Part shown: positions 1 through 64,000 of the stretch, one piece after another | Layout of the letters: each line of letters begins with the position of its first letter | How positions within the stretch are numbered: the stretch's first letter is position 1 | Source: an uncultured Mycoplasmatota bacterium | Lineage (GTDB): Bacteria; Bacillota_I; Bacilli_A; RF39; UBA660 | Reading direction: 5' to 3' | Assembly: GCA_947652325.1 (NCBI GenBank) | Contig: CANTCQ010000001.1 | Coordinates: 198,725 to 262,724, forward strand | DNA length: 64,000 nucleotides | Program-made: the position numbers and the translations under genes | The notes under the pieces: model-generated | What the model saw: the letters and a program-made list of their open reading frames with translations, nothing else | What the model was told of the DNA's origin: nothing | The model's database searches: none

Positions 1-1
1 T

Positions 2-823
2 TTTGGATGTTTATTACTTTTTATTTTTTTCTTGCCTACTCTTGTTCATTATTTTAATAAAGAGGAAGAAAAGCCAGATTATAGTTTACCCAATACCCAA
101 GATAAGATAAATAATTCAAATACATTGGAAAATCAAGAAGATGCTATGTATGAACTTCATAATACACTTTCTATTTCTTTAGAAGAAGATATTACTATCA
201 AAAACTTTCGTTTCGAAAATACTACTTTTATTTTTACAGTAATAAACAATGGAAGCAACCGTTTTTCTTTTAATCAAAAGAATTATTTTTTAGAAATGTA
301 CACAGAAAATAATACGTTGTTGGAACGCATTATTTTAGTAAAAGATACAATTCCAAAAGAAGCTAGTGTGGATTTTTCTTATCCAATAATGCAAAACACT
401 GCTACAAATACGAAAAAAATTCGTTTTGTTGAAAAGGCTATTGCAGATTATCCAAATATTACTTTGAATAAAACAGAAGCAGAAGAACAATTATTGGTAT
501 GTGAAAATGAAGGAGAAACGCTGAGCTATCATTTTAAAGAGGATAAGTTGGAAGCAATAAATGATGTGATAAACTATTCTAATCAAAATACAAATTATAA
601 TGTTAAATTAGAAGAATGGAAAAATAAGGTAAGCTTTTATAATAACACCCATGGTGTATCCTCAACTTTTATAGAGACGGGAAATAGTTTTATTGTAAAT
701 ACAATTATAGATTTAAAAACGACAAATATAAACACTTTATCTAATGCCCATTATTATCGTTTAGATACAGAGCCTAAAGTTGTTAATTTTGAAATGGAAT
801 CTCGGGGGTTTCGTTGTAAGTAA
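2..823 (+). CDS. hypothetical membrane-anchored protein (5' end outside window)
   Basis: The frame is open from the window edge. A hydrophobic FGCLLLFIFFLPTLV segment is followed by an Asn/Thr-rich soluble region. It lies directly upstream of scpA. Confidence 0.5.
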   Translation, partial: FGCLLLFIFFLPTLVHYFNKEEEKPDYSLPNTQDKINNSNTLENQEDAMYELHNTLSISLEEDITIKNFRFENTTFIFTVINNGSNRFSFNQKNYFLEMYTENNTLLERIILVKDTIPKEASVDFSYPIMQNTATNTKKIRFVEKAIADYPNITLNKTEAEEQLLVCENEGETLSYHFKEDKLEAINDVINYSNQNTNYNVKLEEWKNKVSFYNNTHGVSSTFIETGNSFIVNTIIDLKTTNINTLSNAHYYRLDTEPKVVNFEMESRGFRCK

Positions 824-836
824 AGGAGGATTTTAA

Positions 837-1559
837 GTGGATTACTTAGTAGATATTAATGACTTTCATGGACCACTTGATTTGTTGTTACACTTAGTTC
901 GTTCGACCGAAATGGATGTATATGAAATTGATACTTCTGTAATTATTGAAGAATATTTAAATTATATAGAAAAAATGCAAGATTTAAATATTGATATTGC
1001 GAGTGAATTTTTGGTGATGGCGGCAACTCTTGTTCATTTAAAAAGCAAAATGTTAATTGGTTCCACCGAAGAAAAAGAGGAAGAAGAAAATGAATTTGAA
1101 ATTAACAGTGAAGAAGATTTAAAAACACGTATTTTAGAATATGAAAAATATAAAAATATGACAGAAGTATTTAAAGAGTTAGAAGAAAAAAGAACAAACT
1201 TTTACACCAAAGAACCACTTTCTTTAAAAGAATATACAGATAAAAAAATAATAAATGATGGAAGTATTACGGTAGAAGATTTAGTAAATGCTTTCTTGTC
1301 TTTTCAAGAAAGATTAAACTTTCAAAAACCGATTCATACGAAAATTACAAAAAAAGAATTGAGTGTAGAAGAGCGTATGACTTCTATAAAAAATAAATTA
1401 CAAAATAAGAAAAAAGTTGATTTTTTAGAACTTTTTGAAGAAGTAACAAAAGAATATTTTATTGTCACTTTTTTAGCCGTGTTGCAAATGAATAAAAATG
1501 ATGAAATAAACATTTATCAAGAAAGCAATTTTGCAAATATTATAATTGAAAGCAGATGA
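837..1559 (+). CDS. scpA: segregation and condensation protein A
   Basis: The N-terminal FHGPLDLLLHLV and DIASEFLVMAATL motifs are typical of ScpA. An RBS (aaggagg) lies upstream. The gene overlaps scpB. Confidence 0.9.
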   Translation: MDYLVDINDFHGPLDLLLHLVRSTEMDVYEIDTSVIIEEYLNYIEKMQDLNIDIASEFLVMAATLVHLKSKMLIGSTEEKEEEENEFEINSEEDLKTRILEYEKYKNMTEVFKELEEKRTNFYTKEPLSLKEYTDKKIINDGSITVEDLVNAFLSFQERLNFQKPIHTKITKKELSVEERMTSIKNKLQNKKKVDFLELFEEVTKEYFIVTFLAVLQMNKNDEINIYQESNFANIIIESR

Positions 1560-2139
1560 ATTTATGGATTTAAAAGGTGTTTTAGAAGGAATTTTATTTG
1601 TGGTGGGGGATGAAGGAATCACCTTACATAAAATTGTAGAAATTTTAAATATTTCTATGGAAGAAGCAAAAAATTTGTTAAAAGAATTGAAGTCTGCTTA
1701 TGAAAAAGAAGACAGAGGTATTAGAATTAGTTATCTTGGTGATGCTTTTAAACTTACAACAAAACAAGAACATAAAGAGTATTATGAAAAGTTAGTGGAA
1801 AATCCAGAAAATCATTTGCTTAGTCCTGCAGCGCTTGAAGTTTTAGCAATTGTTGCTTATAATCAACCCATTACGCGAATTGAAATAGATGAGATGAGAG
1901 GAATTTCTTCCAGTCATATGATTCGAAGATTAGTGGCAAAGGGTCTATTAAAAGAAGCTGGAAAAAGTACAATGCCAGGTCGACCTAATCTGTATAAAAC
2001 AACGAGTGATTTTCTGGATTATTTTGGACTTGCTACCATTAATGATTTACCTTCTATTAATATGGCAAAAAATGATTTAGAGGAAGAAAAAGAATTGTTT
2101 ACTTCTATTTATAAAGAAGAGGATAAAATAAATGAATGA
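1546..2139 (+). CDS. scpB: segregation and condensation protein B
   Basis: LEGILFVVGDEGITL and AALEVLAIVAYNQPITRIEIDEMRG are winged-helix motifs of ScpB. The start overlaps the scpA stop. Confidence 0.9.
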   Translation: MKADEFMDLKGVLEGILFVVGDEGITLHKIVEILNISMEEAKNLLKELKSAYEKEDRGIRISYLGDAFKLTTKQEHKEYYEKLVENPENHLLSPAALEVLAIVAYNQPITRIEIDEMRGISSSHMIRRLVAKGLLKEAGKSTMPGRPNLYKTTSDFLDYFGLATINDLPSINMAKNDLEEEKELFTSIYKEEDKINE

Positions 2140-2719
2140 TAATGATTTGTTAGTAGAAGAGATAGATATTTATAATAAAGAGTTTCTTTCTACTTCATTT
2201 GAAGAAAAAGAATTCCAGAATAAATCTTTAGGAAATATTATTTTTAAACGTGTTTCACTATTAAGTGCGCATTTTGAAAATATTATTTTTAATAATGTTT
2301 CTTTTGTGAATACGGATTTATCAAATGTAGTATTTACAAATTGTGGACTTCATCATTGTCATTTTATAGACTGTAAAATGTTAGGCACAACTTTTACAGA
2401 TTGTGTTTTAAAAAATACAAAATTTGAGAATTGTATTTCAAAGTATGTTGGATTTTCTTATGGGAAGATAATGGGTGTTTCCTTTTTAGAATCTGATTTA
2501 TCAGAAACTCGTTTTTATAATTTGAAATTAAATAAAATTTCTTTTCAAAATGTAAATTTGACAAAATCAGAATTTAGTGGAATTTCTTTAGCAGAAATAG
2601 ATTTATCAAATGCTACTATTGAAAATATTTTAATTGACCCTAAATACTTACGAGGAGTTATTTTAACGTATGACCAAATGATTTATTTAGCGCCACTTTT
2701 GGGAATAAAGATAAAATAA
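2132..2719 (+). CDS. pentapeptide repeat protein
   Basis: The sequence contains tandem A(D/N)LxF-like pentapeptides (FENIIFNNVSFVNTDLSNVVFTNCGLHHCHF..). The start overlaps the scpB end by 8 nt. Confidence 0.75.
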   Translation: MNDNDLLVEEIDIYNKEFLSTSFEEKEFQNKSLGNIIFKRVSLLSAHFENIIFNNVSFVNTDLSNVVFTNCGLHHCHFIDCKMLGTTFTDCVLKNTKFENCISKYVGFSYGKIMGVSFLESDLSETRFYNLKLNKISFQNVNLTKSEFSGISLAEIDLSNATIENILIDPKYLRGVILTYDQMIYLAPLLGIKIK

Positions 2720-2785
2720 CAGTTTTTTTATATTTTTTATAAATATAAATTTACTTTTATTTTAAATATGATATAATTTACTTAT

Positions 2786-2872
2786 GCCTCTGTGGTGAAA
2801 TTGGTAGACGCGCTGGACTCAAAATCCAGTAGTAGCAATACTGTGCCAGTTCAAGTCTGGCCAGAGGCACCA
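2786..2872 (+). tRNA. tRNA-Leu (anticodon CAA), long variable arm, encoded CCA
   Basis: Cloverleaf read by eye. The acceptor stem is GCCTCTG/CAGAGGC, the anticodon loop is CT-CAA-AA, the variable arm is long, the T-loop is GTTCAAGTC and the 3' end is ACCA. An extended -10 (TGATATAAT) lies at about 2767-2778. Confidence 0.9.
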
Positions 2873-2884
2873 GAGTGATACCAG

Positions 2885-2924
2885 ACTCGAACTTTTAGTA
2901 AATTATAAGAGTTCGAGTTTTAAT
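2885..2924 (+). terminator. rho-independent terminator after tRNA-Leu, part of the conserved left-end module
   Basis: The hairpin ACTCGAAC..GTTCGAGT is followed by a T-rich tail. The same hairpin follows tRNA-Ala at about 44306-44345. Confidence 0.6.
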
Positions 2925-2970
2925 ATTCTTAAATTTATGATAAAATATCTGTAGAAATCTAATTGGTTTA

Positions 2971-3004
2971 TGTCAATTTAGTAAAACACACTTGCACATT
3001 GACA
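2971..3004. repeat. conserved palindromic leader motif, copy 1 (TGTCAATTTAGTAAAACACACTTGCACATTGACA)
   Basis: The outer arms TGTCAAT/ATTGACA are inverted. The motif recurs at 5210, 10794 and 44390. It lies downstream of a TGATAAAAT extended -10 at 2938-2946. Confidence 0.7.
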
Positions 3005-3040
3005 GTATCAATTTGCGAGTATATAGGAGAGTTAGGTATT

Positions 3041-3496
3041 GTGAATAAAGTAAGCTATTATTTTTTAAACCAAATGTATGATGTTCAAGCTTTATCTCAA
3101 GATTATCAAGAGCATTTATCTCAAGTTTATGAATATGGCAGTCATATGCTAAATTATAATATAGAAATAACTAAAGGAGATTTTCAGGAAGTATTTAATA
3201 CAATATATAGTATATTAAGATTTCGAATAGATGATAAAGATTTTGAAAAGGTTAGTGAACATTATTTAAAGCTTTTAATGGCTGATGCTAGGGATGGTAA
3301 TAATGTAAATGTAAATTGGTTTATTAACCATGTGTGGTATTTATGTGTTGGTATATCTAATGAGATTGACATTAAAACATATAGAGATTGTATTTCCTTT
3401 ATACAACAAATTTTGATAAAAAAGTTTGATATTCAAGAAAATATAAAAGAAAAAGTAAAAAGAAAAATCTACGCTAAGTTTATGACAAAATGTTAA
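3041..3496 (+). CDS. hypothetical protein (cassette 1)
   Basis: A GTG start lies 11 nt after AGGAGA. The upstream TTG start in the ORF track would read through the leader motif. The stop lies inside the right-end repeat. Confidence 0.5.
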   Translation: MNKVSYYFLNQMYDVQALSQDYQEHLSQVYEYGSHMLNYNIEITKGDFQEVFNTIYSILRFRIDDKDFEKVSEHYLKLLMADARDGNNVNVNWFINHVWYLCVGISNEIDIKTYRDCISFIQQILIKKFDIQENIKEKVKRKIYAKFMTKC

Positions 3497-4077
3497 TTTG
3501 TCCTTCCTTAGGGCACCAGATTGATGTGAAATGGCTTCGAAAAGTTAGAAAATCAGATGTATTTACTAAAATCACTCTTCGAGATTTACAAAATCAAATG
3601 AGATTACATTTTATTGAAACTTACAATAAGGAATATGGTTTAGAAGATATTCTAAACGCAAAAATGGAAGGTAGAAATGAAGGTTATACTAAACCTGAAA
3701 ATGTTAGAATTAAGAAACAACTTAAAACTCAAGAGAATAATTTAAAACGAGCTAAAGATAAATCTGATAAATTAGATAGTGCTACCAAAGAAGTAAAAGA
3801 AATATTAAATAATACCAAACTTACAGGATTTAATAAAAATCAGTGCGTATTATCTCTTAATGAAAAAGAGAAAATTGATGAATTTGTTAAGCAAGTAGAT
3901 AATACTAATAAAGAGTATCACAGAATACAAAAGTTATCAGCAACTTTAGAAGAAATGAATTCTAATCTTTTTAGAAGTGAACAACAAATTGCGTATCTTA
4001 CTATGAAAAATTCAAATTTAGAATCAGAAAATATTACTCTAAATAAAAAGTTAAATGAACAAGAAATTACTATTTGA
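3490..4077 (+). CDS. coiled-coil protein, possibly a 5'-truncated Mob/Pre-type relaxase remnant
   Basis: The apparent start runs through the junction repeat, so the N-terminus is probably lost. The protein has a long Lys/Glu/Asn coiled coil. Frame-broken continuation is visible to about 4320. The Mob/Pre resemblance is from memory only. Confidence 0.3.
   Translation: MLICPSLGHQIDVKWLRKVRKSDVFTKITLRDLQNQMRLHFIETYNKEYGLEDILNAKMEGRNEGYTKPENVRIKKQLKTQENNLKRAKDKSDKLDSATKEVKEILNNTKLTGFNKNQCVLSLNEKEKIDEFVKQVDNTNKEYHRIQKLSATLEEMNSNLFRSEQQIAYLTMKNSNLESENITLNKKLNEQEITI
3491..3525. repeat. cassette junction repeat (right end TTTGTCCTTCCTTAGGGCACCA + left end GATTGAT)
   Basis: GGGCACCA at 3511-3518 is followed directly by GATTGAT. 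The same GATTGAT follows the CCA of tRNA-Ala. Confidence 0.65.
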
Positions 4078-4323
4078 TAATTTAAAAGATGAAAATAAAA
4101 CTTTATCTTCTAAACTTAAATATTTTAAAGATATGTTTTACAATCTTGTTTGATTTTTAATGAATAAAGTCTTTAGGATTAAAGATAATAAGTATAAAGA
4201 TTTTGCTAAAGAATTATATAATCACGGAGCATTGGATAAAGAAAATTCTGAAGGTATAATGGTTATGCCTAAAGCTAATTATTCAAAAGAAATTGAAACA
4301 TTAAAAAAAGAAGATTTTGAGCT

Positions 4324-4797
4324 TTAATGCTTAAAATCTCCTTTTAAAATGCTGATATTTTTAGTTTTCTTTGGTATTGAATTTAAACTATAATTAATGT
4401 TGCCTTTATCACTTTCACTTATAATAAGTTTTGAAGAATCATATGAACAATTTCCGTCACTATCAATTGTAATTGTTCTTTCACCTTTTGTTATAATAAA
4501 TTTTTTTAATTGTCCATAATTTAAAGATATCATATCAGTGGTTTTATTATTTTTTTCATCTAATTTTCTTTTTACTTTTAATAAAAAACTTGGGTATTCA
4601 TTTACTGAACTTGTAGATATTTCACATATTTTTGTATAAACTTCATTGATTTCTAAAGGAAAAGTTAATCCTAATAAATATTGTTGTAATTGTTCTTCAT
4701 TTTCTAATTTAAATACATAATCACTGAAAACATCAACTTTAATACTTTTTTGATTATGATACCTATTTAGAGCTAATGGATTATTTAAAACAAGCAA
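4324..4797 (-). CDS. hypothetical protein
   Basis: 157-aa ORF on the opposite strand between two coiled-coil remnants. No recognisable motif. Confidence 0.4.
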   Translation of the reverse strand: MLVLNNPLALNRYHNQKSIKVDVFSDYVFKLENEEQLQQYLLGLTFPLEINEVYTKICEISTSSVNEYPSFLLKVKRKLDEKNNKTTDMISLNYGQLKKFIITKGERTITIDSDGNCSYDSSKLIISESDKGNINYSLNSIPKKTKNISILKGDFKH

Positions 4798-5183
4798 ATG
4801 AGGCAGTTAATAAAGTTGTTAAAAGCGAAGGCCTTTATAAAGAGTTGGAAAAAGAAATTAAATATTACAAAGCATTTTTAGCAATCAATGATGAAAAAGA
4901 TAATGAAATAAAATATTTAAAGAAAGAACTTGAAGAAGTAAATACCAAATATAATTCTTTAAAAAGTTTTATTTCTAATTTACTTCAATTACTAAAAGGT
5001 ATATTTAAGAAAATATTATCTATTGGTACTGATAAAGAAAAAGATTTAGTTAGTGAGCAATTAAAAGAATGTTATGATAATCATTTATATAGTGAAAATG
5101 ATATAAGTGATATTGTTAGAAACACACCCAAAGAGATAGAATTAACAAATTATATCGAAGAAAAGGACTACGATTATTTTTAA
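4776..5183 (+). CDS. coiled-coil hypothetical protein, possibly a second Mob/Pre C-terminal remnant
   Basis: Heptad-rich sequence paralogous in style to the 3490-4320 region. It ends in the hairpin GGACTACGATT..AATCGTAGTCC at 5165-5195. Confidence 0.35.
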   Translation: MDYLKQANEAVNKVVKSEGLYKELEKEIKYYKAFLAINDEKDNEIKYLKKELEEVNTKYNSLKSFISNLLQLLKGIFKKILSIGTDKEKDLVSEQLKECYDNHLYSENDISDIVRNTPKEIELTNYIEEKDYDYF

Positions 5184-5209
5184 AATCGTAGTCCATAAAT
5201 ACTAAATGG

Positions 5210-5259
5210 TGTCAATTTAGTAAACATACTTGTACATTGACATAATCAATGAACGTGTG
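5210..5259. repeat. conserved leader motif, copy 2 (TGTCAATTTAGTAAACATACTTGTACATTGACATAATCAATGAACGTGTG)
   Basis: Near-identical to copy 3 at 10792-10839 along its whole length. Confidence 0.7.
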
Positions 5260-5373
5260 CAAAAGAACTTATCCTTTTGAAACCAAGAAAATATTTATTA
5301 TTAGATATTATGTTTTATCTTTGAAACTATTATAAATCAAAAAAATAGTGTATAATTTTATATGGTGGTTGTT

Positions 5374-7107
5374 ATGAAAGAAACAAGAAAAAATTTAGGA
5401 AGAGTCTACCAATATGGGAAGAAATACAAGATTTTTTTAGTGCTAGAACTAATAGGATCAGTACTAGGCATTGTATTTAGTATAGTTATTCCAATATTGT
5501 CGGCACAGCAATTAGTCAAGTTTACGGATTCAGTATGGGACCAAGTAATTATTATAAGTAGTATTTTGTTTGGTGTAAGTATTCTTCAATGCTTATCAAA
5601 TATTTTAATTAGAAAAAGTTCTCAGTTTTTCTGGACAGGAATTGTCTCAACAATTAAGCTTAAACTAGGAAGAAAATTAGTAAAAACTGAACAAAAATAT
5701 ATTGATACTTCATCCTCAGGTGTTTTTATTCAAAGAATTGATAATGATACTGAAAATTTAGGTTCTATTTTTACTATTGGTTTAAATTATTTAACGGGGG
5801 TAATATCTAGCATTGGAGTTTTTATTGCTATTTTTATTATTAATAAACAAGTTTTTTTATATTTCCTTATTGTTTCAGTTATTTTATCTTTATTACATTT
5901 ATCTAAAATAAAAAAATATGGTAAAGAGTTTTCAATTTTTTTAAAACAAAGTGATAAAGTTACAAGTTTAGTAGGAGAATTAGTTAGAGGTGTTAGAGAT
6001 ATTAAAATGCTAAATGCTAAGGAAAACTTTCTCTCTAATTTTTATAATAATATTGAAATACAAAACAGAAATAAATATATTATGAGAAATACTGAACTAG
6101 CGTATAACTTTATCATCTCACTTTCTAAAGGAATGTTTGAACTAATACTTGTATTCATATTAATTTATTTAGTAAAAGGAGAAATTATAGAAATATCAAT
6201 AGCTGTAGTTTTATTCTCTTATAGAGCTAATGTAATGGAAAATTTTATGGAAAAGCTAGGCGATATGCTAACTGAAATCAAAAAGTTTAATATTTCTTGC
6301 AATAGGGTATTTTCTTTATTAGAAAATAGAGAATTTCCAAAAGAAGAATTTGGTAAAAAACATATTAATAACATTAAGGGGAATTTTGAATTTGATAATG
6401 TAACATTCGGGTACATAGAAGATTATCCAGTTTTAAAAAATATCTCATTTAAGATAAAAGAAAATGAAATGGTAGCTTTTGTTGGTAAAAGCGGTGCTGG
6501 AAAAACAACAATTTTTAATTTACTATGTAAAATATATGATATTGATAATGGAGTAATAAAGATTGATGGAGAAGATATAAAAAATCTAGATGAATATTCA
6601 ATTCGTGAAAACATTACCATTATTAGTCAAAATCCTTATATTTTTAACATGAGTATTCGAGATAACTTAAATTTAGTGAAAAAAGATTTAACAGAAGAGG
6701 AAATGATTGAAGCTTGTAGAATGGCATGTTTAGATGAATTTATTGATACCCTACCAGAAAAATATGACACAATTGTTGGAGAAGGTGGAGTAATTTTATC
6801 AGGAGGTCAAAGACAAAGATTAGCAATTGCTCGTGCATTTATCCAAGATACAAAAATAATATTATTTGATGAGGCTACTTCAGCATTAGATAACGAAACT
6901 CAAGAACATATACAACAGGCAATAAGCAACATGAAAGATAAATATACTATATTAATAATTGCTCATAGATTATCTACTATAGTTAATTCAGATAGAATAA
7001 TGTTAGTAGAAGATGGACATATTACAGATTCTGGTACACATAAAGAATTATTATTAAAAAATAAAACTTATAAAAAACTTTATGAAAACGAAATTTTGGA
7101 TAAATAA
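5374..7107 (+). CDS. ABC transporter, fused permease/ATP-binding exporter
   Basis: The N-terminal half is a six-helix hydrophobic domain. Walker A is GKSGAGKTT, the signature is LSGGQRQR and Walker B is ILFDEATSALD. The ATG at 5374 is preferred because a GGTGG RBS precedes it. Confidence 0.9.
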   Translation: MKETRKNLGRVYQYGKKYKIFLVLELIGSVLGIVFSIVIPILSAQQLVKFTDSVWDQVIIISSILFGVSILQCLSNILIRKSSQFFWTGIVSTIKLKLGRKLVKTEQKYIDTSSSGVFIQRIDNDTENLGSIFTIGLNYLTGVISSIGVFIAIFIINKQVFLYFLIVSVILSLLHLSKIKKYGKEFSIFLKQSDKVTSLVGELVRGVRDIKMLNAKENFLSNFYNNIEIQNRNKYIMRNTELAYNFIISLSKGMFELILVFILIYLVKGEIIEISIAVVLFSYRANVMENFMEKLGDMLTEIKKFNISCNRVFSLLENREFPKEEFGKKHINNIKGNFEFDNVTFGYIEDYPVLKNISFKIKENEMVAFVGKSGAGKTTIFNLLCKIYDIDNGVIKIDGEDIKNLDEYSIRENITIISQNPYIFNMSIRDNLNLVKKDLTEEEMIEACRMACLDEFIDTLPEKYDTIVGEGGVILSGGQRQRLAIARAFIQDTKIILFDEATSALDNETQEHIQQAISNMKDKYTILIIAHRLSTIVNSDRIMLVEDGHITDSGTHKELLLKNKTYKKLYENEILDK

Positions 7108-7130
7108 TAGAAGGAAATATTGTTATAATA

Positions 7131-7165
7131 TAGTCAGTTAATAAATTATTACTGACTATTTCTTT
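7131..7165 (+). terminator. rho-independent terminator after the ABC exporter
   Basis: Hairpin TAGTCAGT..ACTGACTA followed by TTTCTTT. Confidence 0.6.
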
Positions 7166-7173
7166 GCCTAGAT

Positions 7174-7226
7174 AGTTGTTGTACTTCTCTCTCTCGGGCA
7201 CCAGTAAGCAATCTGTCCGAACTTTT
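7174..7226. repeat. cassette junction repeat (AGTTGTTGTACTTCTCTCTCTCGGGCACCA + diverged left end GTAAGCAATCTGTCCGAACTTTTA)
   Basis: This is the best match to the right-end consensus. It is almost identical to 45274-45303. Confidence 0.7.
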
Positions 7227-7311
7227 ATAGTTTAGGGCTTAAATATATAAGTATCAATTTCTAAAGAAGTTGGTACTTTTTTAGTGTTTAAGAAAGAAAG
7301 GACAGGTTTAA

Positions 7312-7587
7312 ATGGTAAATATTACAAAGGAAAAATTAGAAATTGATAACGAATTAAAGAAAAAGATAGAATTTATATGTAGTTTTTGTAATACTACTCC
7401 AACTATTATTAATGGTAATATTAGAAAAATTAATAAGACAAATTTAAACTATATTGAACCTCATAGAATAATTATTAAAGGTATTACATTTCTAGCATTT
7501 AATTATTCTAATGAAATATTTGTTGAAAATTTATCTAAAAACATTAAATTATCAGATTTAGAAGACTTTATAAAACAAATAAACTAA
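7312..7587 (+). CDS. hypothetical protein
   Basis: 91-aa ORF with an upstream RBS-like AAGGA. No recognisable motifs. Confidence 0.4.
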   Translation: MVNITKEKLEIDNELKKKIEFICSFCNTTPTIINGNIRKINKTNLNYIEPHRIIIKGITFLAFNYSNEIFVENLSKNIKLSDLEDFIKQIN

Positions 7588-7741
7588 ATTATATATAAAT
7601 GTATTAACTTCTTCTAAAATTGCCTTTAAATAGGCAAAAAATGGTAATTATGCCTAGACTTTATATCAAAAGTATCTATAATAAGTAAGCAATAAAAGGA
7701 AGTTTTATGTTTTTGTGGGGGTTAATGTAAAACAAATATAA

Positions 7742-9436
<1,695 letters not shown>

Positions 9437-10363
9437 AAAAGCATAAGCATACTATAGAAATAATGAATAGGTATTTTTGTTTAAGTAATTTAACTGTTTT
9501 AAGTTATGACGTAAAAGGAAATCGTAGAGAAAATTTAGCTGAAGATTATTTTTATCAATATATTCAAGAACATAAGGAAGATATAGAAACAATAAAAGCA
9601 GTAGCATTAAAAATTAAAAATCTTGGATTTAATGAAATTACTTTTGGAGAAAAATTAGATTTTACTAAAACTGAATATGAGTTAGATACTTCATATGGAA
9701 GTGATTTTACTTTTTTAGAAAATATGGAAGTTAATTCTACGTATATAAATAGTCCAATTAAATACAGAACTAACGATTCATGTTATTGCATGATTTTAGG
9801 ATCTGTTGGATATGGTGATAATAAGGAAGTTAGTAAATATGGTAAAAATATAGAATTAAATAGTCTAATATTTGATTCAAATAGATTGCCAAATGAAATA
9901 ACAAGAGAATCTACTATAGAGCTTATTTACGAATTAGCACAAGAGAAAAAAGCAGAATATGAAGATATACGAGATTCTGTAGATTTAAGTATATCTACCA
10001 GCGATTTAAAAGATTATTTTGAGCGTTTGAAAGCAGTAACTGAAAGAATTGATAAAATAAAAGATAATCAAGAATTGATGAATTTATTAAATCAAATGCA
10101 AAATACATTGGTACAATTACAATTATTTGGAGTGAATTTTGAAAATCAAATAGTTGATTCTCATACAGATATTACAGATGAAACAATGAAAAGAGAGAAA
10201 AAAGTATATTTAAATAGAAGATATTGGGCTAGTATAGATATTGATTAAATATTATAAAATTTAATAAAGTGATAAAAACGGATTGCTACTTTTTTCATTA
10301 TTTGTTAAAATATTACTAGAAATTGATACAAACATTGTATTGATTACTGAATTTAGCGAAAAA

Positions 10364-10421
10364 AGTTTGAAATAACTTTCTTACTCGCACCAGATTGATA
10401 GAAAACTCGAACTTTTCGAGT
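10364..10421. repeat. cassette junction repeat (AGTTTGAAATAACTTTCTTACTCGCACCA + GATTGATAGAAAACTCGAACTTTTCGAGT)
   Basis: CACCAGATTGATAG matches the tRNA-Ala/island junction at 44289-44302 exactly. The agreement resumes at AAACTCGAACTTTT after a 1-nt difference. Confidence 0.7.
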
Positions 10422-10430
10422 ATTAAGTAA

Positions 10431-10456
10431 AACGACTTGTCAAAAAGTCGTTTTTA
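10431..10456 (+). terminator. rho-independent terminator
   Basis: Hairpin AACGACTT..AAGTCGTT followed by TTTT. Confidence 0.55.
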
Positions 10457-10499
10457 TGTTATTATGAATATGTCAAGGAAACTTGAATATAATAAAAAA

Positions 10500-10586
10500 G
10501 GGAATACTTAACCTTTCCATGTTGAGTGTTCGCCAAAGGTTTGGTTAGCACTTAATCTACGAAAGTAAATTGAGTGCTTTTTTCTT
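10500..10586 (+). ncRNA. putative antisense antitoxin sRNA, convergent with the small toxin ORF
   Basis: A TATAAT box lies at 10488-10493. The terminator hairpin AGCACTTAAT..ATTGAGTGCT plus a T-run sits at about 10549-10586. The toxin transcript would probably overlap it at the 3' end. Confidence 0.3.
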
Positions 10587-10597
10587 ATGATAGTTTA

Positions 10598-10681
10598 CTA
10601 AATTACAAAAGTAAAGAGTAAGGCTATGAGTAAGAAGATAATTAGAATAAGAGAAAGAATCAAAAAATCTTTCTTATGCAT
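10598..10681 (-). CDS. type I toxin-like small hydrophobic peptide (27 aa, MHKKDFLILSLILIIFLLIALLFTFVI)
   Basis: Not in the ORF track because it is too short. It has a strong RBS (AAAGGAGG, 8 nt before the ATG) and its own extended -10 (TGATATAAT, complement of 10744-10752). The 5' UTR can pair with the RBS region. Confidence 0.55.
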   Translation of the reverse strand: MHKKDFLILSLILIIFLLIALLFTFVI

Positions 10682-10776
10682 ATCATCAGCCTCCTTTCAC
10701 ATGAAAGTTGGCAAGCACTCAACGATTAAATATTCCTAATATAATTATATCAGGTTATTTATTTTATAACAATGTT

Positions 10777-10839
10777 GTTTACTAAATTTTGGCAATTTAG
10801 TAAACACATTTGTACACTGACATAATCATTGAACGTGTG
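10777..10839. repeat. conserved leader motif, copy 3, preceded by a perfect 12-bp inverted repeat
   Basis: GTTTACTAAATT (10777-10788) and AATTTAGTAAAC (10794-10805) are exact reverse complements. The motif continues as ACATTTGTACACTGACATAATCATTGAACGTGTG and runs directly into the RBS of the next gene. Confidence 0.7.
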
Positions 10840-10851
10840 TAGGAGGTACTT

Positions 10852-11544
10852 ATGAGGAAAACAGTAACAACATTATTTATGTTAGAATCATTAGATGGAA
10901 AAATTAATAGTGGTAATAGCGATAATCTTGATGCTGATAAAGATTGGTGTAGAATAACTGGAGTTAAGGAAGGATTACATCAATACTATGAAATTGAAGC
11001 TACTACAGATTTTTATTCATTAAATACTGGTAGAGTTATGGCTAAAATCGGAGTTAATGAAAGAACAGAATATCATAATAAAGTAGATTGCAGATTTATT
11101 ATTATAGATAATAAACCTCATTTAAATGAAAAAGGTATAGATTATATATGTCATTGGGTTGATAGACTTATACTTGTAACAACAAATAAAAATCATGTTG
11201 CATATTCATTGCAAGAAAAATATGATAATCTTGATATCTTATTTTATGATTCTTTAAATCTAAGTACTTTATTATCTGATATGGCAGAAAAATATAATGC
11301 AGAAGCAATTACAATTCAATCTGGTGGAACATTAAATGGAAAATTTTTAAGAGAAAATTTAATTGACTATGTTAATGTAGTTATTGCTCCATTATTGGTA
11401 GGTGGAAAAGATACATCAACTTTAATAGATGGAGAAGCAATAACTTCTTCTGAAGATCTTAATAAGTTAAAGGCTCTACAATTAATTGAGTGCAACCAAT
11501 TAGAAAATTCATATATTCAATTGAAATATAAAGTAATAAAATAA
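10852..11544 (+). CDS. dihydrofolate reductase-family / RibD C-terminal domain protein
   Basis: The N-terminal LFMLESLDGKIN and the C-terminal QSGGTLNGKFLRENLIDYVNVVIAPLLVGG match the RibD_C pattern. The RBS is TAGGAGG. Confidence 0.65.
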   Translation: MRKTVTTLFMLESLDGKINSGNSDNLDADKDWCRITGVKEGLHQYYEIEATTDFYSLNTGRVMAKIGVNERTEYHNKVDCRFIIIDNKPHLNEKGIDYICHWVDRLILVTTNKNHVAYSLQEKYDNLDILFYDSLNLSTLLSDMAEKYNAEAITIQSGGTLNGKFLRENLIDYVNVVIAPLLVGGKDTSTLIDGEAITSSEDLNKLKALQLIECNQLENSYIQLKYKVIK

Positions 11545-11545
11545 A

Positions 11546-11598
11546 AGTTGTTGAACGTCCTCCCTTAGGGCACCATAATGTGATTAACTTGAACCCTC
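11546..11598. repeat. cassette junction repeat (AGTTGTTGAACGTCCTCCCTTAGGGCACCA + TAATGTGATTAACTTGAACC)
   Basis: The right-end consensus starts 2 nt after the stop codon of the preceding gene. Confidence 0.65.
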
Positions 11599-11632
11599 TT
11601 ATTTATTGGGGAATGAGTGATGTTCTAAGTAA

Positions 11633-11661
11633 AAATCTTCACAAATAAGTGAAGATTTTTG
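11633..11661 (+). terminator. rho-independent terminator
   Basis: Hairpin ATCTTCAC..GTGAAGAT followed by TTTTT. Confidence 0.55.
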
Positions 11662-11835
11662 CATTTTATAATGATTTTTTTGTAAAAAGTAGATAGGATA
11701 TAATAATATAAGACATTTTTAAATCAGAAATCAAACTGATTTTATTTGGAAATAAAACATAAACTATTAAGAAATTATTTGATATGTGTTACAATAGAAC
11801 TAACAGATAAATAGTAATTTGGTACTGAGGCATAT

Positions 11836-12147
11836 TTGGGAATGAGAAATAACAAATATAAAACCGAAGAAATATATTATGCTTCTAATCCTGCAACTTT
11901 AGGTTTAAAAGCAAGTATTCGAGGATTATTTTACGATTTTCATTGCGTTATGAATAATGAAATAATACTTTTACATTTACCTAAATATATTCAAGATAAA
12001 AGTTTTGAATTGAGTGAAGAGGAGTATGAGGAATTAGATGAACTAGCTACATTAATGCTAAATGTTGATTCTAATTTTGAAAAATTATTAGAGATATGGA
12101 ATAGTAAAGAAAAATTTAGAATTATGTCTGGTGCACTAAATAGCTAA
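11836..12147 (+). pseudogene. C-terminal fragment of a transglutaminase-like protein, paralog of 60672-60968
   Basis: EEIYYASNPATLGLKASIRGLFYDFHCVMNNEIILLHLPKYIQDK aligns with DIYYASNPLKYGLEAAIHGLFYDFHSIMNNEIIFLHLPKYIVDK at 60696 onward. The catalytic N-terminal domain is absent. Confidence 0.6.
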
Positions 12148-12222
12148 ATCGTTTTGTTAAAATCACAAAAATAGTGTTATACTATAGTTAATTAATTTAT
12201 GCTAACTATTTTTTGCCTAAGG

Positions 12223-12255
12223 AGTTTGTTGTACGTTCTAATGAATGGTACAATG
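12223..12255. repeat. degenerate cassette right-end repeat (AGTTTGTTGTACGTTCTAATGAATGGTACAATGG)
   Basis: It shares TTTGCCTA.G.AGTT.GTTGTAC with 7164-7185. The GGGCACCA terminus has decayed. Confidence 0.45.
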
Positions 12256-12465
12256 GAAAATTTGGTTTTGATATATAAAATCAATGAAAAGATTGATTTT
12301 TTTATTTTTGGAAAGAAATTATAGAAAGGGTTGGTGTCTATGATTAATGTAATTCTTCTAGGCTGAGGGATTGAACTACTACAAGATAAAGGCAATTTAT
12401 TTTAGTATAAATAAATAGTAAATAATTCAAATATATTATATAATAGTATATAGAAAGTGATAATT

Positions 12466-13293
12466 ATGAAAGATAAAATTAATATAACATCCGATGCAAT
12501 CACATCAGTTTCTGATACTTGTGAAACACAAATAATTTTACAAAGACATTGTGATTTTAATAGATTAAATGGTAATTTATTAGATTCATCAATTAGGAAA
12601 CAAAAAAAAATAGTATTAGAGGTTTTAAAAAATCTGGAAACATATACTTTAAATAATATTTATTTTCTCTTTGTTGCTAGTAATACAATCAATCCAAATA
12701 GCGAAAATAAAAGATGCGTTGATACTATTAATATAGCAATGTATTTAGTACAAAAATTTTTAGAGTCTAAAGGTATTAGTAAAAATCATGTCATCAATTT
12801 GGATGAAAAATTAAATTATGATATGAAAATTAAACAAACAAATAAGTTTTCTGAACCTAATATGTTTACAGATAAAAAGGGGTACTTAGAATTTTTAAAA
12901 GAAAAAAACCATGGTATAAATCAGCAGTTTTGGAGAGATTTTGAAGAAGATGTATATAAATTTGAAAGAGAAGAATTAAATGCTGAAGGTCCAGATGAAA
13001 TAGTAACAAGAGGAGTTTATTATATAAAAGTACTTCAAAGATTTTCTAGTTATTTTCATATAAAAAATCCAAATAGCAAATTAATTGTTTGGTGTGGAAC
13101 ACACTATGATTTAATAAGTCCACTTGTTAAACAAACAATTTTTGACTATGAAAAAAGTGACACTATAAATGTAGATTATTGTGGAGGCATTTCGTTGGAA
13201 ATTGATAAATCAAATAATTTAATTGCAAACGTTAATGGTCGTTTTTTTCCTGTAGATTTTGAAGATATAAAACAGCCTCATCGACGCTTGTAA
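12466..13293 (+). CDS. hypothetical protein, possibly histidine-phosphatase-like
   Basis: LQRHCD near the N-terminus and WCGTHYDLISPL later loosely fit the RHG...H pattern. This is a weak call. Confidence 0.35.
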   Translation: MKDKINITSDAITSVSDTCETQIILQRHCDFNRLNGNLLDSSIRKQKKIVLEVLKNLETYTLNNIYFLFVASNTINPNSENKRCVDTINIAMYLVQKFLESKGISKNHVINLDEKLNYDMKIKQTNKFSEPNMFTDKKGYLEFLKEKNHGINQQFWRDFEEDVYKFEREELNAEGPDEIVTRGVYYIKVLQRFSSYFHIKNPNSKLIVWCGTHYDLISPLVKQTIFDYEKSDTINVDYCGGISLEIDKSNNLIANVNGRFFPVDFEDIKQPHRRL

Positions 13294-13807
13294 AAATTGG
13301 GACTCCATTTTCTTTAAATCTAGAAAAATATTTTCTATTTCTTTTAATTTTTTCAATATCATCGCTTTTTATTCCTCCATCATAATTATGTTCTTCTCGA
13401 TATTTTATATATTTAAAATGGGTATCAAAATCTGGGATAACGATTGCATCAGGGACAATATTTACGGAACTAGCTCCAATAATCCAAAAACCTAGCTTTT
13501 TTGCTTGTTCTGTTATTACATCTGCTCTTCTTTCTATTGTGTCTATTTCTTCACCACTTAAGTTCCACCAATCGCCTTTAGGAAAAGCGTTGCAAGCTGC
13601 CCATAAAACATCGCCATCAATCCAATTATTCTTTTGTTGATGTTTAATATAATAGGTTTTGCCAACACCACTAGGGCCATAAATAAAAAGTCCTTTTTTG
13701 TGAGTAATGTATTTTTGTTTTAATTTATTATACACACTGGAACCGTCAGTAAAAACAATGGGAGTATTTTGGTCTAATAGTTCATTATCTAAAAAATAAT
13801 TTTCCAT
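13232..13807 (-). CDS. P-loop NTPase/kinase-like protein
   Basis: The Walker A motif is YGPSGVGKTY. The gene converges on 12466-13293 and overlaps it by 62 nt. Confidence 0.55.
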   Translation of the reverse strand: MENYFLDNELLDQNTPIVFTDGSSVYNKLKQKYITHKKGLFIYGPSGVGKTYYIKHQQKNNWIDGDVLWAACNAFPKGDWWNLSGEEIDTIERRADVITEQAKKLGFWIIGASSVNIVPDAIVIPDFDTHFKYIKYREEHNYDGGIKSDDIEKIKRNRKYFSRFKENGVPIFTSVDEAVLYLQNLQEKNDH

Positions 13808-14091
13808 ATTATTTTATCCTTTCATAATTTAATTATATCATTTTACAAAAAGAAAGTATATTTATAATTAGAAATGTACATAGTATCTTAAAAAAATGAA
13901 GTGTATGAAATATTTTAATAATAAATTTAGATTATTTTTTATAAAGTTTTTATGAAAAAAATTTTAAAATAAATATTGATAATCAAATACAGTTAAGATA
14001 AATGATAGTATAAATTTTTTGGTTTAAGTTAAAAAATAAATATTGTATAAATTTTATCATTTTTTGCAACCTATTAAAAGGTGATGTTATT

Positions 14092-15531
14092 TTGAGTTTA
14101 TGGAAAGAATATAAAAGTGCATGTTCTTTTCCGAAGTTAAAAGAAGATATACAAGTGGATACATTAATTATTGGCGGTGGAATAACAGGAATGACTACTT
14201 TATATTATTTAAAAGATAATATTTCTGCTTGTCTTGTTGATGCTAATCATATCGGAGAAGGAGTAACTGCAAATACTATCGGAAAATTAACATATTTGCA
14301 AGGTGCTATTTATTCAAAATTATCTAAAAATATTAATCCTCTTGTTGCGGATTCCTATTTAAAATCTCAAAAAGATGCAATAAGTTTTGCAAAAGAGATT
14401 ATTGAAAAAAACAATATTTCTTGTCATTTAGAAAAAGTAAAGTCTTATTCGTTAGCGATAAAAGAAAAAGATGTAAAAGCATTAAAAGAAGAGAAAAATT
14501 TTTTAGAAAAACAAAATATAAAAGTAGAAGAAAATACGCTTTGTTCACAAAATTATAAGTATGCTATAGGAGTGGAAGATACCTATGTTTTTAATCCGAT
14601 GGAATACATAAATGGATTAAAAGAAATTTTAAAAGAGAAACAAATTTACGAGCAAACAAAAATTACAAAAATAGAATTAAATCATAATCAATATATTTGT
14701 TATACCAAAAATGCAAATATTACTTGTAAAAATGTAATTGTGGCTTGCCATTATCCTTTTTTTACAATTCCTTTTTTTCTTCCATTAAAATCTCATATTG
14801 AAAAATCTTACATTATTGCTTGTAAATACGATAAAAATGAGAAGTATTCTTGTATTACCGTTTCCAATCCAGGTTTTTCTGTTCGATTTTATGAAGATGG
14901 AAAAAACATTTATAAAATTTGTTTAGGTAAAAGTCATGTAACTGCAATTAATCAAGATGATAAAAAAAACTTTCAGAAAGTAAAACAATTATTTTCTATT
15001 AAAGAAGCAGATATCGTAAAAGAATGGAGCAATATCGATATTATTACTGATGATTTTTTGCCTTATATCGGTCTTATGAAAAAGAACTTTTATATGGCAA
15101 CTGGGTTTAATACTTGGGGCATGACCAATGGAATTTTAGCCGGTAAAATAATATCAGAACTTTTATTATGTGGAAAAAGTAACTATCAAGATTTGTTTTC
15201 TCTACATAGAATAAACAAATACAAAATAAAAAGTTTTTTTGCCAATACAGCTATTAGTATGAAAGCGATGCTAGGAAGTAAATTAACACATAAAAAATGG
15301 TATCCTTCTTCTTTAAAATTTATTCATGAAAATGGAAAATCAGTTGCTATTTATACAGACAAAGACAAGAAAGAACATAAAGTTTTTACGACCTGTCCTC
15401 ATTTAGGGTGTAGCCTTATTTTTAATGAAAATGAACTTACTTGGGATTGCCCTTGCCATAGTTCACGGTTTGATTTAGACGGAAAATGTATTAAAGGGCC
15501 AAGTTTATATGATATTTCTTGTAAAAAATGA
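14092..15531 (+). CDS. FAD-dependent oxidoreductase with C-terminal Rieske 2Fe-2S domain (YhfW-like)
   Basis: The dinucleotide fold is DTLIIGGGITGMT. The Rieske motif is CPHLGC..(17)..CPCHSS. A TTG start follows the AAGGTGA RBS. Confidence 0.8.
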   Translation: MSLWKEYKSACSFPKLKEDIQVDTLIIGGGITGMTTLYYLKDNISACLVDANHIGEGVTANTIGKLTYLQGAIYSKLSKNINPLVADSYLKSQKDAISFAKEIIEKNNISCHLEKVKSYSLAIKEKDVKALKEEKNFLEKQNIKVEENTLCSQNYKYAIGVEDTYVFNPMEYINGLKEILKEKQIYEQTKITKIELNHNQYICYTKNANITCKNVIVACHYPFFTIPFFLPLKSHIEKSYIIACKYDKNEKYSCITVSNPGFSVRFYEDGKNIYKICLGKSHVTAINQDDKKNFQKVKQLFSIKEADIVKEWSNIDIITDDFLPYIGLMKKNFYMATGFNTWGMTNGILAGKIISELLLCGKSNYQDLFSLHRINKYKIKSFFANTAISMKAMLGSKLTHKKWYPSSLKFIHENGKSVAIYTDKDKKEHKVFTTCPHLGCSLIFNENELTWDCPCHSSRFDLDGKCIKGPSLYDISCKK

Positions 15532-15555
15532 TATGATATTTTTAAGGTGATGTTT

Positions 15556-16131
15556 ATGTTTGATTATGAAAAGTTATATAAAGAAATGTATCAATATACT
15601 TTAATGATTTTGCAACTATTCAATAAGCAATATGGTTTTTATTTTTCTTTAAAAATGCAAAATAAAATGGCTAATTTATTAAATGGTGATAATGTTTCTT
15701 CTCTTTATATAGAAGAATTTCATTCCATTTGTTCTAGACATTTCTCTTTTTTTAAAGATGAAAAAAGAGAAATACAAAGTAAATTAGGAAAAGATTTAAT
15801 ACAATATTTTATAGATTTATCAATACAAAGAAATGATAATTTAGAAAATCAAACGATTTCCGATGTTTTGAAAAAAGGTTTTTCTTCTTGGATAGCTTTT
15901 GAATTTTCAAAACAAAATCAGCTTCATTGGCAAATTCCAGAAGATAAAGACTCTTTTATTCACTATTTGAAAAAGAAGTTCTTGGCTTTTGATAGTTTGC
16001 TTCTTTCAATTTTTGCTAATGATTATTTGAAATTTACAGAAATTTTTTTTGAACAAACAGGTGAAAATTTAGAAGAGGTTTATAGAGATTATCTTTTAAA
16101 TCAATCAGAAGAAGTTAATCTTGCTTTTTAA
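15556..16131 (+). CDS. hypothetical protein
   Basis: ORF with an AAGGTGA RBS. No recognised motif. Confidence 0.45.
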   Translation: MFDYEKLYKEMYQYTLMILQLFNKQYGFYFSLKMQNKMANLLNGDNVSSLYIEEFHSICSRHFSFFKDEKREIQSKLGKDLIQYFIDLSIQRNDNLENQTISDVLKKGFSSWIAFEFSKQNQLHWQIPEDKDSFIHYLKKKFLAFDSLLLSIFANDYLKFTEIFFEQTGENLEEVYRDYLLNQSEEVNLAF

Positions 16132-17266
16132 TTCGTTTTAATTTTTGAAGACTATCATTTAATAATGGATATTCTTTTTTTATACAAGAAATGCCATTTT
16201 CTATTAAAATTTTTTGAATATCTTTTTTTTGATTTTCTCTAACTTGTAAAAAGGTTTGAAAAGCAGTTGTAGGATTTTCTTTATATAGTTTTATTAAATC
16301 TAAACTAGTTAAAAATGAAATAATGTATTTTGCTTCTTTTTTAATATTTACATTTGTATACATGTCTATTGAAGATATAGAAATAAAATCACTTAATCCA
16401 TGTTCTATACTTTTTTCAATCATGAATTCTATGGATATTTGATTTATCTTTTTATATGAAAGAATTTTTAAATAATTTATATAAAATAAACGAAAACTTT
16501 GTATGATAGCTAAAATCTGTAAGTATTCTAATGTTTGTATTTCTTGCTTCGTAATCACTTTTCTTTCTTTTAAAAATTCTAAAGATAAAAAATCAAAATA
16601 GCTTCCTTCTAATTCTAATAAAAAATAATGGTCTGTATTATAAGAATTGTTGTTTTCAAAAATGTAAAAAATACTATGGGCTATTTCATGGTTTAGTGTT
16701 AAAAAGTCTTTACTATTCCTTTCTTTATTAATCTGAATAAAGGGAAGATATTGTGGATAATAAAAAAATATTGTCTCCCCTAGTAATGATTCTGTAGAAT
16801 TCATCTTTTTAAATCTTAATAGGTGATGATTAGGGTTTGTATAATGAAGAAATAGTTGTTCATAATTGCCATTGTAAAGCCATTTATAAAAATCGTGTGA
16901 TAAATTTACAATTTCTTCATTGTTTTGTTTTTTCTTTGGTAAAGCATAATTATATGAGGTCTCTTTAAAATCTTGAAAAAGAGGTAAAGATTTTCCTATT
17001 ATTTCGCGAATAAATTTAGGAGTTTCAAAATAACTATTTAGTGTTTCTTGTGATAGAAGTTTATCTTTATCCACATATTTTTCTTTCGGGAAAGTAGGAA
17101 GAGAAAGGAATGAAGGATTTAATTCTTCTTCCATTTGTTTTAATTTTTCAATTTGTTCTGTAATGCCATTCTTTTCTTCTAAAGTAAGACCACTCGTTTT
17201 TCTTAATAATTCTATATGTTTTCGTTTTAAATTTCTTATTTTTTGAATGTCCCAATTGTAATCCAT
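16115..17266 (-). CDS. putative zinc metallopeptidase (HEXXH, M3-like)
   Basis: The only recognisable feature is the HEIAH motif in LTLNHEIAHSIF. Confidence 0.45.
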   Translation of the reverse strand: MDYNWDIQKIRNLKRKHIELLRKTSGLTLEEKNGITEQIEKLKQMEEELNPSFLSLPTFPKEKYVDKDKLLSQETLNSYFETPKFIREIIGKSLPLFQDFKETSYNYALPKKKQNNEEIVNLSHDFYKWLYNGNYEQLFLHYTNPNHHLLRFKKMNSTESLLGETIFFYYPQYLPFIQINKERNSKDFLTLNHEIAHSIFYIFENNNSYNTDHYFLLELEGSYFDFLSLEFLKERKVITKQEIQTLEYLQILAIIQSFRLFYINYLKILSYKKINQISIEFMIEKSIEHGLSDFISISSIDMYTNVNIKKEAKYIISFLTSLDLIKLYKENPTTAFQTFLQVRENQKKDIQKILIENGISCIKKEYPLLNDSLQKLKRIKKQD

Positions 17267-17358
17267 TTTTTACATCCTTTTTCTAATAGTTGCTATTTTA
17301 ATATTTCTTCTTTTAAAAAGCAATGTTTTTTAGTATAATTTCTGTAATGGTGATACAT

Positions 17359-18222
17359 ATGAATGTAAGTAAATCTTGGAAAGATTATGAGTGTTTGGAT
17401 GCAGGTGGAGGAGAAAAATTAGAGCGATTTGGCACTTTTTTCTTTAGAAGACCTGACCCACAAGCTATATGGAAAGTAACAGATTATGCTCTTTGGAGGA
17501 AGGTGGATGGTTTTTACCATAGAAGTAGCGAAGGTGGTGGACTTTGGGAATTCAAAACAAAACTCCCCGAGTTTTGGACTTTACAGTATAAGCATTTGAC
17601 ATTTAAAGTCAGTCCCACAAATTTTAAACATACAGGTATTTTTCCTGAACAAGCAGTAAACTGGGATTTTATGATGGACAAAATAAAGAAAGCCAATCGA
17701 GAGATTAAAGTTTTAAATTTATTTGCTTATACAGGATGTGCAACAATGGCTGTTTCTTCTGTGGGAGCTAAAGTTGTGCAAGTCGATGCTTCAAAGGGAA
17801 TGAGTGAATGGGCTAAAGAAAATATGCACCTGTCGCATTTGGAAAAAAATGAAATTCATTTTATTGTCGATGATTGTGTAAAGTTTGTTGAGCGAGAAAT
17901 AAGGCGTGGCAATAAATATGATGCTATTGTTATGGACCCTCCTAGTTATGGAAGAGGACCGAATAAAGAAGTTTGGAAATTTGAAAAAAATATTTATTAT
18001 TTAATTGATTTGTGTATGCAAGTTTTGTCAAATAGGCCTTTATTCTTTTTAATTAATTCTTATACAACGGGTATTTCAAGTACTGTTCTTTTAAACATTT
18101 TAAAAACAACAATGTTAAAAAAGTATCCACATGGTCAAGTATCTGCTGGAGAAGTAGGACTACCTATAACAAGAGATAATCTGATTTTGCCTTGTGGAAT
18201 TTATGGTCGTTGGGAAGAATGA
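17359..18222 (+). CDS. class I SAM-dependent (rRNA-type) methyltransferase
   Basis: The SAM-binding motif is VLNLFAYTGCATMA and a DAIVMDPPSYGRG motif is present. The ATG at 17359 follows a GGTGA RBS. Confidence 0.75.
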   Translation: MNVSKSWKDYECLDAGGGEKLERFGTFFFRRPDPQAIWKVTDYALWRKVDGFYHRSSEGGGLWEFKTKLPEFWTLQYKHLTFKVSPTNFKHTGIFPEQAVNWDFMMDKIKKANREIKVLNLFAYTGCATMAVSSVGAKVVQVDASKGMSEWAKENMHLSHLEKNEIHFIVDDCVKFVEREIRRGNKYDAIVMDPPSYGRGPNKEVWKFEKNIYYLIDLCMQVLSNRPLFFLINSYTTGISSTVLLNILKTTMLKKYPHGQVSAGEVGLPITRDNLILPCGIYGRWEE

Positions 18223-18869
18223 TAAATATTTTATTTGAAGATAATCATTTACTTGTTGTGGAAAAGCCCGTTAATGTTTTAGTACAAGCAGATAATACAG
18301 GTGATAAAGATTTACTTTCTATGTTAAAAGAGTATCTAAAAGAAAAATACCAGAAACCAGGGAATGTGTATTTAGGACTTGTTCATCGATTGGACCGTGT
18401 AGTAGGGGGAGTGATGGTATTTGCCAAAACTTCGAAAGCCGCGGCAAGACTTACAAAACAAGTGCAAAATCACGAAATGAAAAAAGTCTATTATGCCGTC
18501 GTATATGGAATGTTAGAGGAAGGAGGAAGGCTCGAAAATTATTTGTTAAAGGATGAAAAAAGCAACACTTCTTTTGTAGATAAAAGAGGAAAGCTTTCTA
18601 TTTTAAATTACGAAGTAATTGCTACGAAAGAAAGTTTTACTTTAGTAAAAATCTATTTAAAAACAGGTAGACACCATCAAATACGTGTGCAATTTAGTTA
18701 TTTTGGGTATCCTTTGTTTGGCGATGCTAGGTATAATAAAAATTATAAAAAAGGAGAGCAGATTGCTTTGTTTGCTAAAGAACTTTCTTTTTTTCATCCT
18801 ATTACAAAAGACTATGTAACCTTTTCATTAGATTTACCTCCATGTTATCCTTATACATTATTTAAATAA
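18219..18869 (+). CDS. RluA-family pseudouridine synthase
   Basis: Catalytic HRLDRVVGGVMVFAKT and TGRHHQIRVQ motifs are present. The start forms an ATGA overlap with the upstream stop. Confidence 0.85.
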   Translation: MINILFEDNHLLVVEKPVNVLVQADNTGDKDLLSMLKEYLKEKYQKPGNVYLGLVHRLDRVVGGVMVFAKTSKAAARLTKQVQNHEMKKVYYAVVYGMLEEGGRLENYLLKDEKSNTSFVDKRGKLSILNYEVIATKESFTLVKIYLKTGRHHQIRVQFSYFGYPLFGDARYNKNYKKGEQIALFAKELSFFHPITKDYVTFSLDLPPCYPYTLFK

Positions 18870-18938
18870 AGAAAAAGTATTATTTGTAAAAAATGTACTT
18901 TTTTTTCTTTTCATTCATATATTTTTTTAGGTGATACA

Positions 18939-19436
18939 ATGCGATATTTTGTGGATATGCCTTATCCAGAAATCAAGGTAGAAAAAAAAGATGTAGAACT
19001 GGCGAAAGAAATTTTAAATTTGTATGCAGGCGAAGTTAGTGAAGATACGGCAACACACAATTATTCTTTTCAAATGATGATGATGCACGATGATAAAGAA
19101 AAGAAAGAAATTTTAAAAGGCATTGCCATAACAGAAATGCATCATTTGGAAATACTAGGTCTTTTGATTAAAGAACTTGGGCTTACTCCTTTTTTTGTTG
19201 GAGTAAGTAATGGCTCTACAAAATGGTTTAGCGGAGAATATGTGACCTATGAAAAAGAGTGGAAAAAAATGCTTCTTTCTAATATTGGACTTGAAGAACT
19301 GGCGATAAGAAATTATGAAAGAGTGATTGAAAAAACAAGTGATGAATGTGTAAAGCATATTTTAAGACGTATTATTTTGGATGAAAGGTTACATATCGAA
19401 ATATTTTCAAAACTTTATGGGCAGGCAAAATCGTGA
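18939..19436 (+). CDS. ferritin-like / manganese-catalase-family (CotJC-like) protein
   Basis: GEVSEDTATHNY and ITEMHHLEILG resemble the di-metal helices of CotJC/Mn-catalase. Confidence 0.5.
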   Translation: MRYFVDMPYPEIKVEKKDVELAKEILNLYAGEVSEDTATHNYSFQMMMMHDDKEKKEILKGIAITEMHHLEILGLLIKELGLTPFFVGVSNGSTKWFSGEYVTYEKEWKKMLLSNIGLEELAIRNYERVIEKTSDECVKHILRRIILDERLHIEIFSKLYGQAKS

Positions 19437-20143
19437 TATGTTACAATATATTTGTGATGTATAGTGAGTAAATTATCAAATGAATTATGAATACTACAAT
19501 ATTTAAGTACTCATAGGAAATATTCTTTACAAGAACTTACTGTAAAGTTAAAAGTTATAAAACGTATGATAAGAACTTATAGGGAATATTGAAAAATCAG
19601 GTATTTTTATCGATGCTATACATGGGCCCTATGGTGGATAATCTTACGTAATAATGCTTTTTTCCAAGTCCTGTTTTTACTTCTTCTGATTGTGAATTAT
19701 TAGAAAAACTAAATGCTTCAAATACAAAAGGACTTACAGATTTGATTTTCAAAATGAAATATTTTATTTCTTTATTTAACGAAGAGTGGCATACAGATAC
19801 TTCCATTTATATAATAGTAAGTCGAGCGATAAAAGAAAAAAGAAAAGCAATTTACTTAATTATATGGAAGATTTAGAACATGTCTTTCTTGTTCGTTTAC
19901 ATTTAATGTATAACCATATTTTAATTTTACAAAGTAACTTTACAGATAGTGGACCTGTTGATTGTGACTTATGGGGCCAAAGTTATTTTATTTGCTGTTA
20001 TTTTGAATTTATATATAGGGCATAATTGTGTGGTAAATGCATCTTTTTTTGAAGCATGTTTCAAAATGTTTATGTGTTAAACCATTAGGAAGCAATTGAC
20101 ATATATTAGAGTTACAAAAGTAGCTCTTTTTTACGCATTTTAC

Positions 20144-20174
20144 TTGACAGCGTGGGGGGGGGGTAAGTTATAAT
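20144..20174 (+). promoter_or_regulatory. promoter with a G10 tract in the spacer (TTGACA-19 nt-TATAAT)
   Basis: The -35 TTGACA is at 20144-20149, the G10 tract at 20154-20163 and the -10 TATAAT at 20169-20174, 27 nt upstream of the ATG at 20201. Confidence 0.7.
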
Positions 20175-20200
20175 ATTTCTGATTTAAGAGGGACTCTGTT

Positions 20201-21853
20201 ATGAATGATAAAGCTATAGAATTTGAAACTACTATTTATAAAGTAAAAAGCTCTTTAACTCGTTTAAAAAAAATAGGTTTACGTATAGAAAAATATGAGA
20301 GATTGGTAGATGAGGTTATAGAAACCTGCAACAAAGAAACTGATTATAATATGGAAAATGTTTTTGGAGCAGCTGAGAATTTTTCAGAAGGTATGTTAGC
20401 AAATAGTTACATAAAAGCAATAAGTAAATTGGAGAGCATATTTTTAGAATTAAGTAAGTATGAAATTTATTTAAAAGTTGCGGCTTTTAATCAAATATTA
20501 AAGGAATTTTTAAATTCTAAAAATAAAGAGAAGATAAAATTTATTGAATTAAAAGACCAATTAAGGGGTTTATTAAATGATTTAAAAAAATCAGGAACAT
20601 TGGATTATCAAGTAGAAGGGGCTTTAGTAGAAGATATTTATTTTTTTACTTATCAACTTATACAAGAAGAAATAAAATGTTTTGGAACGAGTTCACTTTT
20701 AAGTGCTTTGAAACAAGATGAGATTCATAAATACAATTTGGATAAACAAATTCGTAAAGAATTGGAAACGTTAAATTTGAAAAAAGAGAAATATTCTTTA
20801 TTGAAACTTCGAAAAAATGAAATAGATACTCAAGAAGGCCTTCATGCTACTTATTTAGAAGAATACTTTATTTTAAATTTAATGAAAGCGACCATGAGTG
20901 AGCAAGATAGACAAAATTTATTAGAAGAAATGGCCTATGAGATTACCTTTGCTTATAAACAAGCAAAAAATATTGAAAAGGATATAGATAAAAATCGAGA
21001 GAGTATAACTGAAAATAGTCAAAAAATTCAAAAGTATTTAAAAAAAATATACAAAAATATAGCTTTATTTGCCACTTCTGCAAGTATAACTGCAGGATTA
21101 ATTACAGGAAGTTTAACTTTAGGAAAAAAGTGGGCTTGTGAAAAAAAGTACAATGTGACAACTTATTCTTTTAGTTCTATAGATGGAGAATTGCCAATAA
21201 AGACAGAAAAGTCTTATTCTATTGAAAATACTATTCAATTATATGAATATAAACCTTTTAAAGAAGCAGATAGTTTTAATTATTATACGAGAACTGTAAA
21301 CACTTTTGATTTAAGTTCTTTAAAGGAAAGGAATTTAGAGGATTATCTAAACATAAATTTAGAAGCATTAAGAACTATAGTTGAAACAGGTTATGACTAT
21401 AAAGAGAATTTAAGTGTAAGTGATTTATACCAAGAAACACTTTTTATTGTAGAAAAAAAAGTAACAGATGAAGAAAATGTAGAAATAACGTACAATGCGT
21501 TTTCGCATGTTTTGATTTTTCTTGATTTTCTAATAATTGATGTTTTGATAGAATTAATACTGGCAGTGGGAATAGCAAAGATAGAAAATAGAAAATATTT
21601 AGAGTGGAATCTTCTTTCGTCTTTAAGAAAAATGATTGTTACATATAGAAAGATAATTGTCCAAAAGCAAAAAATAGCAAATACAGAAGAAGAACTTAAA
21701 AATTTAGATTTGGAAATGAAAAATTTATTTTTAGAAAATAGAGATTTGTTACAGAAAATACCAACTCTTCTTACTGTTTTTGAAGGGGAATCAAATTTTA
21801 GGGAAGAAGTGGAATCTATAAAAAAGAATTTATCTCGATTTCTTAAATTGTAA
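20201..21853 (+). CDS. hypothetical membrane protein with coiled-coil regions
   Basis: There are two hydrophobic segments (IALFATSASITAGLITGSLTLG and VLIFLDFLIIDVLIELILAVGIA), and the N- and C-terminal parts are coiled-coil-like. Confidence 0.5.
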   Translation: MNDKAIEFETTIYKVKSSLTRLKKIGLRIEKYERLVDEVIETCNKETDYNMENVFGAAENFSEGMLANSYIKAISKLESIFLELSKYEIYLKVAAFNQILKEFLNSKNKEKIKFIELKDQLRGLLNDLKKSGTLDYQVEGALVEDIYFFTYQLIQEEIKCFGTSSLLSALKQDEIHKYNLDKQIRKELETLNLKKEKYSLLKLRKNEIDTQEGLHATYLEEYFILNLMKATMSEQDRQNLLEEMAYEITFAYKQAKNIEKDIDKNRESITENSQKIQKYLKKIYKNIALFATSASITAGLITGSLTLGKKWACEKKYNVTTYSFSSIDGELPIKTEKSYSIENTIQLYEYKPFKEADSFNYYTRTVNTFDLSSLKERNLEDYLNINLEALRTIVETGYDYKENLSVSDLYQETLFIVEKKVTDEENVEITYNAFSHVLIFLDFLIIDVLIELILAVGIAKIENRKYLEWNLLSSLRKMIVTYRKIIVQKQKIANTEEELKNLDLEMKNLFLENRDLLQKIPTLLTVFEGESNFREEVESIKKNLSRFLKL

Positions 21854-21986
21854 AAATAAATTGAAAGAAGAAATTTTCTAATTTTAATTTATTTTTTTTA
21901 TAAAAAGTAGACATATTTTAAAAGTGTTTTATAGAAACTTCTTTTCACTCATGTTATAATTATTTACAATGAAGAGAGGGTTAGAC

Positions 21987-23531
21987 ATGGATGCTAAATT
22001 TGATGTAATTGTTATTGGTGCTGGAAATGCAGGACTAGTTGCTGCTCTTGAACTTGTGAAAAATGATAAAAAGGTTTTGGTTTTAGATAGTAATTCTGTT
22101 CCTGGTGGTTTTGCTACTAGTTTTATTCGAGGAAGATTTGAGTTTGATGCATCTTTAAATTTTTTAAATGAATTAGGTAGTGAGGAACATAAAGGAGAAT
22201 TATATCATCTTTTTTCACGATTAGGGATTCTAGAGAAAATGCAATTTGCCAATATAAAGGATGCTTACCATGTGTATTTTGTTGATAGTAAAGAAAATTA
22301 TAAGATGCCTTTTGGGGTTAATGAATTTATAGAAAAAATGGAAGAATATGTACCTGGATGTCGTACAGTTATGAAGAAATTCTTTATTATAGCAAAAGAA
22401 GCAAGAGAAGCTTTATTATACATTGAACAAAACAAAGGAAAAGTTTCGGAAGAATATTTAAAAAGAGAATATATTAATTTTATGAAAGTGGCAACGTTTT
22501 CATTAGAAAAAGTATTAAATGCTCTTAAAATGCCTAAAAAAGCACAAGAAATTTTGACATCTTATTGGGTTTATTTAGGAAGCCCTATTTCTACATTAAG
22601 TTTTATTTCTTTTGCTTCTCGTTTTTATGCTTATATTTCTTTTGGAGCTCAAATTCCTCTTAAAAGAAGTCATGAAATTAGTTTAGTACTAGCAGAAGAA
22701 ATCGAAAAATTAGGAGGTGTTGTTCAATACTATTCAACAGTAGATGAAATTTTATTTAAAAATAAAAAAGTGGCTGGTGTAAAACTTACTAACGATGAAA
22801 TTTATGAAGCAGAACATATTATTTCTTCAGTTTCTCCAACAATTTTGTATGGAAAAATGTTGCCTTCTTTACTTGTTCCAAAAGAAGCAGTTCGTTTAAC
22901 AAATTCAAGAGTTTTGGGTGCTAGAGGTTTTTCTATTTATCTTGGTTTAAATCAAAGTGCAGAAGATTTAGGACTTCATGAGTACAGCTATATGATTTCT
23001 CATTCTTCAGATAGTGATAAAGAGTTTCAAAATATGAGTTCGATTAAAAATAAGAGTAGTATAGCGATTGTTTTAAATAATGCCATACCTAATTGTTCTC
23101 CGAAAGGAACTACACTGATGTGTTTTACTTCGCTGTTTTTTGGTGATGCTTTTTCTAAAAATATTAAGGAAAATAATTATTTTGAAGTGAAAGAAAAAAT
23201 AGCTAAAAGTATATTGGATGCTTTTGAAAATACTACTGGTATTATTATTCAACCTTATATTGAAGAAATTGAAATTGCTTCTCCTCTTACATTTGCACGA
23301 TACGGAAATCATCCAGATGGTGCTATATTTGGTTATAAAGTTACAGGACTTGATAATGTACTTCCAAGATTGCTTCGAATGGAAGAAGAAAATTTTATTC
23401 CGAATTTAAGAACGTGTGGAGGCTTTAGTATTTTATCATCTGGTTATAATTCTACTTATTTATCGGGAGAATTAATTGCAAAGCTTACGTTACAAGATAT
23501 AAAAGAGGAGGAAGAACATGACAGAGATTGA
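21987..23531 (+). CDS. NAD(P)/FAD-dependent oxidoreductase (phytoene desaturase/CrtI family)
   Basis: The Rossmann motif is FDVIVIGAGNAGLVAALEL..VLVLDSNSVPGG. Confidence 0.75.
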   Translation: MDAKFDVIVIGAGNAGLVAALELVKNDKKVLVLDSNSVPGGFATSFIRGRFEFDASLNFLNELGSEEHKGELYHLFSRLGILEKMQFANIKDAYHVYFVDSKENYKMPFGVNEFIEKMEEYVPGCRTVMKKFFIIAKEAREALLYIEQNKGKVSEEYLKREYINFMKVATFSLEKVLNALKMPKKAQEILTSYWVYLGSPISTLSFISFASRFYAYISFGAQIPLKRSHEISLVLAEEIEKLGGVVQYYSTVDEILFKNKKVAGVKLTNDEIYEAEHIISSVSPTILYGKMLPSLLVPKEAVRLTNSRVLGARGFSIYLGLNQSAEDLGLHEYSYMISHSSDSDKEFQNMSSIKNKSSIAIVLNNAIPNCSPKGTTLMCFTSLFFGDAFSKNIKENNYFEVKEKIAKSILDAFENTTGIIIQPYIEEIEIASPLTFARYGNHPDGAIFGYKVTGLDNVLPRLLRMEEENFIPNLRTCGGFSILSSGYNSTYLSGELIAKLTLQDIKEEEEHDRD

Positions 23532-24693
23532 AATTGATTTACATGGAATTGATGAAAAAGATATGTCTAAATATGCTCACTTAAAAAAAGAAAGAGAAAA
23601 AATTATAAAAGATGCTTCTGGTAATCCTATATCTACTCATTTTCCTCTTAATGAGATGGCTATGAAATTACATCCAAGAGTTCAATATGTAAAAGTGGCA
23701 GAAGTGATTCATGAAAATCAAGATACAAAATCTTTTATTTTGGTTCCTGATACAGAGAAAGGAACGAAAGCACTTGCTTTTTTTAAAGCGGGTCAATACA
23801 TTAGTTTAGAGGTACCTATAGAAAATGGTGTGTATCATAGACCATATTCTCTTAGTAGCTCCCCAAAAGATGCTTTAGAAAATAAATATAAAATTACAAT
23901 AAAAAAATTTCCTCATGGAAGAGTATCCAATTATTTTTTTGATTTTGTGCAAGTTGGAGATTCTTTTTCAATTAGTGCTCCTACGGGAACTTTTACTTAT
24001 GAGCGCTTACGAGATGCACAACACATTATCGCTATAGTAGGTGGAAGTGGAATTACCCCTATTATGTCTATGGCAGAGGCTATTTGTGATGGAACTTTAG
24101 AAAATGTTTTTATGACTATTTTGTATGGGGCTAAAACAGAAGAAGATATTCTTTTTAAAGAAAGATTAAATGAAATTGTTTCTAAAACTTCAAAAATTAA
24201 AGTAGAATATGTTTTAAGTGAAGAAAAAAATGAAAATTATTTACATGGTTTTATTAGAAAAGATTTAATTGACCAATATGTAGAAGAAGAAAATTCCTTT
24301 TTTCTTTGTGGACCTGTTCCTATGTATTCTTATTTGAATGAAGTATTAAAAGAGTATAATATTGCTAAAAAATACATTCGACATGGATTGTTTAAAAGTG
24401 AGTTAGACGATATTAATTATGAAGAATATCTACTTACTGTTTTTACTAATAATAAAAAATTTACAATTCCTTGCTATGGTAATATGACTTTATTGGATGC
24501 AATGGAAAAAAATGGAGTTATAGCTTTAAGTAAATGTCATGTTGGAGAATGTGGTTTTTGCAGAAGTAAAATTATAAGTGGTAAAGTAAAAACTTTTGTT
24601 GGAAGTAATCGTTTGAAAGATAAAAGTTATAATTATATTCATCCTTGTGCTTCTTATCCAGAAAGCGATATAGTTTTAAAATTACCTAAATAG
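23518..24693 (+). CDS. ferredoxin-NAD(P) reductase-like flavoprotein with C-terminal 2Fe-2S domain
   Basis: The FAD motif is RPYSLSS, the NAD motif is GGSGITP and the 2Fe-2S motif is CHVGECGFCRSK. The gene overlaps the upstream gene by 14 nt. Confidence 0.75.
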   Translation: MTEIEIDLHGIDEKDMSKYAHLKKEREKIIKDASGNPISTHFPLNEMAMKLHPRVQYVKVAEVIHENQDTKSFILVPDTEKGTKALAFFKAGQYISLEVPIENGVYHRPYSLSSSPKDALENKYKITIKKFPHGRVSNYFFDFVQVGDSFSISAPTGTFTYERLRDAQHIIAIVGGSGITPIMSMAEAICDGTLENVFMTILYGAKTEEDILFKERLNEIVSKTSKIKVEYVLSEEKNENYLHGFIRKDLIDQYVEEENSFFLCGPVPMYSYLNEVLKEYNIAKKYIRHGLFKSELDDINYEEYLLTVFTNNKKFTIPCYGNMTLLDAMEKNGVIALSKCHVGECGFCRSKIISGKVKTFVGSNRLKDKSYNYIHPCASYPESDIVLKLPK

Positions 24694-24863
24694 TTTTAAA
24701 TAAAATAAACTTTTATATAAAAAGGCTTTTATTTTCTGTGTTGATAATGGTGTCTATTTATTGTTTGAAAGATATTAATAATTCTAAAAATGTTAGTAAA
24801 ATAACTTACCAATTATTAGTTTTTATGATAATAATGATGTTTACCCAAGATTTTTAATAGATT

Positions 24864-24897
24864 AAAAAAAATCGTTTAAAAAGAACGATTTTTTTTT
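24864..24897. terminator. bidirectional terminator
   Basis: The hairpin ATCGTT..AACGAT is flanked by an A-run and a T-run. It lies between convergent genes. Confidence 0.6.
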
Positions 24898-25498
24898 ATC
24901 TGTTATAGAATTCAACAATAAGACTTTCATTAATTTCGCTATTTAACTCACTTCTATCTGGAAGTCTTACAAAAGTACCAGCCATTTTTTTAGTATCAAA
25001 ATCTACGTAAGCAGGCCTATTTAAAGTTGCTTCTAAGGATTCTTTGATTGCTTTATGTTCTAAAGAATTTTCTTTAATACTAATTATACTTCCAGGTTTT
25101 ACTTGGAATGATGGAATATCAACTTTTATTCCATTTACTAAAATATGTCCGTGGTTTACAACTTGTCTTGCACCACGTCTAGTTTTAGAAAGTCCCATAC
25201 GATAAACTAAATTATCTAAACGGCTTTCTAATAATTTTAGTAAATTTTCGCCAGCTACACCTTTCATACGGGAAGCACGCTCAAATACTTTTCTAAATTG
25301 TTTTTCTGTAAGTCCATACATTAAACGTACTTTTTGTTTTTCTTGTAATTGAACACCATATTCACTAATTTTTTTACGTCTGTCTACTCCATGCATACCT
25401 GGTGCATAAGGCCGGCGTGCAAGTTCTTTCCCATTTTCTAAAAGTGAAAAATTAAGTCTTCTAGCTTTTTTATAAGCAGGTCCTGTATATCTTGCCAT
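24896..25498 (-). CDS. rpsD: 30S ribosomal protein S4
   Basis: The N-terminus [15 protein letters not shown] and the overall S4 sequence are recognisable. Confidence 0.95.
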
Positions 25499-26236
25499 AA
25501 AATTCTCCTTTCTTTCAATTTGCTATAAGTTATGGAAAAAGAAATAATTAGGGAGTTTATATTAATCATTTCTTATGAGGCAGTCTCTAATACTTTGAAC
25601 TTATTATAAACACGTTAAATATCTCTTTTTTCCGCTGCCAACTCATTGCATATTACATTATACACTATATTTTTATTATGTCAAATTGATAAGTATGTCT
25701 ATTTTTATGTTAATATATAAAAAAATAAGTATTAAAAAACTACCATATTTTTATAATGTATTATACTAAGAAAAGTTTTATAAAAAGGAAGGCAGTTGAT
25801 TTGTATATTCAAAGAGAACTTATTATATTTTTAGAAGAAACGGTACTTTAGGAACAAAAAAAGAATATATTTTGGATATCTTTTAGTTAAATTTTATTAA
25901 AAGCTTATATTGTTTTTCATTTGCTTCGTTCATCTAAAAATGATATTTTTCATATTCTTAATGGTGTATTGATTAAAATTTAAATTATCAAGAAAAGGTA
26001 ACTATATTAAAGCAATGTCTGTTTATGAAAAGCAAAGAAACTTATGATAAAGTAATTCAAATAGTAACTTTTTTTAGAGATTCTGCTTTCTTTGTTTTAA
26101 ATCAATATTTATGGTTGGAATAGGCTGAAAATTTAATTCATGGTTTAGAAACTATAAAATTTTTAAAAGAGTATATTCAAGAAGAAATGAAAACTTTTAT
26201 GGGACAAGAAGAAATAAATCGAACAAGAAAACTAAG

Positions 26237-27364
26237 TTGAATTTCTTTTTTCGTGGTATAATATATTTGGTGAAGAAATTGAACAAAACAGCTAGAGAAA
26301 TATTAGAAATTTTAGAGTCAAAAGGTTTTTTTGCTTATATTGTGGGAGGTTATGTAAGAGATTATTTGCTTGGTATTTCAAGTACAGATATTGATATTTG
26401 CACCAATGCTAGTATGAAAGATGTTTTGTCTATTTTAGTTGGAAAAATTAATAAATATCATTCTTTTACGATGCGAAAAAAAGAATTAACAATTGATATT
26501 ACTTCTTGTCGAATAGATGGAGAATATAATGGAAGAAGGCCAAAAGAAGTTTTTTATACTGATGATTTGAAAAAAGATTTAGAACGTAGAGATTTTACAA
26601 TTAATACCATTTGTATGAATAAAGAGGGAGAAATTTTTGATTTTTTAGATGGGATTGTAGATTTGAAAAGAAAAATTATTAAAATGGTTGGGGACCCTCA
26701 AAAAAGAATAAAAGAAGATGTTTTGCGTATTTTAAGAGCGATTCGTTTTGCTACAGTTTTGGATTTTAAAATTGATAATGTGCTTGAAAAAGCCATTAAA
26801 GAAAATGCTTATTTATTAACAAATTTAAGTGGCTATCGTATTAAAGAGGAAGTTTCAAAGATTTTACTTTCCAAACATTTTAAAAAAGGACTTTCTTATC
26901 TTAAAAGATATGGGATATGTCCTTTTATTGGTATTTCTTTTTCTAATTTGGTTTACACAAGTGATTTATGTGGAATGTGGGCACAAATAAATATAAAAAG
27001 AGAATTGCCATTTACAAAACAAGAAAAAAAGAATATAGTAAAGATACAAGAAATTTTAAAAGTACAATTTATTACAAAAGAAGTATTGTATTCTTATGAC
27101 TTATATTTTTGCTTAATTGCTGCAGAAATACTAGGTATAAATAAAGATTCTATTCATGAAATGTATCAAAGTATGCCTATTTATCAAAGAAAAGATTTGG
27201 CTATTTCTTTTTTTGAAATACAAGAGGTTTTGCAAATATTTGATGCTAGAAAAGTAAAAGAAATTGAAAATAGTGTTATACGAGAGATTTTAAATGGTCA
27301 TATGAAAAATGAAAAAGAAAAGCTAAAGGAATATATTTTTGCAAATCGTTCGAGGTGGTTATAA
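26237..27364 (+). CDS. cca: CCA-adding tRNA nucleotidyltransferase
   Basis: The motif GGYVRDYLLG..DIDICT and RDFTINT are present. The start is uncertain (candidates at 26237, 26270 and 26279). Confidence 0.8.
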   Translation: MNFFFRGIIYLVKKLNKTAREILEILESKGFFAYIVGGYVRDYLLGISSTDIDICTNASMKDVLSILVGKINKYHSFTMRKKELTIDITSCRIDGEYNGRRPKEVFYTDDLKKDLERRDFTINTICMNKEGEIFDFLDGIVDLKRKIIKMVGDPQKRIKEDVLRILRAIRFATVLDFKIDNVLEKAIKENAYLLTNLSGYRIKEEVSKILLSKHFKKGLSYLKRYGICPFIGISFSNLVYTSDLCGMWAQINIKRELPFTKQEKKNIVKIQEILKVQFITKEVLYSYDLYFCLIAAEILGINKDSIHEMYQSMPIYQRKDLAISFFEIQEVLQIFDARKVKEIENSVIREILNGHMKNEKEKLKEYIFANRSRWL

Positions 27365-27999
27365 TGAACATTACATTAATGAAAGAGAAAATGTTGGTAT
27401 TTCCAACTTATTTGGTTCCCATTTGTAAAAATTATGATTTGGGTTTGGAAGATTTTTTATTGCTTATCTATTTTTGGAATCATAAAGAAGAGATTTTTGA
27501 CGTTTTGGAAGTATCTAAATCACTAAAAATAAAAGAGGAAGTAGTCCTTGTCTCTTTTAATCGTTTACTTGAAAAGAAGTTAATTAAATTGGAACTTCTA
27601 AAAGATGAGAATAAAAAACGAATGGAATATGTTAATTTAGATGCTTTATACTGTATATTAGATGAAAGTTTTAAAGAGAAAGAAAAAAGTGTAGAGAAAG
27701 AAGATGTCTATACTGTTTTTGAAACAGAATTTGGACGTACTATCTCTTCCATGGAATATGAAATTATTAAAGCTTGGTTTGAAAAAGGATTTAGTGAGGA
27801 ACTTATTTTAGGAGCTTTAAAAGAGGCAGTGTTTAATGGAGCAAATAATTTAAGGTATATTGATAAAATTTTATATGAGTGGCAAAGAAAAGGGTATAAA
27901 ACGATGAAGGAGGTAAATAATCATAAGTTTGTTCGAAATTCTAAGGAAGAAGCAAAGGAACTTTTTGATTATAATTGGTTAGATGATAGCGAAGGATAA
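27364..27999 (+). CDS. dnaD: DnaD-domain replication initiation protein
   Basis: The C-terminal DnaD domain reads FETEFGRTISSMEYEIIKAW..LRYIDKILYEWQRKG. Gene order dnaD-nth matches Bacillus. Confidence 0.75.
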   Translation: MNITLMKEKMLVFPTYLVPICKNYDLGLEDFLLLIYFWNHKEEIFDVLEVSKSLKIKEEVVLVSFNRLLEKKLIKLELLKDENKKRMEYVNLDALYCILDESFKEKEKSVEKEDVYTVFETEFGRTISSMEYEIIKAWFEKGFSEELILGALKEAVFNGANNLRYIDKILYEWQRKGYKTMKEVNNHKFVRNSKEEAKELFDYNWLDDSEG

Positions 28000-28603
28000 A
28001 GTTTTAGATTATTTGGATGAGCTTTTTTTTGATGCTCGGTGTGAACTTATTTATCATAAGGATTATGAACTTTTAATTGCGACTGTTTTGAGTGCTCAAT
28101 GTACGGATAAAAGAGTGAATATGGTAACACAAAAGTTATTTTCTAAATATGATATTTTTTCCCTTGCTAAAATTCCTATAAAAAATATTGAGAGTATAAT
28201 AAGGCCAGTAGGGACTTATACGAGAAAATCCATATATATAAAAGAAATTGCTACTCGTTTAGTAGAAAGTTATGGAGGAAAAGTTCCAAATGACCGTGAA
28301 TTTTTAGAAAGTTTACCAGGAGTAGGGCGTAAAACTTGTAATGTTGTGTTATCCAATTTGTATAATGAACCTGCTATTGCGGTAGATACTCATGTGGAAC
28401 GTGTTTCTAAACGTTTGAAGTTGGCTCGTAAAAATGATTCTGTGTTAGAAGTGGAAAAAAAGTTAATGAAGTATTTTCCGAAAGATAAGTGGAGTAGGGT
28501 GCATCACCAATTGGTTTTATTTGGAAGATATAAATGTAAAAGTATTTCCCCGCTTTGCGAGGATTGTAAGTTTCAAGAATTTTGTACATATAAAAAAAGA
28601 TAG
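27983..28603 (+). CDS. nth: endonuclease III
   Basis: The HhH-GPD region reads LIATVLSAQCTDKRVN..LPGVGRKTCNVV. The 4Fe-4S cluster motif is CKSISPLCEDCKFQEFC. Confidence 0.9.
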   Translation: MIAKDKVLDYLDELFFDARCELIYHKDYELLIATVLSAQCTDKRVNMVTQKLFSKYDIFSLAKIPIKNIESIIRPVGTYTRKSIYIKEIATRLVESYGGKVPNDREFLESLPGVGRKTCNVVLSNLYNEPAIAVDTHVERVSKRLKLARKNDSVLEVEKKLMKYFPKDKWSRVHHQLVLFGRYKCKSISPLCEDCKFQEFCTYKKR

Positions 28604-28634
28604 TTTATTAATCTATTTTAAACTATCTTTTTAA
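28597..28634. terminator. bidirectional terminator between nth and ponA
   Basis: The hairpin AAGATAGTTTA..TAAACTATCTT is flanked by A- and T-runs. Confidence 0.65.
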
Positions 28635-28648
28635 TTGTTTGGTTTAAT

Positions 28649-31240
28649 TTATGTTCCGGAATTTGTTTGGTTGTTATTTCCACTATTTGTACCAGAGTTC
28701 GGAATGTTTGGTTTATTTGTATTACCGGTTTCATCATCAGGGTCAGTAGGAGTATCAGGATTTGTTATATTACTTAAATTTGCAGTAATGGTAAGTCCAT
28801 CACTCATATTACTTTTTAATATACTATAGCAAGCTTTGATAACAAATTTATAATTTTTAGCTTCAGTGGCAATATAGGTAAAACTGGTTTTGTCTGTATA
28901 TCCAAGACTAATTAAAGAGCCATCTTTATTTTCTAAATACACTTGGTAGCCGATAGAGCCTATATGGCTTGTATTATAAGCTATTCTTTCATTATAATAT
29001 TTTTCAGCAAAACTTGTATTTCCAAATTTATAGTTATCGTTAAAATAGGTTTGTAATTTAGTTGTATCAATTGCTTCAGGTGTTGATAGAGCATTCCATT
29101 TTAGAAGAATTTCAGTCCCTACGGTCGTTGCATTTCCATTTGTTGGAGTGGCTAGTTTATCGAATCTATTTGAGATGCTAGTTGGTTCTGTTCCCTGTTT
29201 AAATAGCTCGGTTTTCTTTAAATTATCTGGAGTATTAGCGCTGGCTAATTGCAAAGGAATTGTTCCAAATTCAATCGTTGCTTCTACAACACTACTTGGT
29301 TTTGTAAAACGAGCATTGGGTTTTAGTATTTTACTTGCAACAGCAACCATAATATCACGTCTTGCCCGACTTCCTTGCGAAGAAGTATTATATCCTTCTG
29401 TTAATTTATCGTATCCGTACCATAATGAAATAGAATAATCAGGAGTGTATACTGTATTCCAATGGTCAGGAGTTGCACTTGTTGGAATTTTTAATCTTCT
29501 AGCTTCTGCTTCTTCAATAGTTGTTGTCCCACCTTTTGCTGCAATATCTGTTCCATTTACGCGAATATTTCCACCAACACTTTTTCCACCTTGTACCAAA
29601 ATATTTGTAATCATATAAGCAGTTTCTTCACTCATAACTCGTGTTTTAGTGTATTTATAAGTGTATTCTTCTTCATTTTCTAAGTAAATAATTTTTGTAA
29701 AAGAGTAAGGTTCAATAAAATAACCCCCTCGACCAAATGCAGCATAAGCAGCACTTATTTCCAAAGGACTTGTTCCATCGAATCCTCCAATGGAAGCAGA
29801 TTCATAAAGATTTTCTCCAAAATCAATTCCTAAGTTATGAATAAATTCAATTTTTTTAGCTTCTTCTACTTGTTGGAAAGCTTGCAAGGCAGGAATATTT
29901 CGAGAATCAATTAGAGCATCTCGCATGGTAATTAATCCTACATGTTTTCCATCGTAATTTCTTATGGTTCCACCTGTTGTGTAAGTGTAAGGCTCATCAA
30001 TAAAAGTTGTTCCAGTAGAGGCATTGTTGTATTCAATTAAGGGACCATAATCAAAAATTGGTTTAGCAGTAGAACCAGGTTGCCTTTTAGTAAGAGCACG
30101 ATTGGTTCCTGTTTTTATGTAGTTTCTTCCAGGTGCAAGTCCAAGAATAGAGCCATCGACTGTTGAAGTAACTGCAATGCCGTTTTGAACTAATTCATCT
30201 TTAAATTTGTAAAGTTCTCCTTTTTCAAAAGAAGTTAAAACGTCTTGAATATTTCGGTCTAAAGTAGTAGTAATATCCATTGGAACGACACTTGGGTCCA
30301 TTCCCGTTTTTTCTTTTACTTCTGCTAAAACATATTCAATGAAAGGTTGAAGTCCCGAATTATCTGTTTTGCCATCATTTTTTGTATCTTTTAATAAAGA
30401 AGCAATCGGAATTTCTGCAGCATTTTTTGCTTCTTCTTCTGTAATGTATCCATGTCTTACCATTAAATCTAATACTACTTTTTGTCTCGATTTACAATTT
30501 TTAGGGTTTCTTATTGGGTGGAACCAAGCGGGGTTATTAAACATTCCAACCAAAATGGATGCTTCAGGTAAGGAAATATCGGAGATTGACTTTCCAAAAT
30601 AAGTTTGACTCGCTTGTTCGATTCCATAAACGCCATCATAATTTGTGCTTCCATACCCAAACCATTGTGAATTCACATAAAATTCAATTACTTCCTCTTT
30701 AGTATAAGCTTTTTCTATTTTAAAAACTGCCATATAAATGTCTGTAAATTTACGAATAATTCCTTTTATTCCTTTGGTTTCTTTTTCGCTATACGTGTTT
30801 TTTGCAATTTGCATGGTTAGGGTAGAAGCTCCTCCTGCATCATCTTGTCCCATGACTTGTTTTATACTTGCTTTTAAAAATCTAGCTGCATCTACACCGT
30901 TATGTTGAAAGAATCTTGCATCTTCTGTTGCTACTAAAGCATCAATAAATACTTGTGGTAAATCATTGTAGGTTACAAGTTCTCGATTTTCTGCACCGAC
31001 ACGCGTAATTTCTTCTCCATTTTTATCTCTTAAAATCGTGGCTTCTTTGTTATATAATTTCGTTGTATTAAAATCAGGAGCTGTTACGATAATATAAATT
31101 CCAAAAACCAAGACTGTAATTGCAGCAAGTATTCCTAAAAACATTAAAATGGTGAAGAAAATACTTCTTACTTTTCTTTTATCTTTTTTTTGCTTGGTTC
31201 CTTTCTTCTTTAATTTATTTACAATTTTTAATTTTGCCAT
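28649..31240 (-). CDS. ponA: class A penicillin-binding protein (transglycosylase/transpeptidase)
   Basis: An N-terminal TM anchor is present. The GT51 motif is EDARFFQHNGVD and the transpeptidase motif is GSTAKP (SxxK). The C-terminal tail is low-complexity and Asn/Thr/Gly-rich. Confidence 0.9.
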   Translation of the reverse strand: MAKLKIVNKLKKKGTKQKKDKRKVRSIFFTILMFLGILAAITVLVFGIYIIVTAPDFNTTKLYNKEATILRDKNGEEITRVGAENRELVTYNDLPQVFIDALVATEDARFFQHNGVDAARFLKASIKQVMGQDDAGGASTLTMQIAKNTYSEKETKGIKGIIRKFTDIYMAVFKIEKAYTKEEVIEFYVNSQWFGYGSTNYDGVYGIEQASQTYFGKSISDISLPEASILVGMFNNPAWFHPIRNPKNCKSRQKVVLDLMVRHGYITEEEAKNAAEIPIASLLKDTKNDGKTDNSGLQPFIEYVLAEVKEKTGMDPSVVPMDITTTLDRNIQDVLTSFEKGELYKFKDELVQNGIAVTSTVDGSILGLAPGRNYIKTGTNRALTKRQPGSTAKPIFDYGPLIEYNNASTGTTFIDEPYTYTTGGTIRNYDGKHVGLITMRDALIDSRNIPALQAFQQVEEAKKIEFIHNLGIDFGENLYESASIGGFDGTSPLEISAAYAAFGRGGYFIEPYSFTKIIYLENEEEYTYKYTKTRVMSEETAYMITNILVQGGKSVGGNIRVNGTDIAAKGGTTTIEEAEARRLKIPTSATPDHWNTVYTPDYSISLWYGYDKLTEGYNTSSQGSRARRDIMVAVASKILKPNARFTKPSSVVEATIEFGTIPLQLASANTPDNLKKTELFKQGTEPTSISNRFDKLATPTNGNATTVGTEILLKWNALSTPEAIDTTKLQTYFNDNYKFGNTSFAEKYYNERIAYNTSHIGSIGYQVYLENKDGSLISLGYTDKTSFTYIATEAKNYKFVIKACYSILKSNMSDGLTITANLSNITNPDTPTDPDDETGNTNKPNIPNSGTNSGNNNQTNSGT

Positions 31241-31806
31241 ATTAATTCCTCCTTATTAAAATATATTTCATCTACTATTTTCAAATAATCGAGTGTCGGA
31301 TTAAAACCGTATTTTATTTTATATCCATTTTTATTTATATATGCATATTCAATGCTTTTTCGAGCGTATTTTTCTATATAAGAAAGTAAATCTTCTCCAT
31401 TTAATAAATAAACATTTTCATTCATTTTGATAATTAGAAAAGCAATACCTTTGTGTTTGATGACTTTTTTTATGTGCTCTAGTTGATGTGGGTGAATATT
31501 CGCAAGTGGAAAAGAGGTTTTATTTTTGGTTACTTTGGCATCAAATTCAATATATTTGCCTTTATATAAACCGTTATAGTCTAGAGTAGATGGTTCTTTA
31601 AAAAAGGCACGTTCAATGACTTTTCCTTTCGGTGAGTAAGAAACTTTGGCTACTCCGATGGGGGTTGGTTTTTTAAAAATCAAAGCGATGTCTTTTTCTA
31701 GATAGTATGCATTTGAAGTATTTAAATCTTCTTCTAAATCCATTCCTCGGTTTTTATAACTTAGGGGTTTTTTGTATTCTTTTTCAATGTTATTTGGATA
31801 TTTCAC
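31228..31806 (-). CDS. recU: Holliday junction resolvase RecU
   Basis: YKNRGMDLEEDLN, TLDYNGLYKGKYIEFDAK and KTSFPLANIHPHQLEH align closely with Bacillus RecU. The gene overlaps ponA by 13 nt. Confidence 0.85.
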   Translation of the reverse strand: MKYPNNIEKEYKKPLSYKNRGMDLEEDLNTSNAYYLEKDIALIFKKPTPIGVAKVSYSPKGKVIERAFFKEPSTLDYNGLYKGKYIEFDAKVTKNKTSFPLANIHPHQLEHIKKVIKHKGIAFLIIKMNENVYLLNGEDLLSYIEKYARKSIEYAYINKNGYKIKYGFNPTLDYLKIVDEIYFNKEELIWQN

Positions 31807-31909
31807 ATTAAACCTCCTAAAAAGATTATACTATATTTTGTTTTTATTTACTATATAAGGAAAAAAACTTTACAAGGAAAGACAAGAAAAATTTTGTAGA
31901 AAAAAGTAC

Positions 31910-31948
31910 TTGACAGTGGTGGTGGTGGTGGGGGGGTTAAGTTACAAT
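31910..31948 (+). promoter_or_regulatory. promoter homologous to 20144-20174, with a (TGG)n repeat running into G7 in the spacer
   Basis: The -35 TTGACA is at 31910-31915. The sequence G(TGG)4TGGGGGGG spans 31916-31936. The -10 TACAAT is at 31943-31948, giving a 27-nt spacer. It shares TACTTGACAG..GGGG(T)TAAGTTA.AAT with the 20144 promoter. Confidence 0.6.
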
Positions 31949-31978
31949 ACCCTTTAATAAAAAGAGGGGGATTATTTT

Positions 31979-33382
31979 ATGAATTATAAAGTAGAAAATA
32001 AATTTTATGATAAAATAAAACAAAAGGTAGTAGATGGTATTTTTATAGAGGGAAAAAATTGTAGATTTAGTAGATTTGAACAGGATAAGAGTTTGCCTAA
32101 GCATTACGCTTATTTAATGCAATATAAGAATTTTAAATTTAAAGATGTACCAAAAGAAGCACAAACAAAAGAATTCTTTTTAAACATGTTTACGTATAGT
32201 GATGTTTTTAATTATATTAAAAGTCATATAAAAGAGTTTGATAGGCAATTTTTTAAAGATTTGATTACTACTAATCCGTTTGCCTTAACACTTGATAATA
32301 ATTGTTTTTCTATTATTCCAATTGAATATATTGATGAAGAAATGTGTTCTTTAGCTATTTTACAAAATAAAAATTGGTGCGACTATACGTGGTTTTATTT
32401 AGTTGTAGAAAGAAAACCACAAGTGTTAACAGAAGATTTATGGAAATTAGGAGCTCGGTTGTATGCAAGAGAAGTGAATGGTAAAAATAAATTTTTAAGT
32501 ATAACGCCTGAAAAGTATAAAGATTATGAATATTATTTAGAAATGTGTAGTTGTAATTTTAATGAAAATTGTCCATTGGATACTAATAAAGGTCATATTA
32601 TAGACACTATTCCTAAAGAAATTCTTTCTCTACGTTTTGTTTTAGATTTGTTAAAAATAGATATTCAAAGTGTTGCTAGGTTTAATGAGCAAATGCTAGA
32701 GATGAAAATTCCGTATTGTGAAGAAACTGAAAAAATATGGCAGTTTGTAGTACGACATGTTGGAGAGACAATACGGAATATAAAACTAAACGAAGAAAGA
32801 ATAGAATTCTTTTTAAGACATTATGCCAAAGATTCTCATGAATACATTTGGTGTTTTAAAAATAATTTTAAGAGATATTTAAAAAAGAAAAGAAATCTAG
32901 AAGCTCTAAAAAAGACAGAAGAAAGAACCCGAAATTTTTTGGAAAATACCTCAAAAATGGCTCTGAACGGTATTAATCAGAAACTAAAGCAAGGAGAAAA
33001 TCCAATAGATGCCATTAATGATACTAATCAATTGCTTAGGCCGTTTGAAAAATCGTATAGTATTTCACAATTACCCATCAAGTATGAAGGAGAAGTTCCT
33101 ATAGAATTTCGTAAACAATTAGATACAGAAGAGTATTTACAAATGTTTTATAAAAAAATCGGCGTTCAAATTATAGAAGAGGAGGATAATCTTTTTTATA
33201 GCGTAGTGGTGCCAGAAGGTTGGAGCGAAGAAAATGATGGGTGCTGGTGCTATGTAAAAGATGAAAATGGGAATCCTGTGATAGATTATGTTTATCAAAG
33301 CGTATTTTATGATAGAGATGCCTATGTAAAAAGGGTTTATTTATCAAAGTTAGAACAAGAAGAAAATCGAGGTCGAAAGTAA
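31979..33382 (+). CDS. hypothetical cytoplasmic protein with DUF4116-like helical repeats
   Basis: Segments of the type IP.E(Y/I)..EEMC..A(I/V).. recur. No signal peptide is present. The RBS is AGAGGGGG. Confidence 0.5.
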   Translation: MNYKVENKFYDKIKQKVVDGIFIEGKNCRFSRFEQDKSLPKHYAYLMQYKNFKFKDVPKEAQTKEFFLNMFTYSDVFNYIKSHIKEFDRQFFKDLITTNPFALTLDNNCFSIIPIEYIDEEMCSLAILQNKNWCDYTWFYLVVERKPQVLTEDLWKLGARLYAREVNGKNKFLSITPEKYKDYEYYLEMCSCNFNENCPLDTNKGHIIDTIPKEILSLRFVLDLLKIDIQSVARFNEQMLEMKIPYCEETEKIWQFVVRHVGETIRNIKLNEERIEFFLRHYAKDSHEYIWCFKNNFKRYLKKKRNLEALKKTEERTRNFLENTSKMALNGINQKLKQGENPIDAINDTNQLLRPFEKSYSISQLPIKYEGEVPIEFRKQLDTEEYLQMFYKKIGVQIIEEEDNLFYSVVVPEGWSEENDGCWCYVKDENGNPVIDYVYQSVFYDRDAYVKRVYLSKLEQEENRGRK

Positions 33383-33717
33383 TTTGAAAAATGCACAGTA
33401 TATTTGCGTATTTTTTGCCGTTTTGAACATATTTTGTCTTCTATTGTCGAAAGTCTTTTTCTTTTTTTTTGATTTAGTAAAATGGTACAAAAGGGTGATA
33501 TTTATGTTTCGATTAGAAATATTTTATAATGAAATGCTAGAAAAGATACAAAAAGCTGAACTTTTACTTACAAAGAAAAGTTTAATAAGTGAGAAGTATC
33601 CTTTATCTAAAAAAAGTATATGATATTGTAACAGCTTTTCTGATGAACGATTCTTTCTAGTCACTTGACAATATTGGCTATCCTTTATTATAATGGATAG
33701 GTAAGAAGGTGGTAACT

Positions 33718-34065
33718 ATGTATAATGAAAAGAATGAAAAAATATTATTAACTGCACAAGATATTTTTGAAAAAGATTTTAAAATTGATGCGAGAGGATA
33801 TCGTCCTCAAGAAGTTGATAAATTTTTAGATATGATTATTGCCGATTATACTGAATTTAGTGCCATTATAAAAAGACAGGAAAAAGAAATACAATCATTA
33901 ACAAGTGACAATGTGAAGTTGAAACAAGAATATAGTAAACTTCGGAGTCGTTTGGATGCTGCTAGTGATGAAGGAAGTAGTACTAGTAAAAATTCTGTTA
34001 ATAATGTGGACCTTTTAAGAAGAATTAGTCAGTTAGAAAAGGTTGTTTTTGGAAGAAATGAATAA
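33718..34065 (+). CDS. gpsB: cell-cycle protein GpsB (DivIVA domain)
   Basis: LTAQDIFEKDFKIDARGYRPQEVDKFLDMIIADY closely matches the Bacillus GpsB N-terminus. It is followed by rnpB, as in Bacillus. Confidence 0.85.
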   Translation: MYNEKNEKILLTAQDIFEKDFKIDARGYRPQEVDKFLDMIIADYTEFSAIIKRQEKEIQSLTSDNVKLKQEYSKLRSRLDAASDEGSSTSKNSVNNVDLLRRISQLEKVVFGRNE

Positions 34066-34067
34066 TT

Positions 34068-34405
34068 TGTAGGCAAATGCTGCATTATTTTTATGTAGAG
34101 GAAAGTCCATGCTCACACAGTCTGTGATGATTGTAGTGTTCGTGCTTAGGGAAAAAATAACCTAAGGAAAGTTTATCTTTACGGCGAAGAAATTACCTTT
34201 TAACTGGTAAAAGTATTTATAAAGTGCCAAAGAGACGAGTTCTTTTGGAAACGAAAGAAGTGGAACGCGGTAAACCCCACGAGTGAGAAACCCAAATTTT
34301 GGTAGGGGAGCTTTTGCTAGGAATTAGAACGATGCAAAAGACCATTTATGGTAGATAAATATTTGCCACACTCTAGTAGTGTACAGAACATGGCTTATTC
34401 AGGTT
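34068..34405 (+). ncRNA. rnpB: RNase P RNA (bacterial type B)
   Basis: The universal GAGGAAAGTCCATGCTC (P4 5' strand) and ACAGAACATGGCTTA (P4 3' strand) are present, as is CGCGGTAAACCCCACGAGTGAGAAACCC. The ends are approximate. Confidence 0.85.
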
Positions 34406-34436
34406 ATTTATTTTTATTACAAAGGAGTCGATAATC

Positions 34437-34910
34437 TTGAACGAAATTGGTGAGCTCTTTCGAGTGACCAGGGAGGAAGCTGGTGTTTCACTTAGTGAAG
34501 CCAGTAAAGATTTGGATATAAAAGAGGTTATATTAGAAAATATCGAAGATGGAAACATTGGCTGTTTTAAAGATATTTTTGTCTTAAAAAACTATATAAG
34601 CAATTATTCAAAATATTTAGGAATAGATTCTGATAAAGTAATTGATGATTTTAATGAATATATGTTTGAATATACATCTAAAATTCCAATAGCAGAGATT
34701 GAACGCCAAATAGAGGAACAAAAATCTATAAAAGATGGAAAAGATGAAATATCTTCTCCTTATACAAAAGAGAGTAGAAAACACAACAAAAGTATTTATG
34801 TTTTTTTGTATTCTGTTCTTGTACTTCTTGTCATTATGGTGGTTTTTTGGTGTGTAAAACAAATCACAATAAATAAAGCAACAGCAACATTTATAAGCTA
34901 TGTTAAATAA
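34437..34910 (+). CDS. RodZ-like HTH membrane protein
   Basis: An N-terminal XRE-type HTH (LFRVTREEAGVSLSEASKDL) is followed by a single TM helix near the C-terminus. It sits upstream of pgsA like Bacillus rodZ. The start is TTG after an AAGGAG RBS. Confidence 0.65.
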   Translation: MNEIGELFRVTREEAGVSLSEASKDLDIKEVILENIEDGNIGCFKDIFVLKNYISNYSKYLGIDSDKVIDDFNEYMFEYTSKIPIAEIERQIEEQKSIKDGKDEISSPYTKESRKHNKSIYVFLYSVLVLLVIMVVFWCVKQITINKATATFISYVK

Positions 34911-34921
34911 GGAGAGTGTGT

Positions 34922-35521
34922 ATGAACTTACCAAATAAAATTACAATGGGTAGAATCTTTTTATCTATATGTACTTTGGTTTTGCTTATTGTTCCTTGGT
35001 ACCAATTAGGTATTCAATTTCCTATTTTTACTATGATGGGTCGAGTAGTTATTGATTCAAAATATTTGGTAGCAGGTGTATTTTTCATTATTGCCTCAAT
35101 AACGGATTTTTTGGATGGATATATTGCTCGAAGCGAGAATTTGATTACGGATTCTGGAAAAGTATTAGATGCTATTGCTGATAAAGTACTTGTAAATGGT
35201 ATTTTAATTATTTTAGCTTATCAAGGTTTTATTTCTATTTTAGTTCCGATTGTAATTATTGTAAGAGATACCATTGTAGATGCCATTAAAATGGCGAGTG
35301 GAAATAAAGGTAAGGTTGTTGGAGCCAGTACAATGGGAAAAGTAAAAACCGTTTGTATGATGATTGGAATTAGTTTTATGTTATTTTATAATTTACCTTT
35401 TGAGCTTTTACATGTTCCAGTTGCTGATATTTTAATTATTTTTGCTTGTGTTTTATCGGTAGCTTCAGGATGTCAATATTATTTTGATGCAAAAAATTTG
35501 TTGTGTCAAGAAGAAAAATAA
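34922..35521 (+). CDS. pgsA: CDP-diacylglycerol--glycerol-3-phosphate 3-phosphatidyltransferase
   Basis: The CDP-alcohol phosphatidyltransferase motif is DFLDGYIARSENLITDSGKVLDAIADK. Confidence 0.9.
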   Translation: MNLPNKITMGRIFLSICTLVLLIVPWYQLGIQFPIFTMMGRVVIDSKYLVAGVFFIIASITDFLDGYIARSENLITDSGKVLDAIADKVLVNGILIILAYQGFISILVPIVIIVRDTIVDAIKMASGNKGKVVGASTMGKVKTVCMMIGISFMLFYNLPFELLHVPVADILIIFACVLSVASGCQYYFDAKNLLCQEEK

Positions 35522-35733
35522 GAATAGTTTTTTACTGTTCTTTTTTTATTTTTTATAGAAGTGAATTTCAAAAATCTGTAATCAATTTTTCTCCCTTTTT
35601 TTTAATTGGATTAGAAAAAATTTTATTTTTGTACAAAAAATGCATCACAAACAATTGTTTGTAAAAAGTGTTGACAAACTTTTTTTTCTATAATAAAATA
35701 AAGTTGTAGTGAAGATTACACGAGGGAGGATTT

Positions 35734-36780
35734 ATGAAAACAACAAAAGATGTAAAAGATAAAGATAAGGCTTTAGAATCTGTTTTAGCGGATATAGAAA
35801 AACAGTTTGGCAAAGGTGCTATTATGAAACTTGGAGAAGAAGCACATTTAGAAGTCGATATTACAAGTAGTGGTTCTTTAACTTTAGATGTTGCTTTAGG
35901 AGTTGGAGGCTATCCTAAAGGTCGTATTATTGAGATTTATGGACCAGAATCTTCTGGTAAGACAACATTTGCTTTGCATGCCATAGCAGAAGTTCAAAAA
36001 AAAGGAGGTCGTGCGGCATACATAGATGCTGAACACGCACTTGACCCTGTTTATGCAAAAAATTTGGGAGTTAATTTAAATGAGCTTTTATTATCACAAC
36101 CTGATACAGGCGAACAGGCACTTGAAATATGTGAGGCGTTGGTTCGCAGTGAAGCGGTTAATATTGTGGTTATTGATTCAGTTGCAGCGCTTGTTCCACA
36201 GGCTGAAATTGATGGAGAAATGGGAGATAGTCATGTAGGACTTCAAGCCAGATTGATGAGTCAAGCTTTAAGAAAACTATCTGGAGTTATTAGTAAAACG
36301 AAAACTACAGCTATTTTTATCAATCAATTAAGAGAAAAAGTAGGTGTTATGTTTGGAAACCCAGAAACAACTCCAGGAGGAAGAGCTTTAAAATTTTATT
36401 CTACTATTCGTTTGGATATTCGAAGAGCAGAACAAATTAAAGCTGGAGACCAAGTAATAGGAAATCGTACAACAATTAAAGTGGTTAAAAATAAAGTAGC
36501 TCCTCCATTTAAAACAGCAAGTGTTGATATTATGTATGGCGAAGGTGTTAGTCGCGAAGGAGAAATTATTGATATTGCGAGTGAATTAAACATTGTCGAA
36601 AAAAGTGGTGCTTGGTATTCTTATAATGGCGAAAAAATTGGACAGGGAAAAGAGAATGTTAAGTCACTTCTTAAAGAAAATACAAATTTACGAGAAGAAC
36701 TTGAGAAAAAAATTCGAGTTCATTATGGGTTTATTTCGGAAACTGAAAAGAAAGAAAAGATTATTTCTGGCGAAGAATAA
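35734..36780 (+). CDS. recA: recombinase A
   Basis: [22 protein letters not shown], Walker [10 protein letters not shown] and the remainder of the protein are an unmistakable RecA sequence. Confidence 0.97.
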
Positions 36781-36895
36781 TCTTTTTTTATATAAAAAAA
36801 ATTTATTGCTAATTTTTTATTTAAACCTTATAATATAAATATATAGACTAATTTATTAAATGAATTGCTATAGATAGAAATAATGGAGGAATTAT

Positions 36896-38452
36896 ATGAA
36901 TTTTAATTTAACATCCATTATTTTAGCTTTGATTATCGGAATTATTGTTGGAATTGTTATTATTTTAGTTTTAAATGCAATTAAAGGAAATAAAGCAGAA
37001 GAAAATGCTATTAAATTATTAGAAAATGCTAAAAAAGATGCTGATAAACATAAAAGAGATGTATTGCTTGAAATTAAAGAAGAGTCTTTTCGCTTAAAAC
37101 AAGAGAATGAAAAAGAAATAAAGCAGCGAAAAGAAGAGATAAAAGAATCAGAATCTCGTTTAATGCAACGGGAAAATAGTTTAGATAAACGTGAGGAAAT
37201 GTTGCAAAAAAGAGATGCTTTATTAGATGAACGTGATACTAATTTAGTAACAAAACAAAAAGAATTGCAAGAAAATCAAGCCAAAATGGATGAAATGTTG
37301 AAAGAAGAAATGCAACAACTTGAACAGATTTCAAAGTTTTCTCGTGATAAAGCACGTGAAATGATTATGAAACGTGTAGAAGAAGAGATGTCTTTGGAAA
37401 TTACAAATTATATTAAAGAGAAAGAAAGTGAAGCAACTTTAGTTGCAAATGAAAAAGCAAAAGATTTAATTGTTTCTAGTATGCAACGATATTCTGAGGA
37501 TGTTGCAAGCGAACAAACGGTTAGCACTATTAGTTTACCTAACGATGAAATGAAAGGGAGATTAATTGGTCGAGAAGGAAGAAATATAAGAACAATTGAA
37601 TCTGTAACAGGAGTAGATTTAATTATTGATGATACCCCAGAAGCTATTGTTGTTTCAAGTTTTGATCCGCTTCGCCGTGAAATTGCTAAAGTTACCATTG
37701 AAACTTTGATTAAAGATGGTAGAATTCATCCCTCACGTATTGAAGGAGTATACGATAAAGTGGAGAAGGATATTCATACAAAGATTACGGAAATGGGTCA
37801 AGATGCTTTGTTTAGCCTAGGACTTACAAATGTAGAACCGGAACTTGTACATTTAATTGGAAAACTTCATTTTAGAACAAGTTATGGTCAAAATGCACTA
37901 AAACATTCTATAGAAGTAGCAAATCTTTCTGGTTTAATGGCTAGTGAATTAAGAGAAAATGTGAATTTAGCAAAAAGAGCTGGACTTTTACATGATATTG
38001 GCAAATCAATTGATTTTGAAATAGAAGGTTCTCATATCGAAATAGGTTTAGATATTGCAAAAAAATATCATGAAAATGATGTTGTATTAAATGCAATAGC
38101 ATCTCACCATGGAGATGAAAAGCAAACTTCTGTCATTTCGGTTTTGGTTCAAATTGCAGATACATTATCAGCTGCTAGACCAGGTGCAAGGAATGATTCT
38201 TTAGAAAATTATATTAAGAGATTAGAACAACTTGAAGAAATTGGAAATTCTTTTGAAGGTGTAGATAAAGCTTTTGCTATGCAAGCTGGTCGTGAAGTAC
38301 GCATCATGGTTAAACCTGATGAAGTGGATGATACAACTAGTTTTAAAATGGCAAGGGATATTAAAGAGAAAATTGAGTCGGAAATGCAATATCCAGGTAC
38401 AATTAAAATTACAGTAATAAGAGAAACGAGAGCGCAGGAGGAAGCGAAGTAG
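36896..38452 (+). CDS. rny: ribonuclease Y
   Basis: The domain order is N-terminal TM helix, coiled coil, KH domain (LIGREGRNIRTIE) and HD domain (LHDIGK). Confidence 0.95.
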   Translation: MNFNLTSIILALIIGIIVGIVIILVLNAIKGNKAEENAIKLLENAKKDADKHKRDVLLEIKEESFRLKQENEKEIKQRKEEIKESESRLMQRENSLDKREEMLQKRDALLDERDTNLVTKQKELQENQAKMDEMLKEEMQQLEQISKFSRDKAREMIMKRVEEEMSLEITNYIKEKESEATLVANEKAKDLIVSSMQRYSEDVASEQTVSTISLPNDEMKGRLIGREGRNIRTIESVTGVDLIIDDTPEAIVVSSFDPLRREIAKVTIETLIKDGRIHPSRIEGVYDKVEKDIHTKITEMGQDALFSLGLTNVEPELVHLIGKLHFRTSYGQNALKHSIEVANLSGLMASELRENVNLAKRAGLLHDIGKSIDFEIEGSHIEIGLDIAKKYHENDVVLNAIASHHGDEKQTSVISVLVQIADTLSAARPGARNDSLENYIKRLEQLEEIGNSFEGVDKAFAMQAGREVRIMVKPDEVDDTTSFKMARDIKEKIESEMQYPGTIKITVIRETRAQEEAK

Positions 38453-38524
38453 TTTCTTTTTTCATACCTTGAAAAGAGATAAAAAGATGTAGTATAATTG
38501 AATAATAATAGAGGAGGAAAAAAG

Positions 38525-40956
38525 ATGGAAGAAAAGAAAAATTTCCCAACTAGAAAAAGTGTGGGGGGGGGATATTAGATAAAAAGTCCCTAAATAGTCT
38601 AGAAAAGAAAATATTTTTAATTATAAGTATTTTATGTTTTTCAATATTAATAGTAGGAATAACATATGCGTATATAGCATATTATACAAATCAAAAAGGA
38701 ATCAATGTGTTAGAAACAGATTGTGTACATATAGATATGGAAGATTTAAGTGAAGGAATAAGTCTAAGAAATGCTTACCCCTTAACAGATGAACAAGGAT
38801 ATAATACAAAACCATATCGATTTCGTATAACAAATACATGTAATATAGGAGTAGATTATAATGTAAATATAGAAGTATTTGATATAGCAAATAGAATGTC
38901 TAGTAAAAATGTAGCAGCAAAAGTAGACGAGTTTGAAAAGAAAATATTGACAAGTGAAATAAGTACAACTCCTACTTATACTGGAGATGAAGGAACATCA
39001 ATAGAGAGTTATAATGTATATACAAATACACTTTCACCAGGAGAAAGTAAAAGTCATGATATAAGAATATGGTTAGATGAGAGTGCAGGAAATGATTCTC
39101 AAAATAAAGAATTTAAAAGTAAAATAGTAATAGAAGCAATACAAAATCAAATAGCGCAGATGACATTTAGTGAATATATTATAGACCAAAGCAAGTCACA
39201 AGATAGAGGAATAGAGAGAATAGAACATGAAGCAACAGAACAAATTCCGGCTTTAACGGATTATAGATATACAGGAGCAAATCCAAATAATTATGTATAT
39301 TTTGGATGTAGTGAAAATTGTACAGAAGAGAATCTATATCGAATTATAGGAGTAATACCAACACAAAGTAGCGAAAATGGAGCATATGAAAACCGTGTAA
39401 AGTTAATCAAAGCAAGTGAATATATTGGCCCTAATGCTGAGGATGGTTCAAGATTTACTCCAAGTGGAAAAGGATATAAATGGAATGCAGATGGAAATAA
39501 TAAATGGGAAGAAAGTACATTAAAAGAAGAGTTAAACACAGAATACTGGAATAGTTTAGAAGAATATCAAAAATATATAGAACCTTCAAAATGGTATTTA
39601 GGGTCTCCACTTGGTGAGAAACAATCAACATATACTTCTGAACAATTTTATAAAGAAGAGCGAAGCAAAACGCCAGGATATAGTCAGGGAGCAATATCCT
39701 ATATAGATAATATAGGATTAATGTACCCAAGTGATTATGGCTATTCACTAGAAAAAAAATATAGAGAACCATCTATTTATGAAAACGAATTACATTATAG
39801 GAGTCAAGCATGGCTATATAATATGGAAGAAAAATATTATGAATGGACAATAACTCCAGAAAATACAAGTCAGGATTTTGTAAAAGTGTGGGTAGTCGAT
39901 AAACAAGGAAGAATAGATTATTATCGAGCTTATTATGATAATTATTTATTTATTGCCCGACCAACCTTTTATTTAAAGAGTAGTATAATGTATGGGGGAG
40001 GATTAGGTACAAAAGAAGAACCATTTCAAATAATAGAAAATTCCAATCGAATGAGTGATTATATAATAGCAAAAAGTACAACCGATGAGACAATAGAAAA
40101 AGTGAGTCATGAAGCAACAGAACAAACTCCGACTTTAACGGATTATAGATATACAGGAGCAAATCCAAATAATTATGTATGTTTTGGCTATGAAGGAGAA
40201 AGATGTCCAGATGAAAATTTATATCGAATTATAGGAGTAATACCAACGCAAAGTAGCGAAAATGGAGCATATGAAAATCGTGTAAAGTTAATCAAAACAA
40301 GTAATTATGTAGAAAATGAGAGTGGTTATTTAGAAAATAGTATTGGTCCTGCTACTCCAGAAGGAACAGGTTATCGTTGGAATAAAGATGCTAATATTAA
40401 TAATTGGGAAGAGAGTTCATTGAATACTAAAGTTTTAAATAATATATATTGGAACTCTTTAGGAGAATATCAAAAATATATAGAATCATCAAAATGGTAT
40501 TTAGGTTCATTAAACAATGATATGTATGAATTATATACAGTAGGAAATTTATATAATGTAGAAAGAAGCAATGTTTCTTCTTATAGTGGTGGAGCAACAT
40601 TCTACATAAGTAATATTGGTTTAATGTATCCAAGTGATTATGGATATTCCATATCAAAAGAATATTGGAATAATAATAGTATAAGTAATTATCAAAATGA
40701 ATATATAAAAAATGCATGGTTATATAATTTAAGTGGTGGAGAATACGTAGAATGGTTGATTTCTGCTTCACATGATTTTCCAAATGGCAGTGTTTCTGCA
40801 TGGAATATTGGATATACTGGAAATATTTGGGGAGGTTTTAGTGTAATTTATTTTGCTCAAGTGTATGCAATACGTCCTACCTTTTATTTGAAATCTAGTG
40901 TATTATTTCGAGGAGGAGAAGGAACAATAGATAATCCTTATTATTTATCAATATGA
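38525..40956 (+). CDS. phase-variable surface-anchored protein with two tandem modules of about 294 aa, currently frameshifted at a G9 tract
   Basis: The ATG at 38525 follows a GGAGGA RBS. With G9 the reading frame stops at 38576-38578. One extra G joins it to the long ORF (track entry 38707-40956), which is open back to 38572 and encodes the signal anchor KKIFLIISILCFSILIVGITYAYIAYY. Confidence 0.7.
38563..38571 (+). repeat. homopolymeric G9 tract inside the 5' coding region
   Basis: The nine G residues were counted directly from the sequence. Confidence 0.95.
39226..39420 (+). repeat. near-identical internal direct repeat, copy 1 (partner at 40108-40300)
   Basis: CATGAAGCAACAGAACAAA.TCCG.CTTTAACGGATTATAGATATACAGGAGCAAATCCAAATAATTATGTAT and TATATCGAATTATAGGAGTAATACCAAC.CAAAGTAGCGAAAATGGAGCATATGAAAA.CGTGTAAAGTTAATCAAA are shared with copy 2, 882 nt downstream. 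Confidence 0.85.
40108..40300 (+). repeat. near-identical internal direct repeat, copy 2
   Basis: See copy 1 at 39226-39420. Confidence 0.85.
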
Positions 40957-41135
40957 TAGATATAAAAACACTTCGGAAGAGCAGAGGGTATACACAAAAA
41001 GAATTAGCTGCAAAATTGGGAATTAAACAACAACAATATGCAAGATATGAAAGTGGAACTACTAAAATTTCAGTATCTATGTTAGAAAAAATATTAGATA
41101 TCTGTCAATATAAAATGAAAATTGTGAAAAAATAA
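40953..41135 (+). CDS. XRE-family helix-turn-helix protein (60 aa)
   Basis: The HTH motif is RKSRGYTQKELAAKLGIKQQQYARYESG. The start forms an ATGA overlap with the stop of the surface-protein gene. Confidence 0.8.
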   Translation: MIDIKTLRKSRGYTQKELAAKLGIKQQQYARYESGTTKISVSMLEKILDICQYKMKIVKK

Positions 41136-41228
41136 AATTATCAAAGTAGATAATTGCTAATAATTGGTGTTTTGTCATAAGCACCATTTTTTTTATGGCA
41201 TAAAATAGACTAGAAAGGAAATGGTAAT

Positions 41229-41561
41229 ATGAAAAATAATCGTTGTATGGATACAAGTATGTTTCCTGAAACTAATCAAACAACTACGGAAACAAATATA
41301 AATGTTGAAATGGGTATGGGAATGCCTGGAATGATGGGAATGGGTTGCTCATGTCCACCTCAATCTATGATGTGTCCACCTGTTATGGAATGTCCGCAAG
41401 TTAGATGTTGTCATAGAGTTATTAATTATGAAGTACCTCATATTATTCCTTGCCATACAAAAATGATTAATCATCATGTTTATAGACATACTTATCAACC
41501 ATGTTTTAGTTATTCAGAAGAAGACGAATGTTCTGAAGTTTATGACCAAAAATGTTGTTAA
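41229..41561 (+). CDS. Cys/Met/His-rich protein, CotD-like spore coat protein
   Basis: VINYEVPHIIPCHTKMINHHVYRHTYQP resembles the VPHIHP.HT..VNH..F.H motif of Bacillus CotD. The N-terminal half is rich in MGMGMPGMMGMG and Cys. Confidence 0.55.
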   Translation: MKNNRCMDTSMFPETNQTTTETNINVEMGMGMPGMMGMGCSCPPQSMMCPPVMECPQVRCCHRVINYEVPHIIPCHTKMINHHVYRHTYQPCFSYSEEDECSEVYDQKCC

Positions 41562-41562
41562 A

Positions 41563-41590
41563 AATCTCGAGAAATCGAGATTTTCTTTTG
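41563..41590 (+). terminator. rho-independent terminator
   Basis: Hairpin AATCTCGA..TCGAGATT followed by TTCTTTT. Confidence 0.65.
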
Positions 41591-41673
41591 AAATCAAATT
41601 TTGTCAAATTATAGCGCATTTTGTCTTTTTTTCATGTTAGAAAAATGCTATAATAGTTTTTAAGGTGATGGTA

Positions 41674-42009
41674 ATGAATAATAAAGGTTACACAATTCCA
41701 GAATTATTAATTGTTATTGTGATAGTAGGGATTTTTTCTATTGTTGCAATTAATAAAGCAAGTTATGCTTTTGTGGATACAGATACAATTGGAGAGCAAA
41801 CGGAAAAGATGATTTTAGTTAAGAGTGCCACTGCTTATGCAAATAGTATAAAAAATGAATTAAAATCAGATGTTGACCGTTATATTGTAGGAAAAGATTT
41901 AGTAGATGTAGGTTATTTAGTAGATGATGAGCACATATATACAAATGTGAAAGTAAAATTAAGTTATCATGCTGAAAATGATACTGTTTCAGCCAATATT
42001 TTAGAATAA
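41674..42009 (+). CDS. prepilin-type N-terminal cleavage/methylation domain protein (pseudopilin-like)
   Basis: MNNKG|YTIPELLIVIVIVGIFSIVAI has the class III signal with Glu at +5. The RBS is AAGGTGA. Confidence 0.75.
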   Translation: MNNKGYTIPELLIVIVIVGIFSIVAINKASYAFVDTDTIGEQTEKMILVKSATAYANSIKNELKSDVDRYIVGKDLVDVGYLVDDEHIYTNVKVKLSYHAENDTVSANILE

Positions 42010-42010
42010 T

Positions 42011-43924
42011 ATGGCAATAACAAAAACGAATTTTATTCATTTTACTAGATGTCCTAGGTATGCAAGTTTAGCAGAACTAAAAAAAGAAAGATTAGAAGCA
42101 GATATTAGTTACAAAGAATACAAACAAGCCGAATTACAGGAAAATTTAAGTGAAATTATTGGTTCTATGTATGAAATCAATGAAGAAACAGGAGAAGAAA
42201 CGGATTTAGTAGATAAAGTAAATCGCCAGTTGGAAGCCATGATGGATTATTATAAATTAGTTGAAAAAGAAGCTGGACGAATTAGTGAAAAAACATTTGG
42301 TGGAAAATCTATTTTTGCTGAAAAAACAAAAGACCAAGAGTGTTTTGATTTTTCTATGCATGGTATAAAATATAAGTGTTATGTTGATATTTACAATGAA
42401 AATGCACAAGGAATTAATATTATAGAAGTAAAAGCAACTACAAGTAAAAAATATAAGGAATTAATGGCAGGTCATAAAAAATGTGATAAGTATTCTATTT
42501 GGGAAAAAATAAATAATATAAATTATTTAAAAGGAGAACTTTCTCATTATGATTTAGAATCAGAAATGCCTTTAAAAGATTATGAAAAACATAAACATAA
42601 ATTTTTTGACCGTTATCGTCTAGGACAATATGTTTATGATTTGGCCATTCAGCGTTATATTATTGAGCACGAATATAAAAGTACCCATACAGAAGAAAAA
42701 TTAAAAAATTTTCATTATTATTTAGGAGTTTTAAATGCTGATTATATTTTTGATGGCACGTATGACAATGGAAATCCTGTTTATAATGTTGATGTCAATG
42801 GTAATGAGTTGATTACTTTTTTTGATATGACGCAAATCACAGAAGAATATCAAAAATTTGTAGACGCTGACCGAGAAAGATTAGAATATTATTTAAATGA
42901 TTTGGATGCATCTCCTTATCCTTTAGGGGAATATTGTGGATTTAAAAAACAGAGTGGTTGTAAATTTTTTAATCCCATTTGTGGTAAAAGAATACCTGTT
43001 AAAAATTCAAGTCTGTCTTATATTCATAATGGTTTTGGATTTGTAGATGAAAGCGGAGAAAGAAGAAAAGGATTAGAATTAATTAATGAAGGATATCTTC
43101 AAATGCTTGATGTTCCTGAAACTTGGATTACAAAAAAAGCACATCTCATACAAAGAAATTGTTTGGAATTTGATAGAGTTTATGTAGATAAGGAAAAGAT
43201 TTACAATGGCTTAAAACAATTAAAATATCCAATATATCATTTGGATTTTGAAACAATGCCTTGCCCTGTTCCAAGATTTCGAGGAGAATGGCCTTATATT
43301 CAATCTCCTTTTGAGTTCAGTTTACATATTGAGCGTGAACCAGGTATTTGTGATAAAGAAAAAGATAATATTGTATTTCTTGCTAAAACCCATCAAGATG
43401 AGCGAGAAGAAATGATAAAATTAATGCTTGAATATATGAATCCTGATGAAGGTACTTTATTTGCTCAAAATGTAGCTTTTGAAAAAGCAAGAATTAAGGA
43501 AATGGCTAAAATATTTCCTGAATATCGTGTCCCATTAATGAAACTTTATGATAGAGGGTTTGATTTGTTATGGCTTGTTAATACGAATTCTAAGATGTAT
43601 ATGGATTTAGGATATGATGAAGAGCGTGCCAAAACTTTTAATTTTTATGATAAAAGACTGTCTGGCTCTTTTTCTATTAAAAAAACATTGCCTGTTTTTA
43701 GTGATTTAAAATACGATAATTTAGTCGTTAAGAATGGAACAGAGGCCATTGTTGAATATGCAAATTATGAAAAAATGAGCAAGGAAGAGTATGCTTTAAA
43801 ATACCAAGCTTTGCTTATTTATTGTCAGCAAGATACTTGGGCGATGGTAGAAATTTTGAATGCTTTACGAGAACTTGTAAAAGATTTGTCAAAAAATGGT
43901 GAAAATGTTGTCATGTTTACATAA
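42011..43924 (+). CDS. DUF2779-type protein: Cas4/RecB-like PD-(D/E)xK nuclease N-domain plus DEDDy-like exonuclease C-domain
   Basis: The N-terminus FIHFTRCPRY and CGFKKQSGCKFFNPIC supply one plus three Cys. VDIYNE..IIEVKAT fits the D..ExK motif. The C-terminal part has HLDFET, NVAFEKARI and YCQQD. The start is 1 nt after the pilin-like gene. Confidence 0.7.
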   Translation: MAITKTNFIHFTRCPRYASLAELKKERLEADISYKEYKQAELQENLSEIIGSMYEINEETGEETDLVDKVNRQLEAMMDYYKLVEKEAGRISEKTFGGKSIFAEKTKDQECFDFSMHGIKYKCYVDIYNENAQGINIIEVKATTSKKYKELMAGHKKCDKYSIWEKINNINYLKGELSHYDLESEMPLKDYEKHKHKFFDRYRLGQYVYDLAIQRYIIEHEYKSTHTEEKLKNFHYYLGVLNADYIFDGTYDNGNPVYNVDVNGNELITFFDMTQITEEYQKFVDADRERLEYYLNDLDASPYPLGEYCGFKKQSGCKFFNPICGKRIPVKNSSLSYIHNGFGFVDESGERRKGLELINEGYLQMLDVPETWITKKAHLIQRNCLEFDRVYVDKEKIYNGLKQLKYPIYHLDFETMPCPVPRFRGEWPYIQSPFEFSLHIEREPGICDKEKDNIVFLAKTHQDEREEMIKLMLEYMNPDEGTLFAQNVAFEKARIKEMAKIFPEYRVPLMKLYDRGFDLLWLVNTNSKMYMDLGYDEERAKTFNFYDKRLSGSFSIKKTLPVFSDLKYDNLVVKNGTEAIVEYANYEKMSKEEYALKYQALLIYCQQDTWAMVEILNALRELVKDLSKNGENVVMFT

Positions 43925-43959
43925 TGTTTAGTATGATAGTAATGTAAGGATGTGAAGAT

Positions 43960-44166
43960 ATGTTATACCCATCAATTGATAAATTATTAAATATAGTGGA
44001 TTCAAAGTACAAACTTGTTCATGTTGCTTCTATCAGAAGTAAACAAATGAGTGAAAAAAATCATTACCAAATGAAAGAAAAGGAATACTGTAATAAAAAA
44101 GAACTTGGTCGTGCTTTAGAGGAAGTAGAAAAAGGGCTAATAACTTTAAAAGAAAAAGAAAGTTAA
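43960..44166 (+). CDS. rpoZ: DNA-directed RNA polymerase subunit omega
   Basis: MLYPSIDKLLNIVDSKYKLVHVASIRSKQM matches the Firmicute RpoZ N-terminus. Confidence 0.85.
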   Translation: MLYPSIDKLLNIVDSKYKLVHVASIRSKQMSEKNHYQMKEKEYCNKKELGRALEEVEKGLITLKEKES

Positions 44167-44216
44167 AAAAATACTTGCGAAATGAAAATGGTTATGGTAT
44201 CATAATCTTGTCTTTT

Positions 44217-44293
44217 GGGGAATTAGCTCAGCTGGCTAGAGCACCACGTTTGCACCGTGGGGGTCAAGGGTTCGAATCCCTTATTCTCCACCA
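44217..44293 (+). tRNA. tRNA-Ala (anticodon UGC), encoded CCA
   Basis: The acceptor stem GGGGAAT/ATTCTCC carries the G3:U70 identity pair. The anticodon arm is CCACG-TTTGCAC-CGTGG and the T-loop is GGTTCGAATCC. A promoter (TTGCGA-17-TATCAT with TG) lies at 44175-44203. Confidence 0.92.
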
Positions 44294-44389
44294 GATTGAT
44301 AGGAAACTCGAACTTTTAGATTTTATGAGGGTTCGAGTTTTAATATATCTAAATTTATGATAGAATATTTATAGAAATTAAATTGAATA

Positions 44390-44434
44390 TGTCAATTTAG
44401 TAAACACACTTGCTCATTGCATATGTCAATGAGC
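44390..44434. repeat. conserved leader motif, copy 4 (TGTCAATTTAGTAAACACACTTGCTCATTGCATATGTCAATGAGC)
   Basis: The first 24 nt match copy 1 apart from a 1-nt length difference in the A-run. It lies downstream of a TGATAGAAT extended -10 at 44358-44366. Confidence 0.7.
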
Positions 44435-44461
44435 TTAATAAGCAAGTATTAGGGGATACTA

Positions 44462-45272
44462 ATGGATAAGATAAAGAATATAGAAAAATATATAGATACA
44501 GTTAAGTTGCATAGTAATTTTTTTAAAAAGTATTATTTTCATTTTAACTAAACTGGATTCTATTTTACACCATGGGATACTATCTAAAAATCTAATTCAA
44601 CAAAAATATTTACCTAGTCTTTATACACATGATGGTCGCGATTTTGATTCAAAAAATGGAAATACTTATGTATCTTTAACTCGATATACAGATAATTGCG
44701 AATTTTCTACTATGTTTGAGTCGTTTCCACTTCATACTTTGACATGTCTATCACTATTAGTAAATAAATCTATTAATGTAGAAAAACAAGGAGAAAGAGA
44801 AACATTTTTTGATGATGAATTGTTTTGTTTGGATTCAATTCCAAATTCAAACCTTGAGGGAATTATTCTTCCTGAACATTTATCTACACTATTAATTAGT
44901 GAAGTTAATTGTTTACCAAATGATCTTTCTTGCTATACTAAATCTTATCTTAATCATTGGATAGATTGTATGCAAAGATATTTTAATACAGCCTTACCGT
45001 ATGAAGTGATTGAAGAGATAAAAGCTAGTCATGAGCAATTATGGGATATTTTAGAAGAGTATGAAAATCCAGATAGATGGGTGCAATCTGCAATTAGAAC
45101 ACAACGTGATCAGTATGGTAAAGATTTAAAAGATGTTCTTGCAAATATATTACAAAACTTATGGTCAAAAAAATTTGATATATCTAATCCAACATATATA
45201 GATGTTTTAATGAGAGTAAATGACAACCAATTACCAGTTTATGAAATAAAGCAGAAAAAACGAATAATTTAA
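44462..45272 (+). pseudogene. hypothetical protein, frameshifted in a T7/A5 run
   Basis: The ATG at 44462 (RBS AGGGGA) reads 29 codons to a TAA. The long downstream frame (track ORF 44712-45272) is open back to 44496. Loss of one T in the run at 44518-44524 would fuse the two frames. Confidence 0.5.
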
Positions 45273-45273
45273 A

Positions 45274-45327
45274 ATTTGTTGTACTTCTCTTTTTTGGGCA
45301 CCATTAAAGGATTATACGAACCACTTC
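45274..45327. repeat. cassette junction repeat (ATTTGTTGTACTTCTCTTTTTTGGGCACCA + TTAAAGGATTATACGAACC)
   Basis: Nearly identical to 7174-7203. It starts 2 nt after the stop of the preceding gene. Confidence 0.7.
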
Positions 45328-45365
45328 TATATTTCGTAGAAGGGTTCGCAACCATTAGAACAATA

Positions 45366-45394
45366 AAAAGAGACGCAAAATAGCGTCTTTTTTT
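45366..45394 (+). terminator. rho-independent terminator
   Basis: Hairpin AGACGC..GCGTCT followed by a T7 run. Confidence 0.65.
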
Positions 45395-45467
45395 ATGCAT
45401 AAATGGTTATTTATTGTCGATTGGTGATATAATAGATTTACGAAGTATCTTTGCAGGAGGTTTAAAA

Positions 45468-46586
45468 ATGAAGGATAATGTTTTTAATATAAATATTTAC
45501 GAAACAGTAGCAAATTCATCAGAATACATACCTATTATTATCGGAGGATTATTTGGATTAACAACTTTAATGTTAGCAGTATTCTCTTTAATAAGTAATG
45601 ATGTAACAAAAAAAACTTCTGGTTTTTCTCTTATCAATCTAAAAAGATATAAAAGATGGCTTTTACTTTTGCCAATATATTTGGTTTTCATAACAACATT
45701 TCTTATGATGTTCTTTGAAAGTCTTAACAATGAAACTTTTTTGTTCATTAGTACAGTTGTAATTATATTAGTGGTTTCTTTACAAACAAACTTTATACTA
45801 CAGCCTTTATATAATCAAAATAAATGTAAACAAGCAATAATTAAAAATAGAGTTAATTCATTCAAGAAAAAAATAAAGAAATCTAAAACGAATAATAAAA
45901 TTGAAGAAATATTAGAGAATGAAAAAGTAGAGCTATTTGACTTGATAGCATTTGATAATGAAGAAAATAAATATGTTTTACTAAATGACAAAAAAATTAT
46001 CTATACTTCATATATCGAAGTTCTTAGAGAAAAGAAAGAATCTATGAATGAAAGTTTAAATATTAGTTTAATAGAAATAGGAATAAATATATTTGGAGAT
46101 GATTTTGTGGATATTTCAAGTGATTTTGAATTTCCTGAAATAATATTACTAGATGTATTTTTAAATAGAAATAAAACAAAATTTAGTATTTCACTACATC
46201 AAAGAAATTTAGAGTTGATTCATACATTGTTTGAATCACATAGGAATGGTGCTCCTATTGAAACAATTTATAATGACGAACAAATAATATTATTTTTAAC
46301 TCAAACTGTTATGAATCCAGAGGCAATGATTTTTATTTTAAATTATATTTTTGATACAGCTAATTGGAGCTATAGCGATTCATCTTTCATCAAGTTCTTA
46401 TTATCTGTTTTTTCAAATTCATTTCATATATTTTCTAAAATGTATGAAACATATCTTAACGAAGAAACATATAAAAGATTTGAAGATATTATGATTAATT
46501 TTAAAAACAAAAAGGAATTGAAAAAAGAAAATGATGAATTTGATATTAGATTTAATTTAATCATTAAAACTTTAAGTGAGGTATAG
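45468..46586 (+). CDS. hypothetical membrane protein (3 N-terminal TM helices plus a cytoplasmic domain)
   Basis: The ATG at 45468 follows an AGGAGG RBS. The hydrophobic segments are IPIIIGGLFGLTTLMLAVFSLI, LLLLPIYLVFITTFLMMFF and FLFISTVVIILVVSL. Confidence 0.55.
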   Translation: MKDNVFNINIYETVANSSEYIPIIIGGLFGLTTLMLAVFSLISNDVTKKTSGFSLINLKRYKRWLLLLPIYLVFITTFLMMFFESLNNETFLFISTVVIILVVSLQTNFILQPLYNQNKCKQAIIKNRVNSFKKKIKKSKTNNKIEEILENEKVELFDLIAFDNEENKYVLLNDKKIIYTSYIEVLREKKESMNESLNISLIEIGINIFGDDFVDISSDFEFPEIILLDVFLNRNKTKFSISLHQRNLELIHTLFESHRNGAPIETIYNDEQIILFLTQTVMNPEAMIFILNYIFDTANWSYSDSSFIKFLLSVFSNSFHIFSKMYETYLNEETYKRFEDIMINFKNKKELKKENDEFDIRFNLIIKTLSEV

Positions 46587-46587
46587 T

Positions 46588-49515
46588 ATGAAAAAAAATT
46601 ATTCTGTATATTATTCGGTTTCTAACGATGAACTAGATAATTTCTATAATGGAGAAAATATTGATTTTAAAATCGATGTTATAGACTTTCTAAGACATAT
46701 AGATAAAAATGATGAGTCATATGAAAAAATGAAACAATGTTATAAAATAAAAACACTTACACAGAAGCAAATTGAAAGATTAAATTTCATACAATATCTT
46801 CATTTTTTATCAAAAAAGGATGATTATAACGCAAAAAAAGTAAAACGCGAATTAAAAAAAGGCTCAATTTATAATGATGATTTTTTATTTGATTTTTGTG
46901 AAGTTGATACATTTGAAGAACATATAAAACTTTTTGATGATAATATAACTAGTGGAAAAATAATCAAAAGTATTTATAAAAATAAGTTTCACAAAAGTAA
47001 TATGGAATATTTATATATGGAAAATTTAAATAGAGAAGCAAATGTATTTAACGATAAATATTTAGAGAAAAAAATTAAAAAGCATATGATTCGAATTTTG
47101 AAAAAAGAAAAACTAACAATCCTAGAATTTTTGTATATATGGCAAATAATTATTTTAGTTAAAGCTCATTTTGTTGCTTTAAAGTTTATGCGTGACGAAT
47201 TATTTCTTGATGCTATGTTGGTAGAAAAAGCATTAAATAAATTTATAGTGTTTAAAAACAATTACTCAAATGTTTTTTCAAAAAAACAAATAATTGATTT
47301 TAATGAAACCATTGTTTCAATTTATAGATTACTGGGTAGTAGAATAAATATTTCTGAAGATGACTTTAAAGAAAATCAAAAAAAGTGTGTTAAATTTATT
47401 GATAGTAATGCTAGTTTGTTAAATCGTAATACAGTTTTTCTTAAAACAATATTTAATGGTGGAAAAATTAGTAAAGACAAAGTAATCAGTGAGATAAAAG
47501 ATATCTTAAATAATAAGTCATCTGGAGAAGTTATGTATTTAGCCTTTCTTGGAACTAGTGAATTAAAACCTGAACAATACACTTCTTATATCCAAGAATT
47601 AGAAAATATACAATATGATAAATCAAAAATAGAAGAAATTAATTTACAATCTTTAAACTTTGCGATAGAAATAATTAAATTCTGGAGTGGTGGTAAATTT
47701 AATCTAACCTTTTTAAAATCTAATATGTATTTAGACCCCTTTTTAAGATTGTGTTTTGAATATGATAATCAAAATATTAATTATAATCAATTTCTCGACA
47801 GATTAAATGGGATAAATTATATACCAGTTTCTATAATATTAGATTGGAATAGATTAGAAAAAATGTTTGAAAAAACAAATTCTTATGAATGGTTTAAAAA
47901 AATTGTTAGCAAAATGGATTACGATGAATTAAAATATTTTAGATTAAAAAGTTATTTAATTAATTTCTATTCCAAAATCATACATAAGGATAATGTATTA
48001 TTACTTAGCAATTTTTCGGAAATGGATTCTTTTATTAGAACAATATTTGATGACATTATTTATTTATACTATTCTATTATTATCCATATCAATGTTTATA
48101 GAAATTTTGATAAAAGTGTAAAAGAATCAATAATAACTATCATTCAAGATTTCAATATCTTAGAGAAAACCTTGACAGATAAACAATACCTTATTGAATT
48201 TGTGTATCTTCTAGTATCACTAAGTATTGAGTCCGAAGATAAGGATTTGAAAGAATCACTTCTAGAACTAATCATTAATAATGATATATTAAAAGATAAT
48301 AATATATTGATATTCGGATTGACTTATGACAATGATAAAGTGTTGTTAAAACATTATGATTCAATATTTGACTCGATTTTAAATTACTATAATGACATTA
48401 AGAATGTAAATAAAAATGATTATATGTTAATATCTCAAATTACTTATAATTCTTTAACGAATCGCGTTAATATCAATGAAATTCCTAAGAATCATTATTT
48501 TTCTAAAAATGGTAAGAATTATATTTTAAAAAATGATTATGACGATAATTTAAAAGATTTATATACTGATTTAAAAATCGAAAAAATTGAAGAGACATCA
48601 GATGATATGGTAGAATATAACCTTCTAGACCTCCTAACTCATAGGATATTCTTTGCTAATGTTGAAAAAATGAAAGCAGGAAAAGTTATTAAAACCTCAA
48701 AAGATGTAACTGGAGAAGAATTACTAAAAGAAATGGAAAAAGCAATTGGTTATGATAAAACACGAAAAGACCTAGAACTTATTCGCTCTGGAAAATCTTT
48801 AAGTTCAGTATGGTTTAATATTTATACAATGCACAATTACTTTAAAGATGTTGAGCAAGCTAATACAAAAATGTTTAATAATTCGAGAAATGAATTGATT
48901 AGAGTAGATAATGCATTGTTACACTTTTCATCATTAATTCTAGCTGTAAAATTAGGTTTGAAGGACATAATATTAAGTGATGATAGAATGTTTATTACTA
49001 GTTCAGTATATGAAGATTTAATGTATCAAAAAACATTTGAAATATCAGAATTAACTGATGGTATAATTGAACCTAGAATTAATTATGATGATTTGTTTGA
49101 TAATGTATGTATTTTAGTAAGTGAGATGAACGATAAATCAAGAGTAATCAGCATTACAAAAGCAAACATTATGGGAACAAAACATATAGATTATATAAAT
49201 AAATATGACCAAGACTTATTTAAATTCTTTGTAAATACTAATGATAGCAATAGATATTTCCTTATTACTGAAGACCCATTTTATTATAAAGTAGATGGTT
49301 TTAAGGAAAGGTCATTTAGTTTATATAGTTATGTAGTAGAAAAATTTATTCAAAATGATATTGATAGTGTTAGATTGTTGGAAATAACTGAAAAATTATA
49401 TTTTTGCAATTATAACTTCAATGTGAGTAAGAGTTTATTCAATTTTTTATTAGAAAAATCGGATGATGATAATATACGAAAAATTATAGAAAAAATAAAA
49501 ACCTCTGTAATATAG
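46588..49515 (+). CDS. large hypothetical protein (about 975 aa), mostly helical, with possible C-terminal PIN-like region
   Basis: The start is 2 nt after the upstream stop. No Walker motifs are present. There is an R-x6-H motif (RVDNALLH). The C-terminal part has IILSDDRMF, SVYEDL and YFLITEDPFY, which resemble PIN acidic motifs. This is a weak call made by eye. Confidence 0.55.
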   Translation: MKKNYSVYYSVSNDELDNFYNGENIDFKIDVIDFLRHIDKNDESYEKMKQCYKIKTLTQKQIERLNFIQYLHFLSKKDDYNAKKVKRELKKGSIYNDDFLFDFCEVDTFEEHIKLFDDNITSGKIIKSIYKNKFHKSNMEYLYMENLNREANVFNDKYLEKKIKKHMIRILKKEKLTILEFLYIWQIIILVKAHFVALKFMRDELFLDAMLVEKALNKFIVFKNNYSNVFSKKQIIDFNETIVSIYRLLGSRINISEDDFKENQKKCVKFIDSNASLLNRNTVFLKTIFNGGKISKDKVISEIKDILNNKSSGEVMYLAFLGTSELKPEQYTSYIQELENIQYDKSKIEEINLQSLNFAIEIIKFWSGGKFNLTFLKSNMYLDPFLRLCFEYDNQNINYNQFLDRLNGINYIPVSIILDWNRLEKMFEKTNSYEWFKKIVSKMDYDELKYFRLKSYLINFYSKIIHKDNVLLLSNFSEMDSFIRTIFDDIIYLYYSIIIHINVYRNFDKSVKESIITIIQDFNILEKTLTDKQYLIEFVYLLVSLSIESEDKDLKESLLELIINNDILKDNNILIFGLTYDNDKVLLKHYDSIFDSILNYYNDIKNVNKNDYMLISQITYNSLTNRVNINEIPKNHYFSKNGKNYILKNDYDDNLKDLYTDLKIEKIEETSDDMVEYNLLDLLTHRIFFANVEKMKAGKVIKTSKDVTGEELLKEMEKAIGYDKTRKDLELIRSGKSLSSVWFNIYTMHNYFKDVEQANTKMFNNSRNELIRVDNALLHFSSLILAVKLGLKDIILSDDRMFITSSVYEDLMYQKTFEISELTDGIIEPRINYDDLFDNVCILVSEMNDKSRVISITKANIMGTKHIDYINKYDQDLFKFFVNTNDSNRYFLITEDPFYYKVDGFKERSFSLYSYVVEKFIQNDIDSVRLLEITEKLYFCNYNFNVSKSLFNFLLEKSDDDNIRKIIEKIKTSVI

Positions 49516-49522
49516 ATAAAAG

Positions 49523-49547
49523 CATTTCTATTGTGAAATGTTTTTTT
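49523..49547 (+). terminator. rho-independent terminator
   Basis: Hairpin CATTTC..GAAATG followed by a T7 run. Confidence 0.6.
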
Positions 49548-49846
49548 ATTAATAGGGGGTAGTAAATATATCTTGATATAAATTTACGAATAAGCCGATA
49601 ACACTCTCTACAGCCTCGTTTCATATTTAAAACAAAGTTTTTATAATAAGACTTGTTTTAACCTTTTCGTTTGAAAGAAAAATAGACTATTACCGTTTGT
49701 AAGTCCGTTGAGAAATTTATTTATAGAAAAAAGGTGTCCATACCATACTAATGGCTTCTTTTATTTTTACTTCTAGTTTTTTTATCAGTAGTATATTTAT
49801 ACAAAATATTATTGGCTAGTTATAACCTCGATTGGCGGAAATGTTC

Positions 49847-50128
49847 TTAATGCCTTATATGTACATTGCAAATATAGATATTCAACTTTTTCTTTTTGCT
49901 TTTACTACAATTTGTTTTTTCATTTTCTAAATTTGATGGTTGGTTATCATAACATTTTTGAAGTGTATTCATTTTTGCTTCCTTTAATTTCTTTGTTTTG
50001 TTTTCTTTTAATTTTTCTTGTTTCATAAATTCTTCATACTTTGTGTGAGTTTTTTCAATATGTGCTAAAACATCACTAATTAAAATATAAGAACTTATAT
50101 AATCCACTTGTTGTTTTGTAAGATTCAT
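49847..50128 (-). CDS. hypothetical Lys-rich small protein
   Basis: 93-aa ORF in a region of remnants. Support is weak. Confidence 0.3.
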   Translation of the reverse strand: MNLTKQQVDYISSYILISDVLAHIEKTHTKYEEFMKQEKLKENKTKKLKEAKMNTLQKCYDNQPSNLENEKTNCSKSKKKKLNIYICNVHIRH

Positions 50129-50232
50129 ATGGAAAACTCGCTCCTCTCTACTTGATTTTCGAAATTATTTACTGTACAATAAATACGGAAATGCGAAATA
50201 ACAAATAAAATATTTCATAAAACCTAAATTAA

Positions 50233-50385
50233 GTTTATTGCAAAAAACTAAATCAAAGTGATTTAGCCAATTTAACAGGTATTTCTTTATCAACATTAAG
50301 TCCATACTTTTCAGCAGAAGCAGAATCTAAAATAAGTACTTTAATTAAGATAGAAAGTGCTTTAACGTGTAGAATATCCAAATAA
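50233..50385 (+). pseudogene. XRE-type HTH gene fragment lacking a start
   Basis: KKLNQSDLANLTGISLSTLSPYFSAEAESKISTLIKIESAL is a recognisable HTH, but it is bounded by a stop codon at 50230-50232. Confidence 0.4.
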
Positions 50386-50386
50386 A

Positions 50387-50473
50387 ATGCCAAGAATTAT
50401 TGAAGATTATTTATTAACAACAAAATTATTTTGTGGATATTGTAAAGAAATGAAGGTCGAATTTTATAAATAA
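50387..50473 (+). pseudogene. possible large-serine-recombinase zinc-ribbon fragment (28 aa)
   Basis: TKLFCGYCKEM resembles the CxxC knuckle of the recombinase zinc-ribbon domain. The fragment is isolated. Confidence 0.3.
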
Positions 50474-50488
50474 AAGGGAGAATTCAAT

Positions 50489-50779
50489 ATGTCACGTGAA
50501 GATGAATTTAAAATGTTAGTTGGCGGATATTTTGGAATTGAAGAAATGGACGAGTATAAATTAAAATTGTATGTACTACAAGAAATAGAAGAATATATAA
50601 AGAAGTTAATATTAGAAAATTTTGTTGAAAATTTTGAGTATAGAAAAGAAGCAGAAAGTATAAAAAATGATCTTTCTTTAAAAAGAAAATTGCAAGATAG
50701 TTTACTTACTTTAAGAAAAATAGATGGACCACTTGATTTGATTTTATTAATAAAAAATAAAATTTATGAATTGGATTAA
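50489..50779 (+). CDS. hypothetical protein
   Basis: 96-aa ORF with a GGGAGA RBS. Confidence 0.45.
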   Translation: MSREDEFKMLVGGYFGIEEMDEYKLKLYVLQEIEEYIKKLILENFVENFEYRKEAESIKNDLSLKRKLQDSLLTLRKIDGPLDLILLIKNKIYELD

Positions 50780-50852
50780 ATTTTTATTTCTGATAAAAAT
50801 ATTGAGTAAAAAATATTAAACTATTGAAAATAAAGAGAAAGGAAGAACAGGA

Positions 50853-51566
50853 ATGATAGATTACCAAAAAATACAAATGGAAATCAAAGCGTTAGAAAAA
50901 AGTAATTTGTATCAATCAGAACAATTGGAAACTATTAAATATGCTATGTATGCAATAAAAGATAGAGATTTTTTATATTTACTTACAGACCCTTCTATTC
51001 CAAATGAATTTATGACAATGTATATTTCATTGAATACAAGAAAAATAAATGTAAAAAAGTATATAGAAGAAAAATGGCATGAAAAAGGATTTGATTCAAA
51101 ACAATTATATGAATTAATATTAGCAGATAGTAAAGGTTATGACATAAGTGAAGTTGATTTGAATGACTCTGTAGAAAAAATAAGTGAAATTTTAAATCAT
51201 CAAATAGCACAAAAAAAATTAAAAGAAAAATATGAAGTTTCTTCCTTATCTAGTGAAGAATTACTAAAACTAAAAAAGATTGGATTTGCTCCTAATGTAG
51301 CTATTTTTTTATTACGAATAGCTGAGGAGTATGAGATAGAAAGTTTACTTGATGAAAAATTAAAAGACTGTACTTTAGAACAAATGAAATATTTAGTTAG
51401 TGTCTATACTACAGGAGTTTCTATAGAGGCTATTAAAAATTCGAATTTAAGTGTAGAGGAAATGAAAGAAATAGTATTACATTTTAAAGATTCGGTAAAT
51501 TTTTTAAATTCAGTTCGCCAAAGTAGAGATGATAGAAGAAAAGAAAGCTTTATATTTAGGCGTTAA
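50853..51566 (+). CDS. hypothetical helical-repeat protein
   Basis: 237-aa ORF with an AAAGGAAG RBS. No motif recognised. Confidence 0.45.
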   Translation: MIDYQKIQMEIKALEKSNLYQSEQLETIKYAMYAIKDRDFLYLLTDPSIPNEFMTMYISLNTRKINVKKYIEEKWHEKGFDSKQLYELILADSKGYDISEVDLNDSVEKISEILNHQIAQKKLKEKYEVSSLSSEELLKLKKIGFAPNVAIFLLRIAEEYEIESLLDEKLKDCTLEQMKYLVSVYTTGVSIEAIKNSNLSVEEMKEIVLHFKDSVNFLNSVRQSRDDRRKESFIFRR

Positions 51567-51571
51567 AAAAT

Positions 51572-52207
51572 ATGAAAAATATAATTTTTGGTATTTTTTT
51601 GTTCTTTTTTTTATTTATAATTTTATATTATTTTCAAATTATTCCTCATAAAAGTTACGATAATTCTTATTTTCAAATTTCTACTTATAAAAGTTCTGTT
51701 GATAAAGATAGGGATGGAGTGGATGACCAAACCGATATTTTATTAAATGTACGAGAATATATTTCTACAAAACCAAAGTATAAAAGTAAGTATTATGTTT
51801 CTGGGTATCCAGATGATAGTTATGGCGTTTGTACAGATGTAGTAGCAAATGGATTATTACATGCTGGGTATGATTTAATGGAGTTAGTGAATCAAGATAT
51901 AATAGAAAATAAAGAAGAATATAATATTTCGATTGTGGATAAAAAAATTGATTTTCGAAGAGTTGTCAATTTAAATGTTTATTTTAAAAGAAATGCGATT
52001 TCCTTAACAACGGATATATCTGATATATCCAAATGGCAAGGGGGAGATATTGTAGTTTTTCAAAATCATATAGCGATTGTTTCAGATAAAAGAAACAAAA
52101 AAGGAATTCCTTTTGTCATTCATCATGCGAGTCCTTATCAAGTACGTTATGAAGAAGATATATTAGAAAAAAGAAACGATATCGTTGCTCATTATCGAAT
52201 AAGTTAA
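51572..52207 (+). CDS. DUF1287-family protein with N-terminal membrane anchor
   Basis: YGVCTDVVANGLLHAGYDL, GDIVVF, HIAIVSDKRN and PFVIHH follow the DUF1287 pattern. Confidence 0.6.
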   Translation: MKNIIFGIFLFFFLFIILYYFQIIPHKSYDNSYFQISTYKSSVDKDRDGVDDQTDILLNVREYISTKPKYKSKYYVSGYPDDSYGVCTDVVANGLLHAGYDLMELVNQDIIENKEEYNISIVDKKIDFRRVVNLNVYFKRNAISLTTDISDISKWQGGDIVVFQNHIAIVSDKRNKKGIPFVIHHASPYQVRYEEDILEKRNDIVAHYRIS

Positions 52208-52486
52208 TACTTGACTTTCATTGGTATATTTACCAAATTAAAAGAGTGGATTTTATGGATAAGAATTATACCAAAGCGAAACAATTTACAAACATTTTTG
52301 TGAAAATATATTTATCTATGGCTGATTTAGAGAAGGCAAAGCAAACATATAGCAAAGAATACAAAAATTTGACTTATATTTTAATGAAGAGGTTATATCT
52401 TCTAGGTTTAGGCGTTAAAAAGCGAAAAGCTTTTTTATTTTTTTCTTAAATTTATGGTACAATAAGTTTATAAGATGGTGGTCGTT

Positions 52487-53509
52487 ATGAAAAAGATAAG
52501 TTTTACGGTTCCTTGTTATAATTCAGCAGAGTATATGGAACGCTGTATTGATTCATTGTTGGTGGGTAGAGATGATGTAGAAATTATCATTGTAGATGAT
52601 GGTAGTAAAGATAAGACAGGGGAAATTGCAGATAATTACGAAAAAAAATATCCCAATATTGTGAAAGTTATTCATAAGGAAAATGGAGGACATGGAAGTG
52701 GTGTGAACGTAGGACTTTCTGTGGCTACTGGACTTTATTTTAAAGTAGTGGATAGTGATGATTGGTTAGATGAAAATTCTCTTTTAAAACTTTTAGATAA
52801 AATAAAAGTGCTTGCAAAAATAGAAGAAACAGTCGATTTATTTGTTTGTAATTATGTTTATGACCATTTGGATGAAGGAACACAAAGAGTAATGCGCTAT
52901 AGAAATGTTTTTTCAACAGATACAATTTGCACTTGGAATGAATTGAAACGTTTTAAGCCTAGTCAATATTTAATTATGCATTCTTTAATTTACAAAACAA
53001 GTGTTTTAAAAGAAAGTAAAATAAAACTTCCTGAACATACTTTTTATGTAGATAACTTGCTTGCTTATCAACCTCTTCCTTTTGTAAATACTATTCTTTA
53101 TTTAAATTATGACCTTTATCATTATTATATTGGTAGAGAAGACCAATCGGTAAATGAAAGTGTAATGCTTGGACGTGTTGACCAACAAATAAAAGTTACA
53201 AAATTAATTGCTGAAAGTATAGATTTAAGTATTTTAAAGAAAAAAAATTCAAAATTATATCGATACCTTTTAAGTTATTTTTCTATGATGATGACTATAT
53301 CTTCTGTCCTTCTTTTAAAAAAGAAAGATAAAGAGTCATTGAAAAAAAGAGAAGAACTATGGAATTTTGTAAAAAAAATGGATAAAAGATTGTATAGGAA
53401 GTTAAAGTTTTCTAAGTTAGCAGGGTTAACTTATTTACCGAGTAAAGTTGGTAGTTTTATTACCTTACAAGGATATAAAATTGCACAAAAAGTATATCGC
53501 TTTAATTAA
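52487..53509 (+). CDS. family 2 glycosyltransferase
   Basis: The GT2 N-terminus reads SFTVPCYNSAEYMERCIDSLL..IIIVDDGSKD..VDSDDW. Confidence 0.85.
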   Translation: MKKISFTVPCYNSAEYMERCIDSLLVGRDDVEIIIVDDGSKDKTGEIADNYEKKYPNIVKVIHKENGGHGSGVNVGLSVATGLYFKVVDSDDWLDENSLLKLLDKIKVLAKIEETVDLFVCNYVYDHLDEGTQRVMRYRNVFSTDTICTWNELKRFKPSQYLIMHSLIYKTSVLKESKIKLPEHTFYVDNLLAYQPLPFVNTILYLNYDLYHYYIGREDQSVNESVMLGRVDQQIKVTKLIAESIDLSILKKKNSKLYRYLLSYFSMMMTISSVLLLKKKDKESLKKREELWNFVKKMDKRLYRKLKFSKLAGLTYLPSKVGSFITLQGYKIAQKVYRFN

Positions 53510-53606
53510 GAATAGCACTCTTGCCGTTCTTTTTTTCTTTTTTTAACATATTTTATAAGGATAGTATTTTTAATAAAATTATGTTATACTTAAAATTACG
53601 AGGTGA

Positions 53607-54110
53607 ATGGTATTGACAACACTTCAAAAAGAAGAATTTGAAAGAATTATAAAAGATATAGATACAAATGAAAATTTTAGAGAACTTGACAATGAGATGC
53701 ATCATGGTATATCTCGTTATGGGCATGCTTATCGTGTTGCTAAGGGTGTGTATTCAATTACAAAGAATTTGGGTTTTCGTTATGAGGAAGCAACAAGAGC
53801 TGCTCTTTTGCATGATTTTTATTTTGATTATCAATTGGAAGAAAATGGGCCAGTTAAAAACTTAGTGGAACATCAAAATATGGCGCTTTTAAATGCTGAT
53901 AAGTATTATGATTTGACAGATAGACAAAAAAATATGATTGAATCTCATATGTTTCCTATGTGTAAAGTGTTACCCAAATACAAAGAAAGCATTTGTCTTA
54001 CAATTGTTGATAAAGCAGTTGCTATTTATGAACAAAATCGTTATAAAGTTGGAATGAAATTAGGGGTTTATTTACTTTTTGTTTTTAATATGATTACCTT
54101 ACAAAAATAA
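53607..54110 (+). CDS. HD-domain phosphohydrolase with C-terminal hydrophobic helix
   Basis: The HD motif is HGISRYGHAYRV..AALLHDF. Confidence 0.65.
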   Translation: MVLTTLQKEEFERIIKDIDTNENFRELDNEMHHGISRYGHAYRVAKGVYSITKNLGFRYEEATRAALLHDFYFDYQLEENGPVKNLVEHQNMALLNADKYYDLTDRQKNMIESHMFPMCKVLPKYKESICLTIVDKAVAIYEQNRYKVGMKLGVYLLFVFNMITLQK

Positions 54111-54218
54111 AAATTATCAAAATTTGGTAATTTTTTCTTCTAACAAAAGTATAATGAAGGTGGTAAACTAAGAAGTAGAATATATGTGAAATTGTTTAAA
54201 AAATAAGGAGAGATGAAA

Positions 54219-55103
54219 ATGGAAAAAGCAAAAGTTTATTTTACAAAAGACATTACACCAAATGCTGTTGTAAGGATGTATGAAGCATTAGGTGTAAATT
54301 TACCTGGTAAAGTGGCGGTAAAAGTACATTCTGGAGAACAGGGAAATCAAAATTATTTACGGCCAGAATTTATGATGGAAATGGTAAATCGTGTAAATGG
54401 TACTATTGTAGAATGTAATACTGCTTATGATGGTTCTCGAAATAATAGTGAGAAACATAAAATATTATTAAAAAATCATGGTTGGAGTGATGTATTTTTA
54501 GTTGACTTATTAGATGAAGATGGACCAGATAAAGTGCTTTCTATTGAAAATGGAAGGGTTATAAAAGAAAATTATGTTGGGAAAAATATTGAAAATTACG
54601 ATTCTATGCTTGTTTTATCGCATTTTAAAGGACATCCAATGGGGGGATATGGCGGAGCTTTAAAACAGCTTTCTATAGGAGTCGCATCTACTATTGGTAA
54701 ATGTTATATTCATTCTGCTGGAGCGAGTAAAGACCAAAATAATATGTGGAACCATTTGCCCAAACAAGATAGATTTTTAGAAGCAATGGCTGATGCTGCT
54801 AGTAGTGTAGTCAAATACTTTAAAGGGAATATGGCTTTTGTAAATATTATGTGTAATTTATCTGTGGATTGTGATTGTTGTGCTGTTGCAGAAGACCCTT
54901 GTATGCAAGATATTGGTATTTTATCAAGTTTAGACCCTGTTGCTTTAGACCAAGCATGCATTGATTTAATTTATAAATCTTCTGATAAAGGCAGAGACCA
55001 TTTCGTAGAAAGAGTTGAAAAACAGCATGGTATACATACTATAGAGGCAGCAGAAAGTCTTGGCTGTGGGACAAGAGAATATGAGCTCATTGAAATTAGT
55101 TGA
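54219..55103 (+). CDS. DUF362-like protein with Cys cluster
   Basis: KVAVKVHSGEQGN and the SVDCDCCAVAEDPC cluster are present. The family assignment is from memory. Confidence 0.5.
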   Translation: MEKAKVYFTKDITPNAVVRMYEALGVNLPGKVAVKVHSGEQGNQNYLRPEFMMEMVNRVNGTIVECNTAYDGSRNNSEKHKILLKNHGWSDVFLVDLLDEDGPDKVLSIENGRVIKENYVGKNIENYDSMLVLSHFKGHPMGGYGGALKQLSIGVASTIGKCYIHSAGASKDQNNMWNHLPKQDRFLEAMADAASSVVKYFKGNMAFVNIMCNLSVDCDCCAVAEDPCMQDIGILSSLDPVALDQACIDLIYKSSDKGRDHFVERVEKQHGIHTIEAAESLGCGTREYELIEIS

Positions 55104-55130
55104 AGATACTAAAAATAGTATCTTTTTTTT
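55104..55130 (+). terminator. rho-independent terminator
   Basis: Hairpin AGATACT..AGTATCT followed by a T7 run. Confidence 0.65.
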
Positions 55131-55198
55131 AAAATTTATTTTCATTCACCAATCATAATTAATGCTTTTTTTTCTTTTTTATGCTAAAATAAATTTGT

Positions 55199-55274
55199 GT
55201 TCCCGTAGTTTATTTGGATAAAACGAGGCCCTCCTAAGGCTTAGCGGACAGTTCGAATCTGTCCGGGAACACCA
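55199..55274 (+). tRNA. tRNA-Arg (anticodon CCU), encoded CCA
   Basis: The acceptor stem is GTTCCCG/CGGGAAC, the anticodon arm is AGGCC-CTCCTAA-GGCTT and the T-arm is GACAG-TTCGAAT-CTGTC. An extended -10 (TGCTAAAAT) lies at about 55182-55190. Confidence 0.88.
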
Positions 55275-55513
55275 TATTGTATTTTTTATAAATATGATAC
55301 CATTTTTCAAATTGAACCTTCTTTTATCAGTGAATTTAATAAGAAAGTGATTGTAGTTGTAATGTGATGCATAATACGAAGCTTTCTCGTGCTGAAAGAA
55401 AAAAGAATATAGATTTTATCATAGAAGAAATATGTAATAAGATATATTAGATTTCTACAAAATGTAGAGATTTTTTTTGTTTATTCATGCTACAATTTAA
55501 GTGGTGAAGCAAA

Positions 55514-56287
55514 GTGAATATTGGAAAAAGAATTGCAAATTTAAGAAAAAAGCAAAAAATGACACAGGAACAATTAGCTGAAAAATTATTTGTAACAGAC
55601 AAAACAGTATCAAGCTGGGAGTCGAATCGAACAGAACCAAATTTAGAAATGTTAATCAGTTTAAGTAAAATATTAGATTGTGATGTAAGTTATTTAATTT
55701 ACGGAGATAATGTAAAAAGTGATGTAGAAACAGAAATTAAAATTAAACTTAGTGAAAAAGAGTTTAAAGAGTTGCATTTGTTTTTAAAAGAAAATGCCGA
55801 TTTTCAAGGAAAAAGTAGGCAAGAGGATACATATTATGAACCAATGTATAGAAAATTTATAAATGACCAATTTGAAAAAGGTTTATCTGTTTTAGAATGG
55901 TTACGTATTGGAGTTCGTGGCAATAAAAAGATTTTAAATTATAAGCATTGGTATGACAATAAATATTGTGATGAATATGAAATAGAAATTGATGATGCCC
56001 ACAACTTAGATAAAATATTTAAAGTTTTAGGAATTGAAGAATTGGTTGTAGTTGATAAGATAAGAAATAAGTTTATGTATTTAAATAAGTATGAAATAGC
56101 TTTGGACCAAGTAAAAGAATTAGGTTATTTTGTAGAAATTGAAGTTAAGGAATACGAAAGTACACCACTTGAAGAATATGATTCTTTATTAAAAGTAGCA
56201 AAAGGTTTGCATTTCCCTTTAGAAAATTTAGATAAAGTTGGGTATCCTTATCATTTATTAATAAATATTAATAAAAGAATAAATTAG
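55514..56287 (+). CDS. XRE-HTH fused to CYTH (CyaB/triphosphate-tunnel) domain
   Basis: The N-terminal HTH is LRKKQKMTQEQLAEKLFVTDKTVSSWESN. The CYTH ExExK signature is ETEIKIKL, followed by YFVEIEV beta strands. Confidence 0.75.
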   Translation: MNIGKRIANLRKKQKMTQEQLAEKLFVTDKTVSSWESNRTEPNLEMLISLSKILDCDVSYLIYGDNVKSDVETEIKIKLSEKEFKELHLFLKENADFQGKSRQEDTYYEPMYRKFINDQFEKGLSVLEWLRIGVRGNKKILNYKHWYDNKYCDEYEIEIDDAHNLDKIFKVLGIEELVVVDKIRNKFMYLNKYEIALDQVKELGYFVEIEVKEYESTPLEEYDSLLKVAKGLHFPLENLDKVGYPYHLLININKRIN

Positions 56288-56388
56288 ATTTTCTTTTGTT
56301 TATATAATTGTAATAAAGTCTTTCTCTTTTTTATTTTTTTGGTATTATAAAAAAAAATTTTAAACAAAAGAGAGATAAGGCGGTTTTT

Positions 56389-57045
56389 ATGTTTAAATTT
56401 GATAATTCTTTTTTAGGAAAAAGAATTATCAAATTAGGAAAGCATTATTCAGAATGGACAGAAGAGGAGAAGAAAGATTTTATTTTAGATTATTTTCAAG
56501 TGACATTATCAAATTTAGATTCTTACGTGGAATCGTTACCACATGACCTTTTTAGTTCTACTATTTCCACTTTAAAAAAATGGGGGTTCGAAATTATTTA
56601 TTCTGATTCTGTTCAATATATACGTGACCCTAATTTAGTAGGAACTTTAGGAGAAGAAATTATTATGTTTCATAGGTCATCTGGTATGCTTTATTATTTG
56701 AATTCTTTTCAAAAGAAAACAGCGAATGGATTAGTAAATGATATTAAAAGAAGTGAACTTTATTTTTGCATGTCGAGTTTTAAAACGAGTATTCCTTTAG
56801 ATTTTCAAAATAAAGTAAGTCAATGTTCAAAAATTAATTATGCCGATGGTTCAAATTTTAGAATGTATTCTAATATTGAAATAGATACTATTAAACAGCT
56901 TTTAGATTCTTGTGATTTTGTAAAACCTTGGAATCTATTGGAATTTGATTTGGGTATTTTAAATGAAGGAGAATGTTTTCAAATTATAAATGGAATGCCT
57001 ATTTCTGTTGAACGAGAAACTATGAAGCAAATTCTAGTAAATTAA
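56389..57045 (+). CDS. hypothetical protein
   Basis: 218-aa ORF. No motif recognised. Confidence 0.45.
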   Translation: MFKFDNSFLGKRIIKLGKHYSEWTEEEKKDFILDYFQVTLSNLDSYVESLPHDLFSSTISTLKKWGFEIIYSDSVQYIRDPNLVGTLGEEIIMFHRSSGMLYYLNSFQKKTANGLVNDIKRSELYFCMSSFKTSIPLDFQNKVSQCSKINYADGSNFRMYSNIEIDTIKQLLDSCDFVKPWNLLEFDLGILNEGECFQIINGMPISVERETMKQILVN

Positions 57046-57302
57046 ATTGAACAAATGCCAAGTGATATTCAAGATGTAATAAATTATAAAAAAGATGTAG
57101 GTAAATATAAAATGGTTGAAAAATGAAATAAATTATTTCTTCGTTATGATTTTAAAAATTCAAAATTTTAAATTAATAGTAGTTGAATATTTATTATAGC
57201 AAGAAACTGCTTTTTTATAGTTTAGGTTTTATTGTGTGTAAATAAATTACTAACAGTGATTAAATCTACTTGTACAAGAATAGTTAAAATAAAAATACTT
57301 TA

Positions 57303-58853
57303 TCATTGTATTAAAGTATTTTTATTTTGTATTGTAAAGCTTTGGTTAATTCCTTCTCCAGAATTAGGATATTTGGAAGAGTAAGCAAAATCTACAATGT
57401 AGAAAAATGTAAATAGTATACATAATATTAATTTTCTTTTTTGTGGTATTTTTTCAAAAATACTATCTAAGAAAGGAGCAACAAAGTAAATAAAGGCACA
57501 ACCACCAATTCCAAAAACAATTAAACCTTCCATACAAATGCGGCCATGTAAGTTTAAGAAAAATCCATCATAATCCCAGTATCTAGCATTTTTAAATGTT
57601 TCTAAATACCAACCTGTTGCATATTCAAGAGTTCCACAAATGAGTAGTGCCAGAATAAAAGTAAGAATAGGATTATCACGTGTTTTCTTTAAAAGAAGTA
57701 ATAGTAATATTAAACCCCAACCGTAGATATGTAACCAAGGACCATGTAAGGTCCCACGATTAACAAATTCGCCATATTGAAATAAATGAAGACCAACTTC
57801 CCAAATCCAACCTACAATAGATGCAGTAAAAAACATTAATAGAAGTGAAGAAAAATTATAGTTTTTTTTGTAATTTGTATGTAACCATTTTTTAGAAGGA
57901 ATTTCTTTAACAATGCTTTTTTCTGTAGGATAGATGTCTCCATTTTCTTCTAAAGCCTCATCTTTTAGATAAGAGATATTGGATACATTTTGAATTTTTG
58001 CTAAAGTGCGCATTTCCATATAAAATTCTGCTAAGCAACATTTTTTATATGGAGTTGTAAAAATAATTCCAATTAAATGAAAACTCATAGTATCTAAAAT
58101 TGTCCAACCTAGTAAACTAAGGTCTAACTTACAAAGTTCCCATTTGTGTTTTTTCATCATATCTTGGGATAATTTTATAGCCATTTTGCCATTTATATCA
58201 GGATTTTCTGCTAAAATGAAAGGAACTAAAGCATAAGCATAATGTTTAATAAAACCACCTATAAGTGTTAGATACCAACACCATTCATAAATCATTTTTC
58301 TTGCCATGGCAAAACTAACGTTTTTGTGTTTTCTAACTTTATAGGGAAAAAATAAACGATGAAAATTTGTTTTTTTATACTTTCTATTTTCTAAAAAAAA
58401 TCTAGCTTCTCCAACTCTTAAAACGTTTTGTATAAAAAGCCAGTATAGAAAAGTAAGTATGGCTCCTAGTAAAATAATAATACTTGCCCAAACTCGTTCA
58501 TGAAATATGAGTTGATTAAAAGAATTTAATAACCCAAAGATAAAATTTCCTGATGCTGTTACATTATTAAAGATATTTGCTAATACTCCTCTTGTTGGTT
58601 TGTAAGAAGAAATACTTGTATTGATTTTAGCAATTCTTTCAAAAGATTCTCTTGCGATATCTGAGTTAATGGAGGAGAAGAAGTGTTCTTCTTTAATTGA
58701 GATTGTATTTTCCTTATTATTTACATATTGTGTTGTGGTTATTTTATAGGAACCTAAGAGTAAAGAGATAAAAAAAGCAATGGCAACAGAGCGCCAATAA
58801 TTTTTTCTTAGTACTTTTTTCGCTTGTTTTTTTATTTCTTTTCTACTTCTCAT
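57303..58853 (-). CDS. polytopic membrane protein (DUF975-like N-half, PF06541-like C-half)
   Basis: The N-terminus RKEIKKQAKKVLRKNYWRSVAIAF is DUF975-like. The C-terminal half contains GPWLHIYGWG..EYATGWYLE..YWDY. Confidence 0.55.
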   Translation of the reverse strand: MRSRKEIKKQAKKVLRKNYWRSVAIAFFISLLLGSYKITTTQYVNNKENTISIKEEHFFSSINSDIARESFERIAKINTSISSYKPTRGVLANIFNNVTASGNFIFGLLNSFNQLIFHERVWASIIILLGAILTFLYWLFIQNVLRVGEARFFLENRKYKKTNFHRLFFPYKVRKHKNVSFAMARKMIYEWCWYLTLIGGFIKHYAYALVPFILAENPDINGKMAIKLSQDMMKKHKWELCKLDLSLLGWTILDTMSFHLIGIIFTTPYKKCCLAEFYMEMRTLAKIQNVSNISYLKDEALEENGDIYPTEKSIVKEIPSKKWLHTNYKKNYNFSSLLLMFFTASIVGWIWEVGLHLFQYGEFVNRGTLHGPWLHIYGWGLILLLLLLKKTRDNPILTFILALLICGTLEYATGWYLETFKNARYWDYDGFFLNLHGRICMEGLIVFGIGGCAFIYFVAPFLDSIFEKIPQKRKLILCILFTFFYIVDFAYSSKYPNSGEGINQSFTIQNKNTLIQ

Positions 58854-58955
58854 TTTACTACCTCAATAGTTTGTTTTTCTGTTTTCATCTTATAGTTTTT
58901 TTCTTGTTTTGTCAAACTTTTAACTATCATATACTTAATTATAGGAACGTGATTT

Positions 58956-60008
58956 ATGAATAATTTATTTTCATATTTAAAATGGAGAGGCGACTTGTCT
59001 TTTTACGAGGCTCCTTTCAATGAAGTAGACAATGCTATTTTATGCGCATTTTCATATATTCCTTTAGAGGATTTTTTAACAAAAGATAAGACTTTTTCAA
59101 TTTTAGAATTGTATGCATTGTATCAAAAAAACGTAAAAAAAGAAAAATTGTTTAAGCAAAATCAAAAAAAGTTATTTGATAATTTACAGCAAAGTAAACG
59201 ATTTCAAAATGTCAAAGTTGCTCAGTTTGTAAATGAAGTCGAGCAGATAAAGGAAAAACAATTTTGTGCTATGACTTTTATTTTAACAGAGGATTTATTA
59301 TTTGTTGCCTATCGGGGAACAGATGAATCTCTGATTGCTTGGAAAGAAAATTTTAATTTGAGTTATATGGATTATGTTCCTTCTCAAAAAAGAGCGGTTT
59401 CATATTTAGAAGAAATTCTGATGCATACCAATAAAAAAGTCATAGTAGGAGGACATTCTAAAGGTGGTAATTTGGCGATGTACGCCTATCTTTTTTGTAA
59501 CGAAAAACTGCAAAGTAAAATGATACAAGTTTATAACAATGATGGTCCAGGTCTTCATAAAAATATAGAAATAGAAAAAAAAGAGTTAGAACAAAAAATT
59601 ATTACTTTTTTACCAAAAGCAAGTATTATTGGGAATTTATTTGAAAACTTAAGTACTATTTTTTTTATTAAAAGCTCTAGCTTTGGTATTTTACAGCATG
59701 ATTTGTATACCTGGGAAGTAGAAAACAATCACTTTATTTACATAAAGGAAATGGATAAAAAAACGAAAGACTTGTGTAATTTTTTAAATAAAATGTTAGA
59801 AGATTTATCTCTAGAAAAAAAGGAAAAAATTATTTCTTTTCTTTATGAAACGATAGCGGATTTTGGTATTTCCAATGTAGAAGAATTTATTGAGCAAATT
59901 GGCAAAAAACAAATACTCAAAAAATACAATATTACCATTGAAGATATGCAAATTGTATTTAAAATTTTGCCAGTCGTAATGGAAATTTTTAAAAAATTAA
60001 AATTGTAA
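58956..60008 (+). CDS. DUF2974 / Mbeg1-like alpha/beta hydrolase
   Basis: SYLKWRGDLSF, FVAYRGTDESLIAWKENF and the nucleophile elbow GGHSKGG are present. Confidence 0.7.
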   Translation: MNNLFSYLKWRGDLSFYEAPFNEVDNAILCAFSYIPLEDFLTKDKTFSILELYALYQKNVKKEKLFKQNQKKLFDNLQQSKRFQNVKVAQFVNEVEQIKEKQFCAMTFILTEDLLFVAYRGTDESLIAWKENFNLSYMDYVPSQKRAVSYLEEILMHTNKKVIVGGHSKGGNLAMYAYLFCNEKLQSKMIQVYNNDGPGLHKNIEIEKKELEQKIITFLPKASIIGNLFENLSTIFFIKSSSFGILQHDLYTWEVENNHFIYIKEMDKKTKDLCNFLNKMLEDLSLEKKEKIISFLYETIADFGISNVEEFIEQIGKKQILKKYNITIEDMQIVFKILPVVMEIFKKLKL

Positions 60009-60047
60009 TTCTTTTCTTTATTTAGTATACTTAAGCTAAATAAAGAA

Positions 60048-60968
60048 GTGATTATTTTGCAAAAAGAGATATTACAATTTTACAAACAAATAAGTTGTTT
60101 TACGGATTTGGGAAAGTATAAAACTTTTGCTAAGAAATTTCCCAATTCCATTGAAAAGTTGTGTTTGTTACAAAGACATCAAATTATTCATCCGTTTGAT
60201 TTATGTGATGAAGAGCAAAGAAAAGATACTGAAAACTTTTATGGAGATATGACAAGGGTTCCAAGAACAAGTTTGAACTATGAAAATGATTTATTTCCTA
60301 CTGCTCAAGCTATGCTTGTAGAATTATTACGAAGAAATAAAAAGTATTCTATCAATAGAGAAATTCAAAATAAAATTCATGTTTGTTGTCGCGAACAAGC
60401 TATATTGCTTGCTAGTATTTTAAAAGCAAAAAGAATTCCTGCTCGAGTACGTAGTGGATTTGCATTTTATGTTACAAAACTTTCTTCAGCAGGAGACCAT
60501 TGGATTACGAAATATTATGATAAAAAGAAAAAAAGATGGATTTTAGTCGATGCAGATATGTATTTTTCACAAGTACAAGATATATTAGAGGAGTATTCTA
60601 TTGATTTTAATCTTTTAGATATTCCTCATGAAAAATTTATTTTTGGAGCAGAAGCTTATTTGAAATTGTGAAAAGGAATTTTACAAGAAAAAGATATTTA
60701 CTATGCTTCTAATCCTTTAAAATATGGTTTAGAGGCAGCAATTCATGGGTTATTTTATGATTTTCATTCTATTATGAATAATGAAATTATTTTTTTGCAT
60801 CTTCCTAAATATATTGTAGATAAAAATTTTATGTTAACGGAAGAAGAATTAAGAGAGTTAGATTTTTTAGCTGAACTTATGCAGAATGTTGATAACAATT
60901 TTAATGAACTTATGCACATATGGAAAAAAGTTGAGAAATATCGAGTTATGACCGGTGGAATGAATTAA
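60048..60968 (+). pseudogene. transglutaminase-like cysteine protease-fold protein interrupted by an in-frame TGA
   Basis: The Cys-His-Asp pattern is CCREQAILLASILKAKRIPARVRSG, GDHWITKYY and WILVDAD. The TGA at 60669-60671 is in frame with ORF 60774-60968. The sequence across the stop reads AYLKL*KGILQEKDIYYASNP. Confidence 0.6.
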
Positions 60969-61008
60969 TAAATAAGGTATATATATTAATTTTGAGAGGT
61001 ATTTTAAA

Positions 61009-61800
61009 ATGAATTTTGATAGTTTAAATAAAATGATTCTTTATATTGAACATCATCTTGATAGTGTAATTGATTTTAATCAATTAAGTAAAATAACGAA
61101 TACTAATATATTTATTTTAGAGCGGATTTTTACGTTTTTAACAAATATGACGATTACAGAGTACATAAAAAAAAGAAGGTTAAGTAAAGCCTTTGAAGAA
61201 ATAAGAAATACTAAACATAAAGTTATTGATATTGCTTTTAAATATCAATATAATTCTGCATCCTCTTTTAATAGAGCTTTTAAGCAATTATTTTCTATAA
61301 CTCCTACCGAATGTAGAAAAGGGATTGGCAATTATAAAATAATACCTGTAGCATATTTTGAATCCAATAAAGGAAAATATAATTTTGATTATAAAATAAA
61401 AAAATTAGATTCCATATTTTTATATTGTTATCATGTCGTGGCTAATCATCACTCGGATTTATTATACAAAATAAAACATTTATATAACGAGGTTACAACA
61501 AACGGTATGTATAAAGAATTTACGGAAAGAGGTATGTACGGAATTTTTTCTAAAAATAAAGATGTCTATCATTACTATTTAGGCTCTACTCATTATTTTT
61601 CTGATTTAGAAAAGTATGAAATTAAAAAAAACGATTATGCTGAGTTTAAGCTTTCGTCAAGAGAGCAAAATGAAATTGTTTCTTTAGAGGAAAAAATTAA
61701 TAAACAGTGGATACCTGCTACGGATTATATTATTCAAGAAAATATTAAAATTGAATTATATGTAGGAGACGATTGTTTTATTTATGTACCTATAAAATAA
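61009..61800 (+). CDS. AraC-family regulator with GyrI-like effector domain
   Basis: The HTH_18 region reads ITEYIKKRRLSKAFEEI..IAFKYQYNSASSFNRAFKQLFSITPTECRK. Confidence 0.8.
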   Translation: MNFDSLNKMILYIEHHLDSVIDFNQLSKITNTNIFILERIFTFLTNMTITEYIKKRRLSKAFEEIRNTKHKVIDIAFKYQYNSASSFNRAFKQLFSITPTECRKGIGNYKIIPVAYFESNKGKYNFDYKIKKLDSIFLYCYHVVANHHSDLLYKIKHLYNEVTTNGMYKEFTERGMYGIFSKNKDVYHYYLGSTHYFSDLEKYEIKKNDYAEFKLSSREQNEIVSLEEKINKQWIPATDYIIQENIKIELYVGDDCFIYVPIK

Positions 61801-61873
61801 TCTTAACAAATTTCATATTAAATATGTAAAGAAATATGTTTGCAATTATTTTACAATTTTATTGGTGAAGTTT

Positions 61874-63607
61874 ATGTTTAAAAGAAATTTTAGAATTACA
61901 AAAGATTATTTTTCTTTAATAAAATTTAAAAATAAATATTTAATCACCTTTTTCATGGTTGATTTTGTAAATGTTTTAATAAGTCTTTTAATCCCTTATT
62001 ATATATCATTGATAGTAGAAAATGTGACCAATGCATTCTATAATGCGGCATTTACTTTTGTTATCTTGTTAGGTACTACTTATATATTAAATAAATTAGG
62101 TTCTTATTGTACAAATTGGTGTTATGCTCATTTTTTTAAAGAGGCATATGTAGAAGTCCACAAACAATTAGTAAATAGCATTTATCATTTTGATGAAGAT
62201 TATTCTAAAAAAATTTCTATTGGCAAAATTATAAATTCTTCTAATATGGATATTCTAAATATCGCAGAAATCCCTTCCTTTATCATTGAATTATTTATTG
62301 AGTTTATTAAATTATTTGTTATTTATTTTGTTTTTATAAAATATAATATTTTGGTAACATTTTATGTTATTTTTATTGATTTCATATATTATCATTTTGC
62401 AAGAAGATGTAATGATAAAAATGCCTTTTATTTAAAAAAACAAAGAAATTATGCTGATAAAATAACAGGAATGTTATCACAAATTTTAACAGGACTTAAA
62501 GAAATTAAAAATTTTGGTATAGGAGAAAAATTAGATAATAAAATAGATGGTTACAGAAAAAGATGGCAAGAAAATTATTTTTTAAAAAGAAAATATTATT
62601 TTACGCGAAAAACTTTAGTAGGATTTATAATCGATTTTGGTAAAATAATATTATATTTTATTATGATAATTCTTTTGATGAAAGGTAAAATACAATTTTC
62701 TATTTTTTTACTGTTAATTTCTTATTATGATAAGGCAAAAGAGTCAATTCATAATATAATGCATTTTGATGTTTCTATTATGGAAGAATCTGTTTCATTA
62801 TATAGGATAAGTGAAATCATTCAATATGGAAATAAAACCTTAAAAATAGATGGACCAATTTACAATGATGATATCGTAGGCATTGTTGAATTTAAAAATG
62901 TTTCTTTTACATACAATCAACTTCCTTTGTTACAAAATATTTCTTTTATTGCTTACCCAAATCAAGTGACGACAATTGTTGGAAAAACAGGAACAGGAAA
63001 AACGACTTTATTTAATCTTCTATTAAGATTGTATAAAGTGGACAGGGGTAAAATTTTAATAGATAATCTAAATATTTATGATTATTCTAGAAGTGTTTAT
63101 CATTCAAATATAAGTATTGTAAATCAAAAGACTTTTATTTTTAATATGAGTATAAGAGCGAATCTATCTCTTATTGACTCCAATAAAAAAAGACAAGTGG
63201 ATGCCTGTAAAAGAGTGGGAATACATGATTTCATTATGTCTTTACCTGATGGTTATAATACTATTTTAAAAGAAGATGCAACGAATATAAGTGGAGGGCA
63301 AAAACAATTATTATCTTTGGCTCGAGCACTTCTTACTACTTCTGAAATTTTACTTTTAGATGAAGTTACCTCTTCATTAGACCCCAATACTACTTATAAA
63401 ATTATAAACCTTTTAGATGATTTGAAAACTGACCATACGATTATTGTGATTACGCACAATAAAGAATTAATGAAATTTTCTGATAAACTTATTTTTTTAC
63501 ATAATGCTAAAATTGAATGTATGGGAAAACATGAAAATTTGATAAAAAGTAATAATGTTTATAAAAAATTCTATGAAGTTAATGAAACTCTGTATAAATT
63601 TATGTAA
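61874..63607 (+). CDS. ABC transporter, fused permease/ATP-binding exporter
   Basis: Walker A is GKTGTGKTT, the signature is ISGGQKQL and Walker B is LLLDEVTSSLD. The N-terminal domain is hydrophobic. Confidence 0.9.
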   Translation: MFKRNFRITKDYFSLIKFKNKYLITFFMVDFVNVLISLLIPYYISLIVENVTNAFYNAAFTFVILLGTTYILNKLGSYCTNWCYAHFFKEAYVEVHKQLVNSIYHFDEDYSKKISIGKIINSSNMDILNIAEIPSFIIELFIEFIKLFVIYFVFIKYNILVTFYVIFIDFIYYHFARRCNDKNAFYLKKQRNYADKITGMLSQILTGLKEIKNFGIGEKLDNKIDGYRKRWQENYFLKRKYYFTRKTLVGFIIDFGKIILYFIMIILLMKGKIQFSIFLLLISYYDKAKESIHNIMHFDVSIMEESVSLYRISEIIQYGNKTLKIDGPIYNDDIVGIVEFKNVSFTYNQLPLLQNISFIAYPNQVTTIVGKTGTGKTTLFNLLLRLYKVDRGKILIDNLNIYDYSRSVYHSNISIVNQKTFIFNMSIRANLSLIDSNKKRQVDACKRVGIHDFIMSLPDGYNTILKEDATNISGGQKQLLSLARALLTTSEILLLDEVTSSLDPNTTYKIINLLDDLKTDHTIIVITHNKELMKFSDKLIFLHNAKIECMGKHENLIKSNNVYKKFYEVNETLYKFM

Positions 63608-63653
63608 AACAATTACTTTGTGTTAAAATAGAAAAAGTGGAGCGATTTTTTAT

Positions 63654-64000
63654 ATGAGAGAAAAAGGTAAAAAAAGAATAGCCAAGAAAATTATGGAAAT
63701 GATGGATGGGATATCTTATGGTTTTCCAGATAAAAGTGGTAGGAATATTTTAAAAGTAAATCCTAAAAAATATGAGGACAAGTTTCGCGATTTTTATTTT
63801 TTACAAACACCTGAAGAATTGATGAAAAGCAAATGCGGTGTTTGTTTTGAACAGGTAGAGTTAGAACGAAAATTATTTTTAGAAAATCAAATCACTGTAC
63901 AAACCTTTTTTATTTGTACTTATGATGCTACTAATTTACCAAGTCATACTTTTTTAGTTTATCAAGAAAGAGAAAAATATTATTGGTTTGAACATTCTTG
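63654..64000 (+). CDS. hypothetical protein (3' end outside window)
   Basis: The ATG at 63654 follows a GTGGAG RBS. The open frame MREKGKKRIAKKIMEMMDGISYGF..KCGVCFEQVE runs to the window edge. It is not in the ORF track because it is incomplete. Confidence 0.5.
   Translation, partial: MREKGKKRIAKKIMEMMDGISYGFPDKSGRNILKVNPKKYEDKFRDFYFLQTPEELMKSKCGVCFEQVELERKLFLENQITVQTFFICTYDATNLPSHTFLVYQEREKYYWFEHS

Follow-up and report, generated by a model that had tools for sequence, protein, structure and literature searches.

The window, by which we mean the whole 64 000 nt stretch of DNA that was analysed, belongs to an uncultured gut member of the Bacilli (assembly G000: 1.27 Mb, 27% G+C, 16 contigs). 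It holds short cassettes docked at the 3' ends of tRNA genes, a fragment of a large serine recombinase, relaxase-like remnants and four copies of a motif, described in the original prediction as a palindrome heading the cassette ORFs. The relevant features are listed below, with scores in bits taken from a covariance model (R1) that was built from 13 motif copies.

2786–2872, plus strand: tRNA-Leu(CAA); the cassette stack starts at its CCA end.
2883–2920, plus strand: terminator-like hairpin in the conserved cassette left end, which reads CCA, then GA.TGATA..ACTCGAAC..GTTCGAGTTTT.
2936–2946, plus strand: TGnTAnAAT box TATGATAAAAT, from an alignment of upstream regions.
2953–3027, minus strand: motif copy 1 (75.1 bits), an orphan oriT-like site in the first cassette after tRNA-Leu; hairpins P1 (approx. 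2959–2981) and P2 (approx. 2992–3019) flank a linker in the bottom-strand ssDNA fold, with the predicted nick between 2987 and 2986 on the bottom strand (5'-GTGTG/TTTTAC-3').
3490–4077, plus strand: coiled-coil ORF.
4776–5183, plus strand: C-terminal remnant of the cognate Mob_Pre relaxase (135 aa), without the catalytic N-terminal domain.
5165–5194, plus strand: hairpin GGACTACGATT..AATCGTAGTCC across the relaxase stop codon, conserved in relaxase-linked copies.
5197–5265, minus strand: motif copy 2 (66 bits), starting 14 nt past the stop of the relaxase remnant (5181–5183); P2a and P2 together span 5225–5259, and the predicted nick lies between 5225 and 5224 (bottom strand AAGTATG/TTTAC).
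7805–8269, plus strand: large serine recombinase fragment (Resolvase N-terminal domain, PF00239, E = 3.8e-29).
10777–10845, minus strand: motif copy 3 (49 bits); P1 is lengthened here into a perfect 12-bp hairpin (10777–10788 with 10794–10805), P2a and P2 span 10805–10839, and the predicted nick lies between 10805 and 10804 (bottom strand AAATGTG/TTTAC).
10852–11544: RibD_C-family gene after copy 3.
44217–44293, plus strand: tRNA-Ala(UGC), followed by the left-end block, a TGnTAnAAT box (44356–44366) and motif copy 4.
44373–44445, minus strand: motif copy 4 (75.3 bits), an orphan oriT-like site in the cassette after tRNA-Ala; P2 is a compensated stem at 44412–44434 (GCTCATTG/CAATGAGC), and the predicted nick lies between 44405 and 44404 (bottom strand AAGTGTG/TTTAC).

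The four copies were recognized through a 15-mer, TGTCAATTTAGTAAA, which has exact matches at 2971, 5210 and 44390 and a one-mismatch form (TGGC...) at 10790, all on the plus strand. Allowing up to two mismatches, the window holds five occurrences against a mean of 1.37 in shuffled sequence, and none of 100 shuffles reached five, so the claim of a non-random repeat in four same-strand copies stands. Three of the four positions originally given were correct, while the fourth, 10794, falls on AATTTAG inside the copy that starts at 10790. The same contig of G000 has two extra minus-strand copies outside the window (C1:128429 and C1:271603). We also recovered the further stretch common to copies 2 and 3 (TAATCA.TGAACGTGTG) and the inverted partner GTTTACTAAATT, found both as the 12-bp partner at 10777–10788 and at 10593–10604, as predicted. 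The distance from motif to start codon is approximately 37 nt for copy 1 (GTG at 3041), 29 nt for copy 3 (ATG at 10852) and 40 nt for copy 4 (ATG at 44462), consistent with the reported limit of about 45 nt for three copies; for copy 2 the gap to its ORF exceeds 120 nt. The ORF that directly follows copy 4 (44462–44551) has only 29 codons and the 186-aa cargo ORF begins only at 44712, so the start codon at 44462 may be a relic. Copy 3 adjoins a small hydrophobic ORF on the opposite strand (27 codons, within 10440–10760), whose stop overlaps GTTTACTAAATT at 10593–10604. This ORF is divergent from copy 3 and has its own promoter, seen as a promoter-like box, whose −35 region is covered by the 12-bp palindrome of copy 3; it looks like a type I toxin module.

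The unit borders drawn in the original prediction are visible in the sequence. The left-end block, CCA followed by GATTGATAGGAAACTCGAAC..GTTCGAGTTTT, is present in eight copies in G000, three of them after real tRNA genes and five after pseudo-tRNA 3' ends, and all six motif copies of the genome lie inside tRNA-docked units. Copies 1 and 4, together with both copies found elsewhere on the contig, sit approximately 95 nt into their unit, past the terminator-like hairpin and the TGnTAnAAT box. This box is inferred from its sequence conservation to be an extended −10 promoter that would fire through the motif into the cargo; a consensus promoter scan, which needs a −35 box, did not call it. The TTGACA within the motif was considered as a −35 box and rejected, as copies 2 and 3 have no −10 at the right spacing. 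Three units have no relaxase (2873–3518, 10393–11575 and 44294 to approx. 45300); cargo in each amounts to one or two ORFs, and none of the units yielded a Mob, Rep or T4SS domain. The motif is followed by genes of unrelated kinds: ABC exporter, RibD_C, PHP, TatD-like, Nudix-like, radical-SAM-like, DnaJ-like and unknown. A second left-end family, CCA followed by ..aatctg(t/c)ccgaacttttata..gtttag.., lies at 7204–7300 in the window and at C1:137855(c), C1:47899(c) and C9:498(c), where it follows tRNA-Phe, tRNA-Cys, tRNA-Thr(CGU) and the unit border at window position 7203; it comes without the motif.

Complete elements in related genomes have the following order: after a tRNA or tmRNA come a small ORF, a large serine recombinase, sometimes cargo, a relaxase, the motif and then cargo. 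The recombinase fragment at 7805–8269 is what is left of the integrase module from an element of this kind. Intact examples (L143, at G042:C20:2443–8159, and L142, L144 and L145) have a small ORF of 91–107 aa and a recombinase of 579–636 aa. The recombinase and relaxase genes overlap in the compact elements of G042 and G013, where the motif is the sole conserved non-coding segment besides the att-proximal block. Across promoter-type, relaxase-type and toxin-type contexts, the motif is the only segment in common and homology stops at its borders.

The motif, approximately 70 nt in length, consists of two hairpins, P1 and P2, separated by a linker. P1 is (C)TAAATTGA-N5-TCAATTTAG, the linker is (T)AAA(A)CACAC and nearly invariant, and P2 is (TT)GTACATTGA-CATAA-TCAATGAAC. 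An outer stem, CACAC/GTGTG, encloses P2 in many copies; it pairs in only 66% of cells, with a clear fold in L049. Read on the bottom strand, the element becomes CACAC-GTTCATTGA-TTATG-TCAATGTAC-AA-GTGTG/TTT(T)ACTAAATTGA, the GTGTG/TTT(T)ACTAAA form. Single-stranded DNA folds of the bottom strand gave a hairpin, a free linker and a hairpin in six of six copies tested. RNAalifold found no consensus structure in a plain MAFFT alignment, and the structure was therefore supplied by hand. Within that alignment, seven P2 pairs are changed on both sides; in an alignment fitted to the model (59 distinct rows from 73 matches, with two reverse-strand self-matches among them), UA, CG and AU replace one another at four pairs, and none of 500 shuffles reached the observed score. 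Compensatory differences in P2 are present even within one genome. For P1, the 3' arm is invariant and the 5' partner occurs in two registers (AAATTGA..TCAATTT and ACTAAAT..ATTTAGT), while in a distant variant both arms change together (ACTTATTTG..CAAATAAGT), so that pairing of P1, too, is under selection. The same P2 variant is found with both P1 types. P1 and P2 both contain ATTGA..TCAAT, which makes the element partly symmetric and explains why two copies (L060:888–964 and L009:649–726) score with the model on their reverse strand as well. Depending on the copy, three to six A/T bases stand in a row at the predicted nick (AAA, AAAA, up to AAAAAA), as seen at 2983–2986, 5222–5224 and 44402–44404 and at C1:271603 of G000; this variation might alter cleavage or might reflect slippage.

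To place the motif more widely, the covariance model was scanned over the genome and its relatives, as the original prediction had proposed. A loose pattern had already matched 13 of the 24 other species in the genus but no genome from the 16 other families sampled. The model matched 25 of the 31 genomes of the genus, with one to six copies each, and, in a sample of the order, 31 of 119 other genomes of the family, representing 26 of the 74 genera sampled; every match fell inside the window's family. The motif is thus a real, repeated element, conserved well beyond the genome in which it was noticed. Among 57 distinct copies in relatives, 40 are followed by a same-strand ORF, seven face a convergent gene, nine have no ORF and one is at a contig end. 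The statement that the motif always lies upstream of a same-strand ORF consequently holds in the window and fails as a general rule. The genomes are metagenome-assembled and the relatives are not independent of one another, as much of the linkage reflects a few element lineages spreading.

The neighbourhood of the motif repeatedly contains a relaxase. A tblastn search with the Mob_Pre proteins of G000 yielded matches in the DNA adjoining several motif copies, which bears out the suggestion that Mob/Pre-like remnants lie in the array. The remnant that ends just before copy 2 shares 88% identity with residues 264–408 of an intact 408-aa gene of G013 (contig C4), and this upstream flank, with its 135-codon ORF and stop-codon hairpin, recurs in other species. 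The coiled-coil ORF at 3490–4077 has 32% identity by tblastn to residues 208–393 of the C3 gene of G000, and is a remnant of the C-terminal part of a different Mob_Pre relaxase; Pfam returned only coiled-coil noise for it. The intact 408-aa relaxase matches Pfam Mob_Pre over its full length (3.7e-30) and MobM of pMV158 (PDB 4LVI, 8.7e-15), and the linked relaxase carries the HxxR and HxDExxPHxH motifs. Full-length relaxases of this clade (at least 47% identity) are followed on the same strand by the motif, which starts approximately 18–20 nt past their stop codon. The association was seen for five of five relaxases in the genus, six of seven in the order sample (the exception, in G065, is a relaxase of the linked clade with no motif) and, in a scan of GTDB representatives, 22 of the 22 loci that had the relaxase 3' end on the contig. 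Decayed relaxases followed by the motif were found in G000, G022, G003, G153 and G101.

Relaxase subclade and nick sequence go together: subclade A is paired with GTGTG/TTTAC and subclade B with GTGCG/TTTCT, which this sister subclade carries as AAGTGCG/TTTCT in 21 of the 22 loci. More distant relatives, a sister clade with 40–44% identity, mostly lack the motif, although three members have a divergent version downstream. This version (..AGTAACACACTACGATATTGGC-ATAG-CCAATAACG-A-GTGTG, with P1 stems of another sequence that covary) lies downstream of relaxases of 42–44% identity at L119:1386–1451(−), L124:3729–3795(+) and L126:4042–4113(+).

An intact cognate relaxase is present in four of the 31 genomes of the genus. 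G000, which is 90% complete, has only the C-terminal remnant and no intact copy, and thus no matching helper relaxase in the same cell. Its two intact Mob_Pre genes (474 and 447 aa; L070 at C3:36726–40259 and L071 at C6:1–2931) have no motif nearby and different upstream hairpins. They have a conserved upstream region in common, with the hairpin ATGTTTTGATGC-TTGC-GTCAAAACAT followed by ATAGGGAG, which is probably their own, different oriT. G000 also encodes a VirD4/TraG-type coupling protein (PF02534, E = 1e-57, 807 aa) near a weak match to a VirB4-like ATPase (C5:16582–17757 and C5:21581–22441); this region may represent a helper mating machine for mobilizable elements.

Taken together, we think that the motif is likely to be a conjugative transfer origin (oriT) of MOBV1/pMV158 type, acting as bottom-strand DNA. 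The comparison was made with the 42-mer printed for pMV158, whose oriT reads GCACAC-ACTTTAT-GAAT-ATAAAGT-ATA-GTGTG/TTATACTTTA (PMC3105389). The published GTGTG/TT nick core of pMV158 is matched, as the original prediction had suggested. The mapped nick of MobSag in IMESag-rpsI is TAGTGCG/TTA (PMC5090054), and the wider nick core (T/A)AGTG(T/C)G/TT is matched both by AAGTGTG/TTT in the largest copy group and by AAGTGCG/TTT in subclade B. IR1 of pMV158 ends 8 nt before the nick and IR2 encloses it, while IR3 comprises an outer stem with a 3-nt right-arm bulge and has the nick at its 3' end (PMC5863519). The counterparts here are the inner P2, ending 7 nt before the predicted nick, and the outer CACAC/GTGTG stem, with a 2-nt AA bulge in its right arm. 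The likeness does not extend further. The covariance model gave no significant match to the oriT regions of pUB110, pPM4 and a Listeria plasmid, and blastn of the motif region found nothing in plasmids and only AT-rich noise in phages, which limits the likeness to a nick core of approximately 15 nt plus the architecture. What we propose, on these sequence comparisons, is the same kind of site with the same nick core, and we make no claim of overall sequence homology.

P2 on the 5' side and P1 on the 3' side flank the conserved, approximately 12-nt linker 5'-AAGTGTG/TTT(T)AC-3' of the bottom strand. In the mechanism that we envisage, the hairpins would extrude on supercoiled or excised DNA, leaving the linker single-stranded, and a Mob_Pre relaxase of the ‘MSYAIFR’ clade could then bind the P2 hairpin and the next 7 nt, equivalent to ‘IR1+8’. 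Cleavage of the bottom strand would follow GTGTG, or GTGCG in the sister subclade, after which the relaxase would guide this strand through the type IV secretion system of a helper, rejoining it at the same site. The relaxase of the window has decayed, and copies 1, 3 and 4 would be orphan oriTs on one-gene cassettes. As such cassettes have neither integrase nor relaxase, any movement would require both a relaxase and a mating pore to be provided in trans, and the cassettes probably hitch rides between uncultured gut bacteria. Since the promoter-like box of most orphan copies reads through the site into the cargo, one may speculate that binding of the relaxase affects cargo expression.

Several observations run against an oriT. 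The motif comes after the relaxase gene, but in pMV158 and IMESag-rpsI the oriT precedes that gene and it is the sso that follows it. In 40 of the 57 copies, a promoter-like box stands on one side of the motif and a same-strand start codon on the other, which is the placement of a 5' leader. The likeness to pMV158-type oriTs is limited as described, one relaxase of the linked clade (in G065) has no motif, and G000 has no intact cognate relaxase. The original prediction had named a repressor operator and a 5'-UTR hairpin beside the MobV oriT. Nick core, layout and relaxase linkage favour the oriT, and the other two fit less well, given that P2 varies by compensatory changes within one genome, that G-T mismatches are no commoner than A-C, that some copies lie at convergent genes and that there is no Rfam match.

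A transcribed leader would consist of two stem-loops, made from the extended −10 box, that control the stability or translation of the cassette genes. The same-strand ORF start within approximately 10–100 nt in those 40 copies, the TGnTAnAAT box approximately 20 nt upstream in tRNA-adjacent copies and the ability of both hairpins to fold as RNA in most copies are all consistent with it. Leader-like placement can, however, be inherited, as att block, promoter and motif are conserved together as a single module that forms the cassette left end. G-U pairs should be favoured in an RNA helix, yet P2 mismatches comprise 13 G-T against 14 A-C with no strand bias, which points to a DNA hairpin or to a constraint on both strands. 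Relaxase-linked copies have no promoter of their own, some copies lie between convergent genes, and conservation in the motif is strongest in the unpaired linker, whose sequence is that of a known relaxase nick site. The downstream genes share no function, and Rfam returned no gathering-score match in the window and none at E ≤ 1 for positions 2800–5400. We therefore regard an RNA leader as unlikely.

The position directly 3' of the relaxase gene is that of ssoA in the pMV158-type module, and structure-conserved hairpins in a fixed orientation would also suit a single-strand origin that primes complementary-strand synthesis after transfer. The motif, though, is approximately 70 nt with two short hairpins, as against approximately 160 nt and one large structure for ssoA, a type of origin that also has RSB and CS-6 boxes. 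Compact elements with overlapping recombinase and relaxase genes offer no other oriT candidate. The linker matches oriT nick sites and, to our knowledge, no sso feature. We regard an sso as a fair alternative, though an improbable one.

Site-specific recombination is a reading of a different kind, being compatible with an oriT: the motif would be an RSA-like site at which Pre activity, or another recombinase, exchanges cargo. For Pre proteins, the RSA site at which they recombine DNA and the oriT coincide (PMC5703833). The confinement of homology to the motif in three unrelated contexts and the pairing of one P2 variant with both P1 types could be products of such exchange, but selection on the site while its flanks turn over gives the same pattern. 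No breakpoint was mapped to the predicted nick and no recombination products were observed, and we consider this reading distinctly unlikely. The possibility that the motif doubles as an RSA-like site, with the relaxase swapping downstream cargo so that the stacks would behave like integrons with the relaxase as ‘integrase’ and the oriT as ‘attC’, has a slim but somewhat better chance. An actual integron attC or tyrosine-recombinase core site, to which the 12-5-12 palindrome of copy 3 had pointed, was dropped: the left arm is missing from the remaining copies, and the motif has no linkage to a recombinase of that type.

Least probable is a double-stranded operator at which a repressor, such as a small XRE-like protein encoded nearby, silences cassette promoters. 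In its favour, P1 forms a palindrome of conserved sequence (AAATTGA-N5-TCAATTT) that closely follows the putative −10 box, but it occurs in two registers with different 5' arms and has other stem sequences in the distant variant, P2 stems vary within one genome and keep pairing, and some copies exist without any promoter.

If the motif is an oriT, as we favour, it is a new family of such sites and adds a host lineage to a kind of element that is already known. The units are unusually small, and a place 3' of the relaxase gene is unusual for the site. The cassettes are widespread in small-genome Bacilli, being found in metagenome-assembled genomes from mouse, human and other animal guts. Previously they offered only att-like ends and no visible route between cells; a testable transfer mechanism can now be put forward. 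For MOBV annotation, the motif would add an oriT family with a predicted nick site, and the two relaxase/site pairs, GTGTG/T and GTGCG/T, could be used to study relaxase specificity. Mimics of oriT are already known on staphylococcal plasmids, and the notion of islands that carry only an oriT (iOriTs, see below) would be extended in two ways, to a host lineage without cultured members and to one-gene units that lack an integrase.

Several known systems invite comparison. The likeness to the oriT of pMV158 comprises the AGTGTG/TT.TAC core, the CACAC/GTGTG stem, an inner hairpin 7–8 nt before the nick and the bulge in the right arm. The TGTCAAT..ATTGACA repeat of the motif encloses the predicted nick in the manner of IR2, and the linked relaxase is homologous to MobM. 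The sequence of the inner hairpin, on the other hand, is unrelated, and the motif has an extra hairpin, P1, directly 3' of the nick. It also follows the relaxase gene and acts on the non-coding strand, whereas the pMV158 oriT lies upstream on the coding strand, and its hosts are integrated elements of uncultured gut Bacilli rather than rolling-circle plasmids.

IMESag-rpsI of Streptococcus agalactiae is likewise comparable, as an integrated mobilizable element with a MOBV1 relaxase (PMC5090054), and the MobSag nick equals the sister-subclade variant AAGTGCG/TTT. It differs in having its oriT upstream of mob and ssoA downstream, in using the rpsI site rather than a tRNA CCA end, and in that no relaxase-less orphan copies have been described for it.

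The orphan cassettes resemble iOriTs, which are genomic islands carrying only an oriT and were surveyed in six nosocomial species (bioRxiv 10.64898/2026.01.13.699239, Ares-Arroyo et al.). Both are integrated, have an oriT (here a predicted one) without genes for a relaxase or mating pore, outnumber the relaxase-bearing helpers and have an oriT recognized through its conservation beside relaxase genes. The taxon of the window lies outside the six species covered, and the cassettes are far smaller (0.65–1.2 kb, one gene), stand in tandem at tRNA 3' ends and also occur without an integrase. A final parallel is with the CIMEs of streptococci, in which att sites flank cargo without recombination or transfer genes, with tandem accretion next to a complete element at a tRNA-type site. 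CIMEs are thought to excise together with a neighbouring ICE, whereas each of the cassettes described here has its own oriT-like site.

Follow-up and report, generated by a model that had tools for sequence, protein, structure and literature searches.

Type I toxins are defined as small (<60 amino acids) hydrophobic peptides with a predicted transmembrane segment, and a charged C-terminal tail is typical of many of them (PMC5961336). Type I toxin-antitoxin (TA) families are reported to be narrow in distribution and hard to find (PMC5367252). They are hard to find because the tiny peptide and the RNA both go unannotated.

[quoted passage not shown] The 5' and 3' ends of the toxin mRNA pair over a long distance in hok/sok (E. 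coli R1) and aapA1/IsoA1 (Helicobacter pylori), a fold-back inhibition that is said to keep the full-length hok and aapA1 mRNAs stable and inactive; the antisense RNA binds the 5' region once 3' processing opens the clamp. The par system (Fst/RNA II) of Enterococcus faecalis pAD1, a convergent Firmicute pair, has a toxin about 30 aa long and a helix that protects the 5' end of the toxin mRNA; one bidirectional terminator serves both of its RNAs, which pair by means of direct repeats located in the toxin 5' region and covering the ribosome-binding site (RBS). Addiction-type units are also found among variable, promoter-poor accessory genes in the tandem arrays of Vibrio superintegrons, where they are type II protein systems associated with attC and the IntI integrase. 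The B. subtilis type I systems are carried by horizontally acquired elements, for which a role in element maintenance has been proposed (PMC10730256). In Clostridioides difficile, the CD2517.1/RCd8, CD2907.1/RCd9 and CD0956.2/RCd10 systems have convergent transcripts overlapping by 131-283 nt, structured antisense RNAs and small transmembrane toxins of 50-53 aa with a Lys-rich C-terminal region, they occur in multiple copies beside mobile or variable regions, and RNases III, J and Y contribute to the decay of their toxin mRNAs (PMC5961336). These systems were validated experimentally and are tied to CRISPR arrays and prophages.

The window analyzed here is a 64,000-nucleotide stretch of one contig (GCA_947652325.1 CANTCQ010000001.1:198725-262724) and contains a module of approximately 380 bp in which the gene for a 27-residue membrane peptide (minus strand) faces the gene for a small antisense RNA (plus strand). 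We estimate at roughly three in four the probability that the module is intact and belongs to a family of type I TA-like modules that had gone unannotated. The putative pair of peptide toxin and antisense antitoxin probably resembles the known type I kind, with the family itself being new. A sequence-only reading of this DNA had likened the layout to TxpA/RatA- and BsrG/SR4-type systems, and convergent genes with a 3' overlap are indeed found, as a resemblance only and with no match to a curated toxin family. The module shares with the txpA and bsrG systems the Firmicute host, the small hydrophobic peptide, the antisense RNA over the 3' part of the message and a place in probably acquired elements that it would help to maintain, but there is no detectable sequence relationship in either peptide or RNA. 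Its peptides are shorter (24-30 aa vs 30-59) and carry their charge at the N-terminus rather than in a C-terminal tail, it resides in small tRNA-adjacent units rather than prophages, and, unlike in txpA and bsrG, its toxin 5' untranslated region (UTR) mimics the antitoxin and clamps onto the antitoxin's own 3' UTR target. The C. difficile systems, which with txpA/RatA and bsrG/SR4 come nearest in layout, likewise have convergent transcripts that overlap, antisense RNAs with marked structure, a small transmembrane toxin and several copies beside variable DNA, but they differ in toxin length, C-terminal region and overlap length, show no similarity to the module and are known from experiment where the module is known from sequence.

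The long-distance pairing of mRNA ends is a feature common to the module and hok/aapA1, which belong to a different phylum and have no sequence relationship to it; in the module it is the clamp's own 3' arm, and not a 5' region, that lies across from the antisense RNA gene. The par pair is like the module in its convergent arrangement in a Firmicute, toxin size and 5' protective helix, but the module has separate terminators and is not par-like because the 5' segments of its two RNAs are alike and not complementary; the module peptides gave no match to the Fst Pfam family. The earlier comparison with TA cassettes of integrons held insofar as the module sits in hypervariable, probably mobile DNA, and is otherwise an analogy without membership: as in the Vibrio arrays, an addiction-type unit would lie among variable, promoter-poor accessory genes of a tandem array, but the units here are bounded by mimics of tRNA 3' ends and there is only a broken serine recombinase nearby.

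Database comparisons returned the family itself and little else. Rfam searches at the gathering threshold and up to E = 10 gave noise only, Pfam/NCBIfam searches with the five peptide types up to E = 10 gave generic transmembrane matches only, so that profile comparison with type I toxin families brought nothing beyond generic transmembrane noise, and PHROGs contained no peptide match. A profile search of 1.84 billion representative proteins produced 77 hits, and all 27 of the 27 inspected were the module family's own peptides. These public entries are unnamed and several read through a TGA stop, because table 4 had been applied to those metagenome-assembled genomes (MAGs). An exact look-up of ten representative peptides (eight distinct and two N-terminally extended forms) in a 15-billion-protein collection found none of them, and a full-text literature search did not find the module family described.

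Organization of the module

The module begins directly after a copy of a tRNA 3' end (CTCGCACCA, 10384..10392, plus strand) that closes the preceding array unit. The terminator scan located the outermost terminator-like site of the toxin strand, the hairpin ACTCGAAAAGTTCGAGT followed by a T-run, at 10405..10421 (minus strand), and this hairpin is kept in many copies as ACTCGAA...TTCGAGT. It is followed by a bidirectional terminator-like hairpin, AAAACGACTTGTCAAAAAGTCGTTTT (10429..10454), whose stem sequence differs among copies while the loop TTG, which holds the -35 box of the antisense promoter, is retained.

The antisense promoter P1 (10437..10465, plus strand) has the form TTGTCA-N17-TGtTATTAT with an extended -10 element, and scored 10/12 matches plus the TG in the promoter scan. 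Across 128 modules the family consensus is TTGnnA, 17 nt, TGnTATtAT, with the defining positions 85-98% conserved (T122, T117, G114 and A111 in the upstream box; TG 126 and 122; T126, A124, T109, A120 and T125 in the -10 box) and the spacer positions variable; a T occupies the fourth -10 position in 77 modules. Since all these positions lie upstream of the motif used for searching, their conservation is unbiased by the search, and conserved defining bases combined with a variable spacer are the hallmark of a functional extended -10 promoter. On this pattern P1 is likely the main antisense promoter, and a start near 10472 would give an RNA of about 115 nt (10472..10586, plus strand). An RNA of roughly 90 nt had been proposed in the sequence-only reading; the TATAAT at 10488-10493 and the terminator ending at 10586 on which it was based are both present, but the likely promoter lies approximately 28 nt further upstream and the RNA is probably about 115 nt and not 90. 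As a second possible antisense -10 box (plus strand) the TATAAT is less likely to be the main promoter, given a family consensus of TAAAAT at this place and a poor -35 box; a second start near 10500, giving about 87 nt, may be used.

The predicted antisense RNA comprises stem-loop SL0 with a GNRA loop (10472-10486) and an A-rich tract after it, SL1 (10502-10531), SL2 (10532-10545) and, at its 3' end, the terminator SL3 with a T-run (AGCACUUAAUCUAC-GAAAG-UAAAUUGAGUGCU, 10547-10586), all on the plus strand. The small RNA faces the toxin 3' UTR, and its terminator ends 12 nt short of the toxin stop codon. Read on the toxin strand, the T-run of SL3 is the A-run directly past the stop, and it overlaps the last Lys codons in those peptide subfamilies that end in KK.

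On the minus strand, the 27-codon ORF that had been reported at 10681..10598 is present (10598..10681, 27 aa plus stop) and encodes MHKKDFLILSLILIIFLLIALLFTFVI. It is preceded by the expected strong RBS, the Shine-Dalgarno (SD) sequence GAAAGGAGG at 10698..10690, 8 nt upstream of the ATG, and by its own extended -10 promoter of the sigma-A type (10744..10772), made up of TTGTTA (10772..10767), a spacer of 17 nt and TGATATAAT (10752..10744), again with 10/12 matches plus the TG. The predicted toxin mRNA of about 245 nt (10494..10737) would run from AGGAAUAU, approximately 7 nt past the -10 box, to a U-run (U6) after GUAUUCCC. Its 5' UTR opens at about 10737 with AGGAAUAUUUAAUCGUUGAGUGCUUGCCAACUUUCAUGUGAAAGGAGG and also contains the string CGTTGAGTGCTTGCCAACTTTCATGTGAAAGGAGG to which attention had been drawn before, and in the 3' UTR a hairpin (10586..10548) and a second element precede GUAUUCCC with the U6. 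The toxin-strand hairpin ahead of the U-run is weak (mean -4.9 kcal/mol), and the toxin transcript may instead extend to the hairpins at 10454..10405. Downstream of the module on the plus strand, in the same orientation as the small RNA, lies a cargo gene encoding a RibD_C-domain protein (10852-11544).

Coding evidence and structure of the two RNAs

Thirty-one full-length copies of the module with 68-89% nucleotide identity to the window copy were aligned. The peptide ORF, whose conservation in homologous loci had been named as a decisive point, is intact in 30 of the 31 copies with 24-37 codons in the same register and is frameshifted in the remaining one, and a GGAGG lies 6-10 nt upstream of the start codon in 25 of the 31. 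Mean pairwise differences at codon positions 1, 2 and 3 were 0.355, 0.141 and 0.427, position 2 being the most conserved, and the pooled pN/pS was 0.38 with pS near saturation. In 130 further modules a convergent hydrophobic ORF was found 190-225 nt from the promoter motif in 95 cases, and many of the other 35 are truncated by contig ends. By these sequence measures the locus encodes a small transmembrane peptide subject to coding selection.

The window peptide is charged at its N-terminus, after which residues 6-27 form an uninterrupted hydrophobic stretch of 22 residues, and like type I toxins it is small (<60 aa) and hydrophobic with a predicted transmembrane segment. Five peptide subfamilies were distinguished, each with a charged N-terminus and one hydrophobic (transmembrane) stretch: that of the window peptide (MxKKDFLILSL..., 27 aa) and those represented by MKKKDLLISFLILIIILLIVSLMILCIKK, MKTKTFIIKVLKLIAIILFLLIIMIVVIKK, MTKREFSQFIIILLLFLVVIILLLK and MRKSEKYLCTIIILLIIVILVILIKIVPTV. 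The charged C-terminal tail of many type I toxins is absent from the window peptide, and subfamilies B and C end in KK. A plus-strand ORF of 37 aa (10626-10739) was considered as a gene and rejected; its frame is uninterrupted in all 29 of 29 copies because the NTN codons of the toxin read ANN on the opposite strand, and neither a start codon nor an SD nor an end is conserved.

The toxin promoter recurs in the family. Among the 88 modules having both a peptide ORF and sufficient upstream sequence, 71 carry a TATAAT-like -10 box 55-72 nt upstream of the start codon, and the upstream consensus of the toxin gene is TTGt...TATAAT...aGGAA. Both transcripts, for which folding and duplex predictions had been called for, fold below their shuffles. 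The minimum free energy of the 247-nt predicted toxin transcript was -70.1 kcal/mol compared with -41.1 +/- 4.3 for shuffled sequences (z = -6.8), and the antisense RNA gave z = -5.6 in its short and -4.8 in its long form.

In the minimum-energy fold of the toxin mRNA, nucleotides 2-30 (GGAAUAUUUAAUCGUUGAGUGCUUGCCAA, 10708..10736, minus strand) are paired with nucleotides 202-237 (10501..10536, minus strand) in a long-distance 5'-3' clamp; the 3' arm of this clamp is at the same time complementary to antisense SL1. A complement of the 5' UTR at the 3' end had been noted before; it is there as AAGCACTCAAT just past the stop codon, but the strongest partner is the distal site at 10501-10536. RNAalifold analysis of 30 aligned copies recovered, with compensatory changes, both the terminal clamp helix and the post-stop hairpin. 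When pairs of the window copy's structure were counted in the alignment, 84% of cells were paired vs 37-50% with the partners slid by 1-3 columns, the terminal clamp helix was 94.6% paired (both-side changes in 7 of 13 pairs) and the post-stop hairpin 89.7% (compensatory changes in 8 of 13 pairs), and the observed covariation score was reached by none of 500 shuffles, counts which overstate independence because the copies are kin and the structure was taken from one of them. The comparison of cognate duplexes and of strands is independent of the alignment. Cognate 5' UTR:3' UTR duplexes were stronger than non-cognate ones (mean -33.4 vs -27.0 kcal/mol), and in all of the 30 copies the toxin strand gave the more stable clamp (-33.1 vs -24.6 for the opposite strand) because G-U pairs are used. 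The box GUUGAGUGCUU covaries with AAGCACUCAAU (cognate -16.8 vs non-cognate -13.3) and is probably an alternative pairing. The SD is partly paired with 10703-10712 of the 5' UTR, through CUUUC and through GCC with GGC. As in type I systems the message is predicted to be highly structured, with an unpaired probability of 0.02 at the 5' end and an average of 0.25 at the SD core.

For the antisense RNA, RNAalifold on 28 copies gave consensus hairpins SL0, SL1 and SL3 with compensatory changes in 7 of 22 pairs, the covariation being located in SL1 and SL3. Many pairs of the small RNA are U-G and would be A-C mismatches if read on the other strand, and SL1 was more stable on the small-RNA strand in 21 of 30 copies. 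The small RNA is perfectly complementary to the toxin 3' UTR over about 87-95 nt, including the 3' arm of the clamp, and the predicted cis-antisense overlap is accompanied by a conserved promoter, terminator and strand-specific G-U structure. The 5' part of the small RNA also resembles the toxin 5' UTR, the two being inverted repeats in the DNA.

Distribution and genomic setting

A 458-bp stretch compared by blastn with 61 related genomes had matches in 28 of the 30 that belong to the same genus and in 33 of the 36 that belong to the same family, often with 10 or more matching pieces per genome, and matches outside the family were borderline only. An exact 27-mer of the antisense promoter, searched for in one genome per GTDB species, occurred at no fewer than 120 loci, which lie in MAGs of uncultured gut Bacilli whose hosts, among the matches listed, were rabbit, goat, mouse, chicken and human. 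The 27-mer had no match in the viral contigs of IMG/VR, and the module had no blastn match in phage and plasmid collections. The module is multi-copy and sometimes in tandem. In the genome of the window there is one intact copy together with two remnants that hold only small-RNA-like sequence.

The array that contains the module lies downstream of tRNA-Leu(CAA). In 38 of 130 modules the promoter motif follows the end of a real tRNA gene of the same orientation (tRNA-Leu, Thr, Arg, Met, Phe or Ala) within 400 nt, the distance being mostly 75-90 nt; others come after copies of tRNA ends and others again stand in tandem. The units found downstream of the syntenic tRNA-Leu differ between species of the genus: directly after it three genomes have a serine-recombinase unit and one has a TA module. 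The sole recombinase among the Pfam-scanned ORFs nearby is a fragmented serine recombinase. Differing neighbors together with differing content after the tRNA point to the module riding in hypervariable, probably mobile, DNA.

Proposed mechanism and alternative readings

The working model is that the clamp hides the 5' end of the toxin mRNA and would thereby yield a long-lived, poorly translated message. When the 3' UTR was blocked in silico, the unpaired probability of mRNA nucleotides 2-8 rose from 0.02 to 0.52. As the 5' end is freed in this way, pairing of the antisense RNA with the toxin 3' UTR would open the clamp, so that RNase J or RNase Y could attack the exposed 5' end, and since the toxin 5' UTR resembles the 5' part of the small RNA the two would compete for the same 3' UTR site. 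The long duplex of antisense RNA and 3' UTR would in addition be a substrate for RNase III, with destruction of the toxin mRNA as the outcome; an RNase III gene and two RNase J paralogues are present in the window's genome. Occlusion of the SD by the small RNA, as for SR4 on bsrG, was considered and set aside. SD accessibility was nearly unchanged on the 3' UTR block (0.25 vs 0.30, predicted), so that control of translation by the RNA is unsupported and the prediction supports the decay model only. Arrangements of this kind usually result in post-segregational killing. If the DNA unit were lost, the shorter-lived antisense RNA would decay first, the peptide would be made and the membrane damaged, and the module would in this manner stabilize its variable gene unit, which here would comprise the TA pair and the RibD_C gene (10393-11575) adjoining a tRNA gene.

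The coding and antisense evidence also fits a genuine membrane-peptide gene under cis-antisense control whose product is not a toxin but a modulator of membrane proteins or a stress peptide, with no addiction system. The lack of a charged C-terminal tail, which many type I toxins have (PMC5961336), agrees with this, as does the fact that many predicted type I systems of B. subtilis were never shown to kill (PMC10730256). We nevertheless consider a non-toxic peptide unlikely, as a housekeeping modulator is not expected in multiple and tandem copies with ever-changing neighbors in hypervariable tRNA-adjacent DNA, remnants that retain only the small-RNA side fit the loss of a harmful gene, and toxin mRNAs are typically clamped and highly structured, as this one is predicted to be.

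Two further explanations place the conserved function outside the peptide. One takes the plus-strand transcript mainly as a leader or attenuator of the downstream cargo (RibD_C), with a conditional terminator and with pairing to the peptide mRNA as a secondary matter. The first ORF past the module is on the small-RNA strand in 69 of 97 cases, and the promoter and first 30 nt of the RNA are far better conserved than the remainder, both of which would suit a leader. The first ORFs past the toxin promoter in these 97 modules, however, fall into 81 clusters, and from such mutually unrelated cargo genes no common ligand or signal is expected; in the window the terminator is separated from the cargo by the convergent promoter, by the peptide gene in its full length and by another palindrome, tandem modules have no cargo between them, and no Rfam cis-regulatory family was matched, all of which makes a leader function quite improbable. 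The other regards the conserved DNA as the end of a mobile cassette, bound by a recombinase or mimicking its target, in which ORF, promoters and hairpins are incidental in AT-rich DNA. That the module abuts tRNA 3' ends or their copies and that its best-conserved stretch (10455-10499) is non-coding would be in keeping with a cassette end, but codon-level selection, a conserved SD and ATG, strand-specific G-U pairing on two different strands and promoter-like conservation with a variable spacer are not, and more than half of the modules have no tRNA end beside them; we regard this explanation as very hard to sustain. The near-invariance of SL0 and its A-tract (10472-10499) across all subfamilies does count against the preferred type I TA reading.

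More tentatively, and with a good deal of doubt, the type I TA reading may be extended to antitoxin mimicry, in which the two RNAs share sequence and one 3' UTR site and the antisense RNA kills the message by opening the clamp and not by a ribosome block, combined with the module being the addiction part of an undescribed class of small cassettes that stack at tRNA CCA ends in uncultured gut Bacilli. SL0 and the A-tract would then have a second function in cassette biology. If the type I assignment is confirmed, the system would be widespread, with at least 120 loci in MAGs from the guts of humans, mice, rabbits, goats and chickens and in a lineage without a cultured model, and the variable tRNA-adjacent islands of these reduced genomes would be marked as mobile DNA under active maintenance. 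The five subfamilies of putative toxins behind a common antitoxin promoter offer a natural series for the study of RNA-RNA specificity and of the 5'-3' clamp.

The genome from which the window was taken is that of an uncultured low-GC gut bacterium (1.27 Mb in 16 contigs), and the records of its relatives carry the labels uncultured Bacilli, Tenericutes or Erysipelotrichaceae.

Reading frames at the peptide locus

The profile search matched public protein predictions of the peptide family, several of which (P0002, P0005, P0007, P0008, P0013 and others) run beyond ...IKK as WHLI..., an extension which means that TGA was read as tryptophan. Genetic code table 4 had been applied to MAGs labelled Tenericutes or Mycoplasma, in which TGA at this position is actually a stop codon. 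On the opposite strand, a plus-strand ORF of 37 aa (window 10626–10739), antisense to the peptide gene, was rejected; it has neither a conserved start nor a conserved end. Its frame is open in all homologues because the NTN codons of the peptide gene give ANN on the opposite strand, which is a warning for small-ORF calling in AT-rich genomes.

Predicted antisense RNA: conserved 5' domain and remnants

The predicted antisense RNA begins with a GNRA-loop hairpin, GUCAAG-GAAA-CUUGC (SL0), with an A-rich tract 3' of it (window 10472–10499). Hairpin and tract together are near-invariant in the five peptide subfamilies and across many species, and are more conserved than either the peptide or the remainder of the antisense RNA. 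Two module remnants which keep antisense-RNA-like parts were located in the window's own genome, G000, at C6:5104–5206 (positions 1441–1543 of locus L002) and C7:28709–28780 (310–380 of L178). These retain the promoter or SL0, the A-tract and the terminator hairpin, while the peptide ORF is absent from both, and they may be orphan antitoxin relics. The 75-nt unit end of window 10318–10392 occurs again in front of the C6 remnant.

Variable DNA downstream of tRNA-Leu(CAA) and tandem modules

Species of the genus differ in the DNA 3' of the syntenic tRNA-Leu(CAA) (window 2873–12255; loci L165, L168, L169, L171 and L175). In three genomes the tRNA gene is directly followed by a unit that carries a 91-aa ORF together with a serine recombinase, and in one directly by a TA module; in another genome, a palindrome-headed cargo unit follows. 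Several such units are stacked in the window, each terminating in a tRNA 3'-end copy (...GGGCACCA or ...CTCGCACCA).

In the module's own unit, the product of the cargo gene (window 10852–11544, plus strand) is 230 aa long and carries a RibD C-terminal (dihydrofolate-reductase-like) domain (Pfam E = 3e-16). Between this gene and the toxin -35 box lies the palindrome GTTTACTAAATT-TTGGC-AATTTAGTAAAC (10777–10805); a 60-nt stretch containing it recurs at 5200–5259 with 88% identity, and related sequence was found upstream of cargo genes in several homologous modules. Further palindrome sites are at about 2971 and 44390 in the window.

Modules also occur in head-to-tail tandem arrays, with three modules 475 nt apart in L130 and two in each of L008, L053, L074, L124, L134, L145, L146 and L156. 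Adjacent copies sometimes come from different peptide subfamilies.

Follow-up and report, generated by a model that had tools for sequence, protein, structure and literature searches.

The promoter of a gene encoding a 550-aa protein, located within the 64-kb stretch of DNA analyzed in this study (hereafter the window), contains a tract of ten G residues between its −35 and −10 hexamers, and this tract differs in length among samples of the same species. We consider it likely that the tract is a phase-variable ruler inside the promoter, which would set the level of transcription of the 550-aa gene. A transcriptional phase-variation switch had been proposed for this site in a sequence-only reading of the window, and the comparison of samples and of orthologous genes argues in favor of that proposal.

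Architecture of the promoter

All of the elements described below are on the forward strand. A perfect −35 hexamer (TTGACA, 20144–20149; orthologues carry TTGAC(A/T) at the equivalent position) and a perfect −10 hexamer (TATAAT, 20169–20174) enclose a spacer of the composition GCGT-G10-TAAGT (20150–20168). The spacer is 19 nt long in the window (17 or 18 nt in other samples), and its G10 homopolymer occupies positions 20154–20163; the earlier description of two canonical hexamers 19 nt apart with this tract between them was therefore confirmed. The −10 hexamer is preceded by AGT and lacks the TG of an extended −10 motif. A ribosome-binding site (AAGAGGGA, 20186–20193) lies 8 nt before the ATG at 20201, from which the 550-aa ORF, under the putative control of this promoter, extends to 21853. 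In full, the region 20144–20203 reads TTGACA GCGT GGGGGGGGGG TAAGT TATAAT ATTTCTGATTTAAGAGGGACTCTGTT ATG.

Directly upstream of the promoter there is a terminator-like hairpin (AGAGTTAC-AAAA-GTAGCTCT, followed by a T run; 20108–20133), which is retained in all five same-species loci described below (L001–L005) and in a sister species. This hairpin is predicted to insulate the promoter from transcription arriving from upstream, and the 550-aa gene should therefore depend on the TTGACA/TATAAT pair. The promoter was absent from an automatic consensus scan because that scan accepts only spacers of 16–18 nt. Two other candidate −35 boxes were rejected: the hexamer located 17 nt upstream of the −10 box in the G10 allele (GACAGC) is a poor match, and a second TTGACA (20096–20101) has no −10 partner and is placed upstream of the terminator-like hairpin.

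The window has a GC content of 27% (16.3% G) and contains only four runs of at least six G residues (G10, G9, G7 and G6) and no run of more than five C residues. For G runs of at least ten residues, an independent-base model predicts 0.0007 occurrences in the window and a first-order Markov model 0.0013, so that the G10 tract is far beyond chance. The view that such a tract is non-random in AT-rich DNA is thus borne out, with an expectation of about 0.001 per window.

Length of the tract in samples of the same species

Looking up the exact sequence of the 550-aa protein identified 22 contigs with an intact and identical ORF and returned five distinct loci (L001–L005), which are metagenome contigs from five samples; raw-read sources for the tract alleles are SRR25706321, SRR25706344, SRR25706378, ERZ14650952 and ERZ14499418. 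The tract consisted of ten G residues in L001 (19-nt spacer), nine in L003 and L004 (18 nt) and eight in L002 and L005 (17 nt), this variation being seen between samples, in assembled consensus contigs. Both the optimal spacing of 17 nt and the suboptimal spacings of 18 and 19 nt are represented among these samples.

The promoter DNA of the five loci was identical to that of the window except for the tract itself and a single SNP, located in the upstream hairpin in L004. The loci differed from the window by 0–6 SNPs in addition to the tract, and the encoded 550-aa protein was the same. L001, a 279-kb ENA contig, matches the window over 7.6 kb with one mismatch, and very probably represents the source of the window or a near-identical copy. 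L003 (4.7 kb compared) and L005 (2.4 kb compared) had no SNPs relative to the window and nonetheless carried a tract of a different length, which indicates that the mutation rate of the tract far exceeds the pace at which point substitutions build up. Invariance across strains, the outcome against which the sequence-only reading had set its claim, was not what we observed (two G8, two G9 and one G10 allele), and the G8 allele with a 17-nt spacer, which that reading had predicted, exists in L002 and L005.

Proposed mechanism

We propose that slipped-strand mispairing at replication adds or removes single G residues, whose number would set the distance between TTGACA and TATAAT in a promoter of the sigma-A (sigma-70) type. 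In this scheme G8 would create the optimal 17-nt spacer and permit full transcription, G9 (18 nt) would reduce it, and G10 (19 nt), the allele of the window, would leave it weak or nearly OFF. A promoter that has lost the extended −10 motif relies more heavily on a −35 box at the correct spacing; since the −10 hexamer here has no extended TG, and hence depends on the placement of the −35 box, this promoter should be sensitive to spacer length. Given two perfect hexamers, appreciable activity may be kept even with a 19-nt spacer, in which case the tract would act as a volume control rather than as an ON/OFF switch. The outcome would be heritable, reversible cell-to-cell heterogeneity in the membrane-associated 550-aa protein, i.e. 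a contingency locus. We infer that switching takes place within a clone, at some rate and reversibly, and that the cell would benefit from it.

Promoters of orthologous genes

The 550-aa gene is single-copy and conserved across many gut Bacilli. A word-index search yielded nine clusters of related proteins and a profile search 377 representatives, nearly all of approx. 550 aa; the genomic loci were drawn from GTDB genomes and from exact look-ups. The hosts are MAGs of uncultured "Bacilli" or "Tenericutes" from the guts of mouse (MGBC), rabbit ("Lapin") and human (HGM), with a GC content of 22–29%.

Orthologues without a tract (28–47% identity) have a near-consensus promoter, placed in all of them equally far from the start codon. 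Seven lineages have a 17-nt spacer and one has an 18-nt spacer: TTGACT-17-TATAAT in L038, L041 and L043, TTGACA-17-TATAAT in L040 and L042, TTGCTA-17-TATAAT in L039, TTGAAA-17-TACAAT in L056, and TTGACA-18-TATAAT in L037 and L048. In most of these orthologues the −10 hexamer is preceded by the extended motif TGn. As the hexamers and their position are shared with the tract-free orthologues, the hexamers of the window very probably constitute the genuine, ancestral promoter of the gene; the usual spacing in the family is 17 nt.

The same spacer contains a G10 tract in three further lineages, which differ in their gene neighborhoods. One is the sister species (73% identical), whose promoter, TTGACA-GTC-G10-TTAAGT-TATAAT, has a 19-nt spacer, with G10 in five of five contigs. 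The other two, both at 46% identity, have 18-nt spacers (TTGACT-TTTTGATT-G10-TATAAT in P0003 and TTGACA-AATGCTTC-G10-TATAAT in P0006), and in both of them the tract directly abuts the −10 hexamer, with no TAAGT arm. In one of these two lineages, G10 (18 nt) was present in both of the independent contigs. The lineage P0005 shares a SufBD neighbor with P0003, yet has no tract, which indicates that gain or loss of tracts is rapid in evolutionary terms.

No polymorphism of the tract was seen outside the window species, among few samples and with some of the contigs probably derived from shared runs. A look-up with the protein encoded upstream (165 aa) provided no further tract alleles: two contigs stopped short of the tract, and a third proved to be the L002 contig itself. 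Neither new alleles nor copies of the cassette were found in a scan of JGI metagenomes for the shared promoter pattern TTGACAG...GGGGGKTAAGTTAYAAT; the four JGI contigs matching the pattern all represented a single unrelated sequence (42–44% GC) and were discarded.

Other poly-G loci in the window

A second promoter with a G-rich spacer (31910–31948, forward strand) precedes an ORF of 467 aa (31979–33382, forward strand). It has the structure TTGACA-G(TGG)4-G7-TTAAGT-TACAAT (with the upstream bases, ACTTGACA-G(TGG)4-G7-TTAAGT-TACAAT), in which (TGG)4 corresponds to a "(GTG)n" run, and its spacer in the window is 27 nt. In 11 assemblies the flanks of this promoter are identical, while the tract consists of (TGG)4–5 and G7–10, and the resulting spacers are 27 nt (five assemblies), 29 nt (one), 31 nt (two), 32 nt (two) and 33 nt (one). 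The tract therefore also varies by whole TGG units, and the variation tracks the SNP haplotype. Orthologues of the 467-aa gene have the ordinary promoters TTGACT-16-TATAAT and TTGACA-17-TAGAAT. Since the spacer is far outside the working range, the 467-aa gene should be nearly silent from promoter 2; one of the loci (L007) carries two large deletions within this gene. The occurrence of 27–33 nt spacers in all 11 assemblies implies that such tracts can drift far out of range and need not be finely tuned switches in every case.

Both promoters conform to the pattern AC-TTGACA-G...G-T(T)AAGT-TAYAAT. The 550-aa and 467-aa proteins were compared and are not paralogues, so the shared design is not a by-product of gene duplication.

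The third tract, G9 in the window (38563–38571, forward strand), is intragenic and is located 13 codons into an ORF starting with the ATG at 38525. With G9 the frame meets a stop after 17 codons (OFF), and with G10 it reads through into a large signal-anchored protein of approx. 810 aa, ending at 40956 (ON). These two lengths were the only ones seen: G9 in five loci (four recognized by a pattern match and a fifth, L020, by its indel-free alignment to the window) and G10 in four, and the gene calls at this site follow the reading frame. To judge by the frames of its two alleles, this is an unambiguous translational poly-G switch. The organism thus clearly appears to use poly-G slippage as a switch, which raises the prior probability of a promoter switch as well. 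A small ORF farther downstream (41229–41561), rich in Cys, Met and Pro, was considered as a CotD-like spore coat protein, and this candidate was dropped, as no Pfam match was obtained.

Alternative explanations

The differences in length might be errors of sequencing or assembly, introduced at homopolymers in low-coverage Illumina metagenome assemblies. Several of the contigs had a coverage of only 3–5x, and contigs break at or beside the tracts: the first position of L003 corresponds to 20146, L026 stops at 38571, and L035 opens with a C48 artefact at the very site of the G10 tract of a relative. These breaks are ambiguous, and are also suggestive of length heterogeneity within populations. 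As a control, we aligned to the window 26 loci of the same species (approx. 90 kb; identity of at least 99.6% outside the rearranged L007). Indels occurred at three positions only (20154, 31930 and 38562), which correspond to the three long G tracts, with the sole exception of a 1-nt T insertion in L007, situated within the decayed gene copy that carries the two large deletions. At A/T runs of at least seven residues (7–9 nt) there were no indels in 166 same-species comparisons. A generic homopolymer artefact is very unlikely, because the indels are confined to G tracts and A/T runs have none. Moreover, the variation of promoter 2 by whole TGG units along the SNP haplotype is not that of a homopolymer miscall, G8 and G9 each recur at promoter 1 in independent samples, and the intragenic tract takes only the values 9 and 10. 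Artefact as the source of the length differences is, in our opinion, scarcely credible.

The tract could also be truly hypermutable and at the same time neutral or decaying, with the gene either adequately expressed at all lengths or on its way to silence. This would agree with the drift of promoter 2 to 27–33 nt, with the large deletions in the gene downstream of it in L007, with the fixation of the sister species at 19 nt in all contigs seen, and with the lack of a characterized relative of the 550-aa protein in domain, profile and structure searches. However, the spacers of promoter 1 are exactly 17, 18 and 19 nt and straddle the optimum rather than wander, G10 has been kept, despite its mutational instability, by four lineages whose proteins are as little as 46% identical, and 22 contigs share an intact and identical 550-aa ORF; we regard neutrality or decay as rather unlikely. 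Another explanation is that the tract acts through DNA structure (a G-quadruplex or slipped hairpin) or a bound regulator, and not as a ruler. There is a 6/7 inverted repeat in the flanks (ACTTGAC/GTTAAGT), the two promoters share their design, a two-tetrad G-quadruplex is predicted for the single-stranded (TGG)n-Gn tract of promoter 2, and spacers of 27–33 nt cannot serve as a simple ruler. There is a slim chance that the G-rich inserts are structure-forming cassettes, whose extrusion as a hairpin or G-quadruplex would re-register the −35 and −10 boxes across 27–33 nt or gate the opening of the promoter; if so, they would represent a DNA-structure switch with recurrent origins in the consensus promoters of conserved genes from uncultured gut Bacilli. 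In contrast, no G-quadruplex is predicted for the plain G8–G10 tract of promoter 1, the prediction itself applies RNA parameters to a single strand rather than to duplex DNA, both lineages at 46% identity carry the tract against the −10 hexamer with no TAAGT arm, and the series of 17, 18 and 19 nt is already explained by a ruler. An action through structure or a regulator at promoter 1 therefore seems quite improbable, and we favor the phase-variable ruler.

The 550-aa protein

Searches of Pfam, NCBIfam, PADLOC and PHROGs, as well as a sequence profile search of PDB, produced nothing significant for the 550-aa protein; a PADLOC match to JukA (E = 0.01 over 43 residues) was dismissed. A Foldseek search with the AlphaFold model (mean pLDDT 67.5) likewise gave no significant hit, the best E-value being 0.19. 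In this model the N-terminal part (residues 1–285) forms a confident, all-helical domain, followed by a hydrophobic helix (approx. 287–308), a poorly predicted stretch of 120 residues, a second, acid-containing hydrophobic helix (approx. 433–457) and a C-terminal helical region. It is plausible that the middle segment is exposed on the cell surface. The label "membrane/coiled-coil protein", which the gene product had received from its sequence, seems fair in view of the helical model with its hydrophobic segments.

Relation to known systems

Phase variation by repeat slippage is a textbook phenomenon in Neisseria, Haemophilus, Campylobacter, Helicobacter, Treponema and Mycoplasma. To our knowledge, it has hardly been documented for uncultured low-GC Bacilli or "Tenericutes"-like commensals of mouse, rabbit and human guts.

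The nearest counterparts are systems in which a simple sequence repeat (SSR) lies within a promoter. In the porA gene of Neisseria meningitidis (van der Ende et al. 1995, listed as ref. [quoted passage not shown] The likeness lies in the homopolymeric G tract within the spacer of a sigma-70-type promoter. The porA gene, however, is that of a Gram-negative pathogen, and its product is an outer-membrane porin with a known function and measured expression levels, whereas the locus described here belongs to uncultured low-GC gut Bacilli and encodes a protein of an uncharacterized family. The tp0126 gene of Treponema pallidum also has poly-G between −35 and −10, with an optimum at a 17-nt spacer, and in tprL of this species G8 is active and G10 near background (PMC7864442). 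Both the poly-G in the spacer (tp0126) and the G8 and G10 lengths (tprL) match the window species; in contrast, T. pallidum is a spirochaete, most of the tpr genes (tprE/G/J/L) carry the tract just upstream of the transcription start, and the targets are outer-membrane proteins. In the case of Mycoplasma hyorhinis vlp the promoter contains poly-A, and in that of M. mycoides Vmm the promoter spacer contains TA repeats (PMC10502178). These are likewise SSR-in-promoter switches, and they occur in the low-GC Gram-positive/Mollicutes branch, several of the MAG relatives found here being labelled "Tenericutes"; they differ in that the repeats are A or TA and control multigene families of surface lipoproteins, whereas here the repeat is G and the gene is single-copy.

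Intragenic poly-G contingency genes are known from Campylobacter, Helicobacter and Neisseria (PMC6321876, PMC2823697). As in those systems, G/C runs of at least eight residues are rare in an AT-rich genome and concentrated in switchable genes, and the tract at 38563–38571 is of exactly this translational type, whereas the 550-aa locus would be of the transcriptional type and does not involve a frameshift.

As far as can be judged from DNA, the 550-aa locus displays all of the sequence-testable features of the promoter-spacer SSR class (porA, tp0126, vlp and Vmm): (i) a repeat of a length at which hypermutability is expected (approx. eight or more residues for a homopolymer), (ii) its position between the −35 and −10 boxes, (iii) a variable length with constant flanks, and (iv) spacings of 17 nt and suboptimal values. 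The mechanism is very probably of a type already known (porA, tp0126, vlp), and its setting is an under-studied gut lineage.

The window of 64 kb thus appears to contain three independent poly-G loci, two of the transcriptional and one of the translational type, with alleles that vary from sample to sample. These allelic differences suggest that such commensals may diversify their envelope proteins stochastically, e.g. against phage or host immunity, and make the 550-aa, 467-aa and 749-aa proteins candidate phage receptors or immunogenic surface components. The loci also appear to form a comparative series, which would lead from a consensus promoter with a 17-nt spacer to the gain of G10 in some lineages, with promoter 2 as a probable case of runaway expansion. 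In practical terms, gene calls made in MAGs at poly-G loci depend on the phase state.

Promoter with a compound G-rich spacer

The design of the promoter of the 550-aa gene (promoter 1) was also found at 31910-31948, in front of a 467-aa ORF (31979-33382), where the order AC-TTGACA-G...G-TTAAGT-TACAAT is shared between the two promoters. Unlike that of promoter 1, the tract of this second promoter (promoter 2) is compound, being composed of (TGG)4-5 followed by G7-10, and in 11 assemblies its spacers measured 27-33 nt, none of them close to 17 nt. Orthologues of the 467-aa gene are preceded by ordinary promoters with spacers of 16-17 nt. Promoter 2 looks like the result of a runaway expansion or like a locked-OFF promoter.

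In strain L007 (same species, SRR31203363), the counterpart of window 32144-33308 revealed a 467-aa gene with two deletions, one of approx. 725 bp and one of 128 bp, along with a single inserted nucleotide and extra SNPs; in this strain the gene appears to be decaying.

The G-rich tracts are bordered by an imperfect inverted repeat (ACTTGAC versus GTTAAGT, 6 of 7 positions), the arms of which are located at 20142-20148 and 20163-20168 in promoter 1, and at 31908-31914 and 31936-31942 in promoter 2. A G-quadruplex is the predicted fold of the (TGG)n-Gn tract when single-stranded.

The promoter pattern (TTGACAGACGTTGCTCACCGGGGGGTAAGTTATAAT) was also matched by one identical sequence (42-44% GC) present in four JGI metagenome contigs (L044-L047). 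This is a chance match, in a sequence unrelated to the window organism.

Intragenic G tract

A third tract (38563-38571) lies within an intragenic poly-G frameshift switch (38525-40956). The window allele is G9, which leads to a stop after 17 codons; where samples carry G10 instead, the frame is open again for a signal-anchored protein (approx. 810 aa) that contains two internal repeats. The ratio of G9 to G10 across samples was 5:4.

The 749-aa ORF found here contains an internal duplication (39169-39425 versus 40054-40308, approx. 86% DNA identity), which at the protein level amounts to a domain present twice; this domain bears the motif TDYRYTGANPNNYV...NLYRIIGVIPTQSSENGAYENRVKLIK and gave no Pfam match. 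A small 110-aa ORF at 41229-41561, in which Cys, Met, Pro and His are very abundant (MGMGMPGMMGMGCSCPP...), likewise matched no Pfam family, and its suspected spore-coat-like identity was not supported.

Contig ends and the region upstream of promoter 1

Several metagenome contigs start or stop at or adjoining G tracts. L003 starts at window position 20146, L016 and L026 end at 31964 and 38571, respectively, and L035 opens with a C48 artefact at the site of the G10 of its relative L057. Either differences in tract length within a sample or difficulties of the assembler with poly-G would be consistent with these breaks.

No convincing gene was found in the 660 bp at 19437-20100, upstream of promoter 1. 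The 3′ part of this region is similar to the end of a gene for a PfkB-family kinase, and in the sister species (L027/L033) this kinase gene occupies the same place, accompanied by a 305-aa gene and one with a WYL domain. The region is apparently a deletion remnant, which still terminates in the conserved terminator hairpin.

Follow-up and report, generated by a model that had tools for sequence, protein, structure and literature searches.

A compound TGG and poly-G repeat places the hexamers of a promoter beyond the usual working distance in an uncultured Mycoplasmatota bacterium

The promoter preceding a 467-aa open reading frame of an uncultured Mycoplasmatota bacterium carries two different repeats between its -35 and -10 hexamers, and raises the question of whether it is a phase-variable switch and, if so, whether it is ever ON. 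RNA polymerase of the sigma-70/sigmaA type spans a spacer of 16-18 bp, with about 17 bp needed, and in the window (the whole 64-kb stretch of DNA analysed here) the hexamers TTGACA and TACAAT are read 27 nt apart. Simple-sequence contingency loci are textbook material in Neisseria, Haemophilus, Campylobacter, Treponema and the mycoplasmas; to our knowledge, few have been described in uncultured low-GC gut Firmicutes. Here, we present evidence that the locus belongs to a known kind, the poly-G spacer switch, and that what is new is a compound TGG and G tract extended beyond working length.

The elements of the promoter and its gene are the following.
31907-31916, + strand: upstream box TACTTGACAG, including the consensus -35 hexamer TTGACA (31910-31915) and the G at 31916 (sequence, motif search)
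31917-31928, + strand: (TGG)4 trinucleotide repeat within the promoter spacer, (TGG)5 in a second lineage (TRF, assemblies)
31929, + strand: single T joining (TGG)4 to G7 (sequence)
31930-31936, + strand: poly-G tract, G7 in the window and G8, G9 or G10 in the other lineage (sequence, assemblies)
31937-31942 and 31943-31948, + strand: shared downstream box, TTAAGT and the -10 hexamer TACAAT (sequence, motif search)
31950-31971, + strand: short leader with a CCCTTT/AGAGGG hairpin overlapping the RBS GAGGGGGA at 31964-31971 (sequence)
31979-33382, + strand: 467-aa ORF with its ATG at 31979 (translation)

A first-pass annotation of the window had read the spacer as G(TGG)4TGGGGGGG, a trinucleotide combined with a homopolymer, and the sequence bears this out; TRF calls a GTG/TGG array at 31916-31931. 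A slippage-prone repeat therefore lies between recognisable -35 and -10 hexamers, the arrangement characteristic of SSR promoter-spacer phase variation. With n TGG units and m Gs, the spacer length is 8+3n+m, and a spacer of 16-18 nt requires 3n+m to be 8-10. The tract is also the top-scoring one of the window by G4Hunter (1.8 per 25 nt; 2.1 for the tract alone). Its order GG-T-GG-T-GG-T-GG-T-G7 satisfies the sequence definition of a promoter G-quadruplex element (at least four G-runs, short loops, G4Hunter at least 1.5), as a predicted potential only.

Two further loci of the window, one of them another promoter, carry long poly-G tracts.
20141-20174, + strand: sister promoter TTACTTGACAG-CGT-G10-TAAGT-TATAAT, with a spacer of 19 nt in the window (sequence, assemblies)
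38525-38577, + strand: beginning of an ORF for a surface protein, with a G9 tract inside the gene at 38563-38571 (sequence, assemblies)

The promoters at 31910 and 20144 have a common core consisting of ACTTGACAG, a G-tract and TAAGTTAYAATA. The pattern TTGACA-N10-35-TAAGTTAYAAT matches twice in the window and never in 100 dinucleotide-preserving shuffles, which upholds the first-pass assignment of both to one promoter family. The TACTTGACAG box is the same in the 20144 promoter and differs by one base, upstream of ACTTGACAG, in the orthologue of that promoter from a sister species. This orthologue, CACTTGACAGTC-G10-TTAAGTTATAAT, precedes a gene for a 73%-identical protein in the MAG MGBC128534, an uncultured Bacilli bacterium whose DNA is ~82% identical to the window. 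Three G or C runs of at least 7 (G10, G9 and G7) occur in the window, against 0.17-0.35 expected at its GC content of 27%, and all three are runs of G on the + strand, at 20154 (G10), 38563 (G9) and 31930 (G7).

The 20144 promoter precedes a gene for a 550-aa membrane protein (20201-21853). Its tract varies in length among five assemblies: G10 in the window (19 nt), G9 in two assemblies (18 nt) and G8 in two (17 nt), so that the alleles seen span 17-19 nt and include ON-length spacings of 16-18 nt. The tract at 38563 is coding. With G9 the frame ends at a TAG, and with G10, the allele of L127 and L128, it encodes an 810-aa surface protein that is anchored in the membrane at its N-terminus and contains duplicated domains. 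This coding G9/G10 switch leads us to conclude that the organism uses poly-G tracts as contingency loci. The 20144 and 38563 loci are each at most one step from an ON state. The wider regulon of such promoters that the first-pass annotation had envisaged did not emerge: the window holds two, and a scan of species-representative genome contigs for TTGACA-N8-38-GGKTAAGTTAYAAT, in which the sister species appeared and the window's own species did not, returned 85 loci, of which 84 are ordinary promoters without a G-tract and one, the 20144 orthologue, has the tract.

We surveyed the alleles of the 31910 tract by searching for the 467-aa protein and the neighbouring RecU in public assemblies. The survey covered 11 independent near-clonal metagenome assemblies, four from ENA and seven from Logan (SRA), although the ENA samples and the SRA runs may derive from just two studies or cohorts. 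Consensus contigs report the majority allele of each sample. The window matches one ENA contig (ERZ14499418 NODE_18, 279 kb) at 100% identity and probably derives from it. The alleles fall into four classes.
(TGG)4+G7, spacer 27 nt: ERZ14499418, ERZ14425201, ERZ14425196, ERZ14650952
(TGG)5+G8, spacer 31 nt: SRR26138806, SRR25706400, SRR25706250
(TGG)5+G9, spacer 32 nt: SRR25706393, SRR26138733
(TGG)5+G10, spacer 33 nt: SRR26138763, SRR25706372

Both repeats are accordingly prone to slippage, as had been predicted, and the observed values of 3n+m are 19 and 23-25. A spacer of 16-19 nt was found at 31910 in none of the 11 assemblies. Over 18 kb the assemblies are at least 99.9% identical, with identical flanks on either side of the tract, and the (TGG)5 lineage differs from the window at three places: the 31910 tract, a cluster at 32007-32010 and the G-tract at 38563. 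The cluster replaces ATGA with CCTT, four substituted bases that give Y10S and D11F; the other changes within the 467-aa gene across the assemblies are P100T and one synonymous substitution. Since the (TGG)5 lineage otherwise differs at a single 4-nt cluster, the repeats are by far the most mutable positions of the 18 kb compared. The two repeats change at different rates. The TGG count differs only between the lineages (4 versus 5), the behaviour of a repeat that changes slowly instead of toggling often, whereas the G count varies inside the (TGG)5 lineage. Four samples share an unchanging G7 while their G9-10 tracts at 20144 and 38563 vary, the pattern expected under length-dependent slippage.

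Some Illumina chemistries are prone to misread runs of G, and the survey rests on consensus contigs, so that the length differences could in principle have arisen in sequencing or assembly, given how G-rich and low in complexity the stretch is. We regard this as most improbable. A change of one TGG unit is not a homopolymer error, and it co-segregates perfectly with the substitution at 32007-32010; G7 recurs in all four ENA assemblies, and two or three runs support each of G8, G9 and G10. Every tract is, moreover, shorter than the assembly k-mer.

The same survey bears on the first-pass proposal that the promoter is either locked off or a multi-state switch. The locked-off part fits alleles of 27-33 nt that include no ON length. 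A switch that cycles through many states, with ON alleles (3n+m = 8-10) present as frequent minorities or in particular niches and with TGG and G serving as coarse and fine steps, would be in keeping with variation in both repeats and with an ORF that is unbroken in every assembly. Two more contigs (SRR25706239, SRR25706344) start in the 31910 tract or 3 nt after it, and breaks of this kind are suggestive, and only suggestive, of heterogeneity within those samples; minority subpopulations with ON-length spacers may lie beneath the majority alleles. None of the 11 majority alleles, however, lies within 9 bp of the functional window, compared with all five for the sister promoter, and the TGG number is fixed inside each lineage and so rarely changes. 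We consider such a cycling switch unlikely, and the multi-state part of the proposal was not supported.

Could any of the observed alleles nevertheless be transcribed? With the hexamers 27-33 nt apart, no observed allele fits the spacing of a sigma-70/sigmaA-type polymerase. No allele has a -35-like hexamer 16-19 nt upstream of TACAAT, the best being TGGTGG with two of six matches, and a promoter scan of the sequence before the 467-aa gene gave no match with 16-18-nt spacing. Judged by spacing rules established in other bacteria, the promoter is most likely silent in every sampled population. No assembly has a disrupted 467-aa ORF, which would not be expected of a gene long silent, but the near-clonality of the strains leaves too little variation for a test of selection on it.

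Transcription might instead start farther upstream, leaving the tract in a 5' UTR of ~140 nt where it would act at the RNA level or be irrelevant. Read-through from recU is impossible because recU is divergent. The sole other candidate promoter, TTCACA(31802)-19-TATACT(31827), matches the consensus at five of six positions in each hexamer, and the scan also gives TTCACA-16-GATTAT. The former is weak, its 19-nt spacing is poor, and it overlaps the recU start codon and RBS, so that it would be conserved for other reasons; consensus matches in the scan are in any case no commoner than in shuffles (9 observed, 11.6 expected). An alternative canonical promoter was rejected on these grounds. A known RNA element in the intergenic region was likewise rejected, as an Rfam search of that region gave no match even at E<=1. 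An upstream start thus appears very unlikely.

A second route to expression would be initiation at the -10 region without a -35, with the G-tract acting only on its strength, whether rheostat-like or by adopting a non-B structure (a two-tetrad G-quadruplex of the non-template strand, for example). TACAAT matches the -10 consensus at five of six positions, TAAGT-TAYAAT is conserved between both promoters and the tract is the one that heads the G4Hunter ranking; together with the G at -14, TACAAT might support weak -35-independent initiation. Position -15, however, is A rather than T, so that the extended -10 motif TGn is incomplete, and quadruplex formation is purely predicted. Homologues of the gene, moreover, retain a -35 at 16-17 nt, implying that the -35 matters for this gene. 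On balance, we think -35-independent firing improbable.

The promoters of the homologues also bear on the origin of the repeat. Five of the closer homologues (49-54% identity) have TTGAC(A/T) and TA(T/C/G)AAT separated by 16 or 17 nt, with no repeat and with a short leader followed by a GGGGGA RBS. This RBS is common to the homologues and the window gene, and the hairpin over it is absent in the homologues. Since the homologues carry canonical, repeat-free promoters, TTGACA and TACAAT are the ancestral hexamers of the gene's promoter type, with the repeat a lineage-specific filling of the spacer between them. The window allele without all but one of its TGG units would have a spacer of 18 nt, and the TGG array was probably seeded by a single G-to-T interruption of a poly-G tract (GTGGTGGG...).

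What, then, does the promoter serve? As the first-pass annotation had stated, the product has the properties of a cytoplasmic repeat protein: it has no signal peptide or transmembrane segment (maximum KD19 1.3), and an AlphaFold2 model built with 62 sequences (pLDDT 92, pTM 0.85) predicts helical repeats at residues ~40-300, long helices at 287-353 and a C-terminal beta domain at 362-453. Searches of Pfam (E<=0.1), NCBIfam and PADLOC assigned the protein to no family, and PHROGs gave a single marginal coiled-coil match. Some 116 relatives were found, nearly all of them lacking a name and encoded in gut metagenomes or in MAGs labelled 'Bacilli bacterium'. A fold search of the PDB returned no match below E=0.2, and the best matches in BFVD were DUF4116 proteins, at E ~4e-3 and TM 0.2-0.5, which is weak; the DUF4116 Pfam HMM matches neither the 467-aa protein nor any of the 62 family members. 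The protein is thus predicted to be a soluble, cytoplasmic helical-repeat protein of an uncharacterised family.

The genomic position of the gene, between recU and gpsB, is as first annotated.
31228-31806, - strand: recU, neighbour of the 467-aa gene
31866-31876, + strand: conserved block AACTTTACAAG (comparison with the loci of a relative)
33709-34065: gpsB-like gene with a DivIVA domain, neighbour of the 467-aa gene

YpsA (DUF1273, SLOG, ~180 aa) is the usual neighbour of recU and gpsB in Bacillus, and the 467-aa gene had been taken to stand in its place. The protein is far from YpsA in length, has no Pfam match at E<=0.1 and has a predicted fold of helical repeats plus a beta domain; the position looks instead like a variable slot, in which two relatives carry an IS-like ORF and an unrelated 452-aa gene. 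In the relative with 84%-identical RecU, all contigs stop 104-264 nt from recU, before gpsB, so that no orthologous spacer was recovered from this sister species, and the ORF at these contig ends looks like the N-terminus of a transposase. The relative whose RecU is 76% identical retains the gene order recU - X - small ORF - gpsB, in which X is the 452-aa gene, unrelated to the 467-aa protein (BLASTP E=0.058). Its promoter is TTTACA-17-CATAAT, the -35 of which (TTTACA) is provided by AACTTTACAAG in the loci L142-L144 of this relative; no -10 was found after AACTTTACAAG in the window. The 452-aa gene is whole in L143 and broken by a nonsense mutation and an A7-to-A6 frameshift in L142; the gene call for L144 yields the same two fragments. 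The 467-aa family itself is non-syntenic, with recU or gpsB near none of 24 metagenome loci and none of three homologue loci with flanks. Conserved synteny pointing to a role in cell division was rejected, since the contexts of homologues are unrelated and the relative of the same order carries an unrelated gene. Given an IS-like ORF in one and a broken 452-aa gene in the other of the two relatives whose slot content was examined, the slot appears to hold dispensable accessory genes that are frequently inactivated, which would fit a silenced promoter in the window.

These observations are brought together, with modest confidence on our part, in a contingency promoter governed by SSR spacer length whose tract has outgrown the working range, which would be inactive in every population sampled, and whose poly-G part drifts neutrally. 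In promoters of this type poly-G between the -35 and -10 sets the spacing, and 31910 shares its core with the working switch at 20144. The tract would then have gained a TGG repeat, probably through the G-to-T interruption described above, and the spacer would have grown to 27-33 bp, that is, 9-16 bp past the 16-18 bp that a sigmaA-type polymerase spans. The poly-G part would continue to slip with no effect on output. Reactivation would require the loss of at least three TGG units in the window lineage or of at least 13 bp in the other, and because such a return needs several successive slippage events, the promoter would be in a deep-OFF state, effectively locked on ecological time-scales. 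Three parts of this scheme are inferred: that the promoter is silent, how the TGG repeat arose, and why selection might favour deep-OFF alleles, if it does.

A more speculative reading, to which we give little credence, would assign a function to the length itself. The tract may be a two-speed mutational device, in which a fast poly-G vernier and a slow TGG ratchet give a tunable return time from deep-OFF. Alternatively, GGTGGTGGTGG may be extruded as a two-tetrad quadruplex or slipped structure that cuts the effective spacer (27 minus ~10, or ~17), making long alleles conditionally ON. We know of no description of a switching rate or a conditional promoter geometry encoded in a spacer.

The expanded-spacer reading places the locus beside several well-studied switches. 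In Mycoplasma hyorhinis vlp, a poly-A tract in the promoter spacer gives ON, reduced and OFF states. The same three states are described for a TA-repeat in the promoter spacer of Haemophilus influenzae hifA/hifB (van Ham 1993, listed in PMC11868660). Both systems resemble 31910 in having a multi-nucleotide or homopolymer repeat in the promoter spacer; they shift by single units around an optimum, whereas 31910 mixes two unit sizes and has no allele near the optimum. In Treponema pallidum tp0126 and Neisseria meningitidis porA, the stretch separating the two hexamers contains poly-G, and 17 nt is the optimal spacing (PMC7864442). As in these promoters, a poly-G tract between the hexamers sets the spacing at 31910, and the 20144 promoter, with its 17-19-nt spacers, behaves as they do. 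Unlike porA and tp0126, the 31910 tract is a compound of (TGG)n and Gm that is 9-16 bp overlong in every allele seen, its host is an uncultured low-GC Gram-positive gut bacterium, and its product is cytoplasmic rather than an outer-membrane antigen.

In Mycoplasma gallisepticum vlhA a trinucleotide repeat, (GAA)n, is likewise associated with a promoter, and since 12 is the one number of repeats considered active, most alleles are OFF (PMC6258824). This offers a precedent for trinucleotide control with one permissive number. The vlhA genes form a large surface-lipoprotein family, and their GAA repeat stands beyond the core promoter, ~40 nt before the start site, whereas the TGG repeat of 31910 lies inside the spacer of a single gene for a cytoplasmic protein, and 31910 is not a switch of the vlhA type. 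Homopolymer length near a promoter tunes several output levels in the T-tract 'rheostat' of Helicobacter pylori sabA and the poly-G of Moraxella uspA1, where the tracts stand outside the -35/-10 spacer and act via DNA geometry or UP-like contacts. The 31910 tract lies inside the spacer, and graded output is a feature of sabA and uspA1.

The 64-kb window contains two promoters and one coding sequence with a variable poly-G tract. Public metagenome assemblies alone sufficed to show that almost nothing but these loci separates the near-clonal populations. The promoter at 31910 offers a natural example of a spacer switch that a second, slower repeat has taken far past its working range, and it bears on how contingency loci come to be parked or lost; the depth of the OFF state could set the waiting time for reactivation. 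For the uncharacterised cytoplasmic family, which has more than 100 members and a confident orphan fold, the locus marks the protein as conditionally dispensable in its host.

Two poly-G tracts in the window, one between promoter boxes and the other within a coding sequence, occur as alleles of different length:

20141-20174: G-tract of the 20144 promoter, lying between its -35 and -10 boxes (sister-species counterpart, locus L045 6079-6109)
38525-40957: open reading frame with an internal poly-G switch (start ATG 38525; G9 at 38563-38571)

In five assemblies, the tract of the 20144 promoter is G8, G9 or G10, giving spacers of 17-19, and MAG MGBC128534, from the sister species, retains it as G10. 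From these lengths and this retention we infer that the promoter is a working spacer switch on the 550-aa two-TM protein encoded downstream. At the intragenic tract, the frame opened by ATG 38525 in the G9 allele ends at a TAG at ~38575. In the G10 allele, found in L127 and L128, the frame stays open for 810 aa. The resulting protein carries a membrane anchor at its N-terminus and contains two domains that are internally duplicated; the duplicated 264-nt segments, near 39169-39425 and 40054-40308, are about 86% identical. The gene callers annotated only a 749-aa downstream portion of this reading frame.

The site between recU and gpsB, occupied in the window by the gene for the cytoplasmic 467-aa protein, varies in content among relatives. 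In the closest relative (L138-L141) an IS/transposase-like ORF adjoins recU, and all contigs break there. A second relative (L142-L144) carries an unrelated gene of 452 aa, which is intact in L143; in L142 a premature stop codon and a frameshift (A7 to A6) disrupt it, and gene calling in L144 yields the same two pieces. Two further features flank gpsB:

33504-33623: 39-aa ORF (MFRLEIFYNEMLEKIQKAELLLTKKSLISEKYPLSKKSI), shortly before gpsB
34065-34401: RNase P RNA class B (283.7 bits), directly after gpsB

The 39-aa ORF may encode a conserved small protein, as L143 has a 42-aa counterpart (MVRVDKLFNEMIEKVKECSLLLEKKSLN...) at the equivalent position. The order gpsB then RNase P RNA is also that of B. 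subtilis.

Distant homologues of the 467-aa protein (L104-L113, L117-L120; e.g. L105 3745-3856) share a conserved 5' leader, AGGAC...TAGCCC...GGAGGGC...GTCCTCC...AAGGAGGAC-ATG, which is absent from the window's copy. Its GTCCTCC has two possible pairing partners, the RBS or the upstream GGAGG, and the leader looks like a three-part anti-anti-SD/anti-SD/SD switch. These leaders had zero matches in Rfam, and RNAalifold supported the anti-SD:SD helix as the sole helix, with no compensatory changes. Some species carry tandem paralogue pairs of this family (L107-L110).

Over 18 kb, the sole non-repeat difference separating the (TGG)4 and (TGG)5 lineages of the promoter at 31910 is a 4-nt cluster within the 467-aa gene, ATGA to CCTT at 32007-32010, giving Y10S and D11F. 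Individual samples add two single changes in this gene (P100T at 32276 and a synonymous change at 32755), and the covered flanks outside it hold single changes at 25965, 26704 and 28031. In these small numbers, the substitution pattern in the 467-aa gene is compatible with relaxed constraint.

Follow-up and report, generated by a model that had tools for sequence, protein, structure and literature searches.

Does a run of nine G residues near the start of a long open reading frame switch that gene on and off? In the window (the whole 64,000-nucleotide stretch of DNA that was analysed), a short leader frame enters a G9 tract and stops just behind it, and the long body of the gene follows in another reading frame. 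We propose, with a probability of about 0.8, that this is a contingency locus, that is, a slipped-strand (simple-sequence-repeat) phase-variable gene. Translation would start at ATG 38525 and produce an 810-aa membrane-anchored or secreted protein. Replication would add or remove G residues and so move the leader in or out of the frame of the body: G7, G10 or G13 would give the full protein, and with G8, G9 or G11 translation would end after 17-19 codons. Judging from the assembled sequence, the majority population would have the gene OFF at G9, one insertion away from ON. Switching would presumably be frequent and reversible, and cells in the OFF state would be expected to lose the protein.

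Anatomy of the locus

Table 1. Coordinates of features at the G9 locus, in window positions.
Feature	Position	Strand	Remarks
Promoter-like site, TTGAAA-18 nt-TATAAT	38469..38498	+	11/12 consensus matches, best in region; called from match to consensus alone
Shine-Dalgarno, GGAGGA	38513..38518	+	6 nt 5' of ATG 38525
Leader ORF, G9 allele	38525..38578	+	ATG 38525-38527; 17 codons (MEEKKNFPTRKSVGGGY); TAG 38576-38578
C-rich box, TTTCCCAAC	38542..38550	+	degenerate copy of the family ATCCTCCCAAC; can pair with the G run
G9 homopolymer, candidate slippage-prone switch	38563..38571	+	codons 13-16; in frame if G7, G10 or G13
Gene body	38572..40956	+	794 codons + TGA; joined to the leader only with an in-frame tract
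Predicted N-terminal hydrophobic helix, residues 25-47	38599..38667	+	AlphaFold model and homologue N-termini; membrane anchor or signal peptide
GTG, first canonical start of the body frame	38707..38709	+	749-aa product without anchor
Beta-sandwich domain, residues 69-206	38731..39144	+	weak Foldseek matches (E about 1e-2): CBM3 modules, chaperone-usher pilins
Repeat domain 1, residues 229-503, alpha/beta	39211..40035	+	pLDDT 96
Repeat domain 2, residues 523-808	40093..40950	+	same fold as repeat domain 1; AlphaFold model
XRE-family HTH gene, 60 aa	40953..41135	+	ATG overlaps TGA of the switched gene (ATGA)
Intrinsic-terminator-like hairpin + T run	41165..41196	+	closes the two-gene unit

The outline of this arrangement came from an earlier, sequence-only reading, and most of it is accurate. 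The leader start codon and its GGAGGA ribosome-binding site (38513-38518) lie where they had been placed, and the leader frame does run into the G tract at 38563-38571 and stop at 38576-38578. The long ORF was correctly assigned to another frame, but it extends further back than the 38572 that was claimed, as the body frame has a TAG stop at 38551-38553 and is open from 38554. Similarly, G10 or G7 would indeed join the leader to the 749-codon body, but the GGG that was predicted in the product does not apply to G7, which has GG. Adding one G gives an 810-aa product and removing two gives an 809-aa product; both begin MEEKKNFPTRKSVGG(G)ILDKK... and include the hydrophobic segment. GGAGG sites likewise precede the leader ATG at homologous loci.

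The G9 tract is an uninterrupted mononucleotide run of at least about 7 nt in the 5' coding region, where a 1-nt change alters the frame, and runs of this kind exceed what base composition and codon usage predict. The GC content of the window is 27%, G9 was found in 0 of 100 dinucleotide-preserving shuffles, and only four runs of at least six G occur in the 64 kb, all on the + strand. Across the genome GGG accounts for 8.9% of Gly codons, and three consecutive GGG codons are expected in ~0.07% of Gly triplets. This scarcity of GGG suggests that the run is under selection.

The predicted transmembrane helix and the extracellular-type folds of the modelled protein suggest that the switched gene encodes a surface protein. 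The hydrophobic helix ends in the family motif GITYAYIAYY, and the pattern ...G(I/V)(S/T)YA(Y/W/L)... resembles the SipW-cognate (TasA/camelysin-type) signal-peptide motif; the SipW-cognate signal-peptide model gave no match in an NCBIfam scan at E<=1. Pfam, NCBIfam and PDB sequence-profile searches with the protein returned nothing usable. By structure, the full-length model yields weak beta-sandwich matches alone in Foldseek. When one of the two 275-aa repeat domains is searched in isolation, a single PDB entry reaches significance (E 5e-7, TMq 0.49), namely the T. ramosa IgA peptidase 9qa6. This peptidase has a C-type-lectin-like N-terminal domain (PMC12237041) and, based on size and secondary-structure make-up, we infer that this domain is probably the one matched.

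The same small HTH gene is found directly 3' of about 20 family loci. Because the XRE gene at this locus overlaps the switched gene through ATGA and is itself followed by the terminator, its expression would probably also be lowered by the OFF switch.

Tract length among strains and across the gene family

The sequence-only reading had proposed a comparison of strains, and we compared alleles from four independent metagenome assemblies of one species (the window, L004; L001; L005; L006). The tract is not fixed at G9. Two of the four assemblies (L001 and L005) carry G7 and are in frame, and the window and L006 carry G9 and are out of frame; P0001 and P0122 are natural in-frame products of 809 aa. 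The flanks are 99.6-99.9% identical; tract length is polymorphic, with in-frame and out-of-frame alleles, within conserved surroundings. These lengths are assembly consensus values at a coverage of 19x for the window contig (NODE_18) and 3-5x for the other three contigs, and G7 and G9 are the only lengths seen. Only 4 SNPs separate the two G7 strains, which are sister strains, and the two G9 strains differ by 10 SNPs per 4.4 kb. Given only these two lengths and the sister relationship of the G7 strains, a single -2 deletion explains the alleles and no switching rate can be derived from them. A scan of JGI metagenome contigs with the exact locus flanks and a variable gap gave 0 matches, and all 46 matches to a generic leader pattern, CCTCCCAAC...CTG8+, were unrelated and mostly on GC-rich contigs.

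The tract is not peculiar to this gene. In MAGs of related uncultured low-GC gut Bacilli, homologues keep an unbroken tract of G8-G11 in the corresponding place of the leader, and such runs are shared with paralogues and orthologues at about 50% identity. Every leader locus of the type 'xLPTxxxxLGGGIL' has an uninterrupted run of at least seven G (14/14). In 466 kb of family loci, all 25 runs of this minimum length share the coding strand of the family gene and fall within its leader or within the TTGACA...TATAAT spacer upstream; L036, L041 and L083 have a tract in the promoter spacer. Length also varies at other loci. For instance, one orthologous human-gut gene has G9, G10, G10 and G11 in four samples. 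A promoter G tract at position 20154 is G10 in the window; among samples of the same species, three have G8 and two have G9. The window genes with poly-G promoters (20201-21853 and 31979-33382) were considered as members of the switched-gene family and rejected (BLASTP E > 0.2).

Most homologous leader tracts are out of frame (L002, L003, L014, L019, L020, two loci in L022, L027, L029, L069, L076, L077 and L139-L141) and few are in frame (L001, L005, L048, L138 and the in-frame leaders of P0010 and P0018). Among tracts of the ILPT type, 9 of 10 are exactly G10, OFF by +1, a peak sharper than simple drift predicts. Taken together, the G7 and G9 alleles among strains, the G runs in paralogues and orthologues, and the rare Gly codon support the phase-variation reading that the earlier analysis had put forward.

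Alternatives to slippage in DNA

The excess of out-of-frame alleles could also mean that the frame is restored in RNA. In such a scheme RNA polymerase would slip on G9-G11, or the ribosome on G GGG GGA, either way full-length protein would be made in a constant proportion, and the tract would set dosage with no heritable ON/OFF state. A run that equals the 9-bp RNA:DNA hybrid in length is prone to slippage, as established for A/T runs (PMC1088944); G_GGG_GGA matches the X_XXY_YYZ pattern; and the sharp G10 peak of the ILPT-type tracts points the same way. The ILPT class is also predicted to form a stable hairpin that includes the G run. The predicted hairpin, between the C-box and the run, has -11.5 kcal/mol (z = -2.2), and the C-box is kept in ILPT-type leaders, where it is written with the rare codons ATC and CTC. 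However, leaders of the other classes lack the hairpin, and the 8 pairs examined with RNAalifold are essentially invariant and give no covariation support; for these reasons we do not claim the hairpin as part of the switch mechanism. Against rescue in RNA more generally, natural in-frame alleles exist (L001, L005, L048, L138, P0010 and P0018), so a frameshift is not conserved, and the differences in tract length are seen directly in DNA. The direction of the required shift also varies by locus: it is -1 (or +2) for the window G9 and +1 for most G10 loci, and it differs again for the L002 G10 allele and the L069, L076 and L077 G9 alleles. This locus-to-locus difference fits random length change rather than one programmed recoding event. 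Programmed recoding would entail the same shift in all homologues and no in-frame alleles, and neither is observed here; a single programmed ribosomal frameshift is therefore rejected, since the needed direction differs among loci. Based on these results, we regard rescue in RNA as an improbable substitute for slippage in DNA, though RNA slippage may coexist with it as leakiness.

A sequencing or assembly error at the homopolymer, with the true genome in frame and the gene intact, is very improbable. In its favour, Illumina chemistry struggles with G tracts, lengths in databases can be wrong (PMC9187656), and the window stems from a metagenome assembly. However, two samples independently yielded G9 and two others G7, the alleles differ by 2 nt, and the window contig has the 19x coverage given above. 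In addition, the many A8-A9 and T8-T9 runs in the window are not associated with split genes, and out-of-frame tracts recur at about 15 loci, which derive from several studies and more than one assembler.

Slightly less credible still is a decaying pseudogene, in which a homopolymer indel inactivated a once-intact gene that has since fallen out of use, leaving a tract without adaptive role. Two strains that are 10 SNPs per 4.4 kb apart both have the gene out of frame, and so do most members of the family. Decay is nevertheless difficult to reconcile with a 794-codon body that is intact, with no further stops in any allele. It is also at odds with the retention of a pure G run among ~50%-identity paralogues despite the strong codon bias against GGG, with the in-frame alleles of sister strains, and with the conservation of the leader peptide, in the ON frame, both before and after the run.

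Finally, we give least credence to GTG 38707, or a near-cognate codon just after the run, as an independent start that would make an anchor-less or alternative product at any tract length: a weak AGGA lies 6 nt 5' of this GTG, gene callers chose it for the G9 alleles (P0121 and P0123), and another subfamily has a TTG just 5' of the run in a second frame, but the region around 38707 encodes the conserved family motif QKGINVLE, so coding accounts for the AGGA, the body frame has no ATG, GTG or TTG from 38554 to 38707, and the conserved Cys pairs and lectin-like or beta-sandwich folds of the ectodomain make a function in the cytoplasm unlikely. All homologues begin 5' of the hydrophobic helix (P0004-P0007 among many others), which bears out the earlier statement that the GTG-38707 product lacks the anchor.

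A possible family of switched genes and its relation to known systems

The phase-variation reading of this one locus can be extended, tentatively and with a good deal of doubt, to a lineage-wide system of uncultured low-GC gut Bacilli in which poly-G cassettes gate a paralogous anchored family in modular fashion and are coupled to XRE regulators, so that one tract flip would change a surface protein and reprogram transcription. Each genome would hold many family copies with lectin-like domains, each gated individually. The gate would be either a leader cassette, consisting of an RBS, a leader of 13-17 codons whose rare-codon C-box is complementary to the run, Gn and TAT, or a promoter-spacer cassette, TTGACA-Gn-TAT..TATAAT, and the two would be interchangeable. 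Many family genes would be translationally coupled to a small XRE repressor, and cross-repression, for instance, could then make expression mutually exclusive, in the manner of a transcription-factor 'phasevarion'. The hairpin of C-box and G run might tune slippage or translation.

If the switch operates as proposed, it bears on how these genomes are read. Gene callers truncate such genes (749 versus 810 aa) or split them, and a probable surface-protein family is consequently mis-annotated in MAG catalogues. Tract lengths in metagenomes could record, population-wide, which surface variants a host selects, and the family may offer a way to study how these organisms, which are not yet cultivable, interact with host, phage or glycans.

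Homopolymer phase variation is textbook knowledge for pathogens, among them Campylobacter, Neisseria, Haemophilus and Mycoplasma. In M. hyorhinis, an organism related to the Bacilli, the vlp surface multigene family is switched gene by gene through homopolymer length; the vlp tracts consist of A residues and lie in promoters, and their products are tandem-repeat lipoproteins. Pfam and NCBIfam searches with the switched protein found no sequence relationship to Mycoplasma variable surface lipoproteins. The phenomenon has also been shown in Bifidobacterium (PMC9187656), and a literature search found no report of poly-G phase variation in RF39 or other uncultured 'Tenericutes/Bacilli' gut lineages. 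The proposed mechanism itself is textbook poly-G phase variation; the lineage and the gene family are new.

The sortase-dependent pilus clusters of Bifidobacterium breve UCC2003 (bbr_0113a/b and bbr_1889a/b) have an intragenic G-tract switch (PMC9187656) that is similar in several respects. B. breve is also a gut commensal, and its G10-G11 run lies in the gene that opens a surface-structure operon; its reference allele is likewise split into two ORFs, which a change of one G (+/-1) fuses, and an effect on the downstream genes is expected through loss of translation. In contrast, the genome here is 27% GC rather than high-GC, the run lies in a 13-codon leader before a membrane anchor, and the gene belongs to a large multicopy family with a small XRE regulator downstream rather than to a pilus operon; it is known from sequence.

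Campylobacter jejuni and Helicobacter have poly-G contingency genes (PMC8355987, PMC8437040, PMC2823697) and share with our system a low GC content, strong over-representation of G8-G11, strain-variable tracts placed 5' in surface-related genes or between genes, and many loci per genome, i.e., a phasome. The differences are that the present hosts are uncultured Bacilli and not Campylobacterota, that the tracts serve one anchored, lectin-like-domain paralogous family instead of glycan-modifying enzymes, and that a conserved leader cassette is reused across paralogues. In Neisseria meningitidis, poly-G lies within the ORF in hmbR and hpuAB, and poly-G/C in the promoter spacer of porA and opc (PMC3786947, PMC3639595). 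The same two modes are found here, with runs in the ORF for translational switching and runs between -35 and -10 (window 20154; L036, L041 and L083) for transcriptional modulation. Unlike in N. meningitidis, a single protein family here comprises members under either mode, across related species.

The putatively switched gene and the length of its G tract

The sequence-only reading had described a gene whose leader is thrown out of frame by an intragenic G9 tract, and on re-reading, the ATG at 38525, its ribosome binding site, the tract and the leader-frame stop match exactly. Twelve codons after the ATG the leader reads GTG GGG GGG GGA TAT TAG; the long ORF lies in a different frame, is open from 38554 and has its earliest canonical start at GTG 38707 (749 aa). 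As had been claimed, G10 or G7 joins the leader to the 794-codon body, giving 810 aa with one additional G or 809 aa with two fewer and the N-terminus MEEKKNFPTRKSVGG(G)ILDKKSLNSLEKKIFLIISILCFSILIVGITYAYIAYY. In the window, which has a GC content of 27%, there are only four runs of at least six G, every one on the + strand, and G9 is absent from all 100 dinucleotide-preserving shuffles.

Coordinates of the switched gene, its neighbours and the promoter tracts (window positions)
Feature	Position	Strand	Remark
Promoter tract TTGACA-GCGT-G10-TAAGT-TATAAT	20145-20174		spacer 19; G10 at 20154-20163; upstream of ORF 20201-21853
Second promoter module	31910-31948		G7 at 31930-31936; upstream of ORF 31979-33382
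Promoter-like TTGAAA-18-TATAAT	38469-38498	+	
GGAGGA	38513-38518	+	
Leader start ATG	38525	+	
C-rich box	38542-38550		
G9	38563-38571	+	
Leader-frame stop TAG	38576-38578	+	
XRE-type HTH gene, 60 aa	40953-41135		ATG overlaps TGA of switched gene (ATGA at 40953-40956)
Terminator	41165-41196	+	3' of HTH gene
110-aa protein gene	41229-41561		

Searching a large protein collection, we found a protein of 809 aa (P0001) that is 100% identical to the repaired protein; its cluster of four is split evenly between proteins of 809 aa and 749 aa. Strains were compared using four contigs from four ENA metagenome assemblies. The tract is G9 in L004 (the window's source, a 279-kb contig at 19x coverage, 100% identical) and in L006, and G7 in L001 and L005. 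The G7 alleles are in frame, and the window's allele is predicted to be OFF, as the sequence-only reading had it. The flanks (45 nt upstream, 30 nt downstream) are identical except for one downstream substitution in L005, and the strains differ by 4-15 SNPs over 4.4 kb. Given that L001 and L005 are mutual nearest relatives, a single -2 change suffices for the G7/G9 pattern. Tract length therefore varies among natural strains, one form being a functional in-frame allele.

Proposed slippage at the run and its alternatives

The best explanation for this sequence pattern is slipped-strand mispairing at the homopolymer, whereby changes in G number would gate translation and insertion of one G (G9 to G10) would turn the gene ON. 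Illumina sequencing is known to struggle with G tracts (PMC9187656), and tract length could be an assembly error; this is unlikely, however, since G9 and G7 were each recovered independently, the window is covered 19x and a like pattern appears in many studies. A plain pseudogene is also unlikely, because the body remains intact and codon bias has not broken up the pure run: it is uninterrupted in 14 of 14 leaders of the "LPT...GGG" type, and GGG makes up only 8.9% of Gly codons in the window's genome. A single database protein, P0053, has GEG at the run position, showing that an interrupted form, presumably locked, can occur but is rare. Transcriptional slippage is quite improbable as the main mechanism; the run length does equal that of the RNA:DNA hybrid, and such slippage may leave OFF alleles leaky. 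The frame correction needed varies by locus, being -1 (or +2) for the window's G9, +1 for most G10 loci, and different again in the G10 allele of L002 and the G9 alleles of L069, L076 and L077. This variation fits random length change, and one programmed ribosomal frameshift is disfavoured because the correction is not uniform.

Poly-G runs across the protein family

Scanning a single genome for each species yielded 79 family loci with 588 matching stretches altogether. Almost all come from gut MAGs (mouse, rabbit, deer, chicken, Hadza human) whose titles read "uncultured Tenericutes bacterium" or "uncultured Bacilli bacterium"; a MAG often has about 10 copies, and many copies sit at contig ends. 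In 466 kb of family loci, L007-L085, there are 25 runs of at least seven G, and none on the opposite strand. Exactly G10 is found in 17 of the 25, a sharp length peak, and TAT directly follows the run in 19, a flank shared by promoter and leader contexts.

In leader tracts the run lies within a short leader immediately 3' of a good RBS. For example, ATG AAA AAA ... ATC CTC CCA ACT TCA GGA ACT GTC CTG-G10-TAT encodes MKK..ILPTSGTVLGGG(I/Y)L..., followed by a basic stretch and a hydrophobic helix. Alleles are in frame in L001, L005 (G7), L048 (G8), L138 (G9) and the proteins P0010 and P0018, and out of frame in the window, L002, L003, L006, L014, L019, L020, L022 (two loci), L027, L029, L069, L076, L077 and L139-L141. 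One human-gut orthologue is G9, G10, G10 and G11 across four samples (L138-L141); its neighbour is the same aminotransferase gene in L138, L140 and L141, and ruvA in L139.

Leaders of the ILPT class carry a conserved C-rich box, ATCCTCCCAAC, 13-20 nt upstream of the run; leaders with the box are those of L002, L003, L014, L019, L020, L022, L027, L029 and L037, and the window has a degenerate copy. The box is built with rare codons: ATC makes up 5.8% of Ile codons and CTC 0.7% of those for Leu, and the CTG adjoining the run is rare too (1.5% of Leu codons). It matches the anti-Shine-Dalgarno core CCUCC exactly and is complementary to both run and RBS. Predicted box/G-run hairpins reach -20 to -25 kcal/mol (z down to -4) in this class; the window's box, TTTCCCAAC, is weaker (-11.5 kcal/mol, z = -2.2). 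Because none of the pairs varies, the hairpin gains no support from covariation. Since other leader classes lack the box, switching does not depend on it.

In promoter tracts (L036, L041 twice, L060, L080, L083, L138/L141) the run occupies the TTGACA...TATAAT spacer upstream of a family gene with an intact N-terminus. The window's G10 promoter tract is G8 (spacer 17) in three Logan assemblies of the species and G9 (spacer 18) in two others, and is probably a phase- or rheostat-variable promoter acting on transcription of its ORF, which encodes a 550-aa coiled-coil/TM protein without a family match. The second module has homologous flanks, TTGACAG(T/C)G...Gn-T(T)AAGTTA(C/T)AAT, but is probably inactive as it stands because (GGT)4 and G7 enlarge its spacer to 27 nt; its 467-aa product likewise has no family match. 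In the human-gut relative, a spacer tract TTGACA-8 nt-Gn-T-TATAAT (L138 2231-2243; L141 2146-2155) precedes a different small anchored protein gene, the downstream neighbour of the leader-tract orthologue; its run measures G13 in one sample but G10 in a second. Since orthologue and promoter tracts differ across samples, poly-G runs in this lineage are demonstrably length-variable.

Gene product, downstream regulator and known systems

The switched protein has no match in Pfam, NCBIfam or PDB sequence searches. An AlphaFold model from 90 homologues is confident (pLDDT 88) and predicts disorder (residues 1-23), a helix (25-47), a beta-sandwich (69-206) with weak likeness to CBM3 modules and chaperone-usher pilins and, C-terminal to it, two copies of an alpha/beta domain of about 275 aa. 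Modelled by itself (pLDDT 96), this domain has one significant PDB structural match, 9qa6, the Thomasclavelia ramosa IgA peptidase (E 5e-7, TMq 0.49, 312 columns), whose N-terminal domain is a 290-residue, enlarged C-type-lectin-like domain (PMC12237041). Judging by size and make-up, that domain is the likely counterpart. The predicted architecture agrees with a binding protein that is anchored or secreted, so that the earlier name "surface protein" is a reasonable but putative label.

About 20 family loci have the same small HTH gene directly downstream, overlapping or abutting the family stop codon in L008-L014, L021, L023, L028, L030, L035, L051, L056 and L073. The two genes together make a conserved cassette, and a change of the tract may alter the regulator too, a putative transcription factor. 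The neighbouring 110-aa Cys/Met/Pro-rich protein, MGMGMPGMMGMGCSCPP..., adjoins the cassette in 4 of 4 strains and has a weak, sub-threshold match (E 1e-3) to the CotD family of spore-coat proteins; pilin-like (N_methyl) and DUF2779 genes come next.

A further reading, that the lineage as a whole has a modular switch system tied to XRE regulators and that the C-box hairpin is functional, is speculative. Our literature search found no report of poly-G switching in uncultured Tenericutes/RF39-type gut Bacilli, and the switch is useful when annotating and interpreting MAGs. The mechanism itself is already known and, at the sequence level, well supported here: the switched gene would share it with the Bifidobacterium breve pilus G-tract switch and with poly-G contingency genes in Campylobacter and Helicobacter, and the tracts with those of Neisseria, which lie in ORFs as well as in promoters. 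The same mechanism operates in variable surface protein systems of Mycoplasma.
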